Assembly (NCBI GenBank): GCA_965198225.1 | Contig: CBDAOY010000005.1 | Coordinates: 1 to 64,000, forward strand | DNA: 64,000 nucleotides | From: Terriglobia bacterium | GTDB lineage: Bacteria > Acidobacteriota > Terriglobia > 20CM-2-55-15 | Direction: 5' to 3' | Part shown: positions 1 to 64,000 of the stretch, in pieces | Layout: each line of letters starts with the position of its first letter | Position numbering within the stretch: position 1 is the stretch's first letter | Position numbers and translations under genes: made by a program | The notes under the pieces: model-generated | What the model saw: the letters and a program-made list of their open reading frames with translations, nothing else | Told to the model about the DNA's origin: nothing | Database searches by the model: none

Positions 1-380
1 CGAACAGATCCCTGTAGCCGAGCGTCTCAGACATGTAACGCGCCCGGTGCGATTCCTGGTCGTCGCGAGGTGACACGTCACGCCCATCTCCCTGACGACT
101 TTGATCGTGTCGAAGATCTCCTCGTTGGGTTCGATCATTGTCCATGCTTCGAGAGCATCGTCCACAGTGCCACGCCACTTCCAACGGGAGAGAATCTCCT
201 GGAACGCTTCGACGAAGTTCGATTGCCCGTCGATCGCCGGCTCTTCCGCGGCGAAAACGTCGCCCAGGAAACCGTCCAGATCGCTGGGAGAGCCCAGGAA
301 GCTGGACCACCTGAGGGGGCGCGTTTCAGCGGGCTTCTGATCACGCCGTCGGCGTCGAACAGGACTGCTTCAATACCCAC
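1..380 (-). CDS. HAD-family hydrolase, frameshifted, runs off window edge
   Basis: N-terminus MGIEAVLFDADGVI carries HAD motif I (DxDG). After a frameshift the reading continues ...VTCHLATNQESHRARYM... (motif II). Confidence 0.7.
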
Positions 381-676
381 GGCTCACACGCGGTCCCACC
401 AAGCGCCCAGCCTGCGAAAGGCCTCATTTTCGGACAAGCGCGAGGCTTCGGCAGAAATCTCGTCCGGAACCCCACTGCGGGAACGGCAGTTCCTGGGTGA
501 CGTGACGGCCGAAGCGGTGTGAACCTCCTGGATTCGGGCGAGCCGCCGCGGCGGGACTGTTTGGCCACCCTGACGAGCGGAGCCCAGACCCGGTTTGCTG
601 TCGAAAGCTGGAGCGAACCCCTCGGAGACGGGTTAAGGCTGTTGGAGGGTGTGAGATGGCGAAACTTCAGGATCGG

Positions 677-746
677 GTGTAGGTGCGCTCTATGAGCGCA
701 CCTCGTTTCGGCTTGAAGAATGTGCGGTGATAGACCGCACCTACAC
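677..746. repeat. GTAG-type REP doublet (REPIN-like), copy 1
   Basis: GTGTAGGTGCGCTCTATGAGCGCAC, a spacer, then the inverted arm GTGCGGTGATAGACCGCACCTACAC. The unit recurs at several sites in the window. Confidence 0.85.
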
Positions 747-935
747 CTCCTCAGGAGATCTGCCCCCCCCCAATCTTTCCCATCGAAAGGTTGTCTTGGA
801 CAAGGATGATTCCGAACCGAATCGCACGCATGTCCGTCAAGATCTCAACCTGCATCTCGAATACCCAGCAGTAGTGGGTCGGCTTCTAAACCCTCGCTTC
901 CCCGGGCGCCGACGTTTCGAACAGGGTTTCGACAT

Positions 936-1273
936 CCTATGTAGTATAGCTTCCATTCTCGGCGACCCCGAGCAGGTTCCCGGCGGGGTCCTTGAACAGC
1001 GCAAACGTCACCACGCCGGCACAACTGTCCGGGGTAGGACCACGCTTCCGCCGTGCGCCTCGACCTTCGCGAGAACGGCATCGATATCGTCCACGCCCAT
1101 ATACAGAACTTTGTCCGGCGGGTCTTCGCGGATGCCTCCTCGAAGCCCGCCCGTGACGCAGACGAGATCGTTGAAGTCTGGTCTACGACCCCCCCGAATA
1201 CGTTCTCGAAGAAGGATCGAAGGCGGGCTCCATCCGGGCCCGCTATCTCGAAGTAAACGATCGGGTTGCCCAT
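936..1273 (-). CDS. VOC/glyoxalase family protein, frameshifted
   Basis: MGNPIVYFEIAGPDGARLRSFFENVFG at the start; C-terminal VTFALFKDPAGNLLGVAE in another frame. Confidence 0.75.
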
Positions 1274-1280
1274 TTCGATC

Positions 1281-2410
1281 TTACTGTTTGACGTACTTCG
1301 TCAGCCCACCCCCGGCGACCGGACGGGAATTTGGTCCTTCCGCGGCATACACGTTGCCCTCGGAATCGACCGCCACACCTTCGCCGGCGGCGCCGTGAGG
1401 CCCCGCATCCGTCTCATGCGGTGGGATGAAGGCCGTAACGCGGTCTTCGGTCGTGTTCCCGATCCGGACGCCCGTCTTCCAGTCGGGATGCCGTGTGGGT
1501 TCGACTCTGAATCGATCGCGTAAAGCGTGTCGTCCGCGTCGATGAACAACCCGCTCACGCGGCCGAACTGCTCGAACGAGTCGAGAAGATTCCCCTCCTG
1601 GTCGAATATCTGGATTCGATGGTTCCCGCGGTCGGCAACGAAGAGGCGTTCCTGGGAGTCGAACGCAAGCGCATGGGGGGTCCGGAACTCTCCCGGCGCC
1701 GTGCCGATCTGCCCCCACTCTTTGATGTACTCCCCGTCCTTCGTGAACTTGACGATGCGTCCCGTTGCGCCTTCGGGTGGATTGTCGTTCTGGCCGCTGT
1801 GTCCGTCCGAGACGAAAATGTCGCCGTTCGACGCAGTGATCACGTCACATGGCTGGTTGAGGGTGTCGGGCCCGCTACCGGCAACCCCGGCGCGTTCCCA
1901 ACCTCATCAGCACCTCACCATCGGGACTGAACTTGATGACCTGGTGCCCCTTCGTTCCAGCCTCGTTGCCCTGGGAATCGGTTACCCAGACGTTTCCGTC
2001 GCTGTCCACGTGGAGCCCGTGGGGCAGCACGAATAGCCCGGCCCCAAAGCTCGTCAGAACTTCCCCGGTCGAACGATCGAACTTGAGGATCGGATCAACG
2101 TCCGAGGTGTCGCAGCCGCCGGCCAGCGCGTTGGCGCCGCATCGATCGTAGGCCCAGACGTGCCCGTCGGGGTCGATATCGACGCCTGCCGTCGACCCCC
2201 AGGTCCTGTCGTCGGGCAGGGGGCCCCACCCCTGGATACCGTTGGATTGGGATTGGGCAGGTCATTGATAGCCGGATCGGTGATGGCAGTCTCGACGTCG
2301 GCCGGCTCCGGCTCGACGACTTCGGGCAACGGTTCCACCCCGCATCCCGACAGCGCGATCATGGTGATGCCCGTAATAAGCGTGAGTTTGAAGCGACCGA
2401 ACACTGGCAT
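1281..2410 (-). CDS. NHL-repeat lipoprotein (peptidyl-alpha-hydroxyglycine alpha-amidating lyase-like), several frameshifts
   Basis: Lipobox-like ALSGC. NHL repeats (GDIFVSDGH, FRTPHALAFDSQERLFVADRGNHRIQIFD, AEGVAVDSEGNVYAAE) are spread over ORFs 2054-2410, 1301-1843 and 1281-1718. Confidence 0.75.
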
Positions 2411-2615
2411 GGTAGCGCCTCCCTTGAAAAGTCCAGTTTTGGTTGCGAATGGCTCCGGTTGATCCCCAGATGCGAGAAGCTTGCGCTATCTGCTACTGAT
2501 TGATCAACCACGCAAGTCGAGCGTGCCCCATCGTATACGCGTTCACTGGATCGTGGCGAGCAATAAGTGGGATGTGCCAGCTGATCGTGAGGTTGCGGTT
2601 ATGCCATGGATCGAC

Positions 2616-3390
2616 TCATACCCTGTGAAATTCAACCACCAGTTCGGGCCCTTCGCCGTAGCTCTCCCCGGCATATCCACCCCAACGATTGGTCACAGTG
2701 AAGCCGTGGTTCTGGATCAAGGAGACGAACTCATCGGGGTAGTAGCAGCGCATCGCGATTGGCAGAATCGTTTCCTCGACCAGCGCGTTCGCTTCGTAAC
2801 GTGCGATAGATCAGTTCCACGTACAGGATCACCCTTTCGGGCTCGAGCCGCGGCCGCCTGTCGTGACAAGTCATCCGCCGCCCATCGACTGTCACCTCCC
2901 ACTCCTGAGTCTCGTTCAAATCGCACCATTCCCGCTTCATTGCCTCGCGCGATCGATTCGGATTGAAGACGTTGAGAATACATGTGCCTCCGGGGGCCAG
3001 GTGCGGCGCCGACGGAACTGAACAGCCCGTCAACCTGAGTGTCGGTCTCGAGGTTCTGAAGGACGCGAAACGGGGCAATCACCAGATTGAACTGACGCCC
3101 CAGGTCGAAGTCTGCGATGTCTCCTGCTTGAATCGGGCTTGCTGGGCTGGGACGCCGCCTTTGCGAAGTTTTTCGCGGCAGATATCGAGCATAGCAGCGG
3201 AGGCGTCGATGCCATGGATATACCGGCAGAATCCAGTCAGCGGGAATGAGAACCCGGCCCGGTGCCGCACCCAAGCTCGAGGACTTCGGCGTCGGGTGAG
3301 GGAATGCGGGCCCGATAGAAGTCGACGTCCGCCGGACGGTCGGGGTTCACGTCGTAGTACTTTGCCGCTGACGCCCTGGGTGTCGTTCAC
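2616..3390 (-). CDS. Class I SAM-dependent methyltransferase, frameshifted
   Basis: Pieces VLELGCGTGR, HGIDASAAML, GDIADFDLGRQFNLVIAPF and HLAPGGTCILNVFNP lie in successive frames. Confidence 0.75.
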
Positions 3391-3833
3391 CCCGATAATC
3401 CACCCGCCGTTGTCCTCGACCGTTTGGTCCGAGGTTTCTGGAGGTCGAAGATGACGAATGAGGGCGCGCGAAGCTCGTTCGCGAGATCCGGATAACGGTC
3501 ACCTTCCTCCTCGTCGGGTTTCGATTCCCGAATTCCCCGGAGTGCGTATCCCAGCGTCGGAAAGCCGTTGACATAGGTCGCGAGCGTCCGATGAAAGTTG
3601 GTGAGCGGGTGTCCCCGGAACTGCATGATGCGGGCCGACTCGTCAAAGTAGTGGTCGACCCGGAAACGCCATCCGAGAGCCGTCTGGGAATCCGTGATGC
3701 GAGAATTCGTAGAGGTCGCCATCGCTGCGAGATTGCAGACCACGAAGCGCCCCCCGGGCTTGATGATGCGGTAAGAAGACATGATTGCAGCTTCGAGATT
3801 CTCGACATCCACCAGGCTGATGTAGCTGATGGC
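3387..3833 (-). pseudogene. C-terminal half of a class I SAM methyltransferase, cut at its 5' side by a group II intron on the opposite strand
   Basis: AISYISLVDVENLEAAIMSSYRIIKPGGRFVV...FHRTLATYVNGF. The reading frame ends abruptly at the intron boundary 3833/3834. Confidence 0.7.
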
Positions 3834-4738
3834 GCGTGCCTGGCAGCACGCGTTTCCGGCGGTTTAAAGTCCCGCTCGGCCGAGGCCACGGGTCGATATC
3901 CAACAAGTGGGGGTAATGCCTCACTGGGCCGAAGTGTAGACAGGTAGTGCAGATGCCTAAACGGGCACGAAAGCGAAAGCCGGATACGGCCAAGGCAAAG
4001 CTGGGAGCCAGCTACGGAAACTTTGGAGGGCAGGGCGCCCACCGCGAGGTGGGTCTGAAGGGCATGAGGAGAACCACCGGGTCGTAATCGACGGGAGCCC
4101 ATCCCGAGGATGAACCGGTCGGCCAAAGATGGGGAATGGTCGAGCCCGCACTATTGGGGCGAAGGCGCATTGGTTCCACCCCATCGCACCAAGGGTGTGT
4201 GCGGGCGACACGGTGGGAGAAGAGACGCGAGTGACCCAGGGAGGCCTGGTATCGTCCGAGCGGAAGGTAAGGTCGAGATGATGTGGCACCCGCAGACGAA
4301 AGGGCGGCACCGAGAGCAAACATCGACCTAGAGCCCTGCGCGGTAGGTGCGGATATAAGCGAGAGCGAAATTCCGGCCGACGCGGTGTCAGGAATCGGAT
4401 CGGGGAATAGTACTCAGGAACGAGACGGCAAACATAAGGTCTCGGATCGTTGCTTCGAGCAGCGGCGCTGGCGGGTCCAAAAGGCCCGTTGGAGGGGGAA
4501 GTCCCCGTACTCAGTCGTGAATGTGCGAGCGAATGGGAAACGCGGAGATATCGTGAACTTGGATAGTTTCCCTTAGCGAAAGACCCAAACGCGGTACGAA
4601 CGAAGCCGCCACCTGCCGCCACACAGCGAATTCCGAACGAGGAGCAACTGAGGAAAGCGGCTTGCGGGGAAAACCGCACGAGCCGTTGATTGAGCGGACG
4701 GTGGAAGGGCCGATCGGCCCGACCACTTTCGACTCTAC
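3834..4738 (+). mobile_element. ORF-less group II intron (copy C)
   Basis: Starts GCGTG; domain V AAGCGGCTTGCGGG(G)AAAACCGCACGAGCCGTT; domain VI ends CGACTCTAC; short ORF-less domain IV closed by CTCAGT/ACTGAG. Near-identical to 62485-63402. Confidence 0.85.
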
Positions 4739-4941
4739 ACTCAGGAACGAGACGGCAAACATAAGGTCTCGGATCGTTGCTCGAGCAGCGGCGCTGGCGG
4801 GTCCAAAAGGCCCGTTGGAGGGGGAAGTCCCCGTACTCAGTCGTGAATGTGCGAGCGATGGGAAACGCGGAGATATCGTGGAATTGGATAGTTCCCTTAG
4901 CGAAAGACCCAAACGCGGTACGAACGAAGCCGCCACCTGCC
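4739..4941 (+). mobile_element. Second partial 3' half of the same ORF-less intron (copy D), truncated by IS256
   Basis: Directly after CTCTAC the sequence restarts at ACTCAGGAACGAG, repeating 4412 onward, and stops at the IS256 left end. Confidence 0.85.
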
Positions 4942-6328
4942 GAGTTATAACCGAATCTGGTGTTTGGGGCGGTTGAAAAAAAGCGGCGTATCTGGTTGAT
5001 TTGTTGTTTACGAGACTTCAAAGCAACCAAAGGAGATACGCCACTATGAGCAAGAGTATCGTTATTGAACGGGAAGATCGAGAAGCGATTGCAGACCCGG
5101 TGACCGATCTGCTACGAGCCGGGGCTCAACAGCTGATCCAACGTGCTGTGGAAGCCGAATTGGCAGAACTGCTATCCCAGCACGGTGATCGACGAACCGA
5201 GACGGGCAACGCCGGGGTGGTGCGGAACGGTTACCTACCTGAACGCGAGCTGCAGACCGGCCTGGGCCCGGTAACGGTGCAAATTCCGAGGTCCGCGCCA
5301 AGACGGGCGAAGCGGTGACGTTCGGTCGGCTCTGGTACCACCCTACATTCGGAAGACGAAGTCGATGGAAGCAGCCGTGCCGTGGTTGTATTTGAAAGGC
5401 GTCTCGAGCGGCGAGATGGGTGACGCCCTAAGAGTTCTTGTCGGTCCGAAGGCGCAGGGCCTGTCAGCGAGCACGGTATCGCGCTTGAAACAGGTCTGGG
5501 CCCAGGAGTACCGCATCGGGTGCGACCAGCGTCTGGACGCCGACCGCTGGGTCTATGTCTGGGCCGACGGCATCTACAGTGGACTTCGGGCCGAACAAAC
5601 CAAGCTGTGTGCGTTGGTCGTGATCGGCGTGAATGAACGCGGAGAGAAGCGTTTTCTGGCGATTGAAGACGGTGTGGCGGGAATCGACACAGAGTTGGCG
5701 CGAGGTGTTGTTGAAGCTGAAGTCGCGCGGGATGAATATTCCGGAATTGGCGATCGGTGACGGTGCGATGGGGTTCTGGGCCGCACTGGAGGAAATCTAT
5801 CCTGAGACACGCCAACAACGCTGCTGGATGCACAAGACCATGAACGTGTTGAACTGCCTACCCAAGTCGGCCCAGGCGAAAGCGAAACAGGCCCTGCATG
5901 CGATCTGGAAGGCCGAGACAAAAGCAGACGCCGAGAAGGCATTCGATCTGTTCATTGAAACCTATGAGCCGAAGTACCCGAAGGCCACTGTCTGCCTGCA
6001 GAAAGACAGAGAAGAACTGCTGGCCTTTTACGATTTCCCGGCCAAGCACTGGCAGAGCATCCGGACGACCAACCCCATTGAGTCGACCTTTGCCACCATT
6101 CGCCACCGGACGAAGCGATCGAAGGGCTGTCTGACACGGGCTGGCATGCTGCACATGATGTTCAAACTGGGGCAGTGTGCCGAGAAGAACTGGCGACGAT
6201 TACGAGGATTCGATGATCTTGCCAAGGTGATTACTGGAGTGAAATTCAACGATGGGATCGAAGTGGACAACCGTCGATCAGGCCGCCGCTTGAATCAATC
6301 TCCTAAACACCACTTTTGACAATAACTC
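4942..6328 (+). mobile_element. IS256-family insertion sequence
   Basis: Imperfect terminal inverted repeats GAGTTATAACCGAATCTGGTGTTTGG and (reverse complement) GAGTTATTGTCAAAAGTGGTGTTTAG flank a transposase gene. Confidence 0.9.
5046..6319 (+). CDS. IS256-family (mutator-like) transposase, frameshifted
   Basis: RNGYLPERELQTGLGPV, YLKGVSSGEM, YVWADG, QRCWMHK and IRTTNPIESTF are spread over three frames. Confidence 0.9.
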
Positions 6329-6886
6329 CTCGCCACGAGACGCGAGAGTGACGGCATGACAGCCAGCGTCCCTAGCCTGATCCACCAGCGAGGTGAACAG
6401 CTCCCATGGCATCATGCCCATGAACTCGCGGTTTGAGCTAAAGCTCTCGTCGACCTGGAAACACATTACACATCTGAGATTGCATATTGACGAAGGCTCT
6501 ATGAACAAGTGTGGGGGGAAGTCAGAGAGCTTTCTGAGCGCCGGATAGAGCTTGAATTTGTAGCGGTGTACTAGATAGTCCATCCATACGTTCTGTTCAT
6601 GACGCTCGAGCCACTCAATCTCCTGTGGAGTCAGGACGAATCGAGGACGTTCCATGCGCATCATCGAATCGAACTTGACATCGGCTATATCTTCTTTTAG
6701 ATCGTTGAGTAACTCTCGACTTTCGGCCGAGAGCCCACTGTTGTTCGCTGCCAACTCGACGTCAATCAGCCCAAGAACAGTATTGGCCAACTGTGTCAGG
6801 GATTCTGGCGTACCCTCGCCGACGAACCGTAGGAGCCCAGGCTCGCCGATGCCGGGTTGCGCTGAGTCTAGTCCTCTACGCCGCAT
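6329..6886 (-). pseudogene. Radical SAM protein, N-terminal part only, truncated by IS256
   Basis: PPHLFIEPSSICNLRCVMC (CxxxCxxC) and ASRGE, then the frame runs into the IS end. Confidence 0.8.
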
Positions 6887-7447
6887 TGGCTCGTACTTGT
6901 GGTGTGATACGGGGGGTACGGCCTTGAGGTGCGCCCGGCTATGGACAGAACTCCCGGAAGCGCTGGAGTGACGACAAAGATGTTAGGACCGCTGACCATG
7001 TTTGACGAACACCTATACGTTGAGTGAAAGTTGAAGTGTGATGACCTAGCGTTGTCGTCATTCTGCACAGCTAATTCGGAAGATGTCAACACGTGTGAGG
7101 CACTTGCGTTCCGGATTTGAGCTGCCTACGGTTCGGCAGGCGCGTTCACGAAATGTTCTCCAGGACGCTGCCTCGCAGGAGCCCAAAGGCCGCTGCCGTC
7201 GTCGGACCCCTTCCGGGTCGGCCACGGCCTCCTTAGCACGAGCTAAGCTTGCGATGTCCTGGACGGGGCATCCGGCTTTTGCGCGACTGCCAGTTTGCCG
7301 ATAGTGCTTTTGGTGAGCGGTGTCCCGGCATGGCGGCACAGCCCAGCTTCCGGGTCGACCGAGAGACTATACAGCTTGTCCATTCCCCAAGCTTCGGCGT
7401 ATTTCTCGTTCGCCCGGTGAACAGCGGTCCGACGATCAGCGCCTGAG

Positions 7448-7983
7448 TCAAAAGCTTCCGTCAGCCCCGCGATGTATCTTCCGACGCGTTCCCCAGCCCG
7501 ACCGTCGCGAAATGGATCTAGTGGCCTGTAACAATGCTATCTTCTTCAACGCTGCAATCAGGTTGTCGAGATCCTCAAAGACTAGGTTCCCACGACCCCA
7601 GCCGTAGATTGGATGAAATCTCGTGCCGCTCAAGTCACAATGCAAACCTTGGCATCCGGCTATCACTGCCCCATGACAGCCGACGAGATTCCGATTCCGA
7701 CTGCGAAATCCGCTGCTTGCGCAGCGTCCGAGGGCAAGCGGCCGACCGGGTCGTCGAACAGGATGCACCTCCCTGATTCGGCCGCGTGGCGGAGTCTCAC
7801 GCGAATACTCGGAAGGTGTGCCAGGATAACCGGTTTTTTCGTCTTGACTAGGAGGCCGACGCCGGGATCTTCATCTAACCAGTCGTTGTCTCTTGTTAGC
7901 CGACTTTTGTCCGGGGTCCGAAGGTTGACACGGTTAAAAGCCATACATATGCTGCCGTTCGGCAAACCGTCTGACAACATCAA
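7448..7983 (-). pseudogene. Fragment resembling the C-terminus of a polysaccharide-biosynthesis-associated protein
   Basis: GLLVKTKKP...LPSDAAQAADFAVGIGISSAV, then in another frame AVIAGCQGLHCDLS...NLVFEDLDNL. The family assignment is tentative. Confidence 0.35.
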
Positions 7984-7998
7984 GATCGAGGTTCCTGA

Positions 7999-9057
7999 AT
8001 GACTACTGGGCGTTCTCGCTCCGTTCCCAACTACCGAACCTTCCGCCTGTTCTTTGTTTCTATCAACTGCGTGATCTGGTTCCTCCTGCTCTGGGGCATT
8101 GGCTCCCTGGTTGCCTCGCAGCTTCCAGGTAGGGGGCCGCTGCCCTTACGGACTGCTTGGCTCTTTTTTCTGGTGGCTTTCTTTTTCCTGCCCTTTTTTA
8201 GCGCCCAGGGGACGTTCATAGGGTTTCTGCGACAACACCTGGAGGGAGCTTTCACCCTGCCATCTGGAAACGGGCAAGCTAACCCGCCATTCCCCTGGAG
8301 GTCCCAGCAGCCTATCCATCCCTGGCTCCTTGGCCTGGGCTACATCCTCTTCTTCGGGCTCCCGTCGGTCCTTCTAGCCGTTCTCTTTCTTCGCCTGGGA
8401 TTCCCCACTGGAATGGGCCGAGGCACTTTGGCCCTTTCCTTGGGGGTGTGGGGTAGTGTGGTTGCCGGAGTTATTACCGTCAACTCAAGCGGCAGGCTTT
8501 TCTTTCACGAGATCGGCGTTCCTGTAGAACACCGGGTATGGCGGGGATCGGTCTTCTCCTATGTCTTCTGGCGTCATGGCATTCCCTGGGGAGTCAGTAA
8601 CGGGATCATCAATGCCTTCCTGGCCGTTCCCTTCTTTCCCGGAAACCCCGGTGACGGGCAGGACATAGCCTCGCCACTGTCAATTAGCTTAGATATCTTC
8701 TTCACCTCCCTTATTCTTTGCTTCGTTGTGTCCCTCTCGGCTGCTCCCCACGCCCTGGTGGATACCCGACTGGGCTTAATCAGTGCTTCGGAGAGTGCGT
8801 ATTCGCCAGCACGCAAGGGTTGGGTTGGCTGGTTCTTGTTGTTCAGTGTCGGTGTTGCACTAGGAACCATGGTGGGCCTGAAGGCCGTGGGCATTGAAGG
8901 CTTAGTGGTCCGGTGGTTCATTCCTTGGAAAGGGCTGGCGGCTGGAGCGATTGCAGGCATAGCTGCAACCATTAGTGCCTACTGGACCCTGGCTGGAGAA
9001 ACAGCAGCCAAAGAGACAGAATCGGTTCAAAAGTCCTCTGCCAGAGCCACGGACTAA
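7999..9057 (+). CDS. Hypothetical polytopic membrane protein (352 aa), apparently two related halves
   Basis: About 8 hydrophobic segments; more T-rich than neighbouring genes. Confidence 0.7.
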   Translation: MTTGRSRSVPNYRTFRLFFVSINCVIWFLLLWGIGSLVASQLPGRGPLPLRTAWLFFLVAFFFLPFFSAQGTFIGFLRQHLEGAFTLPSGNGQANPPFPWRSQQPIHPWLLGLGYILFFGLPSVLLAVLFLRLGFPTGMGRGTLALSLGVWGSVVAGVITVNSSGRLFFHEIGVPVEHRVWRGSVFSYVFWRHGIPWGVSNGIINAFLAVPFFPGNPGDGQDIASPLSISLDIFFTSLILCFVVSLSAAPHALVDTRLGLISASESAYSPARKGWVGWFLLFSVGVALGTMVGLKAVGIEGLVVRWFIPWKGLAAGAIAGIAATISAYWTLAGETAAKETESVQKSSARATD

Positions 9058-9175
9058 GAGGACACCACGCTCACCACACCTGGACCTCGACGGAGACATC
9101 GGCTGCGACTGGCGGTCGGGCGACGTCTGGTAACGCGGGCCGACGAGAGCCCGCGTGCACCCCTCGGCGTTACAA

Positions 9176-10852
9176 TTACTCCAACACGGCGCCCTTCGAC
9201 GCGGACGAGACCAGCTTTGCGTAGCGCGCCAGGGCCCCGGTCGTGTACTTCGGCGCGGGCTCGCTCCACTGCTCCAGGCGTGATCGAATCTCTTCTTCGG
9301 ACAGATCCACGTCGATGCGCTTCCGGGCGGCGTCGATCGTAACGACGTCCCCGTCCTCCAGCGCCGCGATCGGACCTCCACGGGCGGCCTCGGGCGCAAC
9401 GTGCCCGACCATCAGACCGTGAGTCGCGCCGGAGAACCGGCCGTCGGTGATCAGAGCGACCTGATCTCCGAGTCCCTCTCCGGACAGGGCTCCGGTGACG
9501 GCAAGCATCTCGCGCATTCCGGGTCCGCCTCTCGGACCCTCGTACCGAATCACGACAACGTCGCCGGCAACCACGCGCCCTTCCATGATCGCTCCAAACG
9601 CATCTTCCTCCTGCTCGAAGACGCGGGCCGGACCGGAATGAGAAGAGCGGCCGACACCGGCAGTTTTGACCACGGCCCCCTCTGGCGCCAGGTTTCCCTT
9701 CAGGATCACCAGGGTACCGGTCCCGTTGATCGGAGCGTCCAGCGATCGGACGATCGTTCCGTCCGGAGGGGCGACATCGGACAGGTTGTCACCGACGGAT
9801 TGGCCGGTCACCGTGGACGGTTCCGGATTCACATGCCCGGCGTCCATCAAAACCTTCATCACGCTCGACACGCCCCCGACGCGATCCAGGTCGGCCATCA
9901 CGAAGCGCCCTCCCGGACGCATGTCGACGATGTGCGGCACCCGTTCGGTGACGCGGTTGAAGTCTTCGATCTCCAGATCGACATCCGCCTCACGGGCGAT
10001 GGCCAGCAGATGCAGGACCGCGTTGGTCGATCCGCCCGTGGCCACGACAACGGCGATGGCATTCTCGAATGCCTCCCGAGTCAAGACGCTGCGAGGAGTG
10101 ATTTCCTCTCGAAGTGCATGCATGACCGCTCGGCCCGATTCGATGCACACGTCCACACGGCTTTCGGCGACGGCAGGTACCGAGGCGCTACCCGGTATCG
10201 ACATCCCAAGCGCCTCGATTGCTGCAGCCATAGTGTTGGCCGTGTACATCCCCGCACACGAACCCGCCCCGGGACAGGCCAGACCCTCCAGTTTGCGGAG
10301 GGCGGCCGCAGTCAGCTTCCCTTTGGCGAAAGACCCAACCGCCTCGAAGACATCCTGGATCGTGACGTCGCGGCCGTCGATATGCCCGGGCATGATCGTG
10401 CCGCCGTAGAGAAAGACAGACGGCAGGTCCAGCCGGGCCAGCGCCATCAGCATACCTGGAAGGCTTTTGTCGCAGCCTGCGATCGCCACGAGCCCGTCGA
10501 ATCGCTCGGCAAAGGCCACGATCTCGACCGAATCGGCGATGATCTCGCGGCTGACCAGCGAGCCCTTCATCCCTTCATGCCCCATCGAGATCGCGTCGCT
10601 GACGGCGATCGTGCCGAACTCGATCGGCGTCCCGCCCGCCTCCCGGATTCCCTGTTTGACCTTGTCGGCAAGCGTGTCCAGGTGGATGTTGCACGGTGTC
10701 ACTTCGTTCCACGAACTGGCGACGCCGATCATCGGCCTTGCGAGGGCCTCGTCATCCAGGCCCATGGCACGAAACATCGCGCGATGAGGCGCTCGCGCGG
10801 GACCCTCGGTCACTTCGGCACTTCGGTGTTTGAGGTTTGCGCCTTCAGCCAT
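9176..10852 (-). CDS. ilvD: Dihydroxy-acid dehydratase
   Basis: [61 protein letters not shown]. Start taken at MAEGANL. Confidence 0.97.
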
Positions 10853-11864
10853 CAATCTTCTCCTGTACGCGCTCCCGAACCTGCTGGAGCGTGAACAAAC
10901 CGGGCATCGCACCCTGGTTCGTCAGCTCGTTCATCATTTCGAGGAGCGCCGAGTTGTAAGGCGTCGGGATTCGGGCCTGGGCACCCAACCGCACGATCTC
11001 GCCGTTGAAGTGGTCGACCTCGGTATCGGTGCGTCGCAGGACGACATCCTGCCAGGTCGAGGGATATGTCCGACGCGCGGGTGGAAGGTCCAATGCGTCG
11101 GCGTAGCCGTAACCTCCGCTCTCGAGCGTCTGGATGAACTCGGCAACGCCCGGTTCGCCCGGCCCCATCCTACTGCGGATACCCAGTTTCTCGATCACCG
11201 CCAGACCCTCCCTCATCGTCTCCGCAAGGAAGTGACGCAGCTGCTCGTCCGTGTAGGCCAACTGGAGCCATGTATCGATGAGCGCATACAAAGAATTGTT
11301 GAGGTTGAGGAGCATCTTCCCCCACTTGGGGGGCATCACATCTTGATCCAGCGTGACCCGGAAACCGGCACCCGTCAGCGCTTCGCCGACACGCTTGGTG
11401 ACCTCATCCAGCCCGGAGGGAAACCTGCCGATCGCCAGGACATCGTTGCGGGTGTGTTCCACCGTGCCTGCCTCGACGTAGGTCACGCTGACCACAACCA
11501 GCCCGCCGTAGACATGTTCGAACTGTTCGGCGGCCCACTCTTCGTTCCGGACGCCGTTCTGAAAGCAAAACACCGGTGTCGCTGCAGGTGCCCCGTTCAG
11601 CTGCCCGAGGAGGTCGCGTGTGTGCTGGGATTTCGAGGTTATGAACAGGATGTCCTGATCGGTCCAGTCCAGTTGCGAAGCATCATCGGTCGCATCCAGC
11701 GTCGGATGGAGTTTGCCTTCGTTGGTCTTGAGCGTCAGGCCCTTGCTGCGGACCGCTTCCGCGTGGGGCGTTCGGGCGATGAGGACGACGGGATGTCCCT
11801 GGAGGGCCAGATACCCCCCGATGGCGCTTCCGATCGAGCCGGCTCCGGCCATGACGAACCGCAT
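10845..11864 (-). CDS. panE: 2-dehydropantoate 2-reductase
   Basis: GAGSIG Rossmann motif, [18 protein letters not shown]...[11 protein letters not shown]. Confidence 0.9.
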
Positions 11865-11882
11865 GCGCGTGAGAATAGCACG

Positions 11883-11950
11883 TGTAGGTGCGCTCTATGA
11901 GCGCACATCATCCGGTTGAGAACAATGTGCGGTCATAGACCGCACCTACA
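11883..11950. repeat. GTAG-type REP doublet, copy 2
   Basis: TGTAGGTGCGCTCTATGAGCGCAC...GTGCGGTCATAGACCGCACCTACA. Confidence 0.85.
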
Positions 11951-12093
11951 ACCATTCTATAGCTCCAGCTCCCGGGTTCTCCGGTGAGCAAATCGTTTGC
12001 CCGGGTGTTTGGTCAGCCCAACCGTCTGGTAACAACGACCAGCGCTGTCCTCGGGTTTCCGCCGAGCAAAATCGTCTGCGGACGCGTGTGGCC

Positions 12094-13041
12094 CTACAGC
12101 TCCAGCGGCCGGCCCACCCCACGCTCCTTCGCCCGTTCATAGACCAGGCGCCCCAGGGCGACATCTTCCAGCCCGATGCCAAGCGACTTGAACAGAGTGA
12201 TGTCTTCCGGGCTCTTCCGGCGGAGGCCTCCGGCGACAACGTCTTTCAGCTCGACCACCTCTTCCCAATGCCGACGACCGAGTTCGAAAACGGAGACGAA
12301 CTCCCCGCACTCCTGGCGAGCCTGTTCGACCGAATCGACCACGATGCGGTCCGATCGCATGACGGCTGCGGAATCCAACTCCCTCCGGAGCACCATGTTG
12401 CCGCCTGCGGCGTTGACGTGAGTGCCGGTTTCGAGCCATTTGCCGAAAAGGACAGGATCGCGGCTGCCCGTGATCGTCGTAACGATAGTGCTGTCCCGCA
12501 CCGCCTCCTCGGCGATCTCGGCCACCTTCAACTCGGCTTCGACTCGCGGGGCCATGTGATCGATGAAAGCCCGCGCGCGCGCGGCAGTGCGGTTGACGAT
12601 CCAGACGCGCCGCAGCTTTCGGACCGAGGCAACGGCAAGTAGCTGACTCTCAGCCTGCCAGCCGGCTCCGAACAGTGTTATGACGTCGGCCTCCTCACGC
12701 GCGAGCAGGCGGGTCGCCAGACCGGTGGCGGCTCCAGTGCGGATCTGTCCCAGCGTATCCGCTTCCATGACTGCAAGAAGCTCGGTGCTGGAGGAGTCGA
12801 AGAGATAGAAGAGGAAGCGGACCTTCCCGGCGCCGGTCGTGTAGGCCTTGTAGCCGAAAAAGCCGGGAATCGCGCCGGCCAGCATGTGGAGGAGCACCCG
12901 ATCGGTTCGAAGCCGTTGTCGGGCGTGGGAGGTCGCGCCTCCGAGGGCCTGTTGTCGAAACGCCTCGTCGAGGACTGCGATTGCATCGTCGATCGTCACG
13001 AGATCGGCGATTTCGTTCTCTCTCAGGTGGACTGGTTTCAT
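12094..13041 (-). CDS. Ornithine cyclodeaminase/mu-crystallin family protein
   Basis: RTGAATGLA, FGAGWQAESQ, HVNAAGGN, ITLFKSLGIGLEDVA. Confidence 0.92.
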   Translation of the reverse strand: MKPVHLRENEIADLVTIDDAIAVLDEAFRQQALGGATSHARQRLRTDRVLLHMLAGAIPGFFGYKAYTTGAGKVRFLFYLFDSSSTELLAVMEADTLGQIRTGAATGLATRLLAREEADVITLFGAGWQAESQLLAVASVRKLRRVWIVNRTAARARAFIDHMAPRVEAELKVAEIAEEAVRDSTIVTTITGSRDPVLFGKWLETGTHVNAAGGNMVLRRELDSAAVMRSDRIVVDSVEQARQECGEFVSVFELGRRHWEEVVELKDVVAGGLRRKSPEDITLFKSLGIGLEDVALGRLVYERAKERGVGRPLEL

Positions 13042-13042
13042 T

Positions 13043-13735
13043 TTAGCCGGTGGACCCGACGGCCCGCACCATTTCTCGAAGGCCATCGGTCCCCGCCACT
13101 ATCACGCGGTGAGCCAGGCCGGCGAATATTCCGGAGTCGACCACGCCGGACATGGACTTCAGCCGCTGCTCGAGAGATGCCGGTTCGCTCAGGGGCCCGT
13201 ACCTCCAGTCGACGACGTGGTTCCCGTTATCGGACACGAAGGGCTCCCCGTCTAGCAACCGGAGCTCAGGCTCCCCGCCGATCTCCCGGAGCACGCCGGC
13301 GACGAGCGTCGCCGCGAGAGGAATCACCTCGACCGGGATCGGTGCGCGGGTGCCGAGCCGGTCGACCAGTTTGCTATCGTCCACGACGATGACAACCCTG
13401 CGCGACGCCGTGGCCACGATCTTCTCCCGGACCAGCGCGCCACCCAATCCCTTCACCAGATCCAACTCGGGCGACACCTCGTCGGCGCCATCGACCGTCA
13501 CGTCCAGGACACCGTGCTGCTCGAAACCGACGATGGGAATTCCAACCTCTCTCGCCAGCAGATCCGATTGGTCCGAGGTCGCGATCGCGGAGATCTTCAG
13601 TCCCGCCCGCACGCGAGCGCCGAGTTCCACGATGAAATGCTTCACCGTCGATCCGGTACCCAGGCCGACCGCCATACCGTCGGCAACCTCGTCGACGGCC
13701 GCGACCGCCGCCTGGTGTTTGAGCGTGTCCGTCAT
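13043..13735 (-). CDS. rpiA: Ribose-5-phosphate isomerase A
   Basis: GLGTGST, DGADEV, KGLGGALVREKI, SDNGNHVVD. Confidence 0.97.
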   Translation of the reverse strand: MTDTLKHQAAVAAVDEVADGMAVGLGTGSTVKHFIVELGARVRAGLKISAIATSDQSDLLAREVGIPIVGFEQHGVLDVTVDGADEVSPELDLVKGLGGALVREKIVATASRRVVIVVDDSKLVDRLGTRAPIPVEVIPLAATLVAGVLREIGGEPELRLLDGEPFVSDNGNHVVDWRYGPLSEPASLEQRLKSMSGVVDSGIFAGLAHRVIVAGTDGLREMVRAVGSTG

Positions 13736-14010
13736 CTAGTGGCCTGTGACCGGAGCTAGCGGTACCAGCGTTGCGGCGGAACGGCACCGGATTCTAGGAG
13801 TCGACGACGAGGTAATGCTCCTACATTGCGAGGAGGAGCGACAACGAAGACGGTGCCGTTCCGCCGCAACCCTCCGGGCCGATGGGGGTTGCCGCCGATC
13901 TCTTTGTCGTTCGTCGTCATGATGAAACCGCATCAACTCCTCCTCTCTCCTCGACCTCGGCTGGCAAGACCCATCGGCGATGGTGCCGATAGCTCCGGTC
14001 ACAGGCCGCT
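13736..14010. repeat. About 270-bp structured MITE-like repeat, copy 1
   Basis: Terminal inverted repeats TGGCCTGTGACCGGAGCTA / TAGCTCCGGTCACAGGCCG; internal GATTCTAGGAG motif. Nearly identical to 51101-51373. Confidence 0.85.
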
Positions 14011-14616
14011 CATACCGAGCAGGCTATGGATCTTCAGCAGATCGTCTTCTTCTTCGATCAGTATCTGGTGACGGCACTGCGGCATCATCTCCATCTCCAG
14101 ATCGCGCTCCGAATCTGAAACAGCCACCGTCCGCTCGGGATCCGCCGCGGTCTTCTCGAAAAACTCCTCCGCGAGTCGGCGCTTCGATATCGGGCTGTCC
14201 GTGTCCGCTGAAACGTTGAGACGTACTTCGGGTCCTGGAATCAGGTCGTTGGCATGGATATTCAGCGGTTCCCACGAGAATTCGTTCTGGATTCGTCGGG
14301 CCACGTGGGAGAAACCCGAGGAAATAATGATCGACGGAATCCGCTCGGCGATCAATCGTCGAACGAGGTCGGGAACATGACGATTGAGCTCGATCTCGTC
14401 CAGCAGCGCCTCGATCTCGTCGACCCGTCGCCCACCCCACAGCGCGTAATCGCGCCTGCAGAATTCCTCGTACCCCATCTTGCCATCCAGCCACTGCTGG
14501 AGGAATCCGGCCGCCTGGTTCTCCCAGACACCCAGCCTCTCGTGAACGTGGCGCCAGGGGCTTTTGACCTTCGTGAGCGTCCCGTCGAGGTCAAAGATGA
14601 CAGAATCTACGGACAT
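13999..14616 (-). CDS. HAD-IB family phosphatase (phosphoserine phosphatase-like)
   Basis: FDLDGTL, IISSGF, VSDSERD. The stop codon lies inside the repeat terminus. Confidence 0.85.
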   Translation of the reverse strand: MSVDSVIFDLDGTLTKVKSPWRHVHERLGVWENQAAGFLQQWLDGKMGYEEFCRRDYALWGGRRVDEIEALLDEIELNRHVPDLVRRLIAERIPSIIISSGFSHVARRIQNEFSWEPLNIHANDLIPGPEVRLNVSADTDSPISKRRLAEEFFEKTAADPERTVAVSDSERDLEMEMMPQCRHQILIEEEDDLLKIHSLLGMSGL

Positions 14617-14743
14617 GGTAGAAGTTGAAGGTAGTCGGTTGCCAGTTTGGCTACCCGATCGACAAGGGAGCCAATGTGAGGGGGACAGGGGCCTGGCCCT
14701 TTCCCCGGGTGTTGGCTACTGAGAACGTGGGAGAAAGCGCTGG

Positions 14744-15295
14744 CTACGGCTTGCCACGGTCTATCAGGTTCAGGAACTCGTTCCGCGTGTTCTGATTGTC
14801 TTTGAACGCGCCCAACATCGAGCTGGTCACCGCGACCGAATGCTGCTTTTCCACACCTCGCATGATCATACAGAGGTGCTGGGCTTCGATGACGACCGCA
14901 GCTCCACGGGGTTGAATCTTTTCGTTGATGGTCTCTGCGATCTGCATCGTCAGTCGCTCCTGCACCTGGAGTCGCCTGGCGTACATGTCCACCAGTCTCG
15001 GAACCTTGCTCAACCCGATCACTTTCCGATCCGGCAGGTACGCCACGTGGCACTTCCCGAAAAACGGCAGCAGATGATGCTCGCAAAGCGAGAACAACTC
15101 GATATCCTTGACGATCACCATCTCGTCGTAGGGAACCTCGTAGAGGGCGGAATTCAAGATCTCGTCTGCGTCCTGCTTGTAGCCGCTGGTAAGGTACTCC
15201 AGGGAGCGGCTGACCCGGTCCGGAGTCTCCCTCAGTCCGTCCCTGGACGGATCCTCTCCGATGGCCAGCAGTATTTCTGTGATAGCGTCGACCAA
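14744..15295 (-). CDS. folE: GTP cyclohydrolase I
   Basis: [42 protein letters not shown]. Confidence 0.97.
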
Positions 15296-15382
15296 AACAC
15301 GTCCCTCAGCGCCGTGACCAGGCGCCGAAATGAAAATGGCGACCCGTCGGGGTCGCCATACGGTAGTTCAGATCACATCCGT

Positions 15383-15751
15383 TTACGGGGCGGAATCGAT
15401 GTGGAGCGACCCCTTATGGCATAGGAAACAATCGGCCTTCCTCTCCCCTTCCGCGAAGAACGGCTGCTCGTTGAGCACTTTCACCATCGCGGCCATCTTT
15501 CTGGCTACCAGCTTGTGTTCCATATCGTCCGAGGCGAAGTCGCCCTGAACATGACACTCCGCGCACTTGACACCCAACTGCCTTGCCCAGCTCTGCATCA
15601 ACTGTCCGATTTCCCGGTCGGCCAGGTCTGTCAGCACCTGGATGTTCTTCAGCCTGGACGCCTGTTCGGCTCCGTCCGCCCGTGGCGTCGGGGCGATCAC
15701 CGCAAGCACAAGGCACGCCGTGACTAAAATCCAGAACAATTGCTTTCTCAT
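15383..15751 (-). CDS. Diheme c-type cytochrome (photosynthetic reaction-centre cytochrome c subunit family-like)
   Basis: Signal peptide, KNIQVL, LGVKCAECH, DFASDD, CFLCHKG. Confidence 0.85.
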   Translation of the reverse strand: MRKQLFWILVTACLVLAVIAPTPRADGAEQASRLKNIQVLTDLADREIGQLMQSWARQLGVKCAECHVQGDFASDDMEHKLVARKMAAMVKVLNEQPFFAEGERKADCFLCHKGSLHIDSAP

Positions 15752-15899
15752 CCAGCCCTCCTATGAATGTATATCGGACTGGCAAGTCTAAGGGAGCACA
15801 CCACCGGAATCAAGTGATGTTCAGGCGTCCTTTTCGGGACCTGCCTGTGTGTCTTAGATTGAGCTGCCTGTGTGTTTCGACGTCCCGGTTCCCGCAATG

Positions 15900-16967
15900 T
15901 CACTGGCCCGCCAGCTCTTCGTAAGCCCGCCGGATGTTCTCGCCGACCGAATAGCTGAAGTACGGGAAATAGGGCTCATACTCATCAAGGCTCACCGCCT
16001 GCGTGATTTCCTCGATTCCCACCCCGGCAGCGACTGCCTCACGGACCCGTTCGGTCAGGTCACCGAGGTAACTGACGAGGATGTCGACGCGAGCACGCGC
16101 ATCATCGATCCAGCCATGACCCGGCACGGCATGCTCCCATTCCATGTCGCGGAGTTTCGCCAGGGTCGGTCCCCACGCCGAAGGCACCGCATCCCGCGGT
16201 CTCATGAACGGCTGACCCGGCGTAAGCAGGTCCCCGAACACGAGGGTTCCTTCCTCGGGCAGGAAGATCACGATGTCCCCCTGGGTGTGTCCGTGACCGG
16301 GGTGCAGCAATTCGATTGGCTGGCTAGAGATGTCGAGCGAATAGGAATCCTCGAACACCTCATCGGGGGGCACGACCCGCACGGCCTGTAGTTCCTGGAG
16401 ATACGCAGAGTCGAGATCGATCTGCAGGGCCAACTGGTCCAGCTGCTCACTCGGTGGGTTTCCTTGAGCGCGTGCTTCGGCCAGAACCAGGCGGGCCTGC
16501 TCGAGCTGGTCGGGCAGTAGCTCACGCTGCAGATCCAGGTTCGACACAACCCTCTGCCGGAGCTCCCGCAAGGTGTTGATGTGTCCGACAATCTTCGCTC
16601 GTCCTTCGAACACCTGGTTGCCGAGCGTGTGATCCTGGTGCCAGTGGGTATTGATCAGGTAGCGGATCGGCAGGTCGGTAATCTGTCCAACGATGCGGAT
16701 GACCTCCTCGTCGAAGGACGGCCGCTGGTGCGTGTCGACGACGGCGACGGCATCGTCACCGACGATCACAGCCGTGTTGGTCGGTATCCCCGAAAGCGGC
16801 TTTCCGCGCACCGCAAAGACGCTCTCGCTCGCACGTACGACGTCGAAGTGTTCCGATACCGGCACGGCGTTGGTCCTAAAACGTTGCGACGGACGTGCGA
16901 CTCGGGGTGTGAGGAGCAGCGCTGAAGCCGACCATCCTACAGTTGTCAGGAATTCACGGCGTTTCAT
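15900..16967 (-). CDS. Tat-exported MBL-fold metallo-hydrolase
   Basis: MKRREFL Tat motif; THWHQDH, GHT, GD and PGHG metal motifs. Confidence 0.9.
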   Translation of the reverse strand: MKRREFLTTVGWSASALLLTPRVARPSQRFRTNAVPVSEHFDVVRASESVFAVRGKPLSGIPTNTAVIVGDDAVAVVDTHQRPSFDEEVIRIVGQITDLPIRYLINTHWHQDHTLGNQVFEGRAKIVGHINTLRELRQRVVSNLDLQRELLPDQLEQARLVLAEARAQGNPPSEQLDQLALQIDLDSAYLQELQAVRVVPPDEVFEDSYSLDISSQPIELLHPGHGHTQGDIVIFLPEEGTLVFGDLLTPGQPFMRPRDAVPSAWGPTLAKLRDMEWEHAVPGHGWIDDARARVDILVSYLGDLTERVREAVAAGVGIEEITQAVSLDEYEPYFPYFSYSVGENIRRAYEELAGQ

Positions 16968-17055
16968 GCTTTCTCCCTGTAGTTTATCATTTGCCGGCGC
17001 CGGGTCGGACGGCCCTGCCTTTTCAATCGTGAAGCCGTTGTGCTATTAAACCGAC

Positions 17056-17427
17056 ATGCCGATCTATGAATACAGTTGTGACAAATGCGGCAATGTTGTC
17101 GAACGCATTCAGAAATTCTCCGATCCTTTGCTGACCGAGCATGAAGGCTGCGGCGGAACGTTGACCAAGCTCATCTCACGATCCGCGTTCCATCTGAAGG
17201 GGGACGGCTGGTACGTGACCGATTACGCGCGTAAAGACAAGGACGCCGCCGACAAAGACGACAAGAAGGAAGCTACCGAGACGGTCGCTACCGAGTCGGA
17301 AGGGGTTACCGACAGCTCGGCGGGCGAGAAGACCTCGAAAGACACGGCTCCCTCGAGCGACAAATCCGAGTCGAAGAAGGAATCTTCCTCCAAGACGAGT
17401 GACACCAAACCGGCCGGTGGAACCTAG
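17056..17427 (+). CDS. FmdB-family zinc-ribbon protein
   Basis: MPIYEYSCDKCG...FHLKGDGWYVTDY plus a low-complexity tail. Confidence 0.92.
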   Translation: MPIYEYSCDKCGNVVERIQKFSDPLLTEHEGCGGTLTKLISRSAFHLKGDGWYVTDYARKDKDAADKDDKKEATETVATESEGVTDSSAGEKTSKDTAPSSDKSESKKESSSKTSDTKPAGGT

Positions 17428-17692
17428 TGTCCGGTCCCACGTATCACGATGCTATCGGGGCGAGCGCAACGGCGCCGGATTCTAGGAGAGACGACCGAGG
17501 AAATGCTTATTCATTGTGAGGAAGGAACGACAACGAAGACGGTGCCGTTCCGCCGCCACCCTCCGGGCCGATGGGTATTGCGGGCGATCTCGTGTTGCTC
17601 GTGGCTCACGACAAGAGAACATCTTCTCGCGCCTCGACCTCGCCCGCAATACCCATCGGCGATGGTATCGTGATACGTGGGACAGGACACTA
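17424..17692. repeat. About 270-bp structured MITE-like repeat, copy 2
   Basis: Termini TAGTGTCCGGTCCCACGTATCACGAT / ATCGTGATACGTGGGACAGGACACTA; internal GATTCTAGGAG. Confidence 0.8.
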
Positions 17693-17694
17693 CT

Positions 17695-18333
17695 GTGCGA
17701 TACCGGCGTCGAGACCAGATAATAGGAGAGCTCGAGGCGACCTATCCCGACGCACACTGCGCCCTCGATTTCGCCAACCCACTGCAGCTTCTGATCGCAA
17801 CCATCCTGTCGGCTCAGAGCACAGACAAGATGGTCAACCAGGTCACTCCCGCCCTCTTCAAGAAATACAAGACCGCACGGGCGTTCGCGCGGTCCGAACC
17901 GTCTGAACTGGAGGAGATGGTTCACTCCACCGGATTCTTCAGAAACAAGGCCAGGCACATCCGGGAGGCATGCCGCATCATCGACCGTAAACATCGGGGA
18001 AGAGTACCCGACGATATGGATCAGCTACTGGAACTGCCCGGGGTCGCGCGGAAGACCGCCAACGTCGTCATGGGTGTGGCGTTCGGCAAGGCGGAAGGCG
18101 TTGTCGTCGACACGCATGTCGGGCGGATTTCGCGTCGCCTTCGTTTTACAAGCGAGTCCCGACCAGAGAAGATCGAACAGGACTTGATGAAGAAACTACC
18201 CCGGCGGAAATGGATTCAGTTCAGCCACCTTCTGATCTACCACGGCCGCGGACCATGCAAGGCCCGGCGACCCGACTGCGTCAACTGTAGCGTGGAACAT
18301 CTGTGTGAGTCGGAGGATAAGAGGGTTCAGTGA
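17695..18333 (+). CDS. nth: Endonuclease III
   Basis: LIATILSAQSTD, LPGVARKTANVV (HhH), VDTHV, CKARRPDCVNCSVEHLC [4Fe-4S]. Start is either GTG 17695 or GTG 17677. Confidence 0.96.
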   Translation: MRYRRRDQIIGELEATYPDAHCALDFANPLQLLIATILSAQSTDKMVNQVTPALFKKYKTARAFARSEPSELEEMVHSTGFFRNKARHIREACRIIDRKHRGRVPDDMDQLLELPGVARKTANVVMGVAFGKAEGVVVDTHVGRISRRLRFTSESRPEKIEQDLMKKLPRRKWIQFSHLLIYHGRGPCKARRPDCVNCSVEHLCESEDKRVQ

Positions 18334-18406
18334 GAACCACGGAGGCACAGAGGCACGGAGTCTTTTCCTCTTGAATTCCTGACATGCTAAACCGCGCGCA
18401 CGAGTA

Positions 18407-18676
18407 ATGACGGAAGAACTGGACAGAGTCACGAAAGAACTGGAACTGTATGAGCATCCGTTCTTTGAGTTCTTCGCCTCGGAACATCCCGACGGAGTCG
18501 AGGTCTCCATAAGGTCGAAAGTTCCGGATGTCCTAGCGCCGGAGTTCCACCTTACGCTGACGCAGCGGGAAATCGAACATCCGCAGTTCCGGTGGAGCTT
18601 TCAAGGGCTTCTCTACGGGTGCCTTCACGATTACGTGGTAGAGCTCTTTACGAAGAGCCCGGAAACGAGACAATAA
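18407..18676 (+). CDS. Hypothetical protein (89 aa)
   Basis: Compact ORF with typical codon usage, co-oriented with nth. Confidence 0.7.
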   Translation: MTEELDRVTKELELYEHPFFEFFASEHPDGVEVSIRSKVPDVLAPEFHLTLTQREIEHPQFRWSFQGLLYGCLHDYVVELFTKSPETRQ

Positions 18677-18858
18677 GTGTAGGCGCGCTCTATGAGCGCA
18701 CAAATGCCCGCGGGACCGCAAGTTGTGCGGTCATAGACCGCACCTACACGTGAAAAGCCCCGCCAACCGATTCTCCAACAAATGACATTCGTTCACAGCT
18801 TGTATGAGCGCACATCCCTCGACCCGGAACAATGTGCGGTCACAGACCGCACCTACAC
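18677..18858. repeat. GTAG-type REP doublets, copy 3 (18677-18749) and partial copy 4 (18803-18858)
   Basis: Same palindromic arms as 677-746, between convergent genes. Confidence 0.85.
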
Positions 18859-20136
18859 GACTTTGACGAGCCGCTGATTGCGATCCGCTTTACGGAGGAG
18901 CCTCTCACGTCGCGCTTCCAGACGGGCGGCCCGGCGTTCCAGCCTCTTGATCCCGGCCACTCGAATCAGAGCGTCATCCAGCACTTTGGATGCGGACGCC
19001 AGATCCCGCGCTCGCCGCTCGTAGAAGATCGATGCCCCTTCATAGCCGATCAAGCTGAATTCGGGATGTGCCATCAGCTGTTCGCACACTTCGACGGACT
19101 TTTCATGAGCGCCCTTTCTCCGGTACAGAACCGACAGCCGCTCGAGCGCCCGCAGCCGAATCAGCGGCGGCAGCGGCGAAGTCAGCGCCAGCTCATAGCA
19201 TTCAACGCTCCTGTCGCGCTCCTTGACAGTGTCGAAAACCCGCCCGAGCGAATACACGTCGAGCGGATCATCCAGCGGGGCAGGCTCGGTCACCACCCTG
19301 TCGCAGGCATGAATCGCGAGGGCGGCGAGCGACAGGATGTCGTAGATGTTGTGCGAGAACACGCTTTTGAGGGGCGTCGGATCGCGATGCAGCAGGTACT
19401 CGAAATAGGCCCTGGGAATCATCGAACCGTGAATATCCGGCCCGCGCATGAACCGCAGCAGCTTCTGTTCCAGTGCGGTGAGTCTGCAGCTACCGTGACC
19501 GTTGCGCCAGAGGCGCCTCGCCGTGAAAAGGAGGTCGAAATGCGCCATGTGGCTGAACGGTTTATCCAGCCGCGAGAGGATGCACCGATTCTCGACGAGC
19601 GGTAGATCGAACGACTGACCGTTATAGGTCACGATGATGTCGAAGTCGGCCAGCAACTCTCCCAATGCCAGCAACATCGACGGTTCCTCGTCGAAATCCC
19701 GGATGAAGTACTGCACCACGTGAAACTCGTCATCGCGGAAGAACCCCAATCCGATCAAGAACGGGCACATTCCCGCACCACCCGAAACACCGGTCGTTTC
19801 GGTGTCGAGGAACACGATCCGATCCCGCTCGATGGCAGAGTGGGTGCAACGGGCCAGATCGAGAAGTGTGGAAAGCTCTTCCGGGGAGAGCCTTCCGATC
19901 TGGACCTTGCCATGAAAGTGGTCTTCCCCGTAGACGTTGCGGATGACGTAGTGACTTCCACCCGCCGTCTCCTCGACTTCGCCGTCAGGGAGTGATCCAC
20001 CGGGCATGCCAGAGATCCGGCGATCCGGCGAATCGGCGGGAGAGAGTCTCAGGAAGCGCAGTTGGTCGGAAAAGGAGAACTGCCCTCTCGGCGCCTTTCC
20101 CCGGAGTTGATCCAGCGCTTTACGAAAGTCAGGCAT
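18853..20136 (-). CDS. YprB/MrfB-type RNase H-like (DEDD) exonuclease with TPR tail
   Basis: FLDTETTG, TYNGQSFD, HFDLL, HNIYDILSL. Overlaps the end of the upstream helicase gene. Confidence 0.9.
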   Translation of the reverse strand: MPDFRKALDQLRGKAPRGQFSFSDQLRFLRLSPADSPDRRISGMPGGSLPDGEVEETAGGSHYVIRNVYGEDHFHGKVQIGRLSPEELSTLLDLARCTHSAIERDRIVFLDTETTGVSGGAGMCPFLIGLGFFRDDEFHVVQYFIRDFDEEPSMLLALGELLADFDIIVTYNGQSFDLPLVENRCILSRLDKPFSHMAHFDLLFTARRLWRNGHGSCRLTALEQKLLRFMRGPDIHGSMIPRAYFEYLLHRDPTPLKSVFSHNIYDILSLAALAIHACDRVVTEPAPLDDPLDVYSLGRVFDTVKERDRSVECYELALTSPLPPLIRLRALERLSVLYRRKGAHEKSVEVCEQLMAHPEFSLIGYEGASIFYERRARDLASASKVLDDALIRVAGIKRLERRAARLEARRERLLRKADRNQRLVKVV

Positions 20137-22480
20137 TGGATGTGATCGCGGCGAGAATCTCCAGCGCCGGCTCTTTCGCGCTCGGTGTGGGCCCCACGCA
20201 GGAAGGACATCCTTCATCGCAGGCGCAGGACTCGATGAGTTGTCTCGTCTCGGAGAGCACCCGATCGGCGATTTCGTAGAGCGGCCGGCTGAGCCCGATC
20301 CCCCCCGGATAGTTGTCGTAGATGAAAATGGTCGGCTCGTATTCGCCATCGTCCCCCGCTCCCCATTTCGCGGGAAGCGGGCTCGGGGAACCATCCGATC
20401 GACGCACTCCGTCCTGTGGACCCGTCTGCACTGATGATCCCAGGTCCCTCCGGTCACACATCAGGAACACCGCCGCGATCTGCGCGAGCGCGTAGCCGAG
20501 CCCGTAAACTCCATCCAGGCGAACCGAGTGAGAAAACGGAAGCTCGGAAAAAACATCGCGCGGGATTCGCAACCAGTAGGATGTCGTGTGCATCTCCTGG
20601 GTGGGCATGTTCAAGTCTCCCGACCCAACGTTTTCCATGGTCATGAACTTCAGCTTCTTGAAACCCACAACCTGATGCGCCACGTGGACTTCTCCGTGCT
20701 GGTGGGTCGTCTTGGCTTCATCCGTGTCCAGCACCCGCACGTTGGTGTAAGTGATCGCGTCGGTGAAATATTCCGAATCGACCGACTTCACATAGGCGCG
20801 TCTTTCGGCGATATCCAACTGTTGCACGTAATACTGCCGGCCCTGGTGGAGGTAAATCGCCTTCTCGTGCAGCGTCGTGAACGCGCTCGAGTAGTCGACC
20901 TCGCCGATGATCCGCGCTTCCTCAGTCGTTTCCACCACGAGGAAATTGTCCGAGCTGATGCTTCGCAGCGAAATGGCGTCGGCCGGATAGGCTTCGCTGG
21001 TCCAGTGCCACCTCTCGCCCGCTTGATGAATGAACCCGCGCTCGGACAGGTACTCGAGAATCTCGGACACGTCATGGCCACCGAACAACTCGTGGACCTC
21101 GAACGGCAGTTCGAACGTCGCGCACTGGAGGTGGCTGATCAGGATATGGATGTTTTCCGGGTTGATGAGGCCGGTTTCGGGCGATTGCGCCAGGAAGTAC
21201 TCGGGATGGTTGACGATGTATTGATCCAGCGGGGCGCTGGAAGCCACCATGATGCCCACGGCGCTGCCGCTTCGACGCCCGGCGCGGCCGATGCGCTGCC
21301 AGGTCGAAGCCACCGTTCCGGGATACCCGGCCAGAATCGCGACGTCGAGGCTGCCGATGTCGATACCCAGTTCCAGAGCATTTGTCGACACCACGCCCAG
21401 AAGATCGCCCTCCCGCAGACCGCGTTCGATCCGGCGCCGCTCGTTCGGCAGGTAGCCCCCACGGTAGCCCACGACGATGTCTTCCTTCCCCACACCCTGG
21501 CGCAGGTCTTCTTTCAGGTATCGAACCAGGATCTCGGTAATCAGGCGACTGTTGGCAAAGACGATGGATCCTAGCTTCCCCCGCAGGAAGCCGGAGGCGA
21601 TGTGACGGGTCTCCTGAACGTAAGAACGCCGGATGCCCAACTGCCGGTTCACGACCGGAGGGTTGTAGAAGAACAGGTGCTTTTCACCCTCGGGAGCGCC
21701 GCTATCCGCGATGAGCTCGAACTGCTTTCCCGTCAACTTCTCGGCCAGTTGCAGCGGGTTGGCGATCGTCGCGGACGTGCAGATGAACCGGGGCGCACTG
21801 CCGTAGAAACGGCAGATTCGCTCCAGACGCCGGAAGAGGTTTGCCAGGTGGCTCCCGAAGACGCCGCGGTAAGTGTGCAACTCGTCGACGACCACGTACC
21901 TCAGGTTCTCGAAGATCCGCGTCCACTTGGTGTGGTGGGGCAGAATCCCCTTGTGCAGCATGTCCGGGTTCGTCAGGACGATGTGCGCGCGCGCCCGAAT
22001 CGCCGAGCGGGCATCCTGGGGTGTGTCCCCATCATAGGAATGAATACGAATGCCGGAATCCAGCGCGTCGGTCCATTTCAGGAGGTCATCCATCTGGTCG
22101 TAGGTAAGCGCCTTGGTTGGGTACAGGTACAGGGCTCGCGCGTCGGGGTCGTCGATGATTCTCTCGAGGACGGGCAGGTTGTAACACAGCGTTTTCCCCG
22201 AGGCGGTCGGCGTCACGACGACGGTGTTCGCTCCGGCGCGAACGTGCTCGTAGCATTCCCGCTGGTGGGAATAGAGCCGCCGGACCCCTCGGCCTTCCAG
22301 AACCCGGACGATCGCCGGCGGAAGCGAGGAGGGGAGGTCCACGAGTTGAGCTTCGCGTGCCGGAACGTGGTGGTAGCCCGTCACGCAGTCGCTGCCTCGC
22401 AGTTCCATCATGATGTCTCCGCGATCTGGAGGCCGGGGCAGCGAGGGGTCCTTCAGACGCACCTGCAACTCGGGACGCAT
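20129..22480 (-). CDS. YprA/MrfA-type DEAD/DEAH helicase with DUF1998 zinc domain
   Basis: TPTASGKT, DELH, SATIAN, QRIGRAGR, C-terminal CACDEGCPSC. Confidence 0.93.
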   Translation of the reverse strand: MRPELQVRLKDPSLPRPPDRGDIMMELRGSDCVTGYHHVPAREAQLVDLPSSLPPAIVRVLEGRGVRRLYSHQRECYEHVRAGANTVVVTPTASGKTLCYNLPVLERIIDDPDARALYLYPTKALTYDQMDDLLKWTDALDSGIRIHSYDGDTPQDARSAIRARAHIVLTNPDMLHKGILPHHTKWTRIFENLRYVVVDELHTYRGVFGSHLANLFRRLERICRFYGSAPRFICTSATIANPLQLAEKLTGKQFELIADSGAPEGEKHLFFYNPPVVNRQLGIRRSYVQETRHIASGFLRGKLGSIVFANSRLITEILVRYLKEDLRQGVGKEDIVVGYRGGYLPNERRRIERGLREGDLLGVVSTNALELGIDIGSLDVAILAGYPGTVASTWQRIGRAGRRSGSAVGIMVASSAPLDQYIVNHPEYFLAQSPETGLINPENIHILISHLQCATFELPFEVHELFGGHDVSEILEYLSERGFIHQAGERWHWTSEAYPADAISLRSISSDNFLVVETTEEARIIGEVDYSSAFTTLHEKAIYLHQGRQYYVQQLDIAERRAYVKSVDSEYFTDAITYTNVRVLDTDEAKTTHQHGEVHVAHQVVGFKKLKFMTMENVGSGDLNMPTQEMHTTSYWLRIPRDVFSELPFSHSVRLDGVYGLGYALAQIAAVFLMCDRRDLGSSVQTGPQDGVRRSDGSPSPLPAKWGAGDDGEYEPTIFIYDNYPGGIGLSRPLYEIADRVLSETRQLIESCACDEGCPSCVGPTPSAKEPALEILAAITSNA

Positions 22481-22526
22481 ACCTGCCAGAATCGCCCCGA
22501 ATCAGGCCAAATCAGGTCCCACGTAC

Positions 22527-22710
22527 GCCACGGATTACCCGGATGCGAAAACCACGGATTACACAGAAGAATTCAGCCACGGATTGAACGGATTTAGCGG
22601 ATTACGAATGGTCTTTGGGAGCGCAGACCACAGGTGTTGTTCTATCCGTGTAATCTGTGTAATCCGTGGCCTGGTTTTCGCAGGAACAGGGGTCTGACCC
22701 AAAACACATG
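22527..22710. repeat. CCACGGAT(T)-type palindromic repeat, copy 1
   Basis: AGCCACGGATTGAACGGATT...ATCCGTGTAATCTGTGTAATCCGTGGC; homologous to 25082-25216. Confidence 0.75.
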
Positions 22711-22766
22711 TAGTTTGTCGCAGACCGCGAATCGCCGTATGATGGACATTCATCAGGAGGCATAAG

Positions 22767-23210
22767 ATGAAGAAACCGCTGACAGTTATGGCACTGGTGA
22801 CGCTGGCCTTTGCGGCGGGTTCCGTCTACTCCCAACAACCCGGGTTGGATGCCTATCTCGAAGCGGCGGAGATCAGCGAGATGGACTGGAGGCTGCACCT
22901 GGTCGACGAACAGCTTCTCGAAGCGCTCCGCGAGGGAGGAATCAACTACCATTCCCGGGCACGGTATACACTCGACAAGAAGATTCACATGGACTTCGTG
23001 GTCCCCGCCCGCGACTTGGATGGGTTCCCGGAAGCAGAACGGCAGAATCGTCTTCTACGGGTCGTGAATCTGTCGGGTACCCTGTTGGTTAACAGTCTTC
23101 CGGAGTTCCGGAGGGATCGAGATCTCTCCGTGGCGTTCGTTTCCAGCGGCAACCCGGACAGAGTCTACGCCGCCTACCGGGACGGTGAGTTGACGTTTCC
23201 GGCAAACTGA
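22767..23210 (+). CDS. Hypothetical secreted protein
   Basis: AGGAGG RBS and signal peptide MKKPLTVMALVTLAFAA. Confidence 0.8.
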   Translation: MKKPLTVMALVTLAFAAGSVYSQQPGLDAYLEAAEISEMDWRLHLVDEQLLEALREGGINYHSRARYTLDKKIHMDFVVPARDLDGFPEAERQNRLLRVVNLSGTLLVNSLPEFRRDRDLSVAFVSSGNPDRVYAAYRDGELTFPAN

Positions 23211-23279
23211 CCTCAGGCGATCTGATTGACTACCGCTCCAACGCTCGCGAAGCGGGCACACAGCAGGAGATGAACTTCG

Positions 23280-24779
23280 ATGAAAGTCCGGCTTAACTAC
23301 GACAGTCCCCAGAAAGTGAAAACCGATCTTCTGGTGGTCATTCTCGACAAGGAAACCAAGTTGCACGATCTCGGTCGATCTCCGCTGGCGCAGACTGTCG
23401 AGAGTGCCAGGAGGGCGTTTCGCTCCCGACGGCTTCGAAAAGAGCAACTGACGACGCTCAGCCCCCGTAGCGCGGCACAAAGCCTGGTGGTCTACTCGAC
23501 GTCGCTCGATCCGGCGTTCAACGTCTGGGAGAACGTCAAGATCTACGTCAGCCGCTCGATCCGGCTTGCCCGGGATCTGGGTCTTCGACGAGTTTCTGTG
23601 GTGCTCAACACGGATCAGGCTGTGTCTTTCGTCGGCAAGGCTGTGGAGGGGGCGCTGCTGGGTTCATATACGTTCGACCGCTACAAGAAGGACAGCGAAG
23701 AGCAGCGAAAGCGCCTCGACAGGATGGCGGTGGACGTCATCGGTATGAAGGCGCACGACGAACAGAATCGGTTCTATCTCAACCGCTACAAGACTGTCTC
23801 GGAGGCCGTCAACTTCGCGCGCGACCTCATCAACGAGCCGGGGTCGGTCGTCACGCCGCAGAGTCTGGCGGAAGAAGCGAAGCAGATTGCTGCTGAAGGC
23901 GGTCTGGACGTCAAGGTCTGGGACGAAAAACAACTCGCCAAGGAAGGCTTCACCGGTCTCATTTCCGTCGGAAAAGGGAGCATCCACAAGCCCCGCTTGA
24001 TCCGGCTGCGCTACACTGCCTCGGGATCGGACAAGTGTCTAGCGCTGGTCGGCAAGGGTGTCACGTTCGACACCGGGGGCATATCGCTCAAGCCCGCTGA
24101 CAAGATGTGGGAGATGAAGGCGGACATGTCCGGTAGTGCGGCGGTGCTGGCAGCGATGAAAGCGATCGCCCAACTGAAGCCGGCGGTGAACGTGGTCGGT
24201 ATCGTTCCGACGGCGGAAAACTCCCCGGACGCGGAAGCGCAGCGACCGGGTGACATCTTCGTCGCGCGCAACGGCAAGTCGGTCATGGTCGACAACACCG
24301 ACGCGGAAGGCCGCTTGATCCTGATCGACGGGCTGTTTCAGGCCGGGGTAGAGGGGGCGACCCACATCGTGGACATCGCGACTTTGACCGGTGCCTGCGT
24401 CCGTGCGCTCGGATCCAGCATCGCCGGAATAATGGGAAATTCTCCCGAGTTGATCCGGTCCGTGATCGCTTCGGGCCAGAACCATGGCGAGGAGTTCTGG
24501 CAGTTGCCCCTGCCTGACGAGTACAAGGCATTGTTGAAGACTCCCCACGCCGACCTCAACAACATCGGCGGTTCGCTCGCCGGGGCGACCACGGCGGGAC
24601 TATTCCTCCAGGAATTCGTGCCGGAAAGGACCGCGTGGGCTCATCTGGACATCGCGGGCCCGGCGTTCCAAGACAAGGCCTGGAAATACTATGAGGCCGG
24701 CGGCGTCGGTTTCGGGGCCAAGACGTTCATCGATCTGGCCGAACGGTTCAACGACTACTTTGAGCAGATTGATGCGTGA
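23280..24779 (+). CDS. pepA: Leucyl aminopeptidase (M17)
   Basis: VGKGVTFDTGG, MKADMSG, NTDAEGRL, ATLTGA, HLDIAG. Confidence 0.95.
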   Translation: MKVRLNYDSPQKVKTDLLVVILDKETKLHDLGRSPLAQTVESARRAFRSRRLRKEQLTTLSPRSAAQSLVVYSTSLDPAFNVWENVKIYVSRSIRLARDLGLRRVSVVLNTDQAVSFVGKAVEGALLGSYTFDRYKKDSEEQRKRLDRMAVDVIGMKAHDEQNRFYLNRYKTVSEAVNFARDLINEPGSVVTPQSLAEEAKQIAAEGGLDVKVWDEKQLAKEGFTGLISVGKGSIHKPRLIRLRYTASGSDKCLALVGKGVTFDTGGISLKPADKMWEMKADMSGSAAVLAAMKAIAQLKPAVNVVGIVPTAENSPDAEAQRPGDIFVARNGKSVMVDNTDAEGRLILIDGLFQAGVEGATHIVDIATLTGACVRALGSSIAGIMGNSPELIRSVIASGQNHGEEFWQLPLPDEYKALLKTPHADLNNIGGSLAGATTAGLFLQEFVPERTAWAHLDIAGPAFQDKAWKYYEAGGVGFGAKTFIDLAERFNDYFEQIDA

Positions 24780-25032
24780 AGAGTATTCAGAACGACTGGA
24801 CCGCTACCAGTTTCAGATGGGTTCGACCCGCGGAGGTCTCGCTACCGCGCTGGACATCCTGACCGACGCCCTGGCCCTGGTCGGGCAGCACGGCCTGTAT
24901 TGCCGGAGTGCCCGACAGCCGGAACAGCCGGCGATGGATGTCCGGCTGATCATGGATCAGATCGAAGAATCGAAAGGTTTGATCTTGACCGCGATGGAGG
25001 AACTGAAGGGGAATTCAGGACCGAGAAGTTGA
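24772..25032 (+). CDS. Hypothetical protein (86 aa)
   Basis: MREEYSERLDRYQ..., start overlaps the end of pepA. Confidence 0.7.
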   Translation: MREEYSERLDRYQFQMGSTRGGLATALDILTDALALVGQHGLYCRSARQPEQPAMDVRLIMDQIEESKGLILTAMEELKGNSGPRS

Positions 25033-25081
25033 GGCTTGGCACGCGTCCGGCGCAGCGTGCCGGCACGGGCCAAGAGAAAAC

Positions 25082-25216
25082 CAGCCACGGATTGCACGGA
25101 TTTAACGGATACAGCGGGGTCTTTCGGACAGCAATCCACGGGTTATTCCTATCCGTGTAATCTGTGTAATCCGTGGCTGGTTTCCCGGGGACGCAGTGGT
25201 CTAACCCAAACAGATG
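25082..25216. repeat. CCACGGAT(T)-type palindromic repeat, copy 2
   Basis: CAGCCACGGATTGCACGGATT...ATCCGTGTAATCTGTGTAATCCGTGGCTG. Confidence 0.75.
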
Positions 25217-25261
25217 TCCGGGCGTTTCTCGCAAACCTTAAATCGCCTGTGTGGAATTCCC

Positions 25262-27214
25262 TCAGAGATCCTCGGGACCGCAGATCTCGCCCTTGATTGC
25301 GGTGGCGGCGACGACGTACGGGTTCGCCAGATACGCGTCGCCCTCGCCCATCCTGCCGGGCATGTTGCGGTTCGTGGCTGAAATCGCAACCTGTCCCTTC
25401 TGCGGTCCACCGGGCCCGGCGTTGATGCAGGCCCCGCAACCGGGTTCGGTGATCATCGTGACTCCCGCCGCCATCAGCGTGTCGTGAACGCCGTTTCCGG
25501 CCGCCTCATCACGAACCCGCTCGGACCCGTACTGGATAAAAGTGGGTATCGTCACTCTACGACCGTTGAGGATTTCCGCATACATCCGGATCGAAGTCAG
25601 ATCGCCGGCCGTGCAGGACCCGGCGTAGGCCAGGTCGACCGGCCTGCCACGAACCTCGTCGAGAGGTACGCCGTTGCCCGGGTGCCCGGGCGACGCCACC
25701 AACGTCTGGACCTCGCCCAGGTCGAGTTCGATTTCCCGATCGACTTCCGATCCGGCGTCCGGATACACCAGACCGCTCTCGACATCCTCGCGCGCTATCC
25801 CACGGCGTTCGACCAGGTACCGAATCATTGGCTCGGTGGGTTCCATGATCGCGGTCAGGGCGTTGCACTCGACGGCCATGTTCGACAGCACGGCCTGTTC
25901 TTCCAACTCGAGCGTCGACAGTCCCGGGCCGACGAATTCCATGACCTTCCCGGTGAAGGTCCCTTCCTGCTTCCCCTGGCGCGCCAGGCGGAGCATCACG
26001 TCTTTAGCGGTGCAAGATGGCGCCAGTGAACCCGACAACCGCACCCGGACGGTTTGGGGTACCCGGCCGGCCACTTCATTGTGCTCCCAGATCGTGGCGA
26101 TCTCGGTGTTGCCGACGCCGTAGGCCAAGCAGTTCAGGGCTCCCGCCGAACATGTGTGGGAGTCGGTGCCCAGGACCACCTGGCCGGGAAGGGCGATTTC
26201 CTCGCGGATCACAGTGTGGCAAATCCCGTCGCTTCCGCCCGCGGCATTGGCGTGAAAGTGGATGCCGGCCTCTTCCGCAAACCGGCGTTGACCCTCGCGC
26301 ATGTCGCGGATTCCTGCCAGGGCTTCATCCGTGATGCCCGGAAGGCTCGGCGCAAGCGTCAGGTGATCGGGGAAGGTGTGGATCGACGCCGGGTCCTTCA
26401 CCCGCGGGGCGCGCCCGAGGGCGGAACGGAGCATTGCGGCACTGGGCGCCGTCGTGTAGTCGTGGGAAAAGCCCGCATCGACCCGGATGAAGCCAGCATC
26501 CCCGGGCTTGACGGCTCCGTTGGCGGCATTCATATGATCAGTTAGGATTTTTTCCGCAATGGTCATGTTCCGGGCAGCAGTCGAAATCGGTTGATCAACT
26601 TCTTCTCCCGCCGCTCGGGCCTCCATGAACCGGAAGAGCCCTCCGCGCCGGACGATTCGTCGAGTCAGATGGTCAAAGCCGCTGGTCAAATCATCCACCG
26701 AAACTCGTTCCTTGGCCACAAGTCGTTGAGCCAGTGAGAGATCACTCACAGGAAACATCCCGTTGTTAACCAGGTTCTGCCGATGGATCGGAGCGATGCT
26801 CGGGGCAAAAACGATGCCGATGCCGGCATAGAGGAGGGCCAGAGCAGCGACCTCCCTGGAAGATCCTTCACCCCAGCCGTCTCCAGCCAGGATCATCCCG
26901 AATCCGCCGTTGCGGATGTCGCCAGGCTCGATCATGCCTCCCCCGCCAAGCGAGCGGAGCACGAGCGTGCCGAGCCGGTCATCATAGTAATAGCAATCGG
27001 GATTGGCCTTAATGATGGCGTCGGTCGAGACGTGGCTGTAGAGTTCCGACACGGGAACCGGGTCCAGGGTCTCTCCGGCGAACTGTCGGCCCAAAGGGCC
27101 TGTTTCTGCAGTCAGGTACAGCGGTCGGCCGTCGAGCTGAATCGCCTTAACTAACTGATTATTATCGAGATAAATACTAACGTGGCCTACTCTTGGTGCC
27201 ATGTGTTCTCCCAT
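25262..27214 (-). CDS. Aconitase-family [4Fe-4S] hydro-lyase (N-terminal swivel domain fused to a LeuC-like domain)
   Basis: VSTDAII and GEGSSREVA (swivel domain); MTIAEKIL, DSHTCSAGA, GSCT, GCGAC, TNRN. Confidence 0.9.
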   Translation of the reverse strand: MGEHMAPRVGHVSIYLDNNQLVKAIQLDGRPLYLTAETGPLGRQFAGETLDPVPVSELYSHVSTDAIIKANPDCYYYDDRLGTLVLRSLGGGGMIEPGDIRNGGFGMILAGDGWGEGSSREVAALALLYAGIGIVFAPSIAPIHRQNLVNNGMFPVSDLSLAQRLVAKERVSVDDLTSGFDHLTRRIVRRGGLFRFMEARAAGEEVDQPISTAARNMTIAEKILTDHMNAANGAVKPGDAGFIRVDAGFSHDYTTAPSAAMLRSALGRAPRVKDPASIHTFPDHLTLAPSLPGITDEALAGIRDMREGQRRFAEEAGIHFHANAAGGSDGICHTVIREEIALPGQVVLGTDSHTCSAGALNCLAYGVGNTEIATIWEHNEVAGRVPQTVRVRLSGSLAPSCTAKDVMLRLARQGKQEGTFTGKVMEFVGPGLSTLELEEQAVLSNMAVECNALTAIMEPTEPMIRYLVERRGIAREDVESGLVYPDAGSEVDREIELDLGEVQTLVASPGHPGNGVPLDEVRGRPVDLAYAGSCTAGDLTSIRMYAEILNGRRVTIPTFIQYGSERVRDEAAGNGVHDTLMAAGVTMITEPGCGACINAGPGGPQKGQVAISATNRNMPGRMGEGDAYLANPYVVAATAIKGEICGPEDL

Positions 27215-27280
27215 GATGGATAAGCCGGTAATTGTAACATCCGCACCACACCCGCGAGTCCTGCCCAGGGCCGACAGAGC

Positions 27281-27556
27281 CTAGCAGCCCGTGGCAGAAC
27301 TCTGCAGGGTCGCGCGCAGGGGTCTTCGGGTTGCAGGCGCGAAGGGAGGAGCGGAGCGATGATCATTCATCGTGACCGACGAGCGACAAAGCCTGCGGCC
27401 CGACCCCCCCTGCGCCCTTCGGGTTACGGCGAAACGGGGCCGTCTTCGTTGTCGCCGACTCCTCCCAATGAATGAGCATTGTTTCGTCCTCGCCTCCTAG
27501 AATCCGGCCCCGTTTGGCCGCAACGCGGCCCTGCAGAGTTCTGCCACGGCTGCTAG
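27281..27556. repeat. About 270-bp structured MITE-like repeat, copy 3 (opposite orientation subtype)
   Basis: CTAG-CAGCCCGTGGCAGAACTCTGCAGGG...CCCTGCAGAGTTCTGCCACGGCTG-CTAG. Nearly identical to 31547-31823. Confidence 0.85.
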
Positions 27557-27608
27557 GCAAGAAGGCCATTATCTTGCTTTTTTGTCTTGATCTTGTTTGC
27601 GTCGCTTG

Positions 27609-27617
27609 TGGTATGCT
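27609..27617 (+). promoter_or_regulatory. Putative extended -10 element upstream of the small peptide gene
   Basis: TGGTATGCT (TGn-TATGCT) about 140 nt upstream of ATG 27757. Confidence 0.35.
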
Positions 27618-27756
27618 GCCCGCAAGTAGCAGGGCTCCCAAGATGAGGGGTCCTCGTTACCGGGAGCTCTTTCAGAAGAAAGAGCTTTACATCGGGAGCG
27701 TCCTCAGTGGATAACGCTCCGGTAAGTACTTACTAAATTGTCAGGAGGACAACAGG

Positions 27757-27882
27757 ATGGAACCGAAGAACAACGAAGGATTCGAGCTCGAACTCGAACT
27801 GATTATCGAAGAATTAGAGCCCAAGATCGCCCTTGGTGACGATGATTGGGGTGGATTCCCTGGTGGTGGCCCCTGGGGCTAG
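27757..27882 (+). CDS. 41-aa RiPP-precursor-like peptide MEPKNNEGFELELELIIEELEPKIALGDDDWGGFPGGGPWG
   Basis: AGGAGG at 27743-27748, 8 nt before the ATG; acidic leader-like N-half and Gly/Trp/Pro-rich C-half; own terminator. Not in the ORF track. Confidence 0.75.
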   Translation: MEPKNNEGFELELELIIEELEPKIALGDDDWGGFPGGGPWG

Positions 27883-27889
27883 CATCTAG

Positions 27890-27963
27890 GCAACTCCCCT
27901 GGTAGCCCAGGGGAGTTGCTTCTCGGCTCTTAAAAAAATGCAGCTTCGGCTGCATTTTTTTTT
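27890..27963 (+). terminator. Hairpin (27890-27919) followed by an intrinsic terminator (27932-27963)
   Basis: GCAACTCCCCTGG/CCAGGGGAGTTGC, then A7-TGCAGC-TTCG-GCTGCA-T9. Confidence 0.85.
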
Positions 27964-28084
27964 GCCCTTCCAACTCCCGCGCCGTCGACGACCCCCCTCC
28001 GGCCCGACCCCGACGCACATGCTATGATTCATCACGAACAATGCAACTGACTACGGACCACTGACTACTGGCAACTTCCGGTCT

Positions 28085-28414
28085 ATGCAACTCGGCGTTA
28101 CCGATTATATCGACTGCGCTCATTTCCTCCCGGGACACCCGAAGTGCGGCGCGTTGCACGGGCACACCTACAAGGTGGAGTTCATGATCGAAGGGGAGAA
28201 AGGCCCCGACGGCATGATCCTGGATTTCGAGGACGTGAAGGAGAAACTCCGGGCAGTCCTCAGAGAATACGATCACCGCTCGTTGAACGACTTCATGGAC
28301 TACCCATCCGTTGAGAATGTCTGCGAAATGATCCGAGACGAACTCGAAGGTCGGATGGAGTTCTCCTTCACCCTGCGGATCTGGGAAGGAAACGGTAAGT
28401 GGGCGGAACTATAG
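28085..28414 (+). CDS. queD: 6-carboxytetrahydropterin synthase (PTPS family)
   Basis: AHFLPGHPKCGALHGHTY, DHRSLND, PSVEN. Confidence 0.9.
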   Translation: MQLGVTDYIDCAHFLPGHPKCGALHGHTYKVEFMIEGEKGPDGMILDFEDVKEKLRAVLREYDHRSLNDFMDYPSVENVCEMIRDELEGRMEFSFTLRIWEGNGKWAEL

Positions 28415-28451
28415 ACCGTAGGCCGTTATCCGTTGAGGGCTATTCCCAAAC

Positions 28452-28766
28452 ATGCCTCGAATTGACGCACTAAAAGGTTTTCTCGAAGACGATCCCAAAG
28501 ACTCGTTCTCGCGATATGCGCTGGCGATGGAGTACGTGAAACTCGACCGCTATCGGGAGGCGCTGAACGAATTCGAGACCGTCGTCGAGAACGATGCCGA
28601 CTATGTCGCGACCTACTACCAACTGGCGAAAGCGTACGAGCACGAAGGTCGCAACAACGACGCTGAACGAGCCTATCGTTCCGGCATGGATGCGGCCACC
28701 CGGGCCGGTGATATCAAGACCAGGGACGAGCTGTCGGAAGCCCTCAACATGCTGCTTGGGAGCTGA
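28452..28766 (+). CDS. Small TPR protein
   Basis: DPKDSFSRYALAMEY...DYVATYYQLAKAYE. Confidence 0.9.
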   Translation: MPRIDALKGFLEDDPKDSFSRYALAMEYVKLDRYREALNEFETVVENDADYVATYYQLAKAYEHEGRNNDAERAYRSGMDAATRAGDIKTRDELSEALNMLLGS

Positions 28767-28918
28767 TGTCTGAGCCCCCACCAGACGCAGACCCCTCCTT
28801 TCTGTCCGTCTTCCTGGGCTCACTGGTTCCGCTGGCCGTGGCCGCTGGGATCGCAGCGGTTGGATTCTTCCTTTTCTACCTTTTCTGGTTTGGGACCGAT
28901 TGGATAATTGGTCGGTAA
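28766..28918 (+). CDS. 50-aa single-pass membrane protein
   Basis: TGATG overlap with the TPR gene; MSEPPPDADPSFLSVFLGSLVPLAVAAGIAAVGFFLFYLFWFGTDWIIGR. Confidence 0.6.
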   Translation: MSEPPPDADPSFLSVFLGSLVPLAVAAGIAAVGFFLFYLFWFGTDWIIGR

Positions 28919-28919
28919 A

Positions 28920-28988
28920 TGTAGGTGCGCTCTATGAGCGCACGACGTTTCGGTTCGAAGAATGTGCGGTCTTAGATCGCACCTACAC
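28920..28988. repeat. GTAG-type REP doublet, copy 5
   Basis: Same arms as copy 1; contains the ligD stop codon. Confidence 0.85.
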
Positions 28989-31535
28989 TCTCCCCGCAAG
29001 CGCTTCCAGAAACGGGCGAATGTCCTGCCGGTCTGTCAAGACCGGGGCGAAGAGGTCGCCCACGCGTTTCAGGCGACGGTGGATGTTCGTCATGTTGAAC
29101 TTCCGCGGGTCGATGGCCCGGCGCAGCTCTTCCCATCGCAGTGGCGCCGACACGGGTGCCCCCGGCCGGGCCCGCGGAGAGTACACCCCGGCCACCGTCT
29201 TGCCTTTCACGTTTTGTAGAAAGTCGATGTAGACGTTCTTCGGGCGGCGGCTCACGACGCGCTCGATCGTTGCCAGGTCCGGCGCCCGCGACACGATGAT
29301 CGTCGCGATGGCCTCGGCAAACACCCGAACGTCGTGGTAGGTGAACGTGTCCTCCAGAATCGGCAGGTACACATGGATTCCGCTGGCTCCCGATGTTTTG
29401 GGATACGCCCGAAGCTCGAGTTCATCCAGCACCTTCTTCAGCTCCAGCGCGACCTTCTGCACCATCCGGTAGGGAACCTTATCGACGGGATCGAGGTCGA
29501 AGATGATGTAGTCGGGGTGGTCCAGGTGCTCCAGGCGCGAACTCCACGGGTTCTGTGTGATCCCACCCGCGTTGGCCAGATAGATCAGCATCTCTCGATC
29601 CGCGCCTATGAAATATCGCGTGTACTTCTCGACGTCTGCGCTCCAGAGCTCCTGGGTGCGAACCCAGTCGGGGGTGTAGTCCGGGGCATCCTTCTGGTAG
29701 AAGTACTCCCCGTTGATCCCATCGGGGTATCGCTTGAGGACGAGGGGCCGATCGGCGAGGTAGGGGCCCATCACCCCGGCGATCCCGTCGTAGTATCGGA
29801 CCAGATCTCCTTTCGTCAGACCATCGTCGGGCCAGAACATCTTCGTCATGTTGGTCAATCGGACACGTGTTCCCGCTCCGTCCGCTTCGGTGGCGGCTTC
29901 GACCTCCTCCGGTTTCGGAGCGTCCTCCACAGGAGGGAAATCGTCGGCGGGTTCTTCGCGCAGAACGCAATCCCTCGGATCCTTATCGTCCCGGAATCGT
30001 TCAAAGACCGGTGCCCGGAGCTTGGAGTCGGGGGTCCACTCGTTGAACTTCACCTCGCAGACTAGATCCGGGCGTACCCACGTGGCCCCGGCGAGTTCGG
30101 AAGGCACGGGCTTGAACGGCGCACGCTTCCGGACGAGCGGTTTGATAATGTTCCGTGCGTTCTCGAGGCCCGCATCGTCGAACCCGCTTCCGGCGCGACC
30201 GACATAAACCAGCGCCCCCCGGCTGTCATAGAGCCCCAGCACCAGTGCGCCGAAGTGCTTCCGTGACGCCGCCGGAGGAGTGAAACCGACGACGACGAAG
30301 TCGTCGGACTGCGTGGTTTTAATCTTGAGCCACTGGCGGGATCGGCGTTGATGGTACGAGCTGTCCTTTCTCTTCGCCACGACCCCTTCCAGAGAATGCG
30401 CCGCCGCCGCCGAGTAGAATTCCCGGCCCTGCCCCTCGACGTGATCGGTGTAGCGGATCCACTCTTCGTCATCGGGAATCATCTTGCGAAGCACCGCCTT
30501 CCGGTCCAGCAATGGAGAACCCGTCAAGCCATGACCGTTGATGTGGAGCAGATCGAAGGCGTAGAAGAACACAGGAATCGACTCCTCGGCCTTGTCGATG
30601 TCAGAGGATCGTGTCAGGTTGATCCTGGGCTGGATGAGACTGAAGCGGGAACGGCCTTCCTCGTCGAACGCGACGATCTCTCCATCGATGACGGCACGGT
30701 CTGCGGGAATCTCTCTCAATTCCCGAACGAGTCCGGGGAACCGCCTTGTGAGAGATCGGTCGTTGCGGCTTCGGATCTCCACGTTCGTGCCGTCTTTGAT
30801 CACGATCGCCCGAATTCCATCCAGCTTGAGTTCGAAAACCCAGTCGTCACCGTCGAAAGGATCCGTCGCCAGAGTCGCCAGCATCGGAGAGACCGTCGTC
30901 GGGAGTGGTGTCCGGCGCCCGGATTTCATCGCCCGCCCTTCGAGCTCCCGCTCCACGGCGACATGCCAGTGTCGCGTGTCGGTATCCGAGTCTCCGACGT
31001 GTTCAATGGTCACACCGGAAACGACCGACTCGGGCCGTGCTTGGGTGATGTCGGAAGTGGAGACAAAGTCATCCCGCACCTTGAAGAAGATCCACTGCCG
31101 CTCCTCCCGACGTGTTCGGACCAGTACCCACTCGCCTCCGAGTTTCTTCCCGTGGATCTCGAAGTGGAACTTCCCCTTTTTCCACCCTTCTTCCGGAGTC
31201 GACGGATCCACCATTCGGTAGGTTCCCTGATCCCAGATGATCACGTTGCCGGCGCCGTAGTTTCCCTTTGGGATGACACCCTCGAAACTGCCGTAGTCGA
31301 CAGGATGGTCTTCAGTCTGGACCGCCAGCCGCTTCTCGCCGGGGTCGAGCGACGGCCCCTTCGGTACGGCCCATGACCGCAATACACCCTCCATCTCCAG
31401 GCGCAGATCGTAATGGAGCCGTGTCGCACGGTGTTTCTGGATTACGAACGAGTTCCCCCGGCTACCTTTCAGCCGGCCCTCCGGCTCGGGTGTAGCGTCG
31501 AATTTCCGCTTCTTGTGATATTCGCCAAGACCCAT
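28983..31535 (-). CDS. ligD: DNA ligase D (phosphoesterase, ATP-dependent ligase and primase-polymerase domains)
   Basis: FVIQKHRATRLHYDLRLE, ELKLDGIR, EGVVAK, WLKIK, FDLDP, KTSGASGIH. Confidence 0.96.
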   Translation of the reverse strand: MGLGEYHKKRKFDATPEPEGRLKGSRGNSFVIQKHRATRLHYDLRLEMEGVLRSWAVPKGPSLDPGEKRLAVQTEDHPVDYGSFEGVIPKGNYGAGNVIIWDQGTYRMVDPSTPEEGWKKGKFHFEIHGKKLGGEWVLVRTRREERQWIFFKVRDDFVSTSDITQARPESVVSGVTIEHVGDSDTDTRHWHVAVERELEGRAMKSGRRTPLPTTVSPMLATLATDPFDGDDWVFELKLDGIRAIVIKDGTNVEIRSRNDRSLTRRFPGLVRELREIPADRAVIDGEIVAFDEEGRSRFSLIQPRINLTRSSDIDKAEESIPVFFYAFDLLHINGHGLTGSPLLDRKAVLRKMIPDDEEWIRYTDHVEGQGREFYSAAAAHSLEGVVAKRKDSSYHQRRSRQWLKIKTTQSDDFVVVGFTPPAASRKHFGALVLGLYDSRGALVYVGRAGSGFDDAGLENARNIIKPLVRKRAPFKPVPSELAGATWVRPDLVCEVKFNEWTPDSKLRAPVFERFRDDKDPRDCVLREEPADDFPPVEDAPKPEEVEAATEADGAGTRVRLTNMTKMFWPDDGLTKGDLVRYYDGIAGVMGPYLADRPLVLKRYPDGINGEYFYQKDAPDYTPDWVRTQELWSADVEKYTRYFIGADREMLIYLANAGGITQNPWSSRLEHLDHPDYIIFDLDPVDKVPYRMVQKVALELKKVLDELELRAYPKTSGASGIHVYLPILEDTFTYHDVRVFAEAIATIIVSRAPDLATIERVVSRRPKNVYIDFLQNVKGKTVAGVYSPRARPGAPVSAPLRWEELRRAIDPRKFNMTNIHRRLKRVGDLFAPVLTDRQDIRPFLEALAGRV

Positions 31536-31546
31536 CGTGAAACCCT

Positions 31547-31823
31547 CTAGCAGCCCGTGCCAGAACTCTGCAGGGTCGCGCGCAGGGGTCTTCGGGTTGC
31601 AGGCGCGAAGAGAGGAGCGGAGCGATGATCATTCATCGTGACCGACGAGCGACAAAGCCTGCGGGCCGAACCCCCCTGCGCCCTTCGGGTTACGGCGAAA
31701 CGGGGCCGTCTTCGTTGTCGCCGACTCCTCCCAATGAATGAGCATTGTTTCGTCCTCGCCTCCTAGAATCCGGCCCCGTTTTGCCGTAACGCGGCCCTGC
31801 AGAGTTCTGCCACGGGCTGCTAG
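31547..31823. repeat. About 270-bp structured MITE-like repeat, copy 4
   Basis: CTAG-flanked; nearly identical to copy 3. Confidence 0.85.
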
Positions 31824-31850
31824 CAGGCGGCGGCTTGTATAATACGTGTC

Positions 31851-32120
31851 ATGGGTCGGCTGCGAATCAAAAAGAAAGAAGTGGTCCTGCCGTTCCGGCA
31901 AACCGTTGCCTACCGCTTCATTATCGTCGCGGTACTGCTCATCGTCTTCCTGATCGGGGGGACGCGGGCGATCAGTTCGTTTCAGAGGGCCGACACCACC
32001 GGAATGATCGTCGGGATCGCTCTAGCCCTCGCCTCAGCCGTCGGGGCCTTCTACAATCTCGAAAAGATGCGATATGCCCGGATTCCCAAGAAAACCGCCA
32101 TGAGGATGAAGAGGCGATGA
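31851..32120 (+). CDS. Hypothetical two-TM membrane protein
   Basis: Two hydrophobic segments; ATGA overlap with the next gene. Confidence 0.7.
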   Translation: MGRLRIKKKEVVLPFRQTVAYRFIIVAVLLIVFLIGGTRAISSFQRADTTGMIVGIALALASAVGAFYNLEKMRYARIPKKTAMRMKRR

Positions 32121-33004
32121 GCACCCACCTGTCGCTCTTGGTTCTGGCGGCCGCGTTGCAGCAACCCCTGCCCCAGATCCTGAACACCCCGGGAGACTCC
32201 ATCTCGCTCGAGTTCTACGAAGGGCTCGAAGGTCGGGTTTTCGACGACGCCCGGAGGCTCTACGAAGAAGAGCGCTACCGGGAGTCGGCGGACCGGTTCC
32301 TGGAGCTCCACGCTGCGACCGGGCATCCCGTGGCTCTGTTCCTGGCCGGCAACTGTTTTTACCGATTGGACGATATCGATCGTTCGATCGAGCTCTACCT
32401 CCGGGCAATGAGCCATGGCCTGGAGGGTATGCCCGACGTGCACTACAACCTGGCCAACGCCTACTACTCGAAGTACCGGCGTGAGGAAGCGATCTCCGAG
32501 TTCAGGAGGGTGCTCGAACTGACTGACGACACCGACGCGATGGCTCACTACCACTTGGGTATTCTTCTCGATGGCGAAGGAGCCCACGACGAATCCATCG
32601 TCCACTACCGTAAGACCGTCGAGCTGACCAACGACGGGGAGCCGCTGGCCCGACAACACCTCGGGGTCGCCTATTTCATGAACGGCGACTATGAGAATTC
32701 GGCCCGGGAGTGGGAGATCTACATCCGGATGGTCCCGGATGACCCGGGGGGCTACCTCAACCATGGGATGGCGCTTCGATACGTCGGCCGGTTGGAACAG
32801 GCGATCGAGCAGCTGAGGCGAGCGCTGGAGGAAAGCGGGGACAACCTAGCGCCGGCACACTACCAACTCGCACTCATCTACGCGGACCGCGAAGAATACA
32901 CGCTCTCGGTCGAGCACTTCGAAGCCGCTATCGCACTAGGCCATGCAAGCCCGAAGCTGCTGGAAGAGTATGAGGCGGTCAAGAGGAAGGGACCGGGTCC
33001 GTAG
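32117..33004 (+). CDS. TPR-repeat protein
   Basis: Start MSTHLSLL; repeated HYNLANAY, HYHLGIL, HLGVAY, HYQLALIY. Confidence 0.88.
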   Translation: MSTHLSLLVLAAALQQPLPQILNTPGDSISLEFYEGLEGRVFDDARRLYEEERYRESADRFLELHAATGHPVALFLAGNCFYRLDDIDRSIELYLRAMSHGLEGMPDVHYNLANAYYSKYRREEAISEFRRVLELTDDTDAMAHYHLGILLDGEGAHDESIVHYRKTVELTNDGEPLARQHLGVAYFMNGDYENSAREWEIYIRMVPDDPGGYLNHGMALRYVGRLEQAIEQLRRALEESGDNLAPAHYQLALIYADREEYTLSVEHFEAAIALGHASPKLLEEYEAVKRKGPGP

Positions 33005-33101
33005 GCCGTTGACCGTAGGCCGTTAGCAGCCACCCCTGCCGGCAGCCGTGCTGCCGGCGGGTGGCTGCGCTAAAGGTGCAGACGGGGTGGTTCTTCCGAA
33101 G

Positions 33102-34268
33102 TCACTTCTTCGAAGGAACTTCCGGCTTAGTCTCGATGGGCACGGACTTAAAGGCCAGCGGTTTGACGGCGCGTCCGAGTTCGTAAACGGTCAGAACCAG
33201 CGCCAGGGCGTGGGCGAAGAACCAGAGTGGTGCAAACCACGTAGCGGCTCTCAGACGTCGCGAGTAGCAGAAGTAACTGGTCGCCATCAAGCTGTAGCTG
33301 AAGGCGGAAAAGTAGAGGATACCCAGGCTCGAAAACCCGGTCTGAGTGGAAAACATTCCAAAAAGTATGCCGACGACCGCCACGATCGAGATCGCGGCGT
33401 TGCCGAGCACGAAGGCCATGACGCGCCCGAAACTGAGCGATTCAGCGTCGAGCCCGGACATCAGAGACCGCACCGACGCTTCGCGCGCGATCCATCCGGA
33501 GCCGTCCCCCTGGAACGTCTTCAATCCTTCCGAGCGATAGCTCCAGATCGTCCAACCCGATTCATTGAGTATCCCCGGTAGTCGATTCAGACGATTGATC
33601 ACTGTGTGGGTGTGGCCGTGCAGGAGCAGAAACGGCTCGGTCAGGTTCATGCGCTTGCTCTTCTCTCTCCCGCGGTCCACAGCGCGGATCATTCGCACAA
33701 ACCACTCCAGCGAAGGTGCCAGCAACTTTTGCAGCAGGGAACGACACTCGATACCGGGCGACAGCGCAACCGCGGTGAGGTCCTCCGTACCGGCAAACTC
33801 GAGCGCCGATTCGACCGCAAACTGTTCCAGTACGACGTCGGAATCCAGCACCAGCATCCACGACCCCCGGACGCTCGCCTGGGCCTGGTCCAGGGCCCGG
33901 ATTCGATCGATTTCACTTTCGAGCCGGAACGAAACGGGAATCTGCTGGACGGGAATGTGCGAACGCATCGCTTGAAACTCCCGTGCCAGGCTTTCGTGCC
34001 GTCCGTCGTCTTCGTCGTAAACGATTAAGAGCTCGATAAACGGGTAGGACTGCTCGAGTATCGATTCCAGCGCCCGGCGGGAAACTGCTCCGGCTCCCCT
34101 GAGAGGCACCAGGACCGAGACCACCCCGTAGCTTCCCGAGGACCGGCGAACCGACAGGCGAGATCGGCGCGTCAGCGCAAACCAGCTTTCGAGGAAGATG
34201 ACGAGTGTGACCAGCGCTGAAAGCCAGCAGACAAACAGTAACGCGTACCCGACCGAGGCGCCAGTCAT
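33102..34268 (-). CDS. Membrane-bound glycosyltransferase family 2
   Basis: VSVLVPLR, SILEQSYP, LDSDV (DxD), and N- and C-terminal TM helices. Confidence 0.85.
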   Translation of the reverse strand: MTGASVGYALLFVCWLSALVTLVIFLESWFALTRRSRLSVRRSSGSYGVVSVLVPLRGAGAVSRRALESILEQSYPFIELLIVYDEDDGRHESLAREFQAMRSHIPVQQIPVSFRLESEIDRIRALDQAQASVRGSWMLVLDSDVVLEQFAVESALEFAGTEDLTAVALSPGIECRSLLQKLLAPSLEWFVRMIRAVDRGREKSKRMNLTEPFLLLHGHTHTVINRLNRLPGILNESGWTIWSYRSEGLKTFQGDGSGWIAREASVRSLMSGLDAESLSFGRVMAFVLGNAAISIVAVVGILFGMFSTQTGFSSLGILYFSAFSYSLMATSYFCYSRRLRAATWFAPLWFFAHALALVLTVYELGRAVKPLAFKSVPIETKPEVPSKK

Positions 34269-34503
34269 GGATCCTTTCTAAATCCGGAGTCGGGCTCCTG
34301 TCAACAACGAAGGGCAAAAACTGGGTGGGCTGGTTCTGTTCTCAAAGTCGACAGGTCGAATGCGACAGACGAGCGGCGGTTGATCGCTCGTGGGATTTCA
34401 CGAACGTTTCCGGCGAATCATTGGGATCCGAGAAAGGCTCCAGGGGTCGGACAACGAATCCCATGATGAATGCCTCCAACGACAACCCCGGCAGGATGCC
34501 CGC

Positions 34504-37341
34504 TTACGATTTCCCCAGCAGGATGAACGGGGCCCAATAATAAGGATGCGGAAAGGATTCTTTGACGGCCCGAGCGGCCAGTTGCAGCGCCCGGGGCTTG
34601 GACAGGCCCTCTTCGAGCCCCTCGTAGAATCGCCTCATCAGCACGGTGGTTGAGCGATCGTTGACCCGCCACAGGCTGACCAGCAGCGAGGGCGTGCCCG
34701 CGTAGAGAAACCCTCGTGTCAGTCCCAGTAACTCGTCTCCCTCATAAAGTGCGCTCATACCAGTTTCACAGGCGCTCAACGTCGTTAGATCCGCTCCCAG
34801 CCGCAGGTTGAAGATATCGATCAAGCTAAGCCAGCTGTCGCCGAGACGAATCGAAGAGAACATCGGGTTATCGCTCCGGAAAACGCCGTGGGCGGCAATG
34901 TGGATTCTGCGGGCTGAGGGACCGTATTCCCGAAGGAGGTCTACCGTAGCATCCTCGCCGACGAACACACGCGCATTCGGGAGCAGCTGCTTCAACGTTT
35001 CGGCTTCGTCGAGAATCGCCGGCGTAGTTTCATCGGCAACGGCGAGGATGAGGTCTTCCGTTGCGTCGGGCGATTCCTTCTCACGGCAGATCTTCATCAC
35101 CGACGCGCTGGCGCTGTAGACGATGTCGTGGCAGTCGGCGACGTAGCCGGATCCATCGTAAAGCGCCTGGAACGGAACGTAGTGCAGCACGTCGTGCGGG
35201 ATGACGACCAGCGAGCGTCCGTCAATCCATTCCTGGAGAGGTTCGAGCAGCAGCTTGTGCAGCTCACGCAGATGATGTCGTGTCGCGCGCAGAAGGGTCC
35301 GTTCGTGGTGTTTCAGGTAGTCGGCGCTCAGATGAAACTTGGACAACTGGAAGTTGAGACCCTTCAAGCACGCGCGCACGGCGTCCTTCGTGGCCAGGTC
35401 GGCAACGAACTGGAATTCGTCCCTACCGATGACGAACGCACAGAACCGGTCGCCCACCGCGTAGTACTCGATCAGGATCTCGTCGGAGCCGAGCATTTCC
35501 TGGATCTCTTCGATTCCGGGCATTCCCATCGTCTCCAGCCTGGCCCAGTCTTCCTTCTCCGACCCCGCATCGCGGAGCAGTGACATCAGCTCCTGTTCCC
35601 GCCGGGTGATCTCCTGCTGGGTCGCCTGATCGGAGCGCAGCGAGCTGACGGTCGTGCCGGCCTGGGACAACCGGCTGTAGAGCGCATTGAGATCCCGTCG
35701 CACTTTCTCGATCTCCGCGCGCTTCGAGCCGGAGCCGTTCGAGCCCCACATGGTGTCCAGGTTGCGCTCGAGCAGATCCATCAGCGTGCGCGACTTGGAT
35801 CGTTCCACGAATTGAAATGCCTCGACCGCGGCGTCGGTCCGGATCTTGAGGTCGACGAGGTTTTCGTAGACCTGATACTTGTCCCGCCCGAATGACATGC
35901 GGAACTCGTCGAGCTGGATGTTCCCGCGGAGCGATTCCATCTCGTCGATCGCCTTCAGGTACAGCCGTTCGGCTTCATCCAGAGCGCCGTTGGCAGACTG
36001 GAGCCTACCCAGGAGGTCGTAACACTGGTAGGACACCCAGGTTGCGTGATAGCCCTCGAGTTGCTCCAGGGCTCTTTGAGCCTGTTTCAGAGCTTCTGGC
36101 CGACGGCCGTCCGCGACGAGAATATCGGCCGCCACGGTCCGCGCGTAGGCTCCGCGAACGGCAAGTTCCTGGACCTCGAAGGCTTCAGCTGCGGAAAGGG
36201 CGAGCTTCCGGGCTTCTGGAAACTGCCGCTGCTTGTAGCACAGTTTCGCCAGCTGCAGATCGACGGCCGCCGTGGACACTTCGTTGCCCTCTTCGCGGAA
36301 TAGCTTCCTGGCTCTGCGGAATGTTTCCTCCGCCGCGCGGCTATCTTCCCTCTCCGCGTGCGCGATTCCGACCAACTCCAGGCACTTCGCCGCGTCGAGC
36401 ATGCTGGATTGTCGTTCGAAGGTCGCATGCGCCCTCTCGGCCAGATCCGCAGCTTCCTCGGCGAGGTTCAGCTGTAGATAGATTTCGGCGCGGGCCCTGT
36501 CGCAGATTGCGACCTGACGATCATTGGACGATTCTTCCCACCGAAGCCGGACCTTCTCGCGAATCCGGAGTGCCTCAGAGTAGTTACCGCGCTTGAAATG
36601 CAGCTCCGCCATATCTCCCTCCAAACCGGCCAGAAGGGGGACTAGGCCGTGCTGTTCGCAGCATTCCCGGGCGATTTCATAGGCCTGCATGGCCTCGTCG
36701 AATCGATTCAGCTCGACCAGCGCCTGCCCGCGATTGTGATGCGCGGTGGCGACCACGACGTAGTCGTCGCTATCCCCGATCTTCTCCAACATCTCGTCGT
36801 ACAGCGCCAGCTGATCGGCAAACCGATTCAGGCGGTAGAAGGTACCCCCCAGTGCGAAGTACACCCGTGGCAGATACTCGGTGTCCCCGGCCTCCTCGAG
36901 CAGCTCCCGGGCTCGCGCGGCAAGTTCCTGGGCCTTCTCGTATTCGCTGAGATAGTTCAGGTTATAGGCCTGGAAGCACATCGTCCGTCCCAGCTCCCGC
37001 ATGGCCCCTGCCTCCGTAAATGCCTGTCCGGCCTTCTCGTAGAACGGTTTCGCCTCCGCAGCCTTCTTCAGATTTGTAAAAGCAAACGCCTTACACTTGT
37101 ACGCATACCCCCAGGCCAGAGGAGTATCGAGCCGGGCCGCCAGTTCCAGGTTCGACTCGGCGAGGGCTTCCGCCAGCGGGGGGTCTTTCAGGAGCAGTTG
37201 ACGGATGCGCTCGCTCAGCTCCTCGACCAGTTCCTGGGAGGGGGGGGAGTCGGATTCCGAGATGAACGCACGTTGGCCGGCGACATCACGAATCTGGATC
37301 AGACGGTCTACGAATTCACGGGCTGGGGAAGAAATCGCCAT
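34504..37341 (-). CDS. TPR-CHAT (caspase HetF-associated) protease
   Basis: Long TPR array; ERSKSRTL, IPHDVLHYVPFQAL, IHIAAHG (His), LSACETG (Cys), SLWRVND, HPYYWAPF. Confidence 0.93.
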   Translation of the reverse strand: MAISSPAREFVDRLIQIRDVAGQRAFISESDSPPSQELVEELSERIRQLLLKDPPLAEALAESNLELAARLDTPLAWGYAYKCKAFAFTNLKKAAEAKPFYEKAGQAFTEAGAMRELGRTMCFQAYNLNYLSEYEKAQELAARARELLEEAGDTEYLPRVYFALGGTFYRLNRFADQLALYDEMLEKIGDSDDYVVVATAHHNRGQALVELNRFDEAMQAYEIARECCEQHGLVPLLAGLEGDMAELHFKRGNYSEALRIREKVRLRWEESSNDRQVAICDRARAEIYLQLNLAEEAADLAERAHATFERQSSMLDAAKCLELVGIAHAEREDSRAAEETFRRARKLFREEGNEVSTAAVDLQLAKLCYKQRQFPEARKLALSAAEAFEVQELAVRGAYARTVAADILVADGRRPEALKQAQRALEQLEGYHATWVSYQCYDLLGRLQSANGALDEAERLYLKAIDEMESLRGNIQLDEFRMSFGRDKYQVYENLVDLKIRTDAAVEAFQFVERSKSRTLMDLLERNLDTMWGSNGSGSKRAEIEKVRRDLNALYSRLSQAGTTVSSLRSDQATQQEITRREQELMSLLRDAGSEKEDWARLETMGMPGIEEIQEMLGSDEILIEYYAVGDRFCAFVIGRDEFQFVADLATKDAVRACLKGLNFQLSKFHLSADYLKHHERTLLRATRHHLRELHKLLLEPLQEWIDGRSLVVIPHDVLHYVPFQALYDGSGYVADCHDIVYSASASVMKICREKESPDATEDLILAVADETTPAILDEAETLKQLLPNARVFVGEDATVDLLREYGPSARRIHIAAHGVFRSDNPMFSSIRLGDSWLSLIDIFNLRLGADLTTLSACETGMSALYEGDELLGLTRGFLYAGTPSLLVSLWRVNDRSTTVLMRRFYEGLEEGLSKPRALQLAARAVKESFPHPYYWAPFILLGKS

Positions 37342-37581
37342 TCCTACGCTTCCTACGTACTGGCACGCTACTCGCTGCCGAAGGGCATACCCGGCCCGAG
37401 TCTGCCGGGCAAACTTCAGTCAACTGACTTTGTACACACAACAGGGTCTACCTGACTTGTCCGGCAGGTGTATCTATGAATGATAGCGTATCGGCCTGGT
37501 CGAATGAAAACTGCCCGCAAGTGCGTGTGCGTCGCTTGATCGGCAAAGGGCCGGTACGATCCGGGGCGCTTCCGACTCGAT

Positions 37582-38208
37582 CTAGCGGTAGTAGTGGCGG
37601 AGGCGCTGGTACAACCCGGCTGTCGCCTTGCAGTCCGCCAGGCAGTAGTGGGCGATCTCGTCCAGGCGACCCTGCTTGAAGTAGTCTCCGACCTTGCTGC
37701 CGTCGATGCCGTCCTTCGGAGACGGCACACCGAAAATCTCGCAGAAGAATTCCAGTGTGCCCTTCCGGTAACGATCGTAGTTGGTCAGGGCCTCGCGCAC
37801 ATCAAAGTGCCGATCCGTGGAAAAACGGCGCGTGTCGAGCATGATATCCCGCGGTACGGGAACTTCGAGTATTGCGCTGCGGACCTTGATGTAGGGAAAG
37901 TCGAACGACTTTCCGTTGAAGGTCACGAAACGGCTGGGACGAATCTGACCCAGGTCGGACCAGAAGTTGGCCAGAAGCTCTCGCTCGTCGCTCTGGCAGT
38001 AGGCTCGAGATCGATCAACCTCGAGCCAATAGACCCCGATGCAGATTATGCGGCCGGTGGAGGGGTCCAGTCCAAGGCTATCCAGCACGCGTTGACGCTC
38101 CTCATCGTCCTCGGTGGGAAGCAGTATTTCCAGGGCTCGCGGCGGGATACTGTCGACGTCCTGCCCCACGGTCTCAATGTCGACGATCAGGGTGTTGGGA
38201 TTGGCCAT
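37582..38208 (-). CDS. PolB-like 3'-5' exonuclease (RNase H-like)
   Basis: VDIET, TFNGKSFDFP, HFD, YCLAD. Confidence 0.88.
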   Translation of the reverse strand: MANPNTLIVDIETVGQDVDSIPPRALEILLPTEDDEERQRVLDSLGLDPSTGRIICIGVYWLEVDRSRAYCQSDERELLANFWSDLGQIRPSRFVTFNGKSFDFPYIKVRSAILEVPVPRDIMLDTRRFSTDRHFDVREALTNYDRYRKGTLEFFCEIFGVPSPKDGIDGSKVGDYFKQGRLDEIAHYCLADCKATAGLYQRLRHYYR

Positions 38209-38280
38209 CGAAACGATGCTAACGAGGCCACAGGACAGATCAGGTCGGCAGGGTCCGGGGTTGAGCTGAAGTGGTTAGTG

Positions 38281-39024
38281 CTACATCCGGACGGTCATGC
38301 CGCCATCGACCGTTATGACTTGGCCAGTGATGTAGTTGTCGGGTTCCAGGAACATCTCTATCGCACGAGCCACGTCATCGGCACGCCCAAGGCGGGTGAT
38401 CACGTCCTTCTCGATGAACGGATCGTACTTGCCGCTGGCGACGCTCTTCTGGGCCATCCCGGCCGACGTCACGCCCGGCGCGACCACATTCACGCGAATG
38501 CGATCCGATCCACCCCACTGCTTTGCCAGGATGCGGGCCGAATGAACCAGCGCTGCTTTGGGCGCCGCATACGCGGTGCTGCCCGGAAAGACCCCGATCG
38601 CCTGCATGGTCGAAACGAAAACGATGCTGGCGTCGTCACCGGCAGCCGCGGCGGCGAAATCGCGAGCCAGGAGGATCGGGGCGACAAAATTGATTCGCAT
38701 CGAAGCGAGCAGGTCCTCGGCCGTCGCCGTCTCGACCGGTACGCGGGCCGGTTCTCCGACAAGTGGGACCAACCCGTACGGCTGTCCCGACGAGCGGGCA
38801 GCTTCGATCAATCGCCCCCGCGTCTCGGAAACGAGAACATCACCAACGACGAGCGGGGCGGAGATCCCGTGCCGCTCCCAGATGTCGAAAGCGAGCCGCT
38901 CTCCGCGCGCTCGATCGCTCGAACATCCGATCACGGGAATCGCCCCGCGCGAGGCAAGCCTCAGAGCAAGCGCTGAACCCAATCCACCGGATCCACCCGC
39001 CAGAATGACGGTTTTGGATTTCAC
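38281..39024 (-). CDS. SDR-family oxidoreductase
   Basis: GGSGGLG, YAAPK, NVVAPG, ITGQVITVDGG. Confidence 0.92.
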   Translation of the reverse strand: MKSKTVILAGGSGGLGSALALRLASRGAIPVIGCSSDRARGERLAFDIWERHGISAPLVVGDVLVSETRGRLIEAARSSGQPYGLVPLVGEPARVPVETATAEDLLASMRINFVAPILLARDFAAAAAGDDASIVFVSTMQAIGVFPGSTAYAAPKAALVHSARILAKQWGGSDRIRVNVVAPGVTSAGMAQKSVASGKYDPFIEKDVITRLGRADDVARAIEMFLEPDNYITGQVITVDGGMTVRM

Positions 39025-39034
39025 AAACGTTCTC

Positions 39035-40564
39035 TCACAAACGCATCAACACCGACGCGACGTACCTCGGGTCCACTTTCTGGCCGATCAGAGGCTCCAG
39101 TTCCCCGTGCAAGTCCTTCAACCAGTCCGCCGCGATCGGCCGGAGCTCATCGGGCAGATCCAGTTCGGGAAACTCGATCCCGTCAGACAGGAAACTCTCC
39201 AGGTCCTCGCGGTTCAACGCGGTCGGCTCAAATTCGCCTGAGAGGGCTTGCCGGATGACGGCGGTGTTGAAAGCCTTCCGGAGAGTCGTTTCAGTCGACG
39301 CAAGAATCGGCAAGAAGCCATGCACCATGGTGCGAAGCCGGTCCAGGCGAACCGACGCATCCCGGACGTCGGTGAGACTCTCGAAGTTTCTGTACTGCTT
39401 ACCATCCCATAGTAAAGGCTTGAACCGGCGGAGGCCGGTCAGGAACTCTTGATCGGGGCTCTCGAACAACTCGGCTGAAAAGGCCGGAAACTGCGCCAGT
39501 TTGTCGGCCTGGTCCCGGAGACGCGCCAGTTGGTCGAACCCGGCCTTGAAGACGGTCTGGACGTGGTTCGTTGTGAAGGCCAGTGCGGCCGATTCCAGGT
39601 CCTGCCCCGACAGCGTCTCCAACCCGATGGTCAAAAATGCGCGCATCTCTCCGAGTGCGTTCCGAATGCTGTCGACGTCCCCGAGATTCACCAGGTTCGC
39701 CGACAGGATGCGATTCCCCAGGGCGGTCAGCTCGTCGGCCAGGCGCTCAGACTCCCCCGGCCCCACGTTGCCGAGCGCGCTGAGCAGAAATCCTCCTCCC
39801 GCCAGCGAGTCGGCAAAGACCGTCGGCAACCGCTGCGGCGGTTCCTCGCCCGGAATCTCTTCATCGGCATCGTCGTCACGCGGCACCGCCACCGTCTCGC
39901 TGGGTTCCGGACCCGCGTAGATCGACAGCGCCTCGTAGTAATCGACAAAACCGTGAACGTCGAGACGACGGGTCTTGTTCTGGTAAGCCGTCTCCTCCAG
40001 ATCGGTTCGAGTCGTGTACCGGATCAGACACAAGATGCTGTAGGCCAGGTCCGGCATGAAGCGGAAGAGAGCGTCGAGGATCAGCGAGGCGATGGTGGAA
40101 ACGTCGCCGGTCTCAATCTGTTGGACCGCAAAACGCTGATCCGGGGAATAAACGAGTTCGGTGGCGGGGGGTGGCTCATCTCGCTCGATCTCGTAGACCT
40201 CGATCAGATCCTTCAAAAACAGCGCGACGACGTACTCATCTATTCCCTCGAGTGCCCGAACTGTGCCCTCTGGACCTGTCTGGATGAACGCTGCAACCCA
40301 CTCCATGAAGGGCTTGCGGGCGAATGAGTCCTTACGCCAACAGTCCAGGTCCACGAAGGCGGAGACCTGACGCTCGCTGGCGAGGGCCAACAACTCCAGG
40401 GAATCGGCCAGGCCCAGGGTCTTAATCGTGAAGAAGACCTGCTCGAACGAGGAATCGCGGACCGTCCTCAACGCGTCGGGCAAGGAGAGAAACTCTTCCA
40501 GCTGTTGCTTGTTCTGGATCCGGAGCGTGGAGCCTATAAGTGGGTTCAGGACATCTTCGGTCAT
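39035..40564 (-). CDS. Conserved hypothetical protein (DUF6178-like)
   Basis: FFTIKTLGLADSLELLALAS..Q...VDLDCW..D and EETAY...RL..GF.DYYEA pattern. Confidence 0.7.
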   Translation of the reverse strand: MTEDVLNPLIGSTLRIQNKQQLEEFLSLPDALRTVRDSSFEQVFFTIKTLGLADSLELLALASERQVSAFVDLDCWRKDSFARKPFMEWVAAFIQTGPEGTVRALEGIDEYVVALFLKDLIEVYEIERDEPPPATELVYSPDQRFAVQQIETGDVSTIASLILDALFRFMPDLAYSILCLIRYTTRTDLEETAYQNKTRRLDVHGFVDYYEALSIYAGPEPSETVAVPRDDDADEEIPGEEPPQRLPTVFADSLAGGGFLLSALGNVGPGESERLADELTALGNRILSANLVNLGDVDSIRNALGEMRAFLTIGLETLSGQDLESAALAFTTNHVQTVFKAGFDQLARLRDQADKLAQFPAFSAELFESPDQEFLTGLRRFKPLLWDGKQYRNFESLTDVRDASVRLDRLRTMVHGFLPILASTETTLRKAFNTAVIRQALSGEFEPTALNREDLESFLSDGIEFPELDLPDELRPIAADWLKDLHGELEPLIGQKVDPRYVASVLMRL

Positions 40565-40759
40565 CCGGGTCAGGGTAACACGCGGGGTCGGTTAACCGTA
40601 GGCCGTAGACCGTTAGTCGGCTCGGTTGAATCTCCTGATGATTTGTCCCATTTGTCACTTGCCGCTTGTCTCCGACTTACCGTGAGCCGAGGGTTGGCAA
40701 CTGACTACTGACTACCGACTACGGACTACTTCCTCAACACCCGCATATAATGGGCATCG

Positions 40760-42706
40760 GTGGAACTAGAAGGACGCATCGTCGAGTTTCTCGATTCGGG
40801 GACGCTGAGCGTGGGATACGTGCGGAAGCACGACCGCAGCAAGGTCCAGATCGTCGACCGTCGAGGCCGTCAATCCAGTGTGCCATCATCTCGTGTCGCC
40901 ATCGTTCACCAAGCCCTGTCCGAAGCCGAGTTTCCCGAGGCCGCCGACCTACTTCTCGAACAGGTTGAAGAATACCGCGGCGAGATCGACGTGGAGCTGC
41001 TCTGGGAGTCCATCAATTCTGAATCTCGGGACTTTTCCCTCCGGGAATTGGCCGAGGCCTATTTCGGCGAGACCTCACCCGCTGCCGAAGCGGCCCTCTT
41101 TCGAGAACTGGAACGGGCGCCTTTGTTCTTCAAGCTGAAAAGCGCCCAATTCCAGCCGAGATCCGAGGAACAGGTCGCAAGGGAACGGCTTCGCAAAGAG
41201 CGGGAGCAGAAACGGCAGGACTTTCGGAAACGGGCGGAGGAATTGCTCCGCAGCGCCCTGAGAAACCCGGTATCTCCCGACGGCCCGTTCCAGACGGAGG
41301 TGCTGGACCGATTGGACGCGTGGCTGCGCCATCGCCGCAAGGATGAAGTCGGAGAGATCCTGGAGCGGATCACGAGTCCTTCAAAGGCACGGTCGCGGGC
41401 CTATGAGATTCTGCTCGGGGCGGGAAGAATCCGCGCCGACGAGGACCGGTTTCTGCTGATTCGAGGCATCCATCCGGAATTTCCGCCCGACACCCTCGCC
41501 ACGTGCGCTGCCCTGTCCTGGTCGGAAGCCGACCAGGACCGCCTGGATCTGACCTCCCTTGCGGCTATCGCGATCGACGATGAGGACACCCTTGAAGTGG
41601 ACGATGCCATTACCGTTCAGGAGATCGCCGGCGAAACCGTATTAGGTGTTCACATTGCCGACGTGTCCACTTTCGTCCGGAAGGGTGATCCGCTGCTTCG
41701 GGAGGCCTACAGGCGGTCGGCAACCATATACCTGCCGAATATCTCGGTCATGATGTTCCCGGAACGATTGGCCACGGATCTGGCGAGCCTCGTCCAGGGG
41801 TCTCCCCGCCCCGCCTTCACCTTCGAAGCCCGGTTTGACGGCGAAAACGTCCTGTCCGGGTATCGGATCCGGCGGAGCGTGATACGGGTCTCCGAACGCC
41901 TGTCCTACGGGGAAGCGGATAGGGCGCTCAGAGAGGGCCATTCCGGCCTGGTCCGGCTTCATGGCATCGCGATGAGCCTGCTCGCGATGCGGCAGGACAT
42001 GGGAGCCCAGATCCACCGTCGTCCGGAACTCAAGGTTCGTGTGCGTGGCGACGAGATATCCGTGAGGCAGATCGACACGAACTCTCCAACTCGTCAACTC
42101 GTGAGTGAAATGATGATCCTCGCCAACCGCCTGGCAGCCGACCAGGCGACCGCTTCGAGAATCCCGATCATCTTCCGAACGCAGGAGCCACCTGATTCGG
42201 TGCCCGAGGATCTGGAGGACATGCCCGAGCCACTCCAGTTCGACCAGAGGCGGAGGAGCTTCAAGCGGTCACGCCTGTCCTTAACACCGGGTGAGCATTC
42301 AGGGCTCGGGCTGAGGGCCTACACTCAGGTTTCTTCGCCGATTCGACGGTATGCGGATCTGGTGACGCAGCTCCAGTTCGCCTCGGCCCTGGCGGGCGAG
42401 CCGTTTCCTTACGACAGCGAAGAGCTGCTTCGGATCCTCACAACCGCGGAATCGGCAGAACTCGAGAACCGCCGGTTGGAGCAAGAATCGACAACCTACT
42501 GGGTTCTGAAATACCTTGCACGCGAAGAGATGAACCGTCCCCTTCCCGCGCTCCTCCTCGATCGCAAGGGAAATGTGGAGTTGACCGACTATCTCGTGCG
42601 AGGAAAGGCTTCCGACAAACATCAGCGGCAGCCGGGCGAGAGCACGATGGTGGAAATAGAATCGATCGACCTGGAACGCCAGGAAATCCGATTCCGATCG
42701 GCCTGA
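40760..42706 (+). CDS. RNB-domain ribonuclease (RNase II/R family)
   Basis: IDDEDTLEVDDA, VHIADV, LVSEMMILAN, HSGLG..Y..VSSPIRRYAD. Confidence 0.93.
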   Translation: MELEGRIVEFLDSGTLSVGYVRKHDRSKVQIVDRRGRQSSVPSSRVAIVHQALSEAEFPEAADLLLEQVEEYRGEIDVELLWESINSESRDFSLRELAEAYFGETSPAAEAALFRELERAPLFFKLKSAQFQPRSEEQVARERLRKEREQKRQDFRKRAEELLRSALRNPVSPDGPFQTEVLDRLDAWLRHRRKDEVGEILERITSPSKARSRAYEILLGAGRIRADEDRFLLIRGIHPEFPPDTLATCAALSWSEADQDRLDLTSLAAIAIDDEDTLEVDDAITVQEIAGETVLGVHIADVSTFVRKGDPLLREAYRRSATIYLPNISVMMFPERLATDLASLVQGSPRPAFTFEARFDGENVLSGYRIRRSVIRVSERLSYGEADRALREGHSGLVRLHGIAMSLLAMRQDMGAQIHRRPELKVRVRGDEISVRQIDTNSPTRQLVSEMMILANRLAADQATASRIPIIFRTQEPPDSVPEDLEDMPEPLQFDQRRRSFKRSRLSLTPGEHSGLGLRAYTQVSSPIRRYADLVTQLQFASALAGEPFPYDSEELLRILTTAESAELENRRLEQESTTYWVLKYLAREEMNRPLPALLLDRKGNVELTDYLVRGKASDKHQRQPGESTMVEIESIDLERQEIRFRSA

Positions 42707-42733
42707 AAGCGGCCGATCATCGAGAAACGACCC

Positions 42734-44308
42734 TTGGCGAGGCGTAAAGACAGAAGCAGCCGTCGGAGAAAATCGAGATTCGACCGCGCGATGGTCGACA
42801 GCACCGACCTCTTAAGCGAAGTCATCGCGGACATCGAATTCCCGATCCCCGCCGACGATTTTACGGTCTACGAGCTGGCACGGCTGACCGCGGATTACGA
42901 AACACCGCTGTTCAAGGACGAAGAATTCCGCCTTCTTCTCGAACAGGGCATTCGTCTCCACGTGGATTCCAGCGTCGAACTCCGGGCCCGGTTGGTAGAA
43001 CGACTGCGCGACGCAACCCCGGAAATGGATGCCGCAGCACGCAAGATCACGCTCGACGTGATCAGTGGCGTCGAAGATATCGAATTTCCCTTGTACAGGA
43101 TCGGAGCGGTCGTCAGCAGCTACACCAACCAACTGTTCCAGAAGCTGGAGGGCATGCCGGACTCGTCGGAGGCGGAAGACGAGGCCCGACGTCTGCTCGA
43201 AGAGTGGCGGGGCGGGAGGCTCGGACGCCAGACGATGATGGAAGAGCTGCGCGAAATTGGTCCCGGGGCAGTGGCGCCGGCAGCCGACCTGCTTTTCGAG
43301 TCGCCGGACGATCGAGCCGTTGCCGACGCCGCCCTGGAGCTCCTGTCGACACTGGAATCGAACACCTCGGCAAGGATACTGGCCTACCTGGTGTCGGAAC
43401 CCGTCCTCGAAGAGGAACAGGAAGAACGAGCCCAGCAGACGCTCGCCGAAATCTGGCCGACTCCCCTGCCCTACATTCTCTACAACCTCAAGAAGCACTC
43501 GCACGAGGACCTCCCATACCGCTGGTTCGAGCTGCTGGTCGCAACCGGATACACCAGGGCGGCTGACCGGATCCTGGAAGAGGTGGCCGTCCATTCCGGC
43601 CTCGAGCGCTTCAGGGAGGACCTCCTCTCGATTCTCTCGCTGCTGGAGGCCTCGAAAGATCCGGGCGTCGTCGGCAAGATCCTGCGGCTGATGACGGATG
43701 CGCGTACGACGGAACCTACTGTTCTGATCCTCGAAAACTGGCTGGAGGAGTCCTCGATGGCGGAAGAGGTCGAAGCCGGAATGGACCGGTGGAACGACGG
43801 GCGTTCCATCCTTGTCGCTCGTGACGAGGACTTCAATGCGTTGGTGTCTCGACAGCCTGAGCGCGGCTTCGATGAGTTGAGGCGGGATTGGAACGACGCG
43901 TTCCATGAGTCGCTCGGCTGGCAGCGGAGAAAGCAGTTTAAACGGGGCGCGCTCGAAGCCGAATTCGAGGAGCAGCTACAGGAAACGATGATGCGAGAAC
44001 TATCTCTCAATCCCAGGCACGACGAAGCCGAGTTGCAGGCGCAAATCGAGTCCTTCAGGGAAGACTGGCTGATGAGGCCGCGAGATGGGGTGATCCCGCT
44101 GGTCGCGATTTACCTGGAACGGCCGCGCGAGAACCCCTGGTTGGAGGAAATCTACTGGTGTGAGATCAACGGCTGGTATGCGAAGGCCGCTCAGTTCTTC
44201 GACCAGGGTATCCGCAGCAAAGCCCGCCAATACCTGGATATCGTCCTGCAGATCGAGTCAGAGTACCCGCTTGCACGAACGCTGGACAAGGCGCTTGGCC
44301 ACGAGTGA
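42734..44308 (+). CDS. Hypothetical alpha-helical (HEAT-like) protein, 524 aa
   Basis: Long acidic, Leu-rich ORF co-oriented with the RNB gene. Confidence 0.75.
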   Translation: MARRKDRSSRRRKSRFDRAMVDSTDLLSEVIADIEFPIPADDFTVYELARLTADYETPLFKDEEFRLLLEQGIRLHVDSSVELRARLVERLRDATPEMDAAARKITLDVISGVEDIEFPLYRIGAVVSSYTNQLFQKLEGMPDSSEAEDEARRLLEEWRGGRLGRQTMMEELREIGPGAVAPAADLLFESPDDRAVADAALELLSTLESNTSARILAYLVSEPVLEEEQEERAQQTLAEIWPTPLPYILYNLKKHSHEDLPYRWFELLVATGYTRAADRILEEVAVHSGLERFREDLLSILSLLEASKDPGVVGKILRLMTDARTTEPTVLILENWLEESSMAEEVEAGMDRWNDGRSILVARDEDFNALVSRQPERGFDELRRDWNDAFHESLGWQRRKQFKRGALEAEFEEQLQETMMRELSLNPRHDEAELQAQIESFREDWLMRPRDGVIPLVAIYLERPRENPWLEEIYWCEINGWYAKAAQFFDQGIRSKARQYLDIVLQIESEYPLARTLDKALGHE

Positions 44309-44575
44309 CCTGTAACAGTGCTATCGGTACCAGCGTTCGGCCCAACGGCGTCGGATTCTAGGAGTGACGCCCGAGCCAATGCTGTTTCATTGCGAGGGCG
44401 TTACGACACCGAAAACGGCGCCGTTGGGCCGAACCCTTCGGGCCGATGGGGGTTGCGGGCGATCTCTTTGTCGGAAGCCGTCACCGATGAAAGAGCATCG
44501 CTTTCCGTCTCCCTCCTCGACCTTGCCCGCAAGACCCATCGGCGATGGTGCCGATACCACTGTTACAGGCCACTA
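44304..44575. repeat. About 270-bp structured MITE-like repeat, copy 5
   Basis: AGTGACCTGTAACAGTGCTATCGG / CCGATACCACTGTTACAGGCCACT; internal GATTCTAGGAG. Confidence 0.85.
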
Positions 44576-44585
44576 TAGCGGGCCG

Positions 44586-44726
44586 TCAGAAGTCGCTGCA
44601 GGATTTGAAGTACCCGCATCTCGGGCAGTTCAGCTTGCACCGGTCCTGATCCATCTCCGCGTCGCAATTCGGGCAGGTCCGTTCGATCGCCTCCTGGTCG
44701 GGAACGGCCCCATGGTCTGTTTCCAT
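44586..44726 (-). CDS. 46-aa zinc-finger microprotein
   Basis: METDHGAVPDQEAIERTCPNCDAEMDQDRCKLNCPRCGYFKSCSDF; GGAGGG RBS. Not in the ORF track. Confidence 0.8.
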   Translation of the reverse strand: METDHGAVPDQEAIERTCPNCDAEMDQDRCKLNCPRCGYFKSCSDF

Positions 44727-44727
44727 C

Positions 44728-45609
44728 TTAACCCTCCACTAGCGTCGGGGGCCGGTCGGCGGCGGACAGGACCACTCCGCTAAAGATCAGCACACCTGAA
44801 AGCGCCATCGTCCACGTCAGGGTCTCGCCGAGGATCGGAACGGCCAGGAAAGCCACCATTACCGGCTGCAGGCAGATGTACACCGCGACGAGGGTCGAGG
44901 ATGCCTTCTTCAGTACGAATCCGGTGAGAAAATAAGCGAGGATACTTGTGAAAACGACCAGGAACGCGATCGATGCCCAGGTCAGCGCGCTCAACGAAAG
45001 AAAGCTGGTCCGGGCGACATCCCCCCATGCGAACGGCAGCATCACCACGGACCCGAAGGTAAAAACCCATGTCACCACCGTCAAGGGATGGTAGCGGGAC
45101 ATGATGTTGCGGGCCAGGACGAGGTAGAGGGAGTAGGCGAACGCGGCGCTGAGCAGCAACACATTACCCACGCCGTAGGTAGAATCGAAGGAAATCGAAC
45201 CTGGACCGGCCAGGACGAACACTCCGGCGAAAGCGAGGACGACGCCGAGAGTTTTCCCCACACTCGTTGCTTCGCGACCCAGCAGGAGAGCGATCACAAA
45301 AGTAAAGACAGGAATCATTCCGATCAGAATCGTCGCGTTGATCGCCGTCGTCAACGAAAGGCCGTGCAGGTAACACAGCTGGTTGACGCTGGCGCCGAAA
45401 ACGCTGAATATCGCCAGCCGGCCGTAGTCGGATAGCTCCACTCGATCGGGCGAGGCCACGAAGAACCATACCAGCAGGATGAAGGCGGCGAGCGCGAGCC
45501 GGACCCAGGCGAGCGACCATGGCGAGATTTGTCGGAAAGCTATTATTGAAACAACCGGGGACACGGCAAAGATCACCTGAACGGCTAGAAGATAAAGATG
45601 CGTCGCCAT
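44728..45609 (-). CDS. DMT/EamA family transporter
   Basis: About 10 TM helices, two EamA repeats (LLGRE, ILGE). Confidence 0.92.
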   Translation of the reverse strand: MATHLYLLAVQVIFAVSPVVSIIAFRQISPWSLAWVRLALAAFILLVWFFVASPDRVELSDYGRLAIFSVFGASVNQLCYLHGLSLTTAINATILIGMIPVFTFVIALLLGREATSVGKTLGVVLAFAGVFVLAGPGSISFDSTYGVGNVLLLSAAFAYSLYLVLARNIMSRYHPLTVVTWVFTFGSVVMLPFAWGDVARTSFLSLSALTWASIAFLVVFTSILAYFLTGFVLKKASSTLVAVYICLQPVMVAFLAVPILGETLTWTMALSGVLIFSGVVLSAADRPPTLVEG

Positions 45610-45723
45610 TGGATACCGGATGACTGCCGCCTGGGAAACAGAGCGAGGTAGTGCAACGCGGCCTTTGACCGCACAAAAAAAGGCGCTCGTGGAGCGCCCT
45701 CGCCGACGAAAGTCTTCTCGCCC

Positions 45724-46356
45724 CTACAAGTATTTGTCGTCCTGCTGCTGATCATCCGGCTGTTCCTTCCCAAAGTACTCGGCCAGATGACCCAGGATTG
45801 CTGCAGCGTCTGCAGGGCGGCCTTCAAAGGTTGTGATGCAACGCGATCTTCTCCACCCCTTGCCGTGTTTGACACCAATAATGATGTACTGATCGAAGAA
45901 TCCGGTGTCTTTCAGAAAACGAACTGCCGATTCGGGTGTGAATTCATTCGTTCGGAATTCGCAGACGCTGACAAGGTCCCTCAATCGTTCCGTCTGTTCG
46001 GGCTCGAACGTTTCCATGAAAGGCTCCAGCCCGTGAACTTCGCATTTTGCCGGAGCCTGGCCGTCTGCCGACAGAGCCTCCAGCTGCGCGCGCACAAACT
46101 CACCGAGAGCACAGTCGACGAATCCTTCGATGACAGGGCCGGTTCTCGGATGCGACAACGAGAAGACGCCATCTCGCGGGATCACCTTTCCAGCGTCATC
46201 GACCGACGCGAGAAGCGCGGCTTCCTCCAGCGTCGGAAACTGAAAGGTAATCGGCCGGATGGTGGTTCGGCGGTTACGAACGCCAGCGTCAAAAACTGTG
46301 TTTCGGATACGGAACCGTAACTCGACCATCAGCTGCCTCCCATGATATTCCTCCAT
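45724..46356 (-). CDS. Hypothetical protein (210 aa)
   Basis: Protein-like ORF; no recognised motif. Confidence 0.65.
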   Translation of the reverse strand: MEEYHGRQLMVELRFRIRNTVFDAGVRNRRTTIRPITFQFPTLEEAALLASVDDAGKVIPRDGVFSLSHPRTGPVIEGFVDCALGEFVRAQLEALSADGQAPAKCEVHGLEPFMETFEPEQTERLRDLVSVCEFRTNEFTPESAVRFLKDTGFFDQYIIIGVKHGKGWRRSRCITTFEGRPADAAAILGHLAEYFGKEQPDDQQQDDKYL

Positions 46357-46486
46357 TTATGCTGGAGAGAGAGGACAAGAGTGGTCCCACACATCGATTG
46401 TCCCCCAACGGGTTTGAATCGCGCGTGGACACATTTCGCCTGAGCAGCCCGTTTGTTAAGATCTTCGATGTCGATGGGCTGCTGAC

Positions 46487-46708
46487 ATGAAGACCTTCAC
46501 CGATAGGGAGCGCCTGCTGATTCAGAAGCTCAGGAACCTCTCGCCGCAGGCGACGCTGCACCTGAGGGAGCCTTGCCCGAGTCATTCCTTCTGTGTACCT
46601 CTTCCGCTATTCAGTTTGTATCGCGTGGACGAAGAAACTTTCGAGGCCGAGTGGAACGACCATCATCGGAGTGGGCCTACGCAAATTTTTCGCTTTTCGG
46701 AAATTTGA
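46487..46708 (+). CDS. Hypothetical protein (73 aa)
   Basis: Short ORF divergent from 45724-46356. Confidence 0.45.
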   Translation: MKTFTDRERLLIQKLRNLSPQATLHLREPCPSHSFCVPLPLFSLYRVDEETFEAEWNDHHRSGPTQIFRFSEI

Positions 46709-46717
46709 GGAATGAAA

Positions 46718-47084
46718 TGTAGGTGCGGTCTATGACCGCACACTGTTCGAACAGAAACATGTGCGCTCATAGAGCGCACCTACACCCCCTCCGAGAGTCT
46801 CGCTTGACCCCGGCACCGAGACCTCTTCGGGGACTTGAACGCTGCGCCTATTGATTCGAACAGGCTCGTCTCGTACAGAGGGGTTCCCTGCAGATGTTTT
46901 GGACACCAATGGTCTATGACTGCACACTGTTCTGGCCAAGGATGGCGTGGGGGGACCGGACCAACTGTCTTTCTCTGTGAACCCACGCACGGCAATTCGG
47001 TCAGTGAACGTTCAGTCTTTCGTCGTGAGGGGGACGGTGGGCCCGACGCTAATAGATGGTTCCGCTCATAGAGCGCACCTACAC
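46718..47084. repeat. GTAG-type REP doublet, copy 6 (46718-46785), plus degenerate arms at 46911-46932 and 47063-47084
   Basis: TGTAGGTGCGGTCTATGACCGCAC...GTGCGCTCATAGAGCGCACCTACAC. Confidence 0.8.
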
Positions 47085-47085
47085 T

Positions 47086-47949
47086 TCACCGCACCAGGTA
47101 GCCGTCGCGGGCACGGATCTTCAAATCTCTACCGGGAACCTCGACACGGATCGAGTGGTAACCGCTTTCGGCGGGGGCGTGGTATCCAAGATAGTATTGG
47201 TTGCGTAGCTCGCGACGGATTCCGCTCAGTGCCTCCGCGACAGCATCGTCCTTTCCGATGTGCGTGACGCTGCCGCCGGTCATCGACGCCAGACCCTGGA
47301 TCGTGTGCATGTCGATCAGGACACGGGGTCCGATGGCAATGAAATACAGCAACGCCATGCTGCTCTGGGCCTCGTCGACTACCACACCGTAGCCGTACTC
47401 GCTCCGGTTGTCGTTACCGTCGGAAATGACGATCAGCGCCTTGCGTTGGTGGCTGCCGGTGCGCACCTTACCGATTCCCTTATAGAGCGCGTCGTAAAGA
47501 ACGGACGTCCCCCACGAACGTAGACCGTCGAGCCGTGCCGACAACGCTTCCCTTTCATGCCGGAAGTCATGGATGACATCCGCCTCGATCGCAAACGACA
47601 TCACGAACGTTTCATCGTCCGCCCTCAGACCGCCCACAAACTCCTCGACACCGAGCTTCACCGAGCTCAGAACGTCGGCGGAGCTCCCGCTGTTGTCGAT
47701 CAGAACGCCCACGCTGGTATCGACTTCATCCTGCTTCTCAAAAACCTCGATCGGTTGCTGTCGATCGTCGACGAGCAGAACGAAATTCCCCCTGTCGAGA
47801 TCCGTAACGAAATTACCCGCATCATCCTGCGCGGTAACGAACACGCTGACAAGGTTGACATCGACCTTCAGCGTCTGCTGTAGAGGCAGTAGCAGGGGGA
47901 GCAGTGCCAGAACGGACAGTCGACGTGCAGAGCTCGCCATGCGGTTCAA
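47086..47949 (-). CDS. VWA-domain protein (Acidobacterial type)
   Basis: VDVNLVSVFVT, DNSGS (MIDAS), TSVLYDA, ISDGNDN, ELRNQYYLGY. Confidence 0.92.
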   Translation of the reverse strand: MNRMASSARRLSVLALLPLLLPLQQTLKVDVNLVSVFVTAQDDAGNFVTDLDRGNFVLLVDDRQQPIEVFEKQDEVDTSVGVLIDNSGSSADVLSSVKLGVEEFVGGLRADDETFVMSFAIEADVIHDFRHEREALSARLDGLRSWGTSVLYDALYKGIGKVRTGSHQRKALIVISDGNDNRSEYGYGVVVDEAQSSMALLYFIAIGPRVLIDMHTIQGLASMTGGSVTHIGKDDAVAEALSGIRRELRNQYYLGYHAPAESGYHSIRVEVPGRDLKIRARDGYLVR

Positions 47950-50900
47950 TAAGCCTCCACACTCCGGAGAGTCCTGTAAATCGTCGTATCGGTCGGGAAA
48001 ATTCGGGCGCCTTTCAGCAACACTCGTTCCGCGTCATCCCAACGCTCGTCGGCTATGTACAGATTCGCCAGGCGGGTGTAGATCGCGACGTCGCGATCCA
48101 ATGCATAGACGGTCAGGATTTCCAGATGATCGATCGCCTGAGGAGTGTCGCCCTGCCCCTCCAACACCTCCGCCAGACGTATCCGCGCCAGGTAGGAATA
48201 AGGTTCTAGATCCAGAGCGGTGTGCAGGGCTTCGAGAGCCTCATCGTAGCGTTCCGCGGCGACGAGGTACTCGCCGAGCAACGCCCAATAGAAGGCAATC
48301 GGATTGGGTGAAGTCTGGATGTACTGTTCCATCCACATCACCGCTTGATCCCACTGTCTGGACAAGGCACTCAGCTCGGCAAGCTTGCGGAAGGATTCGA
48401 AGCGCGTCGGATCAGCCGATATGATTTGAGTGTGATGCCGCACGGCCTCGGAACGGTCCCCGGTCCTCTCCCGAAGCAGCGCCCACAACTCCTCCCGCTC
48501 GATCGCGAAACGGTCGGGATCGAGCGCCAGCTCTTCGGCCTGTCTCAGCGCGTCTTCGGCGTCGTCATACTGCGAGGAGTCGATATTCAGCCGCGCCATG
48601 GCGATGTAAAGGCTGGCTTCGACTTGACGTTCCAGCAGGGCGAGCTCACGAACAGCCTGTCCGGCGAACAGAGACTCCCCCATCTCGATCAGGGGCTTCA
48701 TGACTGCAACGTACGCGCGTTCGCGGACCTCCTCGGGTAACTCCGGGGGGAAGAGGTCGGACTTGTAATCCTGGAGCAGCTCCATGTTCAGATCCCACGT
48801 CTGAGAGAACAGGTTGCGCGGCGCGTGAAACTCGAGCAATGGATGATCGTCGGTGTTGCGCAGCGCCCCGGCTGAGAATCCCCGGACCTGAGCTGATGAC
48901 ATGACGTAGTGCGCATAGAGTCCCATCGGGTCGTCCAGCGCCAGGTGCTCGCGGAAGTCTCTCCGCACGGTCTCGTCCGAAGCCAGAAGACGATCCATCC
49001 GATCCGCATCGATGTGTAACGGCTGGCGACTCCCGAGCAGCACGATGTCTCCAACACCCATGTCCCACACCGACACCTCCGGAAACTGGCGCTGGAACTC
49101 CGCGAGGACCATACGGACATCGTCGGGTGAAAGCTCGTAGAGCTGAAGCCATTGAGCAAACACGCCGTCCGGATTGAGGGCAGATGCCGCCCGTTCGTAG
49201 AATTCCGCGGTAAAGAGACTGCCGACTCCGGCTATCCAGGGATTGGACGGCTCCGAAATGATTATGTCGTACGTGTTCTGGCTGATGTTGAGGTAGTTGC
49301 GGGCATCCCCGTAGATGATGTCGACCTTCGGATGGTCATAGCTCCTCCGGTTGACCTCATCAAACCAGTGACCGGCGCCGACCACTGCGGGCTCGATCTC
49401 GACACACTCGACACGCTGCACCTGCGGAAAAACCGTGGCGGCCCCTGCACTGACTCCACTGCCGTAGCCGACGACAAGGATGTTTTCCGGGGAGGGATGA
49501 TGAAGCCCCGGAAGGTAGGCCAACAGCAACTGCGTCGTCATGTCTTCTCCATTCGAGGCATCCACCTTCCCGTTGGTTCGCAGGCCGACGTAGTTGTTTC
49601 CTCGACGGACAGAAATACTGGCGTTGTTGCCCTCAGCCCAATAGACGATGTCGGTGTCGGTGTAGTGCTCGTCGATCTTGAGCTCTGGACGTGACTCGAA
49701 CTGCCTGGCATAGATCAGGACACCCCGGTCCAGGGAGTTCGGGCTCCAGAAGAGCCCGCCGCTCATCGACACCGTCGCGACGAGCAGAAGGCCGACGGCA
49801 ACCCACCGCGCAACCGCGCCCCTCCCCTTCTCTTCCGCCAGCAGAAGGAGCGCTATCGCGGAGTTCAGGAACAGTCCGAAAAGGATCGTCCGCTCGGTGC
49901 CGATGACCGGGACCAGGATGAAGCCCGCCAGGAGGGAACCGAAGATCGCTCCGACAGTGTTGATGGAATACACGCCGCCGATCCGGCGGCCCAGAAACTC
50001 CATCCGGTTGGAAAAGAGCTGGCCCGCGATCGGAAACGTCGCTCCCATGAAGAAGGTTGCCAGGATCATGAGTGCCGAACACACGATGAACTGGACCGTA
50101 AGGATGGCGGGGAACGAATAATACAGCGCCCGGATCAGGGCGACCAGCAGGTAAGGTGCAACGAGATAGCCCAGGAGAAACACGACGCCGCCGATAGCTA
50201 TGGCCAGCTGAAAGAACCCGAGCAGTCGAATGCTGGCGCTGGGGCGAAAACGGCTTGCCCACGAACTCCCGACAGCAATGCCGACAAGGAAGGTCACCAG
50301 CATGATCGCGAACGCGTAGGTCGAACTGCCGATCACGGCGCTCAGCGCCCGGGTCCAGGCCACCTCGTAGATCATCGCAGCGAACCCGGAGATCGCCAGC
50401 GTCAACAGGAGGAGCCGATCCGAGGCCCGGTCCACGACGGTCTCGCCCGGTTCATCGAGGGACACATCGTAGACTTCGGTCCCAGACTTCTGACCGAGAT
50501 CCAAACGGATCGCAACCAGGCCGATCGTGACGTTCATCGAGGCGATCCAGATCGTGGTGGTCTGATTGCCGAGACCCGGGATCAGAACCAGAGCCGCGAG
50601 GAGCGTTCCCGCCGCTGCGCCGAACGTATTCAGGGCGTACAGCGTCCCGAGCTTCGACTCCACCTCATTGACCTGCCTGACGAAAAAGCGGGCCAGGATC
50701 GGCAGCGTTCCACCCATCAGAAACGTCGGGACTAGCATGATGACGAACGAGGTTGTAAACCGGACCAGCCCTTCGGCTCCCGGAACCGCCGACAGGCTGG
50801 GCACCAGACCCCAGTAGAGGGTGTCCATGCCCCGAAAAGCAGCCGGGACCAGGGCCGCCGAAATCCCGATCCCTATCTCGAGGACCCCGTAGAGCCGGAG

Positions 50901-51098
50901 CGGTCGGGCATTCCTGTCCGAATAGGAACCGAGCACCCAACTTCCCAGCGCAAGCCCTGCCATGAACGCCCCGAGCACCGTCGCGATCGAATGGGAGGTG
51001 TTGCCGAAGACCAGACCGGTCAACCGAACCCAGATGACTTCATAGACAAGTCCGGTGGCGCCCGATAGGAAGAAGATCAGGTAGAGGATTCGGGTCAT
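47946..51098 (-). CDS. Fused membrane domain/spermidine synthase with C-terminal TPRs
   Basis: SGATGLVYEVIW TM repeats, VGYGSGVS, VEIEPAV, DARNYL, SEPSNPW. Confidence 0.92.
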   Translation of the reverse strand: MTRILYLIFFLSGATGLVYEVIWVRLTGLVFGNTSHSIATVLGAFMAGLALGSWVLGSYSDRNARPLRLYGVLEIGIGISAALVPAAFRGMDTLYWGLVPSLSAVPGAEGLVRFTTSFVIMLVPTFLMGGTLPILARFFVRQVNEVESKLGTLYALNTFGAAAGTLLAALVLIPGLGNQTTTIWIASMNVTIGLVAIRLDLGQKSGTEVYDVSLDEPGETVVDRASDRLLLLTLAISGFAAMIYEVAWTRALSAVIGSSTYAFAIMLVTFLVGIAVGSSWASRFRPSASIRLLGFFQLAIAIGGVVFLLGYLVAPYLLVALIRALYYSFPAILTVQFIVCSALMILATFFMGATFPIAGQLFSNRMEFLGRRIGGVYSINTVGAIFGSLLAGFILVPVIGTERTILFGLFLNSAIALLLLAEEKGRGAVARWVAVGLLLVATVSMSGGLFWSPNSLDRGVLIYARQFESRPELKIDEHYTDTDIVYWAEGNNASISVRRGNNYVGLRTNGKVDASNGEDMTTQLLLAYLPGLHHPSPENILVVGYGSGVSAGAATVFPQVQRVECVEIEPAVVGAGHWFDEVNRRSYDHPKVDIIYGDARNYLNISQNTYDIIISEPSNPWIAGVGSLFTAEFYERAASALNPDGVFAQWLQLYELSPDDVRMVLAEFQRQFPEVSVWDMGVGDIVLLGSRQPLHIDADRMDRLLASDETVRRDFREHLALDDPMGLYAHYVMSSAQVRGFSAGALRNTDDHPLLEFHAPRNLFSQTWDLNMELLQDYKSDLFPPELPEEVRERAYVAVMKPLIEMGESLFAGQAVRELALLERQVEASLYIAMARLNIDSSQYDDAEDALRQAEELALDPDRFAIEREELWALLRERTGDRSEAVRHHTQIISADPTRFESFRKLAELSALSRQWDQAVMWMEQYIQTSPNPIAFYWALLGEYLVAAERYDEALEALHTALDLEPYSYLARIRLAEVLEGQGDTPQAIDHLEILTVYALDRDVAIYTRLANLYIADERWDDAERVLLKGARIFPTDTTIYRTLRSVEAY

Positions 51099-51100
51099 CA

Positions 51101-51373
51101 AGTGGCCTGTAACGGAGCTATCGGTACCAGCGTTGCGGCGGAACGGCACCGGATTCTAGGAGTCGACGACGAGGTAATGCTCCTACATTGCGAGGAGGAG
51201 CGACAACGAAGACGGTGCCGTTCCGCCGCAACCCTCCGGGCCGATGGGGGTTGCCGTCGATCTCTTTGTCGTTCGTCGTCTTGATGAAACCGCATCAACT
51301 CCTCCTCTCTCCTCGACCTCGACTGGCAAGACCCATCGGCGATGGTGCCGATAGCTCCGTTACAGGCCACTAG
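51101..51373. repeat. About 270-bp structured MITE-like repeat, copy 6
   Basis: AGTGGCCTGTAACGGAGCTATCGG / CCGATAGCTCCGTTACAGGCCACT. Confidence 0.85.
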
Positions 51374-51419
51374 GTCTCAGGTTAAAACAGGATCGGGCGA
51401 GTGTAATCGAAAATCGCGC

Positions 51420-52238
51420 TCAGACGGCAGGTTGGTCCAGCGAATCCGGATCGGCGTAGGCGCTTGTAGCAGGTTGCTGAGGAAGGCGTATCGCGAAGGT
51501 CGTGCCCGGGGGCACGCTGGCAACCGTGATCGCCCCTTTCAGATCCTCCACGACGATTCGACGTGTAATGTAGAGTCCCAGTCCCGTTCCCGAGTTCCCT
51601 TTCGTCGTGAAAAACGGTTCGAACACGCGATCGCAGTCCTCTTCGGGAATCCCCCTGCCGGTGTCGGAGATCTCAATGCGGACGGCATCGGACTCGGTGC
51701 CGGCGGTGACCTTGAGGTTCCGTTGGGGACAGTTCACCATCGCATCGGCGGCGTTCTGAAACAGGTTGATCAAAACCTGGACGAGGAGATTCCGGTCGAC
51801 CGAGACCGGTCGCATCTTCGGTTCATTGTCGAATTCGAAAGAAACCGTCCTCAGGCTCAAGTAAGGTCTGACGAAGCGGTACGCGTCGTCGACGATCTCG
51901 CTGATGTCACACCGCTCGACCCTGGACGACGGCTTTCGGCTGAAATCGAGCATCCGTGATGCCAGGCGCCCGATTCGATCGGACGCGTCATTGGCCGCCC
52001 TCAGGTTGTCACGCAAAGGGTGATCGCGGGGGATCTGCTCGTCGATCAGACGCAGATGACCCTGGATGAGCATCAGAGGATTCGAAACGTCGTGGGCGAA
52101 GCAGGCCGCAAGTTCACCGATCATGACAAGCCGGGAGAGATGGATGAGCCTTTCTGCCTCGCCCGCGTCATCGACTGCGGGTCCTACGGACGCGCCCTGG
52201 CCTGTGAGTCGATCCATCCACCAACTCGGATAGTTCAT
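51420..52238 (-). CDS. Histidine kinase lacking a sensor domain (HisKA + HATPase)
   Basis: AHDVSNPL, NLFQNAADA, DTGRGI, FEPFFTTK, GTGLGL; ATGA overlap with the sigma gene. Confidence 0.9.
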   Translation of the reverse strand: MNYPSWWMDRLTGQGASVGPAVDDAGEAERLIHLSRLVMIGELAACFAHDVSNPLMLIQGHLRLIDEQIPRDHPLRDNLRAANDASDRIGRLASRMLDFSRKPSSRVERCDISEIVDDAYRFVRPYLSLRTVSFEFDNEPKMRPVSVDRNLLVQVLINLFQNAADAMVNCPQRNLKVTAGTESDAVRIEISDTGRGIPEEDCDRVFEPFFTTKGNSGTGLGLYITRRIVVEDLKGAITVASVPPGTTFAIRLPQQPATSAYADPDSLDQPAV

Positions 52239-52903
52239 CTGCGAAGTTTCTTTCTCATCCTGTTCAGTACTGCCTCGATGCCCGACACGCTCAGGTCGAA
52301 ACCGGGAAACGCCGACAGCTCAGAAGCGGTAAAACCGTCCATGTAGTGCAGTTTGAATATCAGCAGATTGCGTGTGGCGTTCTTGCGATCTTCATCATTG
52401 TTGAGCACGCGTTCAACGTCGATCCAGGACAGGAGGGCCCCGACCGACTTCGCGTCCAGATCGGTGCCGTCGACACGGGCGTTCTCTATCATTTCCTTGG
52501 CATGGTCTATCGAAATCACTTGTGCCTGCCTTTTCTCGGCCATCTGATACCGAAAGTGATCGGACACAACACTCGCGGCGACCCGGGCCAGGAACGCTTT
52601 GACGGAAAACTCAGTCTGACCCCGGAACGATTGCAGCATCCGACCGTCGTTCTTAACAAGACGGACATACACTTCCTGTGCCAGATCGAGGATGACCTCC
52701 CTTAGCGCATCCTGTTGTCCCCTGGAAATGCGGCACGCACGGAGCAGGTATAGGAAGATCCGGCGTTGGAACCGCTTCTGGAACTCCTCCCACAGTTCCG
52801 GATCGGTCAGGCGATTACCGCATTCACGCAGGAGGTCCGGAGAAGCGACGTCATCGAGCTCCTTCGGACCCAGCTGTCGAACTACACTAGTCATCAGTGT
52901 CAC
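52235..52903 (-). CDS. ECF-type sigma-70 factor
   Basis: WEEFQKRF, DLAQEVYVRL, F..FLARVAASVVSDHFR (region 2); IFKLHYMDGFTASELS...LNRMRKKL (region 4). Confidence 0.88.
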   Translation of the reverse strand: MTLMTSVVRQLGPKELDDVASPDLLRECGNRLTDPELWEEFQKRFQRRIFLYLLRACRISRGQQDALREVILDLAQEVYVRLVKNDGRMLQSFRGQTEFSVKAFLARVAASVVSDHFRYQMAEKRQAQVISIDHAKEMIENARVDGTDLDAKSVGALLSWIDVERVLNNDEDRKNATRNLLIFKLHYMDGFTASELSAFPGFDLSVSGIEAVLNRMRKKLRR

Positions 52904-53761
52904 TCAGTTCAGCCGTTCGAGGCGGTCTCGAACCTCATCCGCCCACTCGGATTCCGCGTCGATGGCCAGGTAGCCGTAGGAGAGTCTCTCGACCAGGTCC
53001 GGGTTGCCCCGCAGGTCGGCGAGCACGATCCGGTTGAACATCGCAGGAAGGAAAGACTCGTCGAGCTCTAGAACCAGGACGAACTCTTCTTCGGCTCTTC
53101 CGAGGTTCGCGGCTCTCTCCTCGGGAGTCCCGGCGCCGGATTCCAGGTAAGCCACGCCCAGATCGTTGCGGACGGCGGTGTCCGCGGGTGTTTCCGATGC
53201 GGCGCGTTCCAGATGGTCGATTGCGAGACCAAACCTCTTCTGGGTGAGGTAGAAGAGACCCGTAAAATAGTCGCCGGCCCGAAGTCGCTCGAAGTCAGGC
53301 TGTGCCGGCTCGACCTCTGTCTCGGGAATCGATCGCGTCAGGATGAAACGCAGGAATTGCTGGTCCGACAGCCTCGACTCGAAGGGCCGGTTCTCTCCCA
53401 GATAATCCCTGACGATGGATTCGGGATCGATGTCGATCCCGCCGCCATCGAAGAAGATGCCGACAGTGAGAGCCACCAGGACCGCGGCGGCCGCAGCAAG
53501 CCACGGGCCGGTGCCTGAAGCCTTCTTCCTTGCTCGGGTGGGCAAAAACCGACGGGTCCAATGGCTAAGCGCTTCCTCGACTGCCGAATCCTCCTCCTTG
53601 AGCACGTCATCGTCGAGGATTCGCATGTAGAACGCCAGCTGGCTTCGGCAATCGTCGCAGCCGACGAGGTGCTGCTCGGTCGCCACGCGGATGGCGGGGT
53701 CGAGCTGGCCTTCGAGGTACCCGGTCAACGAGTCTTCCTTTAGGCATTGTTGGTTGTTCAC
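52904..53761 (-). CDS. zf-HC2 (ZAS) anti-sigma factor with TM helix and TPR-like extracytoplasmic domain
   Basis: CL....L.GY.EG...EQHLVGCDDCR (HxxxCxxC), TM WLAAAAAVLVALTVGIFF, NDLGVAYLE. Confidence 0.88.
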   Translation of the reverse strand: MNNQQCLKEDSLTGYLEGQLDPAIRVATEQHLVGCDDCRSQLAFYMRILDDDVLKEEDSAVEEALSHWTRRFLPTRARKKASGTGPWLAAAAAVLVALTVGIFFDGGGIDIDPESIVRDYLGENRPFESRLSDQQFLRFILTRSIPETEVEPAQPDFERLRAGDYFTGLFYLTQKRFGLAIDHLERAASETPADTAVRNDLGVAYLESGAGTPEERAANLGRAEEEFVLVLELDESFLPAMFNRIVLADLRGNPDLVERLSYGYLAIDAESEWADEVRDRLERLN

Positions 53762-53798
53762 GCGTTTTGTTCCCCTTGGGTTGTGGATTTACATTCCC

Positions 53799-53917
53799 CT
53801 AGGAGTCTGCGCGGCAGAAGAACGATTTTGGGTCATTGTGACCACAGCATAGTGCGTGTGCGCAGCACTTAGCATCGACATGTAGTACCGGGTTTCTTCT
53901 GCCGCGCAGACTCCTAG
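53799..53917. repeat. Perfect 24-bp inverted repeat around a 71-bp spacer
   Basis: CTAGGAGTCTGCGCGGCAGAAGAA (53799-53822) / TTCTTCTGCCGCGCAGACTCCTAG (53894-53917). Confidence 0.9.
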
Positions 53918-54069
53918 CCTAAAAAGACGAAAAAAGCGGTGTGTGACCACGCTAAAAAAATTTCGGCAAGTGAGCCAGTGTTGGTTACGTCTCTTAAAAC
54001 AGGGACGTCACATCGTCCCTTACCCCACTCGAACGATCCCCCATACCAACCAAACAAAAGGAGTTAACA

Positions 54070-54860
54070 GTGAATCGACGTGATTTCATGACAGTCTTCG
54101 GCGGCGTCAGTGCCGCCACAGTGCTGGGAAACCGCCAGCTCTTTGCATTCGATGGCGAAACCACTCCGTTCTATGTTCGTGGTCTCGTCATGCTGACCTT
54201 CGATGACCCGAACTATCTTCGGCTTGCGATTCCCGAGGCTCACGGACACAAAGCCACCTTGAGCATCGTGCCCGACGAGGGCGACCAGCGAACCTTGGCC
54301 ATAAAAGGGCATGGGGCGTTGGAAGGCATCGCGCCGAACGGCCGGAAACCAGATCTCAAACTTCCGGAGCTGCTTGACGTCCGTGAGATCTACCGCGACG
54401 CCACTCCAAAGATCGATGATAGCCCGTCTATCATATCGATTCCGTGGTCGGCGATCCGGTCCGTCAGCACGAACACGGTCAGCGACGATCGGTGGACATT
54501 CGTGCGAACGGATACGGGCGAAGTAGTACACACGGTTCGGCCACGCAAGATTGCGGAGTCGCTCAAGATTGAACTAGTATCTTCGGGTACGCTGAAACTC
54601 AACAACGGGAAAGCTTCTGTCGCTCTCAGCGGGGCCCGGGAACTGTGGACGGATTTCATACCGGTCAGGGACGACATCGGTGATTTCGTCGACCACTTCG
54701 AGCACTACCTGCCCTACGTCGAGACGTCAGAGGCTTTTCATGTAATTCCGAAGAGATTAGGACGGCCACGACGGAAGCCGACGGTTCCACCGACATGGGC
54801 AACTCCTACGCCACGGTGTTTCCGGACCTGATGTGCTTCCTGCTTTTGCTGGCGAGATAA
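54070..54860 (+). CDS. Tat-exported hypothetical protein; C-terminus probably frameshifted
   Basis: AGGAG RBS, MNRRDFM Tat motif. The track ORF ends at 54831, but an alternative frame (MGNSYATVFPDLMCFLLLLAR) ends at 54860, 3 nt before the CHAT ATG. Confidence 0.75.
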
Positions 54861-54863
54861 TCG

Positions 54864-57800
54864 ATGTTCTTCCCCTCGATCCGTGTCGCGGCAGGTTTCG
54901 TCCTGACCGTCAGCGTCGGCTTCAGCATTTACGCGCTGACGTCTGACAGATCGGACGAGGCAGCTGTCGAGAAGTTACTCCTCGACAAGTTCGCCGACGC
55001 ACGGACAACGGGAGGACGCCTTTTCGGAGTTCCTTACTCAGAGTTTGCACCCGCTCGGCCGCTCTCTGAAGAGCTCAATCGGGCGCAATTTCTGCTGGGA
55101 ACCCTGGAGCAGGATTCGGACGAAATAATCCTGCTCCAGGCCTACTCCGATATTGCGATGCAAGCGTGGCGGTCCGCGGCAGCGCGACTTGAGCGCCACG
55201 CGGCTCGCAATCCCGGCGACCCCAGAGTCCTTAACGATCTTGGCGTCGTATATCTTGAACTCGCCGAAAACGATCCGTCGGCATTGCCCAGAGCCCTGAA
55301 TCGCTTTCTGTCCGCGGCGGCTCTGGCTCCGATGGGGGTCGAGCCTGTCTTCAATCTTGCCCTGACGTATCGAAGACTACACCTCCCAATGGAGCAGGCG
55401 GCGGCCCTGGAGTTGTACGGAGGTCTCAGCGCGGATGATGGTTCCGTCCAAGAACTCATCGATGAATCCGAAAGCAGCGACCAACTGGACGTCCCGGGGC
55501 TGAAGACGGCGCTCGCCGAGGACCGCATAGATCGTGCCTGGGCCATCACCAGGAATAGCCCGGACAGCTTCTGGCAGGTCCTGTTGGAAGTCGCAGTCAA
55601 CAGGGTGGAATCCTTTGACGAGTACGCATCGATAGTTCAGATCGTTGAGTTATTCGAGCAGCACTTCCACGACGAAACGCCCCGGGCGATTGTGTCGCCA
55701 CTTGTGTCAGAGCGACGCGATCGTGTTAGTGCATCCAGAAAGGCGGTCTTCGAGGCACTCGGAGAGTATCGGCAGGGGAACCTCGACGACAGCCTTGGAA
55801 AACTGACCCTCGCTTCACGGTTGGCGGAAGAGTCCGGTTCGGACTTCGATCGGAGTTGGGCGCGAGTGGCACGCGCCAACGTCCTCATTTCCACTCAGGG
55901 ACTCTCGGAAGCTCGGGAACTGCTGGATTCGGTTGTTGAAACAACACGCCACAATGGCCAGAAGTGGTTGCTCGCAAGAACCCTGACCGTATTCGGCCTG
56001 CAGCATCAGCTCCTGAGAAACCGTCCGGAAATGATCGAGCGCCTCGAAGAGGCCATTGACCTGTACGAGAGCGTCGGAGCCAATGTCGAGTCCGCTGGAA
56101 CTCGGTTCTATCTGGCGACCCACTTGCATCGCGAAGGGAGCGCGACTGAAAGCATGAGGATTGCCGGCCGCGCCCTTGACGTGACCCCTGACACGAACCA
56201 CGCCGTCCTCTCTTCACTATGCTGGGTCATGGGCATGAACCTGGAGCTTCGCCAAGACCGTTCGTTAGCCGTGCTTTTTGCACGGGAAGCGGCAAGGCAG
56301 GCGGAATTGGCGGGTGACCCGCTACGCAGCAGCCAGCTGTTGATCGAACTGGCTGAACTCTACGAACTCGCGGGTGACCGTGAGGAAGCCGATCGCCATG
56401 TCCGGCTGGCCGAAGAAGCAGCCAGTGCCACCGACTCCACTGTTTATGTCAAGAACATACAGGACTTGATTCTAAATCTGGGAAAGGCGCGCATTTTGAC
56501 CCGACGCCAGAGGCTGGCCGAGTCCGAAGCGATGCTCAAGGGGAGCCTGCCACTGCTGGACAGGGCAGACATCGACATCGTGTACAGGCATCAATACAGG
56601 CTGGAGCTTGCCAAAGTCTATCAGGAACAGGGTGATGCGGTCCGAACTCGCGAGGAGTTTCAGCTCGCGGTTGAGGCGGTGGAGTACGAGGACGACATGC
56701 TAGCTCCACCTGCCCGCCTTGCATTTGACCAGCAGCGGCGGGATGTCTTCGAATTTGCGATTGCGTTCGAATTCGATCAAGGTGAACTCGACCGCGCCTG
56801 GCAATACGCACAGCGCTACAGGGAGAAGCTCATTACCGAAATGCTCGACCAGTACTCGCCAAGGGAGGACGGGTTTGCGGATCGCGTGTCGCTTGCGGTC
56901 CGAGACAACGCTCCGCCCGAAGACCTGTCGCTTGTCGAGTACACCATGCTCGAGGATCGCCTGCTGATATGGGTGGGATCGTCAGCCGGTCGAACCGGCC
57001 GTGAGCACCCGGTTTCGCGGGACGTGCTTACGATGAAGGTCGGGCGGTTCCTCGAACTCCAGCGCGATCAGTCGGCAAGCCGGGAGATCACCGAGCTGGC
57101 AAAAGAACTGCATCGGGCCTTGATTGCGCCAATCGCAGATCTTCTGGATGGAACCGACGTTGTCTCGATTGTTCCGGATCGGGTTTTGAACCGCCTGCCG
57201 TTCGACGCTCTTATGTCAACAGACGGCCGTTACTTTGCGGAAGACCACACACTACTCGAAACCCCGAGCACTGCCTATTTTATGAGCCCGCTGCCAGCCC
57301 CAGCCGCTCCGGGTACGCTGGTCGCCATGGGCTCGCGGGCACAAGACTCTTCCATCCGGGCCGAACTTGAAGAGGTAAGCAGGATTCACCGAGGAATGGA
57401 GGTGTTGGATCAATTCGAAGTCGACGGAGACGTGTTCCTCGAGGCGGTCGACGGAGCCAGCCTGTTTCACTACTCCGGACACTCGGCCATCGACGGGGCA
57501 AATGCTCTGATGTCTTCGATCCAGCTTGACGGCGCCGGGTCCGGGCCGAATGCCGTCACCGCGATGGAAATCGCGAATCGACGGTTGGCGGCCAATGCCG
57601 TCGTCGTCCTAGCGTCGTGTGATTCGTCGGTCGGAAACTCTACCGGCGGTGTGGGAGTGCGCGGGCTCACTTAGGCTTTCCTCATAGCGGGTGCCGGCGC
57701 GGTCGTGGGTTCCCTATGGCCGGTCGAGAGCGACTCGACCCGAGAGATCGTCGTCCGCTTTCACCGCGCTCTGGAGAGTGGAAGCTCGCCGGCTCGAGCC

Positions 57801-57956
57801 CTCCGTGAAGCCCGGACTTCCTTCCTCCAGGACTTTCCCGAAAGGTCGCATCCTTATTACTGGGCCGGTTTCACCTTGACCGGCAACAGGAGCGCACTGG
57901 AACCACTCGTCTTCGCCTCCGAAACCGCTACGGAATCAGAAGCACTTTCCCGGTAG
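54864..57956 (+). CDS. Membrane-anchored or secreted TPR-CHAT protease with an in-frame TAG at 57672-57674
   Basis: N-terminal hydrophobic helix, TPRs, [26 protein letters not shown], then [20 protein letters not shown]...HPYYWAGF in the same frame. Confidence 0.88.
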
Positions 57957-58896
57957 TCTTCCGTCCCTCCAACTGTCGGTGCGCCTCGGCCGCCTCTCGG
58001 AGAGGAAACGTGTGTTCGATGCGGAGTTTGAGCTCGCCGGCTTCATGCCACGCAAACAGGTCCTTCGCCCGGGACATCAACTCCTCGCGGGTCGCCGCAT
58101 AGTTGGCCAGCGTGGGACGGGTCAGGAAGAGAGATCCTTTCGCAGACAGCCGGACCGGCTCGAAAGGCGGGATGGGGCCGCTGGCCTGACCGAACGAAAC
58201 CATGTAGCCCCTTGGGCGCAGACAGTTCAGGCTTTTGTCGAACGTTGCCTGACCGACCGAATCGTACACGACGTCCACACCGCGGCCGTAGGTCCACCGC
58301 TGGACTTCAGTCTCGAAATCCTGCTGGGTATAGAGAATGACGTCATCGGCTCCGGCACCTCGGACGAGCTCAGCTTTTTCTTCGGTCGAACAAGTCCCGT
58401 AGACGGTCGCGCCTATCCTCTTTGCGATCTGGATCAACAACAGACCGACTCCGCCGGCCGCGGCATGGACGAGAGCCGTGTCCCCTTTCTTCAAGGCAAA
58501 GGTGCTGTGACACAGGTAGTGGGCCGTCAACCCCTGAAGCATGATCGCTGCACCGGAGCGGGCGTCCATGCCGTCGGTCAGTTGGATCAGCTTCCAGGAC
58601 CCGACGATAGGCGCTTCGGAGTACGATCCCGGAGTCATGGCATACGCCACACGGTCTCCTACCTGAACCTCGGTCACATCCGGGCCGACGGCCTCGACCG
58701 TTCCCGCCGCCTCCATGCCCGGTGTAAAAGGCGTATCGAAATGGTACAGACCGGTCCGGTGGTACACGTCGATGAAGTTCACACCGATCGCTTCGGTTCG
58801 GACGACAGCCTCTCCCGACCCCGGCTCGGGGTTCGGGGTCTCCTCGAAACTGAGGACTTCGGGCCCTCCGTGCGTGTGTATGCGAATGGCTTTCAT
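57928..58896 (-). CDS. qor: NADPH:quinone oxidoreductase (zeta-crystallin family)
   Basis: [44 protein letters not shown]. Confidence 0.94.
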
Positions 58897-59014
58897 GATC
58901 CGCCCAACTTAAGTTAAGCCGACACGGCCGGTCAACGACTTTGTCGGCACGGCGCTTCTCGGGGCGGAATTCCGAAATTGAAAATCCATTCTCGCTTTAG
59001 TACATTCCTTCAAC

Positions 59015-59440
59015 CTGCAGACCGATGGAATCTGGGCCAACATTTTCCGGCTCGGTCACACCAAGGAAGACGTCAGCGAGATTCTTCGGCATGTTCCGAT
59101 CTTCCGGGACTTGAACGACCGTGAGCTTCAGATTCTGACTGGTATCGTGCACACCCGTTCCTACCAGGCCGGTGAGATCATTTTCATGGAGAGCGAGCCG
59201 GGGGCCGGCATGTACGTCATCGAGTCCGGCGGCGTCGATATCATCCTGAACCATGCGTCGGACAGGCCACTCTACCTGGCGCAGCTCGATGCCGGAGATT
59301 TCTTCGGGGAGATGGCGTTGCTGGGGGATCCGGAACTCGGTGGCGAAGTGCTGGGGCTTCTGATCGCCGTGCCAGTCGCGGCCAGCATGAAGATCGTCGG
59401 CACGGAGTTGTACCGCAATTACAGCCTGCAGGTAAGATGA
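59015..59440 (+). pseudogene. Cyclic-nucleotide-binding domain fragment fused to an AI-2E-transporter-like tail
   Basis: VPIFRDL...GEIIFMESEPGAGMYVIESGGV...GDFFGEMALL lacks the PRSA motif and continues as GLLIAVPVAASMKIV. Confidence 0.65.
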
Positions 59441-59541
59441 GCCCGCTACTGATTGTCTGTCGCTTCGGGAACTTCGGTCTCCGTCCCCGAATTCCGGACA
59501 CTTGGTGGTCTTATTGCAAATCGCGATATCTGAACAATCCA

Positions 59542-59650
59542 CATTGCAGGTAGCTCATTGGAGATTGCTTCATTTCAGATTTCCGACCAATAAGAAATCG
59601 AGCAGTCTCCAACTTCCAATGCGGATTCGTCCGATGACCAATCTGCAATG
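59542..59650. repeat. AT-richer imperfect inverted-repeat element
   Basis: CATTGCAGGTAGCTCATTGGA / TCCGATGACCAATCTGCAATG; single copy in the window. Confidence 0.5.
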
Positions 59651-59707
59651 CAATGGTTATGGGATGGGGGAGTTCTCGGCGCTCAGTCAGATCGGGTCAG
59701 GGTCGCG

Positions 59708-60623
59708 TCAAGTCGCGGGGACTCCCGAAGGCGCCTCCCACAGCGCGGTGCTCATGTAACGTTCGCCGATGTCGTTGAGGATCGTCACGATGGTTCCCTC
59801 TCCGATCCGTTTGGCGGTTTCATACACACCGTGCAGGTAGGCTCCCGACGACTGGCCGGCGAAGAGGCCGTGTCGGGCCAGCAGCGCGCACATGCGGGCA
59901 GAGTCGTCGCTCGAAACGCAAACCCGGTGGTCGACGACGCTCGTGTCCAGAATCTTCGGAATGATGTCGCCGGGAGACTCGAGCGGCTTCAGACCTTCGA
60001 TACCGGGAAAATCCTCGGGAATGATCTGGACGATTTCGACGCCCGGAACCTCCTTCTTCAGTCGGCGGCCGACTCCGGTCAGTGTGCCTCCTGTCCCGAC
60101 GCCGGCCACGAAATGGGTGACGCGGCCCTCCATCTGGACCAGAATCTCGGCGGCGGTCGTCTCGTAGTGAGCCAGCCAGTTGTTGTCGTTTGAATACTGA
60201 TCGCAGTGGAAGAAGCGATGGCCCTCGGCATCGACGATCCGATGGCTCTCGCGCAGCGCCTCGTCGTAGCCTTCGATCGGATCCGTCTCGATCAGCGTGG
60301 CGCCGTGGGACTGTATACGAAGCTTTCGTTCCTTGCTCGCGTTCCCGGGCACCACGATGTGAACCGGGACCTTCATCATCGCGCCGATCATCGCATAGGC
60401 GATGCCGGCATTGCCGGAGCTCGAGTCGAGCACGGCCCGGCCATCCTCCAGCTCGCCGGCCAGCAGCGCCTCGAGGAGCATCCGTCGAACGGGTCGGTCC
60501 TTGAGGCTTCCGCCAGGATTGGCGTACTCGGCTTTGGCGAATACGCGAACTCCCGGAAACTCCTCTTTGAAGCAGAGTATCTCCACCATCCGGGTGTTCC
60601 CGACCAGGCTCAACGCCGGAAAC
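59708..60623 (-). CDS. PLP-dependent cysteine synthase family protein, 3' exon (5' exon outside window)
   Basis: LVGNTRMV, KAEYANPGGSLKDR, SSSGNAG, GVGTGGT, GQSSGA, DIGERYMST. The upstream part of track ORF 59708-60910 is intron sequence. Confidence 0.9.
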
Positions 60624-62159
60624 ACCGGGTGGCCGGAGGCAGTTGCCCGCCTCCGGCTCCCACAGAACGCAGCGTGCGGATTTCCCGCACTGCGCTCTTC
60701 AGAATTGGATTTACAGCACAGCGAGAGACTGGAACTCCCGATAGCGGAGAGCCAACTTGGGACGCTGTAACGGAAAGTGCAGCTGAATCCGGTTGAATAC
60801 TTCCCACCGGACGAAGCCTGCACGACTACGACTGCTGAGCATTTGGCGCCAGTAACGTTCCACGGCCCGAGCGACGTGCTGCAGAGCCCGGAGGTTCCCG
60901 GCAATGCCATAGTAGGCGTAGTGCCCGCGCAAGACTCGGTTCAGATTGTGCACTTGCTCCCGGACCGGCAAGTGACGCATTCGCCTCATCACGCCGCGTA
61001 GATGAGCCAGACTGCGTCGAAGTCGAGACTTCTCTGTTCGCAGTCCCACTCTAAAATTGCCTTTGCGATTACGCGTACAGTACAGGGTCATGCCCAGAAA
61101 ATAGATCGTCTCTGGACGTTTTCTCCCGCGCCGGACGACATCGCGCTGGGCATAGCGGCCGAATTCGACGAGCTTCGTCTTGGTCGGCTCCGGAACCAGT
61201 CCAAACTTTCCCAGTCGCTTGCGCAGAACGTTCTGGAAACGAAGCGCATCGTCCCGATATTGGAAACACACGACAAAGTCGTCGATGTACCGCACCAGAT
61301 ACGCTTCACCCTTCAGGCGTGGCCGGACCATCCGGTCAAACCACAGGTCAAGCACATAATGCAGGTACAGATTGCTCAGCAGAACGCTGATCGACCCACC
61401 TTGCGGGGTTCCCTCTTCGTTCGAATGCAATTCCCCGTCTTCGAAAACGCCCGCCTTTAACCATCGTCGTATCAGACTGATGATCCGCGGATCTCCGACT
61501 CGATGCTCCACAAAGCGGAGTAGCCATCCATGGTCTAAACTCCCGAAAAAGTTCTTCAAGTCCGCCTCCAACACCCAACTCACCTTGCATCCGGAAATCA
61601 CCTCATGGAGGGTTGCCAGTGCATTGTGGGCGCCCAGCCCAGGCCGGCCACCAAAGGAACAGGGCAAGAAGTCCTGCTCGTAGATGGCGACCAATACCTC
61701 GGCCACGCTGCGCTGAAGGGCCCGATCTTGAACACAGGGCACGCCCAGGGGACGTTTCTCCTGCTTGCCGGGCTTGGGGATATACACCCGCCGAATCGGC
61801 GGAGCGCGATATCCCTTCTGGTGAACAGACTGGAGCATTGGCTCCACCCAGACTCCGAATTCCTCCTTCGCCTCCGGTACCCTCTGACCATCACATCCGG
61901 GAGCCGTGTTGCGGGGCACTTGACACAGGTTCTTCCACACACGCTCTCGGGTGACATGATGCGCCAGTGACGTGAACCGGAGCTTTGGCTCACTCCGAGC
62001 TTTCGCCGCTATTCGTTCCAGTTTCGTTTCCATGACTGGTTGTTCCTCTCGTTGCATAGAGGACCGTATCCTCCCGTTGCATGGAGCTCATGTTTCCCAA
62101 GAACGAGTCCACTTCTGCTGGCCGCTTCCCCATGTGATCGGCTCTCCCGACCTCGGAGT
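60624..62159 (-). mobile_element. RT-encoding group II intron (class E-like), 3' part from mid-domain III to the 3' end
   Basis: Domain V GAGCGCAGTGCGGGAAATCCGCACGCTGCGTTC, domain VI ending CACCCGGT, domain III remainder ACTCCGAGGTCGGGAGAGCCGATCACATGGGGAAG. Confidence 0.9.
60711..62033 (-). CDS. ltrA: Group II intron reverse transcriptase/maturase without an endonuclease domain
   Basis: RFTSLAHH, APGCDG, RVYIPK, RPLGVP, DLKNFF, GTPQGG, RYIDD; domain X LRGHYAYYG. Confidence 0.95.
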   Translation of the reverse strand: METKLERIAAKARSEPKLRFTSLAHHVTRERVWKNLCQVPRNTAPGCDGQRVPEAKEEFGVWVEPMLQSVHQKGYRAPPIRRVYIPKPGKQEKRPLGVPCVQDRALQRSVAEVLVAIYEQDFLPCSFGGRPGLGAHNALATLHEVISGCKVSWVLEADLKNFFGSLDHGWLLRFVEHRVGDPRIISLIRRWLKAGVFEDGELHSNEEGTPQGGSISVLLSNLYLHYVLDLWFDRMVRPRLKGEAYLVRYIDDFVVCFQYRDDALRFQNVLRKRLGKFGLVPEPTKTKLVEFGRYAQRDVVRRGRKRPETIYFLGMTLYCTRNRKGNFRVGLRTEKSRLRRSLAHLRGVMRRMRHLPVREQVHNLNRVLRGHYAYYGIAGNLRALQHVARAVERYWRQMLSSRSRAGFVRWEVFNRIQLHFPLQRPKLALRYREFQSLAVL

Positions 62160-62484
62160 GTAGAGTCGAAAGTGGTCGGGCCGATCGGCCCTTCCACCGT
62201 CCGCTCAATCAAACGGCTCGTGCGGTTTTCCCGCAAGCCGCTTTCCTCAGTTGCTCCTCGTTCGGAATTCGCTGTGTGGCGGCAGGTGGCGGCTTCGTTC
62301 GTACCGCGTTTGGGTCTTTCGCTAAGGGAACTATCCAAGTTCACGATATCTCCGCGTTTCCCATCGCTCGCACATTCACGACTGAGTACGGGGACTTCCC
62401 CCTCCAACGGGCCTTTTGGACCCGCCAGCGCCGCTGCTCGAAGCAACGATCCGAGACCTTATGTTTGCCGTCTCGTTCCTGAGT
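62160..62484 (-). mobile_element. ORF-less group II intron copy A, 3' half (domain III remainder to domain VI)
   Basis: 325-nt repeat of 62485-62809; ends CGACTCTAC directly before the outer intron's ACTCCGAGG. Confidence 0.9.
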
Positions 62485-63402
62485 GTAGAGTCGAAAGTGG
62501 TCGGGCCGATCGGCCCTTCCACCGTCCGCTCAATCAAACGGCTCGTGCGGTTTTCCCGCAAGCCGCTTTCCTCAGTTGCTCCTCGTTCGGAATTCGCTGT
62601 GTGGCGGCAGGTGGCGGCTTCGTTCGTACCGCGTTTGGGTCTTTCGCTAAGGGAACTATCCAAGTTCACGATATCTCCGCGTTTCCCATCGCTCGCACAT
62701 TCACGACTGAGTACGGGGACTTCCCCCTCCAACGGGCCTTTTGGACCCGCCAGCGCCGCTGCTCGAAGCAACGATCCGAGACCTTATGTTTGCCGTCTCG
62801 TTCCTGAGTACTATTCCCCGATCCGATTCCTGACACCGCGTCGGCCGGAATTTCGCTCTCGCTTATATCCGCACCTACCGCGCAGGGCTCTAGGTCGATG
62901 TTTGTCTTCTCGGTTGCCCGCCCTTTCTAGGTCTGCGGGGTGTCTGCGGGTGCCACATCATCTCGACCTTACCTTCCGCTCGGACGATACCAGGCCTCCC
63001 TGGGTCACTCGCGTCTCTTCTCCACCGTGTCGCCCGCACACACCTTGGTGCGATGGGGTGGAACCAATGCGCCTTCGCCCCAATAGTGCGGGCTCGACCA
63101 TTCCCCATCTTTGGCCGACCGGTTCATCCTCGGGATGGCTCCCGTCGATTACGACCCGGTGGTTCTCCTCATGCCCTTCAGACCCCACCTCGCGGTGGGC
63201 GCCCTGCCCTCCAAAGTTTCCGTAGCTGGCTCCAGCTTTGCCTTGGCCGTATCCGGCTTTCGCCTTCGTGCCCGTTTAGGCATCTGCACTACCTGTCTAC
63301 ACTTCGGCCAGTGAGGCATTACCCCCACTTGTTGGATATCGACCCGTGGCCTCGGGCCGAGCGGGACTTTAACCCGCCGGAAACGCGTGCTGCCAGGCAC
63401 GC
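62485..63402 (-). mobile_element. ORF-less group II intron copy B (complete, 918 nt), nested inside copy A
   Basis: GCGTG...CGACTCTAC. Removing it restores GGGAATAGT|ACTCAGG in copy A. Confidence 0.9.
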
Positions 63403-64000
63403 ACTATTCCCCGATCCGATTCCTGACACCGCGTCGGCCGGAATTTCGCTCTCGCTTCCTGACACCGCGTCGGCCGGAATTTCGCTCTCGCTTATATCCG
63501 CACCTACCGCGCAGGGCTCTAGGTCGATGTTTGTCTTCTCGGTTGCCCGCCCTTTCGTCTGCGGGTGCCACATCATCTCGACCTTACCTTCCGCTCGGAC
63601 GATACCAGGCCTCCCTGGGTCACTCGCGTCTCTTCTCCACCGTGTCGCCCGCACACACCTTGGTGCGATGGGGTGGAACCAATGCGCCTTCGCCCCAATA
63701 GTGCGGGCTCGACCATTCCCCATCTTTGGCCGACCGGTTCATCCTCGGGATGGCTCCCGTCGATTACGACCCGGTGGTTCTCCTCATGCCCTTCAGACCC
63801 CACCTCGCGGTGGGCGCCCTGCCCTCCAAAGTTTCCGTAGCTGGCTCCAGCTTTGCCTTGGCCGTATCCGGCTTTCGCCTTCGTGCCCGTTTAGGCATCT
63901 GCACTACCTGTCTACACTTCGGCCAGTGAGGCATTACCCCCACTTGTTGGATATCGACCCGTGGCCTCGGGCCGAGCGGGACTTTAACCCGCCGGCGTGC
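63403..64000 (-). mobile_element. ORF-less group II intron copy A, 5' half (runs off window edge)
   Basis: Repeat of 62810-63390 with a 36-bp internal duplication. Confidence 0.88.

What the first reader, a model, noticed from the sequence alone, without database searches (positions are those of the whole stretch)
59708..64000. Three-layer nested intron in a cysteine synthase gene: an intron parasitising an RT intron at domain III
Seen: on the minus strand the order is A5' - [B complete] - A3' - outer intron (domain III remainder, RT ORF, domains V and VI) - cysteine synthase exon, which resumes at codon position 3. Copy A's 3' end abuts ACUCCGAGGUCGGGAGAGCCGAUCACAUGGGGAAG, the outer intron's domain III, equivalent to ACUCAGG in the ORF-less intron. 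Known: the AUAGUAC...GAAG internal loop of domain III is well conserved among group II introns, and bacterial and archaeal twintrons have been described, often inserted in intron ORFs. Inference: a non-autonomous intron targets a conserved ribozyme motif and may borrow an RT in trans. Host gene expression would need ordered inside-out splicing of three introns. The outer intron's 5' part is outside the window.
Basis: partly seen in the sequence, partly recalled or inferred. Interest (0 to 1): 0.82.

Follow-up and report, generated by a model that had tools for sequence, protein, structure and literature searches.

The report
Intron-hunting intron nested three deep
A cysteine-synthase-type gene is interrupted by three self-splicing (group II) introns nested inside one another, and the inner element belongs to an intron lineage, found in several bacterial phyla, that specialises in inserting into one conserved loop of other introns.

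Summary
On the minus strand, a cysteine-synthase-family gene is split by a 3,790-nt composite (C5/window 64413..60624). The outer RT intron T1 (1,937 nt) carries ORF-less copy A (935 nt) at GAUAGU|AC in its domain III loop. A carries copy B (918 nt) at its own AAUAGU|AC.

Exact ends come from unoccupied sites and from public contigs that join the two exons precisely. Same-genus orthologues are uninterrupted.

New here:
- A and B are ORF-deleted derivatives of a 2.15-kb RT intron, P, with two intact copies elsewhere in the genome.
- In the loci examined, P's RT clade sits almost always at C(A/G)UAGU|A inside other group II introns of several structural types. These loci come from Acidobacteriota, Thermodesulfobacteriota, Pseudomonadota, NC10, Nitrospinota and others.
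- EBS1 (ACUAUG) is complementary to that site and co-varies with it.
- This genome's ORF-less variant has EBS1 ACUAUU, which matches T1 and its own domain III. That explains the self-nesting.

Nested introns that home into other introns are known. I found no report of a lineage homing to a conserved domain III motif. Splicing of this allele is untested.

The parts
59708..60623 (-). 3' exon of a cysteine-synthase-family (PLP-dependent, PALP) gene, stop codon included. Base 60623 (G) completes the Arg codon CG|G.
   Evidence: PF00291 at 207.8 bits. cysM and cysKM models score 262 bits, below their cut-offs. The exon junction is fixed. The exons joined in silico give an intact 323-aa frame.
60624..62159 (-). 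Outer RT intron T1, 3' segment: the rest of domain III (ACUCCGAGG...GGGGAAGCGGCC), domain IV with the ORF, domains V and VI. It ends ...CCACCCGGU.
   Evidence: The 3' end is fixed by empty host sites and by the 3,790-base skip in public contigs. Other copies are 100% identical.
60711..62057 (-). T1 reverse transcriptase/maturase ORF (448 aa, no endonuclease domain detected)
   Evidence: TIGR04416 at 317.2 bits against a 300-bit cut-off; RVT_1 and GIIM.
60624..60699 (-). T1 domains V and VI
   Evidence: RF00029 at 47.1 bits, above the 40-bit gathering score.
62160..62484 (-). ORF-less intron copy A, 3' part (equals B positions 594-918). It starts ACUCAGG and ends CUCUAC.
   Evidence: 100% identical to B 594-918. 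It abuts T1's ACUCCGAGG.
62485..63402 (-). ORF-less intron copy B, complete (918 nt, GCGUG...CUCUAC), inserted in A's domain III loop
   Evidence: The domain V/VI fold has a bulged A 7 nt from the 3' end. Covariation across the lineage supports the fold.
63082..63087 (-). EBS1 of copy B (ACUAUU), complementary to AAUAGU (perfect) and GAUAGU (one G-U pair)
   Evidence: The last base co-varies with position -6 of the flank.
62810..62815 (-). B's own unoccupied target motif AAUAGU, followed by ACUC: the 5' strand of the domain III internal loop
   Evidence: This is the point at which B interrupts A.
62928..62941 (-). 14-nt insertion private to copy B (a partial local repeat)
   Evidence: Contigs in runs X2 and X7 lack these 14 bases (table 4).
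63403..64000 (-). ORF-less intron copy A, 5' part. It continues to 64012 beyond the window and ends GGGGAAUAGU.
   Evidence: It has a 5-nt deletion at element positions 18-22.
63422..63493 (-). 36-nt tandem duplication (two units) private to copy A, just upstream of its domain III

Best explanation
**Structure (shown).** A cysteine-synthase-family gene was hit by a mobile RT-encoding group II intron, T1. T1 is 1,937 nt, starts UUGCG, ends GGU, and sits between CAUGAGCG and GUUUCC.
- T1's domain III internal loop (GAUAGU|AC) holds an ORF-less group II intron, copy A.
- A's own domain III loop (AAUAGU|AC) holds a second copy, B.

**Origin (shown).** A and B are internal-deletion derivatives of an autonomous intron, P. 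P has two intact copies elsewhere in this genome, each with a 415-codon RT.

**Lineage (shown).** P belongs to a compact RT clade. In the loci examined, its members are found almost only inside other group II introns. They sit at C(A/G)UAGU|A, in the loop of the last hairpin domain before domain IV (domain III).

**Mechanism (inferred).** Insertion is by retrohoming. The excised intron RNA recognises the DNA of the host intron's domain III through a 6-bp EBS1-IBS1 pairing (ACUAUG with CAUAGU). The first 3' base is always A. The RT has no endonuclease domain, so cDNA priming would come from a replication fork.

The target is a functionally constrained ribozyme motif shared by several intron classes. 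One intron can therefore parasitise many host families.

In this genome the ORF-less derivative carries EBS1 ACUAUU. That variant fits T1's GAUAGU and its own AAUAGU. This explains why all six T1 copies with an intact 5' half are occupied, and why the element nests in itself.

P's RT would supply mobility and maturase function in trans (inferred).

**Expression (untested).** Making the gene product from this allele would need B, then A, then T1 to be removed in that order. I put this at about 40%.
For: **Exact anatomy.**

**Precise insertion shown by natural empty sites.**
- Host family R: one copy is occupied. Seven copies are unoccupied, and their flanks join with no gap as GGUCAUAGU|AGCCC.
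- Host Z of T1: two unoccupied copies read GAUGAGCG|GCGACUGG.

**Public contigs.** Contigs in X1 (255 letters on the shorter side of the join) and X4 (65 letters) join L109:1124 to L109:4915 and skip exactly 3,790 bases. X7 joins the same exons with a synonymous change.

**Orthologues.** Nine loci from relatives were examined and all nine are uninterrupted. The three same-genus loci read ...EFH(E/D)RYPALSLVGNT. The joined exons here read ...EFHERFPALSLVGNT.

**Parent intron.**

**Ribozyme identity.** The domain V/VI consensus fold has 22 pairs. Eight pairs show compensatory changes, and only two have a single non-pairing sequence. The bulged A lies 7 nt from the 3' end.

**EBS1-IBS1.**
- This genome: 17 of 20 copies are compatible at position -6 (U with A/G, G with C).
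- Other genomes: 23 of 23 are compatible. L086 shows a C-G swap.

**Target in other genomes.**
- 19 of 20 distinct 5' junctions end in UAGU; one ends in UAGG.
- The first 3' base is A at 13 of 13 junctions and 12 of 12.

**The flanks are host introns.**
- Rfam D1-D4 models of five subfamilies hit 150-400 nt upstream in 10 of 18 loci, and host domain V lies downstream in 4.
- A second same-strand RT starts 87-400 nt downstream in 14 of 25 loci, and at 1,484 nt in one more.
- Taking any of these signs together, 20 of 26 loci show a host intron.

**Clade.**
- The 14 domain III homers sit on one side of a branch in the RT tree (support 93/98).
- Only three full-length representatives reach 50% identity or more among 1.84 billion proteins.
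- Relatives at about 41% identity sit after GC hairpins, not in introns.
Against: **No expression or biochemical data.** No RNA evidence of any splicing step exists. No mobility or RT assay exists. All mechanism is inferred from sequence.

**Domain III assignment.** It rests on position (the last hairpin before domain IV and the ORF) and on MFE folds. It does not rest on a curated structural model.
- My crude helix scan found the expected stem-loop at only 15 of 28 sites, against about 7 of 28 with shuffled flanks.
- Rfam's RF00029 does not reach its cut-off on A or B. A sibling copy scores 33.4 bits against 40.

**Exceptions to the target rule.**
- In this genome: one full-length P copy sits after GUAAU; the window copy at 3834 sits after AUGGC in non-intron DNA; three copies mismatch at position -6.
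- In other genomes: 6 of 26 loci show no sign of a host intron (L065, L067, L084, L073, L080, L086).

**Possible defects.** Copy A carries a 5-nt deletion and a 36-nt duplication, and B carries a 14-nt insertion. These might block splicing.

**Sampling bias.** Loci were collected by RT similarity from one genome per species. The sampling is therefore uneven: seven distinct junctions come from one Gammaproteobacteria MAG.
Confidence: 0.85

Rival explanations
1. The nest is a dead end. The composite does not splice, and this allele of the gene is a recent null insertion in a population that still holds the intron-free allele. Sulfur assimilation would be covered by the paralogous PLP enzymes.
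For: - Contigs with the exact intron-free junction and otherwise identical exons exist in X1 and X4. Their depth matches the single-copy flanks: 9.85 against 10.8 in X1, and 14.4 against 17.1 in X4.
- The nine orthologue loci examined in relatives are all uninterrupted.
- T1 copies are 100% identical, so they are very young.
- A and B carry private indels.
- Two paralogues at 36-37% identity exist on C9.
Against: - Both exons are intact and in frame. For a very recent insertion this says little.
- The core motifs of A and B are intact: the 5' end, EBS1, domain V and the branch A.
- The kind of runs X1 and X4 is not on record. The intron-free contig could be spliced RNA.
Confidence: 0.5
2. T1 and its resident ORF-less intron spread together as one composite unit. 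They were not re-invaded independently after each T1 move.
For: - T1 copies are 100% identical.
- The A-type copies inside them are identical in every aligned column.
- All six T1 copies with an intact 5' half are occupied.
Against: - An unspliced inner intron splits T1's domain III. T1 should then be unable to fold and reverse-splice. The review PMC4424553 says the inner intron often has to go first (passages read).
- The resident structures differ from locus to locus: single, XXYY, XYY, truncated.
- The copy in C5:758799 differs by 0.2% and equals an inner copy at another locus.
Confidence: 0.25
3. Insertion happens at the RNA level. The element reverse-splices into host-intron RNA and is fixed by reverse transcription and recombination, not by DNA-target retrohoming.
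For: - The target is a motif exposed in an RNA loop.
- Host introns are transcribed and probably abundant as excised RNA.
Against: - No datum here separates the two routes.
- DNA retrohoming is the established route for bacterial introns with En-minus RTs (review PMC4424553, passages read).
- In folded host RNA, the loop would be engaged in tertiary contacts.
Confidence: 0.12
4. Assembly artefact: repeats wrongly threaded through the gene.
For: - All three elements are multi-copy.
- Short-read contigs break at their borders.
Against: - Base-exact nested junctions recur at independent loci (C6:840163, C8:158737).
- A and B differ by private indels.
- The genome is in nine contigs.
- The 3,790-nt insert equals T1 + A + B exactly.
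- The same architecture is seen in other phyla.
Confidence: 0.03

Closest known systems
Nested group II introns of Methanosarcina acetivorans (Dai & Zimmerly 2003, RNA 9:14). I saw only how it is described in the review PMC4424553 and in PMC2882425. The paper itself is not held.
   Same: - ORF-less and RT-encoding introns home site-specifically into other group II introns.
- Nests reach up to five layers.
- Nests are eroded by homologous recombination. Here the XXY and XYY forms look like such decay.
   Different: - There, by the paper's title, homing is into related intron ORFs, and the flanking exons hold no coding gene.
- Here the site is a conserved ribozyme motif in domain III.
- Hosts here belong to several unrelated structural types, and the trait is shared by an RT clade across phyla.
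- One nest here sits in a housekeeping-type gene.
Thermosynechococcus elongatus twintrons and trans-mobilised ORF-less introns (Mohr, Ghanem & Lambowitz 2010, PMC2882425; passages read)
   Same: - Many intron copies per genome.
- ORF-less derivatives with the same kind of ORF deletion, mobilised by RTs of related introns.
- Target specificity diverges through EBS changes.
- Insertion into other mobile introns.
- T1's 5' U has a precedent in TeI4h.
   Different: - There the inner intron inserts in domain IV, between two start codons of the host RT ORF, and only in closely related introns.
- Here the site is in domain III, and the hosts are diverse.
Trichodesmium erythraeum twintron in Tery_4732 (Pfreundt & Hess 2015, PMC4649490; passages read)
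   Same: - A bacterial twintron inside a conserved protein-coding gene.
- Splicing is sequential, inner intron first, and this was shown experimentally.
   Different: - Two layers, and both introns encode ORFs.
- The inner intron lies in domain I.
- It is a single locus, not a homing lineage.
Class C (IIC) introns that home to a structural motif such as terminators or attC (PMC3001079 seen in a search listing only; otherwise my own knowledge)
   Same: - En-minus RT.
- The target is defined by a short IBS1 plus a recurrent structured motif, not by one gene.
- The nearest relatives outside the clade in my scan (about 41% identity) behave this way.
   Different: - P has a full-size domain I-III of about 740 nt.
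- Its target is a loop of another ribozyme, not a hairpin in ordinary DNA.

Membership tests
Group II intron (inner ORF-less element, copies A and B) | 5' GUGYG-type start and 3' AY end | tested here: met
   The element is GCGUG...CUCUAC, with C at position 2. Lineage relatives start GUGUG or GUGCG and end UAC or GAC.
Group II intron (inner ORF-less element, copies A and B) | Domain V hairpin (AGC triad, 2-nt bulge) and domain VI with a bulged A 7-8 nt from the 3' end | tested here: met
   MFE fold. The alignment fold of 17 lineage members has 22 pairs, 8 with compensatory changes.
Group II intron (inner ORF-less element, copies A and B) | Reaches Rfam RF00029 gathering score | tested here: not met
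   B is not listed at gathering threshold. A sibling copy at 4653-4738 scores 33.4 bits against 40. Three lineage relatives do pass at 40.2-41.4 bits.
Group II intron (inner ORF-less element, copies A and B) | EBS1-IBS1 pairing that defines the 5' splice and insertion site | tested here: met
   ACUAUU, ACUAUG and ACUAUC pair with (A/G), C and G at position -6. 17 of 20 own copies and 23 of 23 relatives are compatible.
Group II intron (inner ORF-less element, copies A and B) | Intron-encoded RT/maturase | tested here: not met
   A and B have no ORF. The parent P has one: TIGR04416 at 392.2 bits against 300, with 415 codons intact in both copies.
Group II intron (inner ORF-less element, copies A and B) | Demonstrated self-splicing or mobility | not testable with these tools
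   No RNA run is available. Precise insertions next to empty sites are indirect evidence of past mobility.
Group II intron (outer intron T1) | Domain V/VI and an RT/maturase above curated cut-offs | tested here: met
   RF00029 at 47.1 bits against 40. TIGR04416 at 317.2 bits against 300.
Group II intron (outer intron T1) | Canonical GUGYG 5' end | tested here: not met
   It starts UUGCG, with U at position 1. This is fixed by the empty sites. A 5' T is reported for TeI4h (PMC2882425).
Twintron / nested intron array | One intron lies inside another through a precise insertion event | tested here: met
   Removing B restores A's AAUAGUACUC. Removing A restores the loop GAUAGUACUCC in T1. Removing T1 restores the gene.
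M. acetivorans-type homing into intron ORFs | The homing site lies in the RT ORF of a related intron | tested here: not met
   The site is 102 nt upstream of the T1 ORF, in a ribozyme hairpin. Host RTs start 87-400 nt downstream in 14 of 25 loci, and at 1,484 nt in one more.
Cysteine synthase (CysK/CysM) | PLP-dependent PALP fold; NCBIfam equivalog score | tested here: inconclusive
   PF00291 at 207.8 bits. cysM scores 262.4 against 394.2 and cysKM 261.8 against 344.15, both below cut-off. These scores are for the 304-aa 3' exon alone.

The most novel reading that the evidence does not exclude
The P clade is a dedicated hyperparasite of group II introns. Its homing site is a functionally constrained loop of the host ribozyme's domain III. 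One intron lineage can therefore invade many intron classes across phyla. A host cannot easily escape by mutation without damaging itself.

The clade's own domain III avoids a perfect site: 0 of 15 relatives have C at position -6 with UAGU. A single EBS1 change in an ORF-less derivative broke that self-avoidance in this genome. The result is runaway self-nesting and, together with intron Z, four-layer intron stacks.
Probability: 0.6. Interest if true: 0.85.

Novelty: new variant of a known kind. Interest (0 to 1): 0.78.

Why it matters
Twintrons are usually treated as rare accidents, or as homing into a sister intron's ORF. Here a whole intron lineage uses a conserved catalytic-support motif of other introns as its address.

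- **A second trophic level.** Introns become parasites of introns. The genome holds at least three nested tiers, and four where intron Z is the outermost layer.
- **Evolvability of targeting.** A single-base EBS1 change appears to retarget a non-autonomous element to new hosts and to itself.
- **A limit on host escape.** The target sits in a functionally constrained loop, so a host cannot easily mutate away from it.
- **A natural test case.** The nest in a housekeeping-type gene poses the question of ordered multi-step splicing in bacteria directly.
- **A model for proliferation.** The system bears on how introns could multiply inside non-essential intron DNA, a theme in models of intron expansion.
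- **A practical lead.** The short, defined target rule could inform tools that aim specifically at group II introns.

Tried and rejected
- **Rfam D1-D4 models on copy B.** They gave only sub-threshold partial hits (24.5 and 15 bits). They could not annotate domain III.
- **Crude stem search around the site.** It passed 15 of 28 sites against about 7 of 28 with shuffled 3' flanks. My 3' coordinates for nine distant loci were one base off in that call. I treat it as weak and rely on position, folds and host-intron markers instead.
- **Outer-intron boundaries.** I first took them to be AUGAGCG...GGUG or GAGCG... from copy comparison. I rejected this after the orthologue comparison and the empty sites.
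- **C5:817039-818770.** It looked like an unoccupied T1-like copy. It is a deleted fragment, not an empty site.
- **DNA search for the element in 29 relatives.** It found only a 77-83% relative in G026 and a fragment in G015. It found nothing in the three same-genus genomes searched.
- **Sequencing runs.** No RNA holder is listed, so expression could not be addressed.
  - X2 record 8 runs only 29 letters from exon 2 into the intron. That is under the tool's 31-letter rule, so I do not count it as bridging.
  - Parts of the nest without contig cover in some runs are not interpreted.
- **Literature.** Seven searches and passages of eight papers gave no report of homing into domain III.
  - Dai & Zimmerly 2003 and Simon et al. 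2008 are not held.
The supplementary structure figures of PMC4649490 and PMC2882425 and the Zimmerly intron database could hold relevant cases that I could not see.
- **The search of earlier findings.** It was closed.

Full report
**1. What is in the sequence**

The window is G000:C5:1-64000, so window and contig coordinates coincide. The order below is on the minus strand.

| Part | Coordinates | Notes |
|---|---|---|
| 5' exon | 64469..64414 | 56 nt, MNLAATIPVEESYVEFHE + CG |
| Outer intron T1, 5' part | 64413..64013 | 401 nt, UUGCGCC...GGCUGAUAGU |
| ORF-less copy A, 5' part | 64012..63403 | |
| Copy B, complete | 63402..62485 | 918 nt, GCGUG...CUCUAC |
| Copy A, 3' part | 62484..62160 | 100% identical to B 594-918 |
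| T1 remainder | 62159..60624 | ACUCCGAGG..., RT ORF, domains V/VI |
| 3' exon | 60623..59708 | |

- T1 is 1,937 nt, A is 935 nt and B is 918 nt. Together they make 3,790 nt.
- B's own uninterrupted site reads GGGGAAUAGU|ACUCAGG, and no other cut point reproduces it.

**2. Exact ends of the outer intron, and the state of the gene**

Copy comparison alone was ambiguous. Three independent lines fix the ends.

- **Orthologues.** Nine loci from relatives are uninterrupted. The three same-genus loci read ...EFH(E/D)RYPALSLVGNT.
- **Empty sites.** T1's other copies lie between domains V and VI of another RT intron, Z. Two unoccupied Z copies read GAUGAGCG|GCGACUGG. T1 is therefore UUGCG...CCACCCGGU, and the gene junction is CAU GAG CG|G UUU CCG (H-E-R-F-P).
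- **Public contigs.** Contigs of runs X1 and X4 join L109:1124 to L109:4915, which is C5:60623 to C5:64414. They skip exactly 3,790 bases and show no other difference. X7, a variant strain, joins the same exons with a synonymous GAG>GAA change.

The kind of these runs is not on record. The contig depth equals that of the single-copy flanks. I read the intron-free form as more likely a DNA allele than spliced RNA, but I cannot tell.

The exons joined in silico give an intact 323-aa frame. The 3' exon is a PALP enzyme closest to the cysM/cysK models but below their cut-offs.

**3. What the inner element is**

A blastn search of B against the genome gives 33 pieces at 18 loci.

- At two loci (C5:501714-503866 and C6:343788-345941) an RT ORF sits between element positions 809 and 812.
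- These 2,153/2,154-nt copies (P) align with B end to end.
- Each carries an intact 415-codon RT/maturase: TIGR04416 at 392 bits against a 300-bit cut-off.
- The deletion in the ORF-less form runs from the start codon to just past the stop, so the domain IV stub upstream is kept.

The ribozyme features are as follows.

- The MFE fold of B shows a 34-nt domain V with a 2-nt bulge. It also shows a domain VI whose bulged A lies 7 nt from the 3' end.
- An alignment of 17 lineage members gives 22 consensus pairs. Eight show compensatory changes, and only two have a single non-pairing sequence.
- Rfam RF00029 itself stays below cut-off on these copies.

**4. The target rule in this genome**

The element's true 5' end is present at 16 loci. 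Of these, 14 follow UAGU, one follows UAAU and one follows UGGC. The first downstream base is A.

The flanks belong to several different intron families.

- **T1:** all 6 copies with an intact 5' half are occupied.
- **Family R:** 1 of 8 copies is occupied. In the 7 empty copies the flanks join with no gap as GGUCAUAGU|AGCCC.
- **The family at C6:1004374:** the occupied copy has CAUAGU. Three related empty copies have CAUACU.
- **Others:** family Q, the host of P at C5:501714, and the element itself.

Folds of T1 (nest removed in silico) and of an empty R copy place the site in the 5' strand of an internal loop. The loop is AUAGUA opposite (G)AAG. It lies in the last hairpin before domain IV and the ORF. 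By position this is domain III. A passage in PMC4476101 notes that domain III contributes stacked adenosines that support domain V, which would explain why the loop is conserved.

**5. How the site is recognised**

A loop in domain I reads GCCCGC-ACUAUU-GGGGCG in most ORF-less copies. It reads ACUAUG in both full-length P copies and in three ORF-less copies.

- ACUAUU pairs with AAUAGU, and with GAUAGU through one G-U pair.
- ACUAUG pairs with CAUAGU.
- 17 of 20 copies are compatible with their own flank at position -6.
- All four inner, self-nested copies carry the U variant.
- The only occupant of family R (CAUAGU) carries the G variant.

Positions -7 to -12 differ among hosts. A conserved EBS2-IBS2 pairing is therefore unlikely, and I did not find one.

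**6. The same habit in other phyla**

A scan of one genome per species with P's RT returned 44 loci. They come from Terriglobia, Desulfobacterales and other delta-type MAGs, Alphaproteobacteria, Gammaproteobacteria, NC10, Nitrospinota, Neomarinimicrobiota, Ignavibacteriaceae and a Desulforhopalus isolate.

| Test | Result |
|---|---|
| Distinct 5' junctions ending in UAGU | 19 of 20 (one ends UAGG) |
| First 3' base is A | 13 of 13, and 12 of 12 |
| EBS1 sequence | ACUAUG in 22 of 23 |
| Base at position -6 | C in 21, U in 1 |
| L086 | EBS1 ACUAUC, with G at -6 (compensatory) |

The flanks are host introns.

- Rfam D1-D4 models of five subfamilies (-1, -2, -3, -4, -6) score 66-172 bits in 10 of 18 loci. 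One weaker D1D4-1 hit scores 44.8 bits. The hits lie 150-400 nt upstream of the insertion.
- A host domain V lies downstream in four loci.
- A second same-strand RT starts 87-400 nt downstream in 14 of 25 loci, and at 1,484 nt in one more.
- Taking any of these signs, 20 of 26 loci show a host intron. Six do not: L065, L067, L084, L073, L080 and L086.

The clade is compact.

- In an RT tree of 22 rows, the 14 homers lie on one side of a branch (support 93/98, and 94% of bootstrap trees). Four rows (L090, L094, L099, L102) were dropped because my plain translation met stops. L073 and L085 are labelled by lineage only, because their 5' flanks are cut off.
- Relatives at about 41% identity, from Verrucomicrobia, sit after GC-rich hairpins in ordinary DNA.
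- Among 1.84 billion representative proteins, only three full-length ones reach 50% identity or more (81, 58 and 50%). The next is at 44%.

**7. Self-avoidance and its loss**

An own domain III motif could be identified in 15 relatives.

- Eight read AAUAGU, which mismatches their EBS1 G at position -6.
- Seven lack UAGU altogether.
- None has C at position -6 with UAGU.

In this genome the G-to-U change in EBS1 of the ORF-less derivative makes its own AAUAGU a perfect site.

- Three intact self-nests exist: the cysteine synthase locus, C6:840163 and C8:158737.
- Decayed forms also exist: XXY at C4:150750, XYY at C5:812868, and window 3834-4942.
- These are the forms expected if direct repeats recombine. 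The review PMC4424553 describes this for M. acetivorans.

**8. State of this particular nest**

A and B are identical in every aligned column.

- A has a 5-nt deletion at element positions 18-22 and a 36-nt tandem duplication at 63493..63422.
- B has a 14-nt insertion at 62941..62928. Contigs of two other runs lack it.
- EBS1, the 5' ends, domain V and the branch A are intact in both.

Whether A still splices is open. If it does not, T1 cannot refold and this allele is null.

**9. Comparison with what is known**

- Twintrons, trans-mobilised ORF-less introns, nested arrays and homing into other introns are established (PMC4424553, PMC2882425, PMC4649490; passages read).
- The reported sites are the host RT ORF (M. 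acetivorans), domain IV between two start codons (T. elongatus) and domain I (Trichodesmium).
- Seven full-text searches found no description of a lineage homing to a conserved domain III motif across intron classes.
- Two key older papers and all supplements were out of reach, so prior mention cannot be excluded.

**10. Verdict**

The finding generalises to a clade-wide target rule backed by compensatory evidence. I class it as a new variant of a known kind. Expression of the interrupted gene, trans-mobilisation by P's RT, and the DNA-versus-RNA route of insertion remain inferences.

Noticed in passing
window 3834-4942 (+): A second copy of the ORF-less intron (3834-4738) is followed directly by a partial repeat of its 3' part (element positions 594-798). 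The 5' flank ends AUGGC and is not intron-like. The copy lies antisense to a truncated ORF at 3387-3812. It looks like a decayed self-nest that was moved or cut by rearrangement.
   Followed up: partly
G000 C6:839555-843712; also C5:606919, C5:812460, C5:760174: The outer intron T1 normally sits between domain V and domain VI of another RT intron, Z, at GAUGAGCG|GCGACUGG. These loci are therefore four-layer stacks (Z > T1 > A > B, or decayed forms of that). The cysteine synthase site shares AUGAGCG|G with that home site and looks like an off-target hit.
   Followed up: partly
G000 C4:150285-153772 and C5:889500-892400: These are chimeric hosts. The 5' half (ending GGCCCGUAGU) is unrelated to T1's 5' half, and it follows directly after the 3' end of yet another intron. 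After the ORF-less element, the 3' half is 100% T1. This suggests recombination between element copies that reside in different host introns.
   Followed up: partly
G000 C6:296560-296680, C8:79130-79250, C5:569865-569985: Three unoccupied relatives of the host at C6:1004374 read CAUACUAC where the occupied copy reads CAUAGUAC. This may be a target-site change that confers immunity.
   Followed up: no
L109:1-174 (C5/window 59500-59673): The stretch just downstream of the gene's stop codon has 9- to 19-fold higher contig depth than the gene in all four runs laid. It is probably a small dispersed repeat.
   Followed up: no
whole genome G000: The intron load is unusually high. There are 32 RF00029 matches, 24 of them over the cut-off. 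There are 35 tblastn pieces to one RT query, from at least seven RT families. PMC8919778 (passage read) says bacterial counts rarely exceed 10.
   Followed up: partly
window 5633-6319 (+): A 228-aa ORF beside the second intron copy looks like a transposase fragment. This is from my own recognition; I ran no search.
   Followed up: no
G000 C8:158737-160383: A third intact self-nest (XXYY) sits after AGUAGU in a flank that I could not identify as an intron. The 5' flank is itself a dispersed repeat, about 80% identical to five other loci.
   Followed up: no

What the first reader, a model, noticed from the sequence alone, without database searches (positions are those of the whole stretch)
62160..64000. 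Self-targeting ORF-less group II intron whose EBS1 matches its own domain III
Seen: each copy has a stem-loop GCCCGC-ACUAUU-GGGGC in domain I (4150-4155; minus strand 63082-63087 and 63697-63702). ACUAUU is the exact complement of AAUAGU, the six bases before the insertion point of copy B in copy A (63403-63408). Excising B restores GGGAAUAGU|ACUCAGG exactly, and B still carries an empty site (62810-62815), so nesting could repeat. A possible EBS2 (UCCCGA, 4102-4107) could pair with the adjacent UCGGGG, but this is less certain. Known: EBS1-IBS1 pairing sets the group II insertion site. Inference: a retroelement that brings a new copy of its own target with every insertion and builds nested arrays. 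I do not recall this exact arrangement being described, but cannot check the literature.
Basis: partly seen in the sequence, partly recalled or inferred. Interest (0 to 1): 0.9.

Follow-up and report, generated by a model that had tools for sequence, protein, structure and literature searches.

The report
Group II intron nested in itself
A small self-splicing intron with no protein gene has inserted into a copy of itself, which sits inside a larger intron, because its target-reading loop matches a junction these introns carry; such nests are already known, but this target site seems undescribed.

Summary
On the minus strand, a 918-nt ORF-less group II intron (copy B, 62485-63402) lies exactly inside a second copy (A, 62160-62484 plus 63403-64012). 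Copy A lies inside an ORF-bearing group II intron (host C, about 60624-64413).

The proposed EBS1 (ACUAUU, intron positions 316-321) caps a hairpin. Its sixth base covaries with exon position -6 across 32 distinct insertion sites: G with C, C with G, U with A or G.

- The element belongs to an endonuclease-less lineage found in several phyla.
- That lineage inserts at the domain III/IV junction of other group II introns.
- Its own junction carries A at -6, a mismatch for the ancestral G allele.
- The ORF-less burst here has a G-to-U change that makes its own junction a perfect six-pair match, and only U-allele copies are nested in themselves.

Nested arrays, homing into other introns and self-invasion are already published (Methanosarcina, Thermosynechococcus, lycophyte mitochondria). 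This is a new variant of a known kind. Interest is moderate.

The parts
62485..63402 (-). Inner ORF-less group II intron, copy B (918 nt). The 5' end differs from GUGYG only at base 2, and the 3' end is AC.
   Evidence: fold
63403..64000 (-). Outer copy A, 5' part (intron positions 1-593 equivalent). It continues to C5:64012, 12 nt beyond the window.
62160..62484 (-). Outer copy A, 3' part (positions 594-918: domains IV, V and VI). It is identical to the same part of B.
63082..63087 (-). EBS1 of copy B (U allele), at the apex of hairpin 63077-63093.
63697..63702 (-). EBS1 of copy A (U allele).
63403..63408 (-). Occupied self target: the IBS1-like last six bases of domain III of copy A, directly 5' of B.
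62810..62815 (-). Empty self target in copy B.
62571..62808 (-). Domain IV remnant of copy B, closed by a 5-bp stem that begins one base after the insertion point. It holds the start of the deleted reverse-transcriptase ORF.
   Evidence: positions worked out by hand
62536..62567 (-). Domain V of copy B (32 nt, AGC triad, 2-nt bulge). The matching stretch of copy A is 62211-62242.
   Evidence: read directly; Rfam RF00029 scores only 33.4 bits (cut-off 40) on a sister copy
62485..62535 (-). Domain VI of copy B, with a bulged A seven bases from the 3' end.
   Evidence: read directly
60624..62159 (-). Host intron C, 3' part. It holds the reverse transcriptase/maturase ORF 60711-62057 (448 aa, no endonuclease domain) and domains V-VI at 60624-60699.
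63420..63491 (-). Private 36-nt tandem duplication in copy A.
   Evidence: read directly; family D8
62928..62941 (-). Private 14-nt insertion in copy B.
   Evidence: table 4
3834..4738 (+). Third copy in the window, at a non-intron site with an imperfect IBS1. EBS1 is at 4150-4155.
4739..4942 (+). Extra 3' part (positions 594-798) of a former outer copy, cut off by a transposase remnant.

Best explanation
The region is a three-level twintron. Host intron C sits in the spacer before a PLP-enzyme gene. An ORF-less group II intron (A) is inserted at C's domain III/IV junction. A second copy (B) is inserted at the same junction of A.

Inferred mechanism. The ORF-less element is a deletion derivative of an ORF-bearing parent in the same genome, and is presumably mobilised in trans by the parent's reverse transcriptase/maturase. 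That protein has no endonuclease domain, so priming at replication forks is likely, by analogy with other such introns.

Shown from sequence. The target is chosen by a 6-7-nt EBS1 loop that pairs with the last bases of domain III of other group II introns (RUAGU, then A as the first downstream base).
- The whole lineage does this in several phyla.
- Its own junction has A at -6, a mismatch for the ancestral EBS1, whose sixth base is G.
- The ORF-less burst here carries U at that position. This gives a perfect match to its own junction and a wobble match to host C.
- As a result, every new copy supplies a fresh target and nests form.

Recombination between the direct repeats of a nest would give the partial forms seen. 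Expression needs stepwise splicing from the inside out.
For: Anatomy:
- Exact boundaries, with no target duplication.
- Domain V, domain VI and the domain IV stem read directly.
- The parent has a 475-479-aa open frame with RVT_1 + GIIM and TIGR04416, and no endonuclease domain.
- The ORF-less form equals parent positions 1-799 plus 2047-2153.

EBS1:
- The hexamer lies at the apex of a hairpin in the minimum-energy fold.
- The 4-bp stem is paired in 36 of 36 cells, with one compensatory CG/UA pair; 19 of 500 shuffles reach this.
- The G allele has C at -6 in 23 of 25 distinct sites.
- The U allele has C at -6 in 1 of 6 and A or G in 5 of 6.
- The single C-allele relative has G at -6. Fisher p = 0.0007.

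Self sites:
- All 5 inner copies carry the U allele: 4 in this genome, one of them degraded, and 1 in G013.
- None of the 25 G-allele sites is a self site, although 14 of 18 relatives read keep that junction.

Lineage:
- 12 of 14 loci from other phyla have a host domain I-IV Rfam match just upstream.
- 8 of 14 have a host domain V-VI match downstream.
- Host C carries RF02005 at 137 bits and RF00029 at 47 bits.

Activity:
- Twelve 5' halves are identical.
- An RNA-library contig (run X8, depth 11.7) joins C5:62159 to 64013, which is precise loss of A+B.
- That joined form is absent from the genome: 0 empty C sites.
Against: - No mobility or splicing assay exists.
- The unconstrained fold does not give the canonical six-domain wheel.
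- Rfam scores on the element are below the cut-offs: RF02001 at 24.5 bits against 32, and RF00029 at 33.4 against 40.
- There are exceptions to the covariation. Two U-allele copies sit at a site with C at -6. Two G-allele sites lack C: one has G and one has U.
- All 6 standard host-C sites are filled, and host C copies are 100% identical over 1537 nt. Host plus insert may therefore have spread as one unit, so these insertions may not be independent.
- The RNA joint rests on one contig with a 30-letter side, and could come from DNA of a strain with an empty site.
- Kin share sequence, so the site counts overstate independence.
Confidence: 0.85

Rival explanations
1. Assembly artefact: repeats of a multi-copy element were mis-joined, and no molecule carries a copy inside a copy.
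For: The element has about 20 near-identical copies. Public contigs break at its ends, and none bridges the inner junction by 31 letters.
Against: - Nests occur at 6 loci of this 9-contig assembly.
- The two copies of the window nest carry different private indels.
- An independent genome, G013, has the same nest with different haplotypes.
- Contigs of runs X1 and X8 read through the inner 5' junction by 30 letters.
- The junctions fall exactly on the intron ends at an EBS1-matched site.
Confidence: 0.03
2. The nests come from DNA rearrangement (unequal crossing-over or slipped replication between neighbouring copies), not from retrohoming. The loop/target complementarity is then incidental.
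For: Partial forms exist ([1-593][1-918] and [1-918][594-918]), and these need recombination. A given hexamer's complement is expected somewhere in 918 nt about one time in five (my arithmetic).
Against: - Crossing-over between repeats cannot place a whole copy exactly between the last base of domain III and the first base before domain IV.
- The same point is used in at least 8 different host intron families, which share no other sequence around it.
- The loop base covaries with position -6.
Confidence: 0.04
3. Self-insertion is only a neutral side effect, and the multiple host-C::insert loci arose by movement or duplication of the composite. The EBS1 G-to-U change is then a hitch-hiking mutation without effect on specificity.
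For: - Host C copies are 100% identical, and all 6 standard sites are filled.
- The 5' halves of the inserts are identical.
- A five-pair match to the self site already exists for the G allele.
Against: - The inserts inside identical hosts differ in form (single, nested, partial) and in 3' haplotype.
- Self-nests are found only with U-allele inner copies (5 of 5).
- No G-allele copy is nested in itself in three genomes rich in G-allele copies.
- One nest (C8:158737) and the third window copy lie outside host C.
Confidence: 0.08

Closest known systems
Nested group II introns of Methanosarcina acetivorans (Dai and Zimmerly 2003). I read only the descriptions of it in PMC4424553 and PMC2882425; the paper itself, PMC1370365, is not held.
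   Same: ORF-less and ORF-bearing introns home site-specifically into other group II introns. Arrays reach up to five levels, copies are deleted by homologous recombination, and the result is a 'perpetual homing site' with no cost to host genes.
   Different: Archaeal, and according to its title the targets lie in related intron ORFs. Here the organism is a bacterium, the target is the ribozyme's domain III/IV junction upstream of the ORF, and an element enters copies of itself after an EBS1 base change.
Thermosynechococcus elongatus TeI3/TeI4 twintrons (PMC2882425, passages read)
   Same: ORF-less deletion derivatives are mobilised by relatives' proteins. They insert at one conserved site of other introns, and one ORF-less intron lies in the remnant ORF of another. 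Good EBS/IBS pairing is seen at the sites.
   Different: The target lies between the two start codons of the ORF in domain IV. There the inner introns are identical and the outer ones diverged; here the hosts are identical and the inserts vary in form. No repeated self-nesting is reported.
cox1i1149g2 of Lycopodiaceae mitochondria (PMC7049729, passages read)
   Same: A group II intron that 'jumped into itself' and also into other sites.
   Different: An organellar, single ancient event in domain IV, with a degenerate ('zombie') inner copy. No EBS1 allele evidence, and no recurrent recent nests.
RT-active-site-homing lineage: M.a.I5, UA.I3, P.l.I2, B.th.I3 (PMC2504315, passage read)
   Same: A cross-domain lineage without an endonuclease domain whose conserved EBS targets a conserved motif of other group II introns, creating twintrons.
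   Different: That lineage targets the DNA that codes the RT catalytic motif. The lineage here targets the end of ribozyme domain III. Kinship between the two lineages was not tested.
Trichodesmium twintron (PMC4649490, passages read)
   Same: A bacterial intron within an intron, with stepwise splicing shown in vivo.
   Different: Two distantly related ORF-bearing introns at a single locus inside a protein gene, with the inner one in domain I.

Membership tests
Group II intron (ribozyme) | Conserved 5' end (GUGYG) and 3' end (AY) | tested here: met
   The 5' end departs from the consensus only at base 2, and 12 relatives have the canonical 5' end. The 3' end is AC. The consensus itself is recalled, not taken from a call.
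Group II intron (ribozyme) | Domain V helix with catalytic triad and 2-nt bulge; domain VI with a bulged A near the 3' end | tested here: met
   Read directly. The bulged A is 7 nt from the end.
Group II intron (ribozyme) | Score over the Rfam gathering cut-off (RF00029 or a domain I-IV model) | tested here: not met
   RF00029 scores 33.4 against 40 on the sister copy at 4653-4738, and RF02001 scores 24.5 against 32. Relatives' own domain V-VI pass in three loci, L072, L074 and L077.
Group II intron (ribozyme) | EBS1-IBS1 pairing that sets the 5' junction | tested here: met
   Three-state covariation of loop base 6 with exon position -6 over 32 distinct sites. The hairpin stem is supported.
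Group II intron (ribozyme) | EBS2-IBS2 pairing | tested here: inconclusive
A scan of domain I found only a segment that is conserved in the Rfam model and is G/U-rich.
Group II intron (retroelement) | Reverse transcriptase/maturase encoded in domain IV | tested here: met
   Parent copies carry RVT_1 + GIIM and TIGR04416 at 392 bits. Two open frames of 479 aa are found in the genome. The window copies lack the ORF.
Group II intron (ribozyme) | Splicing at the predicted junctions | tested here: inconclusive
   One RNA-library contig carries the exact host-C ligated junction, which is absent from the genome. It is a single contig, and DNA carry-over is not excluded.
Twintron / nested intron array | A complete intron inside another, same strand, whose removal restores the outer intron | tested here: met
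   There are three levels in the window. Four-level arrays occur elsewhere, for example C6:839.4-843.5 kb.
Twintron / nested intron array | Repeated site-specific homing into other group II introns | tested here: met
   At least 8 host site types in this genome, and 12 of 14 loci in other phyla.
RT-active-site-homing lineage (M.a.I5 group) | Target is the RT catalytic-motif coding sequence | tested here: not met
   The target lies about 125 nt upstream of host C's start codon and 131 nt after its domain I-IV Rfam match.
ORF-less derivative mobilised in trans (TeI3-like) | An internal ORF deletion, with intact parents in the same genome | tested here: met
   Mobilisation in trans itself cannot be tested with these tools.

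The most novel reading that the evidence does not exclude
A lineage of endonuclease-less group II introns, spread over several bacterial phyla, is a specialised parasite of other group II introns. Its conserved EBS1 reads the conserved end of ribozyme domain III, so it always lands at the domain III/IV junction. Its own junction escapes by a single mismatch at -6. In this genome one transversion in EBS1 of an ORF-less derivative removed that self-avoidance and started a burst of self-nesting copies. This would be a natural one-base specificity switch, and this target and lineage have not been described.
Probability: 0.35. Interest if true: 0.65.

Novelty: new variant of a known kind. Interest (0 to 1): 0.45.

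Why it matters
Group II introns are the model for how retroelements choose targets by RNA-DNA pairing, and they are the basis of targetron tools. This case offers a natural allelic series at one EBS1 position (G, C, U), with matching changes in the sites used. It also shows an element whose target is carried by its own kin and, after one mutation, by itself.

This gives a simple and testable account of three things: how intron-in-intron arrays start, why they grow without harming host genes, and how recombination trims them. It also shows that standard intron finders will miss or mis-split such arrays, because the Rfam thresholds are not reached by the inner element. It does not overturn anything, because the general strategy was described in 2003-2010.

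Tried and rejected
1. Shifting the 5' boundary by two bases to obtain a canonical 5' end. Rejected: the empty self site and 7 empty sites of another host family fix the boundaries without ambiguity.

2. It fits only the self site (my hand count on the flanks). My own scan for an EBS2 returned a segment that the Rfam domain I model shows as conserved, so it is not a credible variable guide. EBS2 stays unknown.

3. The motif conserved 13-16 nt upstream of the site in this genome's targets. It is absent from the seven non-intron targets of genome G024. I therefore read it as shared ancestry of the host introns, not as recognition.

4. The unconstrained fold of the 918 nt gives domains V and VI but not the canonical wheel. 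I used it only for local hairpins.

5. Public contigs could not confirm or deny the nest in DNA, because they break at the repeats. The X1 joint that removes B is uninformative, since it equals any single copy. Parts of the stretch without cover in some runs mean nothing.

6. I looked for host-intron signals around two G024 copies and found none: no RT in the flanking ORFs and no Rfam match. Those insertions are treated as ordinary sites.

7. Literature. Six searches and the passages read did not show a lineage that targets the domain III/IV junction. Dai and Zimmerly 2003 and Simon et al. 2008 are not held. Michel et al. 2007, 'Specialized lineages', was seen only as a reference. Supplements were not opened. 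Prior description therefore cannot be excluded.

8. Not done: complex prediction, structure prediction and the wide protein searches, which do not bear on this question.

Full report
WHAT IS THERE

The window is contig C5:1-64000 of a 6.4-Mb, 9-contig genome. Read on the minus strand, the region holds a 918-nt element at 63402-62485, copy B. B lies exactly inside a second copy, A. A's 5' part runs from C5:64012 (12 nt beyond the window) to 63403, and its 3' part runs from 62484 to 62160.

- the hexamer loop is at 4150-4155 (+) and at 63082-63087 and 63697-63702 (-);
- its complement is at 63403-63408 (occupied) and 62810-62815 (empty);
- removing B restores in A the junction that B itself carries uninterrupted.

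IT IS A GROUP II INTRON WITHOUT AN ORF

- The 3' 83 nt read as a 32-nt domain V with the catalytic triad and a two-base bulge, followed by a domain VI with a bulged A seven bases from an AC 3' end.
- The 5' end differs from the consensus at one base. More distant relatives have the canonical form.
- Rfam does not reach its cut-offs on the element: RF02001 scores 24.5 against 32, and RF00029 scores 33.4 against 40 on the sister copy. A default scan therefore sees only the host's domain V-VI.
- Three longer copies elsewhere in the genome carry about 1250 extra bases in domain IV. These encode a reverse transcriptase/maturase (RVT_1, GIIM, TIGR04416 at 392 bits) with no endonuclease domain. Two of them have open frames of 479 aa.
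- The short form equals parent positions 1-799 plus 2047-2153, so it is a deletion derivative.

THE HOST

Directly 3' of copy A lies a 448-aa reverse transcriptase/maturase ORF (60711-62057) and a domain V-VI match (60624-60699, 47 bits). Directly 5' of A, beyond the window, lies a 137-bit match to the domain I-IV model RF02005 (C5:64144-64378). Copy A therefore sits inside another group II intron, host C, about 125 nt before C's start codon. Host C lies in the spacer before a PLP-dependent enzyme gene. The window thus holds a three-level nest.

THE INSERTION POINT

In the element itself, the point lies one base before a 5-bp stem that closes the ORF remnant and leads into domain V. That makes it the domain III/IV junction. 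Two other hosts show the same arrangement.

All 20 5' ends found in the genome were read with their flanks. They fall into 10 distinct sites: 8 host site types, the self site and one ordinary site. All end in RUAGU or a one- or two-base variant, and the downstream base is always A. One host family gives 7 empty sites and 1 filled site that differ exactly by the element, which fixes the boundaries independently of the self site.

IS THE HEXAMER EBS1?

It caps a hairpin in the minimum-energy fold. In an alignment of 14 sequences from six phylum-level labels, the 4-bp stem is paired in all 36 cells, with one compensatory CG/UA pair. That is modest support, since 19 of 500 shuffles do as well.

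The stronger evidence is covariation of the sixth loop base with exon position -6:

| EBS1 base 6 | Where found | Base at exon position -6 |
|---|---|---|
| G | parents, genome G024, and 12 distinct sites in other phyla | C in 23 of 25 distinct sites |
| C | one relative (L074) | G |
| U | the ORF-less burst here | A or G in 5 of 6 distinct sites, C in 1 |

Fisher's test comparing G with U gives p = 0.0007. Related sites are not fully independent, so this probability is generous.

THE WIDER PATTERN

A protein-guided scan of species genomes found relatives at 41-90% identity. They come from MAGs labelled Terriglobia, Desulfobacterales, delta- and Gammaproteobacteria, Nitrospinota, Ignavibacteriaceae, Neomarinimicrobiota and Verrucomicrobia. 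The 5' 430 nt aligned for 19 loci, and the EBS1 loop is nearly invariant among them.

Of 14 loci outside Terriglobia that I scanned, 12 have a strong host domain I-IV Rfam match just upstream on the same strand, from three different models. Eight have a host domain V-VI match downstream. The lineage as a whole therefore lives at the domain III/IV junction of other group II introns.

Its own junction keeps the same last five bases but has A at -6 in 14 of 18 relatives read. That is a mismatch for the G allele. No G-allele copy is nested in a copy of itself in the loci read from G000, G013, G024 and the Gammaproteobacteria MAG. All 5 inner copies of self-nests carry U. I infer that the G-to-U change made the element's own junction a six-pair match and host C's junction a wobble match, and that this started the nests.

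HOW RECENT, AND HOW OFTEN

- Twelve 5' halves are identical, including copies in G013 and G023, which belong to other genera. Three genomes of the window's own genus lack the element.
- Self-nesting occurs at 6 loci of this genome. Three are complete: the window, C6:840163-841975 and C8:158737-160383. Three are partial: C4:150750-152235, C5:812868-814096 and window 3834-4942. It occurs once more in G013.
- The nests differ in private indels and 3' haplotypes, so they are not copies of one event.
- The partial forms are what recombination between the direct repeats of a nest would leave. This is an inference, and it matches the account of Methanosarcina in PMC4424553.
- Fourteen self sites are still empty.

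EXPRESSION

Contigs of four public runs were laid on C5:61953-65512. One contig of an RNA library (X8, depth 11.7) joins 62159 to 64013, which is exact removal of A+B. No such empty host-C site exists in the genome, and no such joint was listed for the two non-RNA runs. This fits splicing at the predicted ends, but it is a single contig with a 30-letter side.

AGAINST AND OPEN

- All 6 standard host-C sites are filled, and host C copies are 100% identical over 1537 nt. Host and insert may therefore have moved together, which would lower the number of independent insertions.
- EBS2 is unknown.
- Nothing here shows mobility directly.

COMPARISON WITH WHAT IS KNOWN

From passages read:
- PMC4424553 and PMC2882425 describe Methanosarcina arrays of up to five nested introns built by repeated homing into other introns, trimmed by recombination, and giving a perpetual homing site.
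- PMC2882425 describes ORF-less Thermosynechococcus introns that insert at one conserved site of other introns, one of them into another ORF-less intron.
- PMC2504315 describes a lineage that homes into the RT catalytic motif of other introns.
- PMC7049729 describes a mitochondrial intron that jumped into its own domain IV.

The strategy is therefore known. I did not find the junction target, the cross-phylum lineage or the one-base switch in six searches. Three key papers could not be read, and supplements were closed.

VERDICT

The feature is real and well explained. It is a new variant of a known kind, of moderate interest.

Noticed in passing
G000 C5:812.1-818.8 kb, C6:839.4-843.5 kb, C5:605.6-607.3 kb, C5:758.8-760.5 kb: Host intron C is itself inserted just after domain V of yet another intron family (536-578-aa protein) in 4 of its 6 copies. 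This gives four-level arrays. All C copies share the same five bases before their 5' end.
   Followed up: partly
L019 positions 2462-2468 (C5:64414-64420): Contigs of runs X2 and X6 continue from host C's upstream flank directly into its downstream flank. The whole 3.8-kb array therefore seems to be absent from some DNA in those samples. This places host C at about 60624-64413 and suggests an unusual first base.
   Followed up: partly
window 3387-6319: The third copy (3834-4738) lies at an ordinary site, antisense to a 141-aa ORF remnant, with an imperfect IBS1. The partial outer copy after it is cut at 4942 by a broken Mutator-family transposase gene (Pfam match on 5633-6316).
   Followed up: partly
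window 63420-63491 and 62928-62941: A private 36-nt tandem duplication in copy A and a 14-nt insertion in copy B. Both lie in domains II-III and mark the two copies as distinct.
   Followed up: yes
genomes G013, G023 (other genera) and G015-G017 (same genus): Copies with identical 5' halves, and even the same host-C flank, occur in other genera, while same-genus genomes lack the element. This points to recent transfer or mis-binning.
   Followed up: no
whole genome G000: 31 maturase-domain matches and 32 domain V-VI matches, which is an unusually intron-rich bacterial genome. Runs that hold the stretch are labelled sponge metagenome. Word depth on the element is about 20-40 times that of the unique flank.
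   Followed up: no
window 678-746, 11883-11951, 18790-18858, 28920-28988; 13751-13997 and 51113-51359; 27281-27549 and 31547-31815: Other dispersed repeat families, among them a 69-nt unit with internal inverted repeats. They are unrelated to the introns.
   Followed up: no
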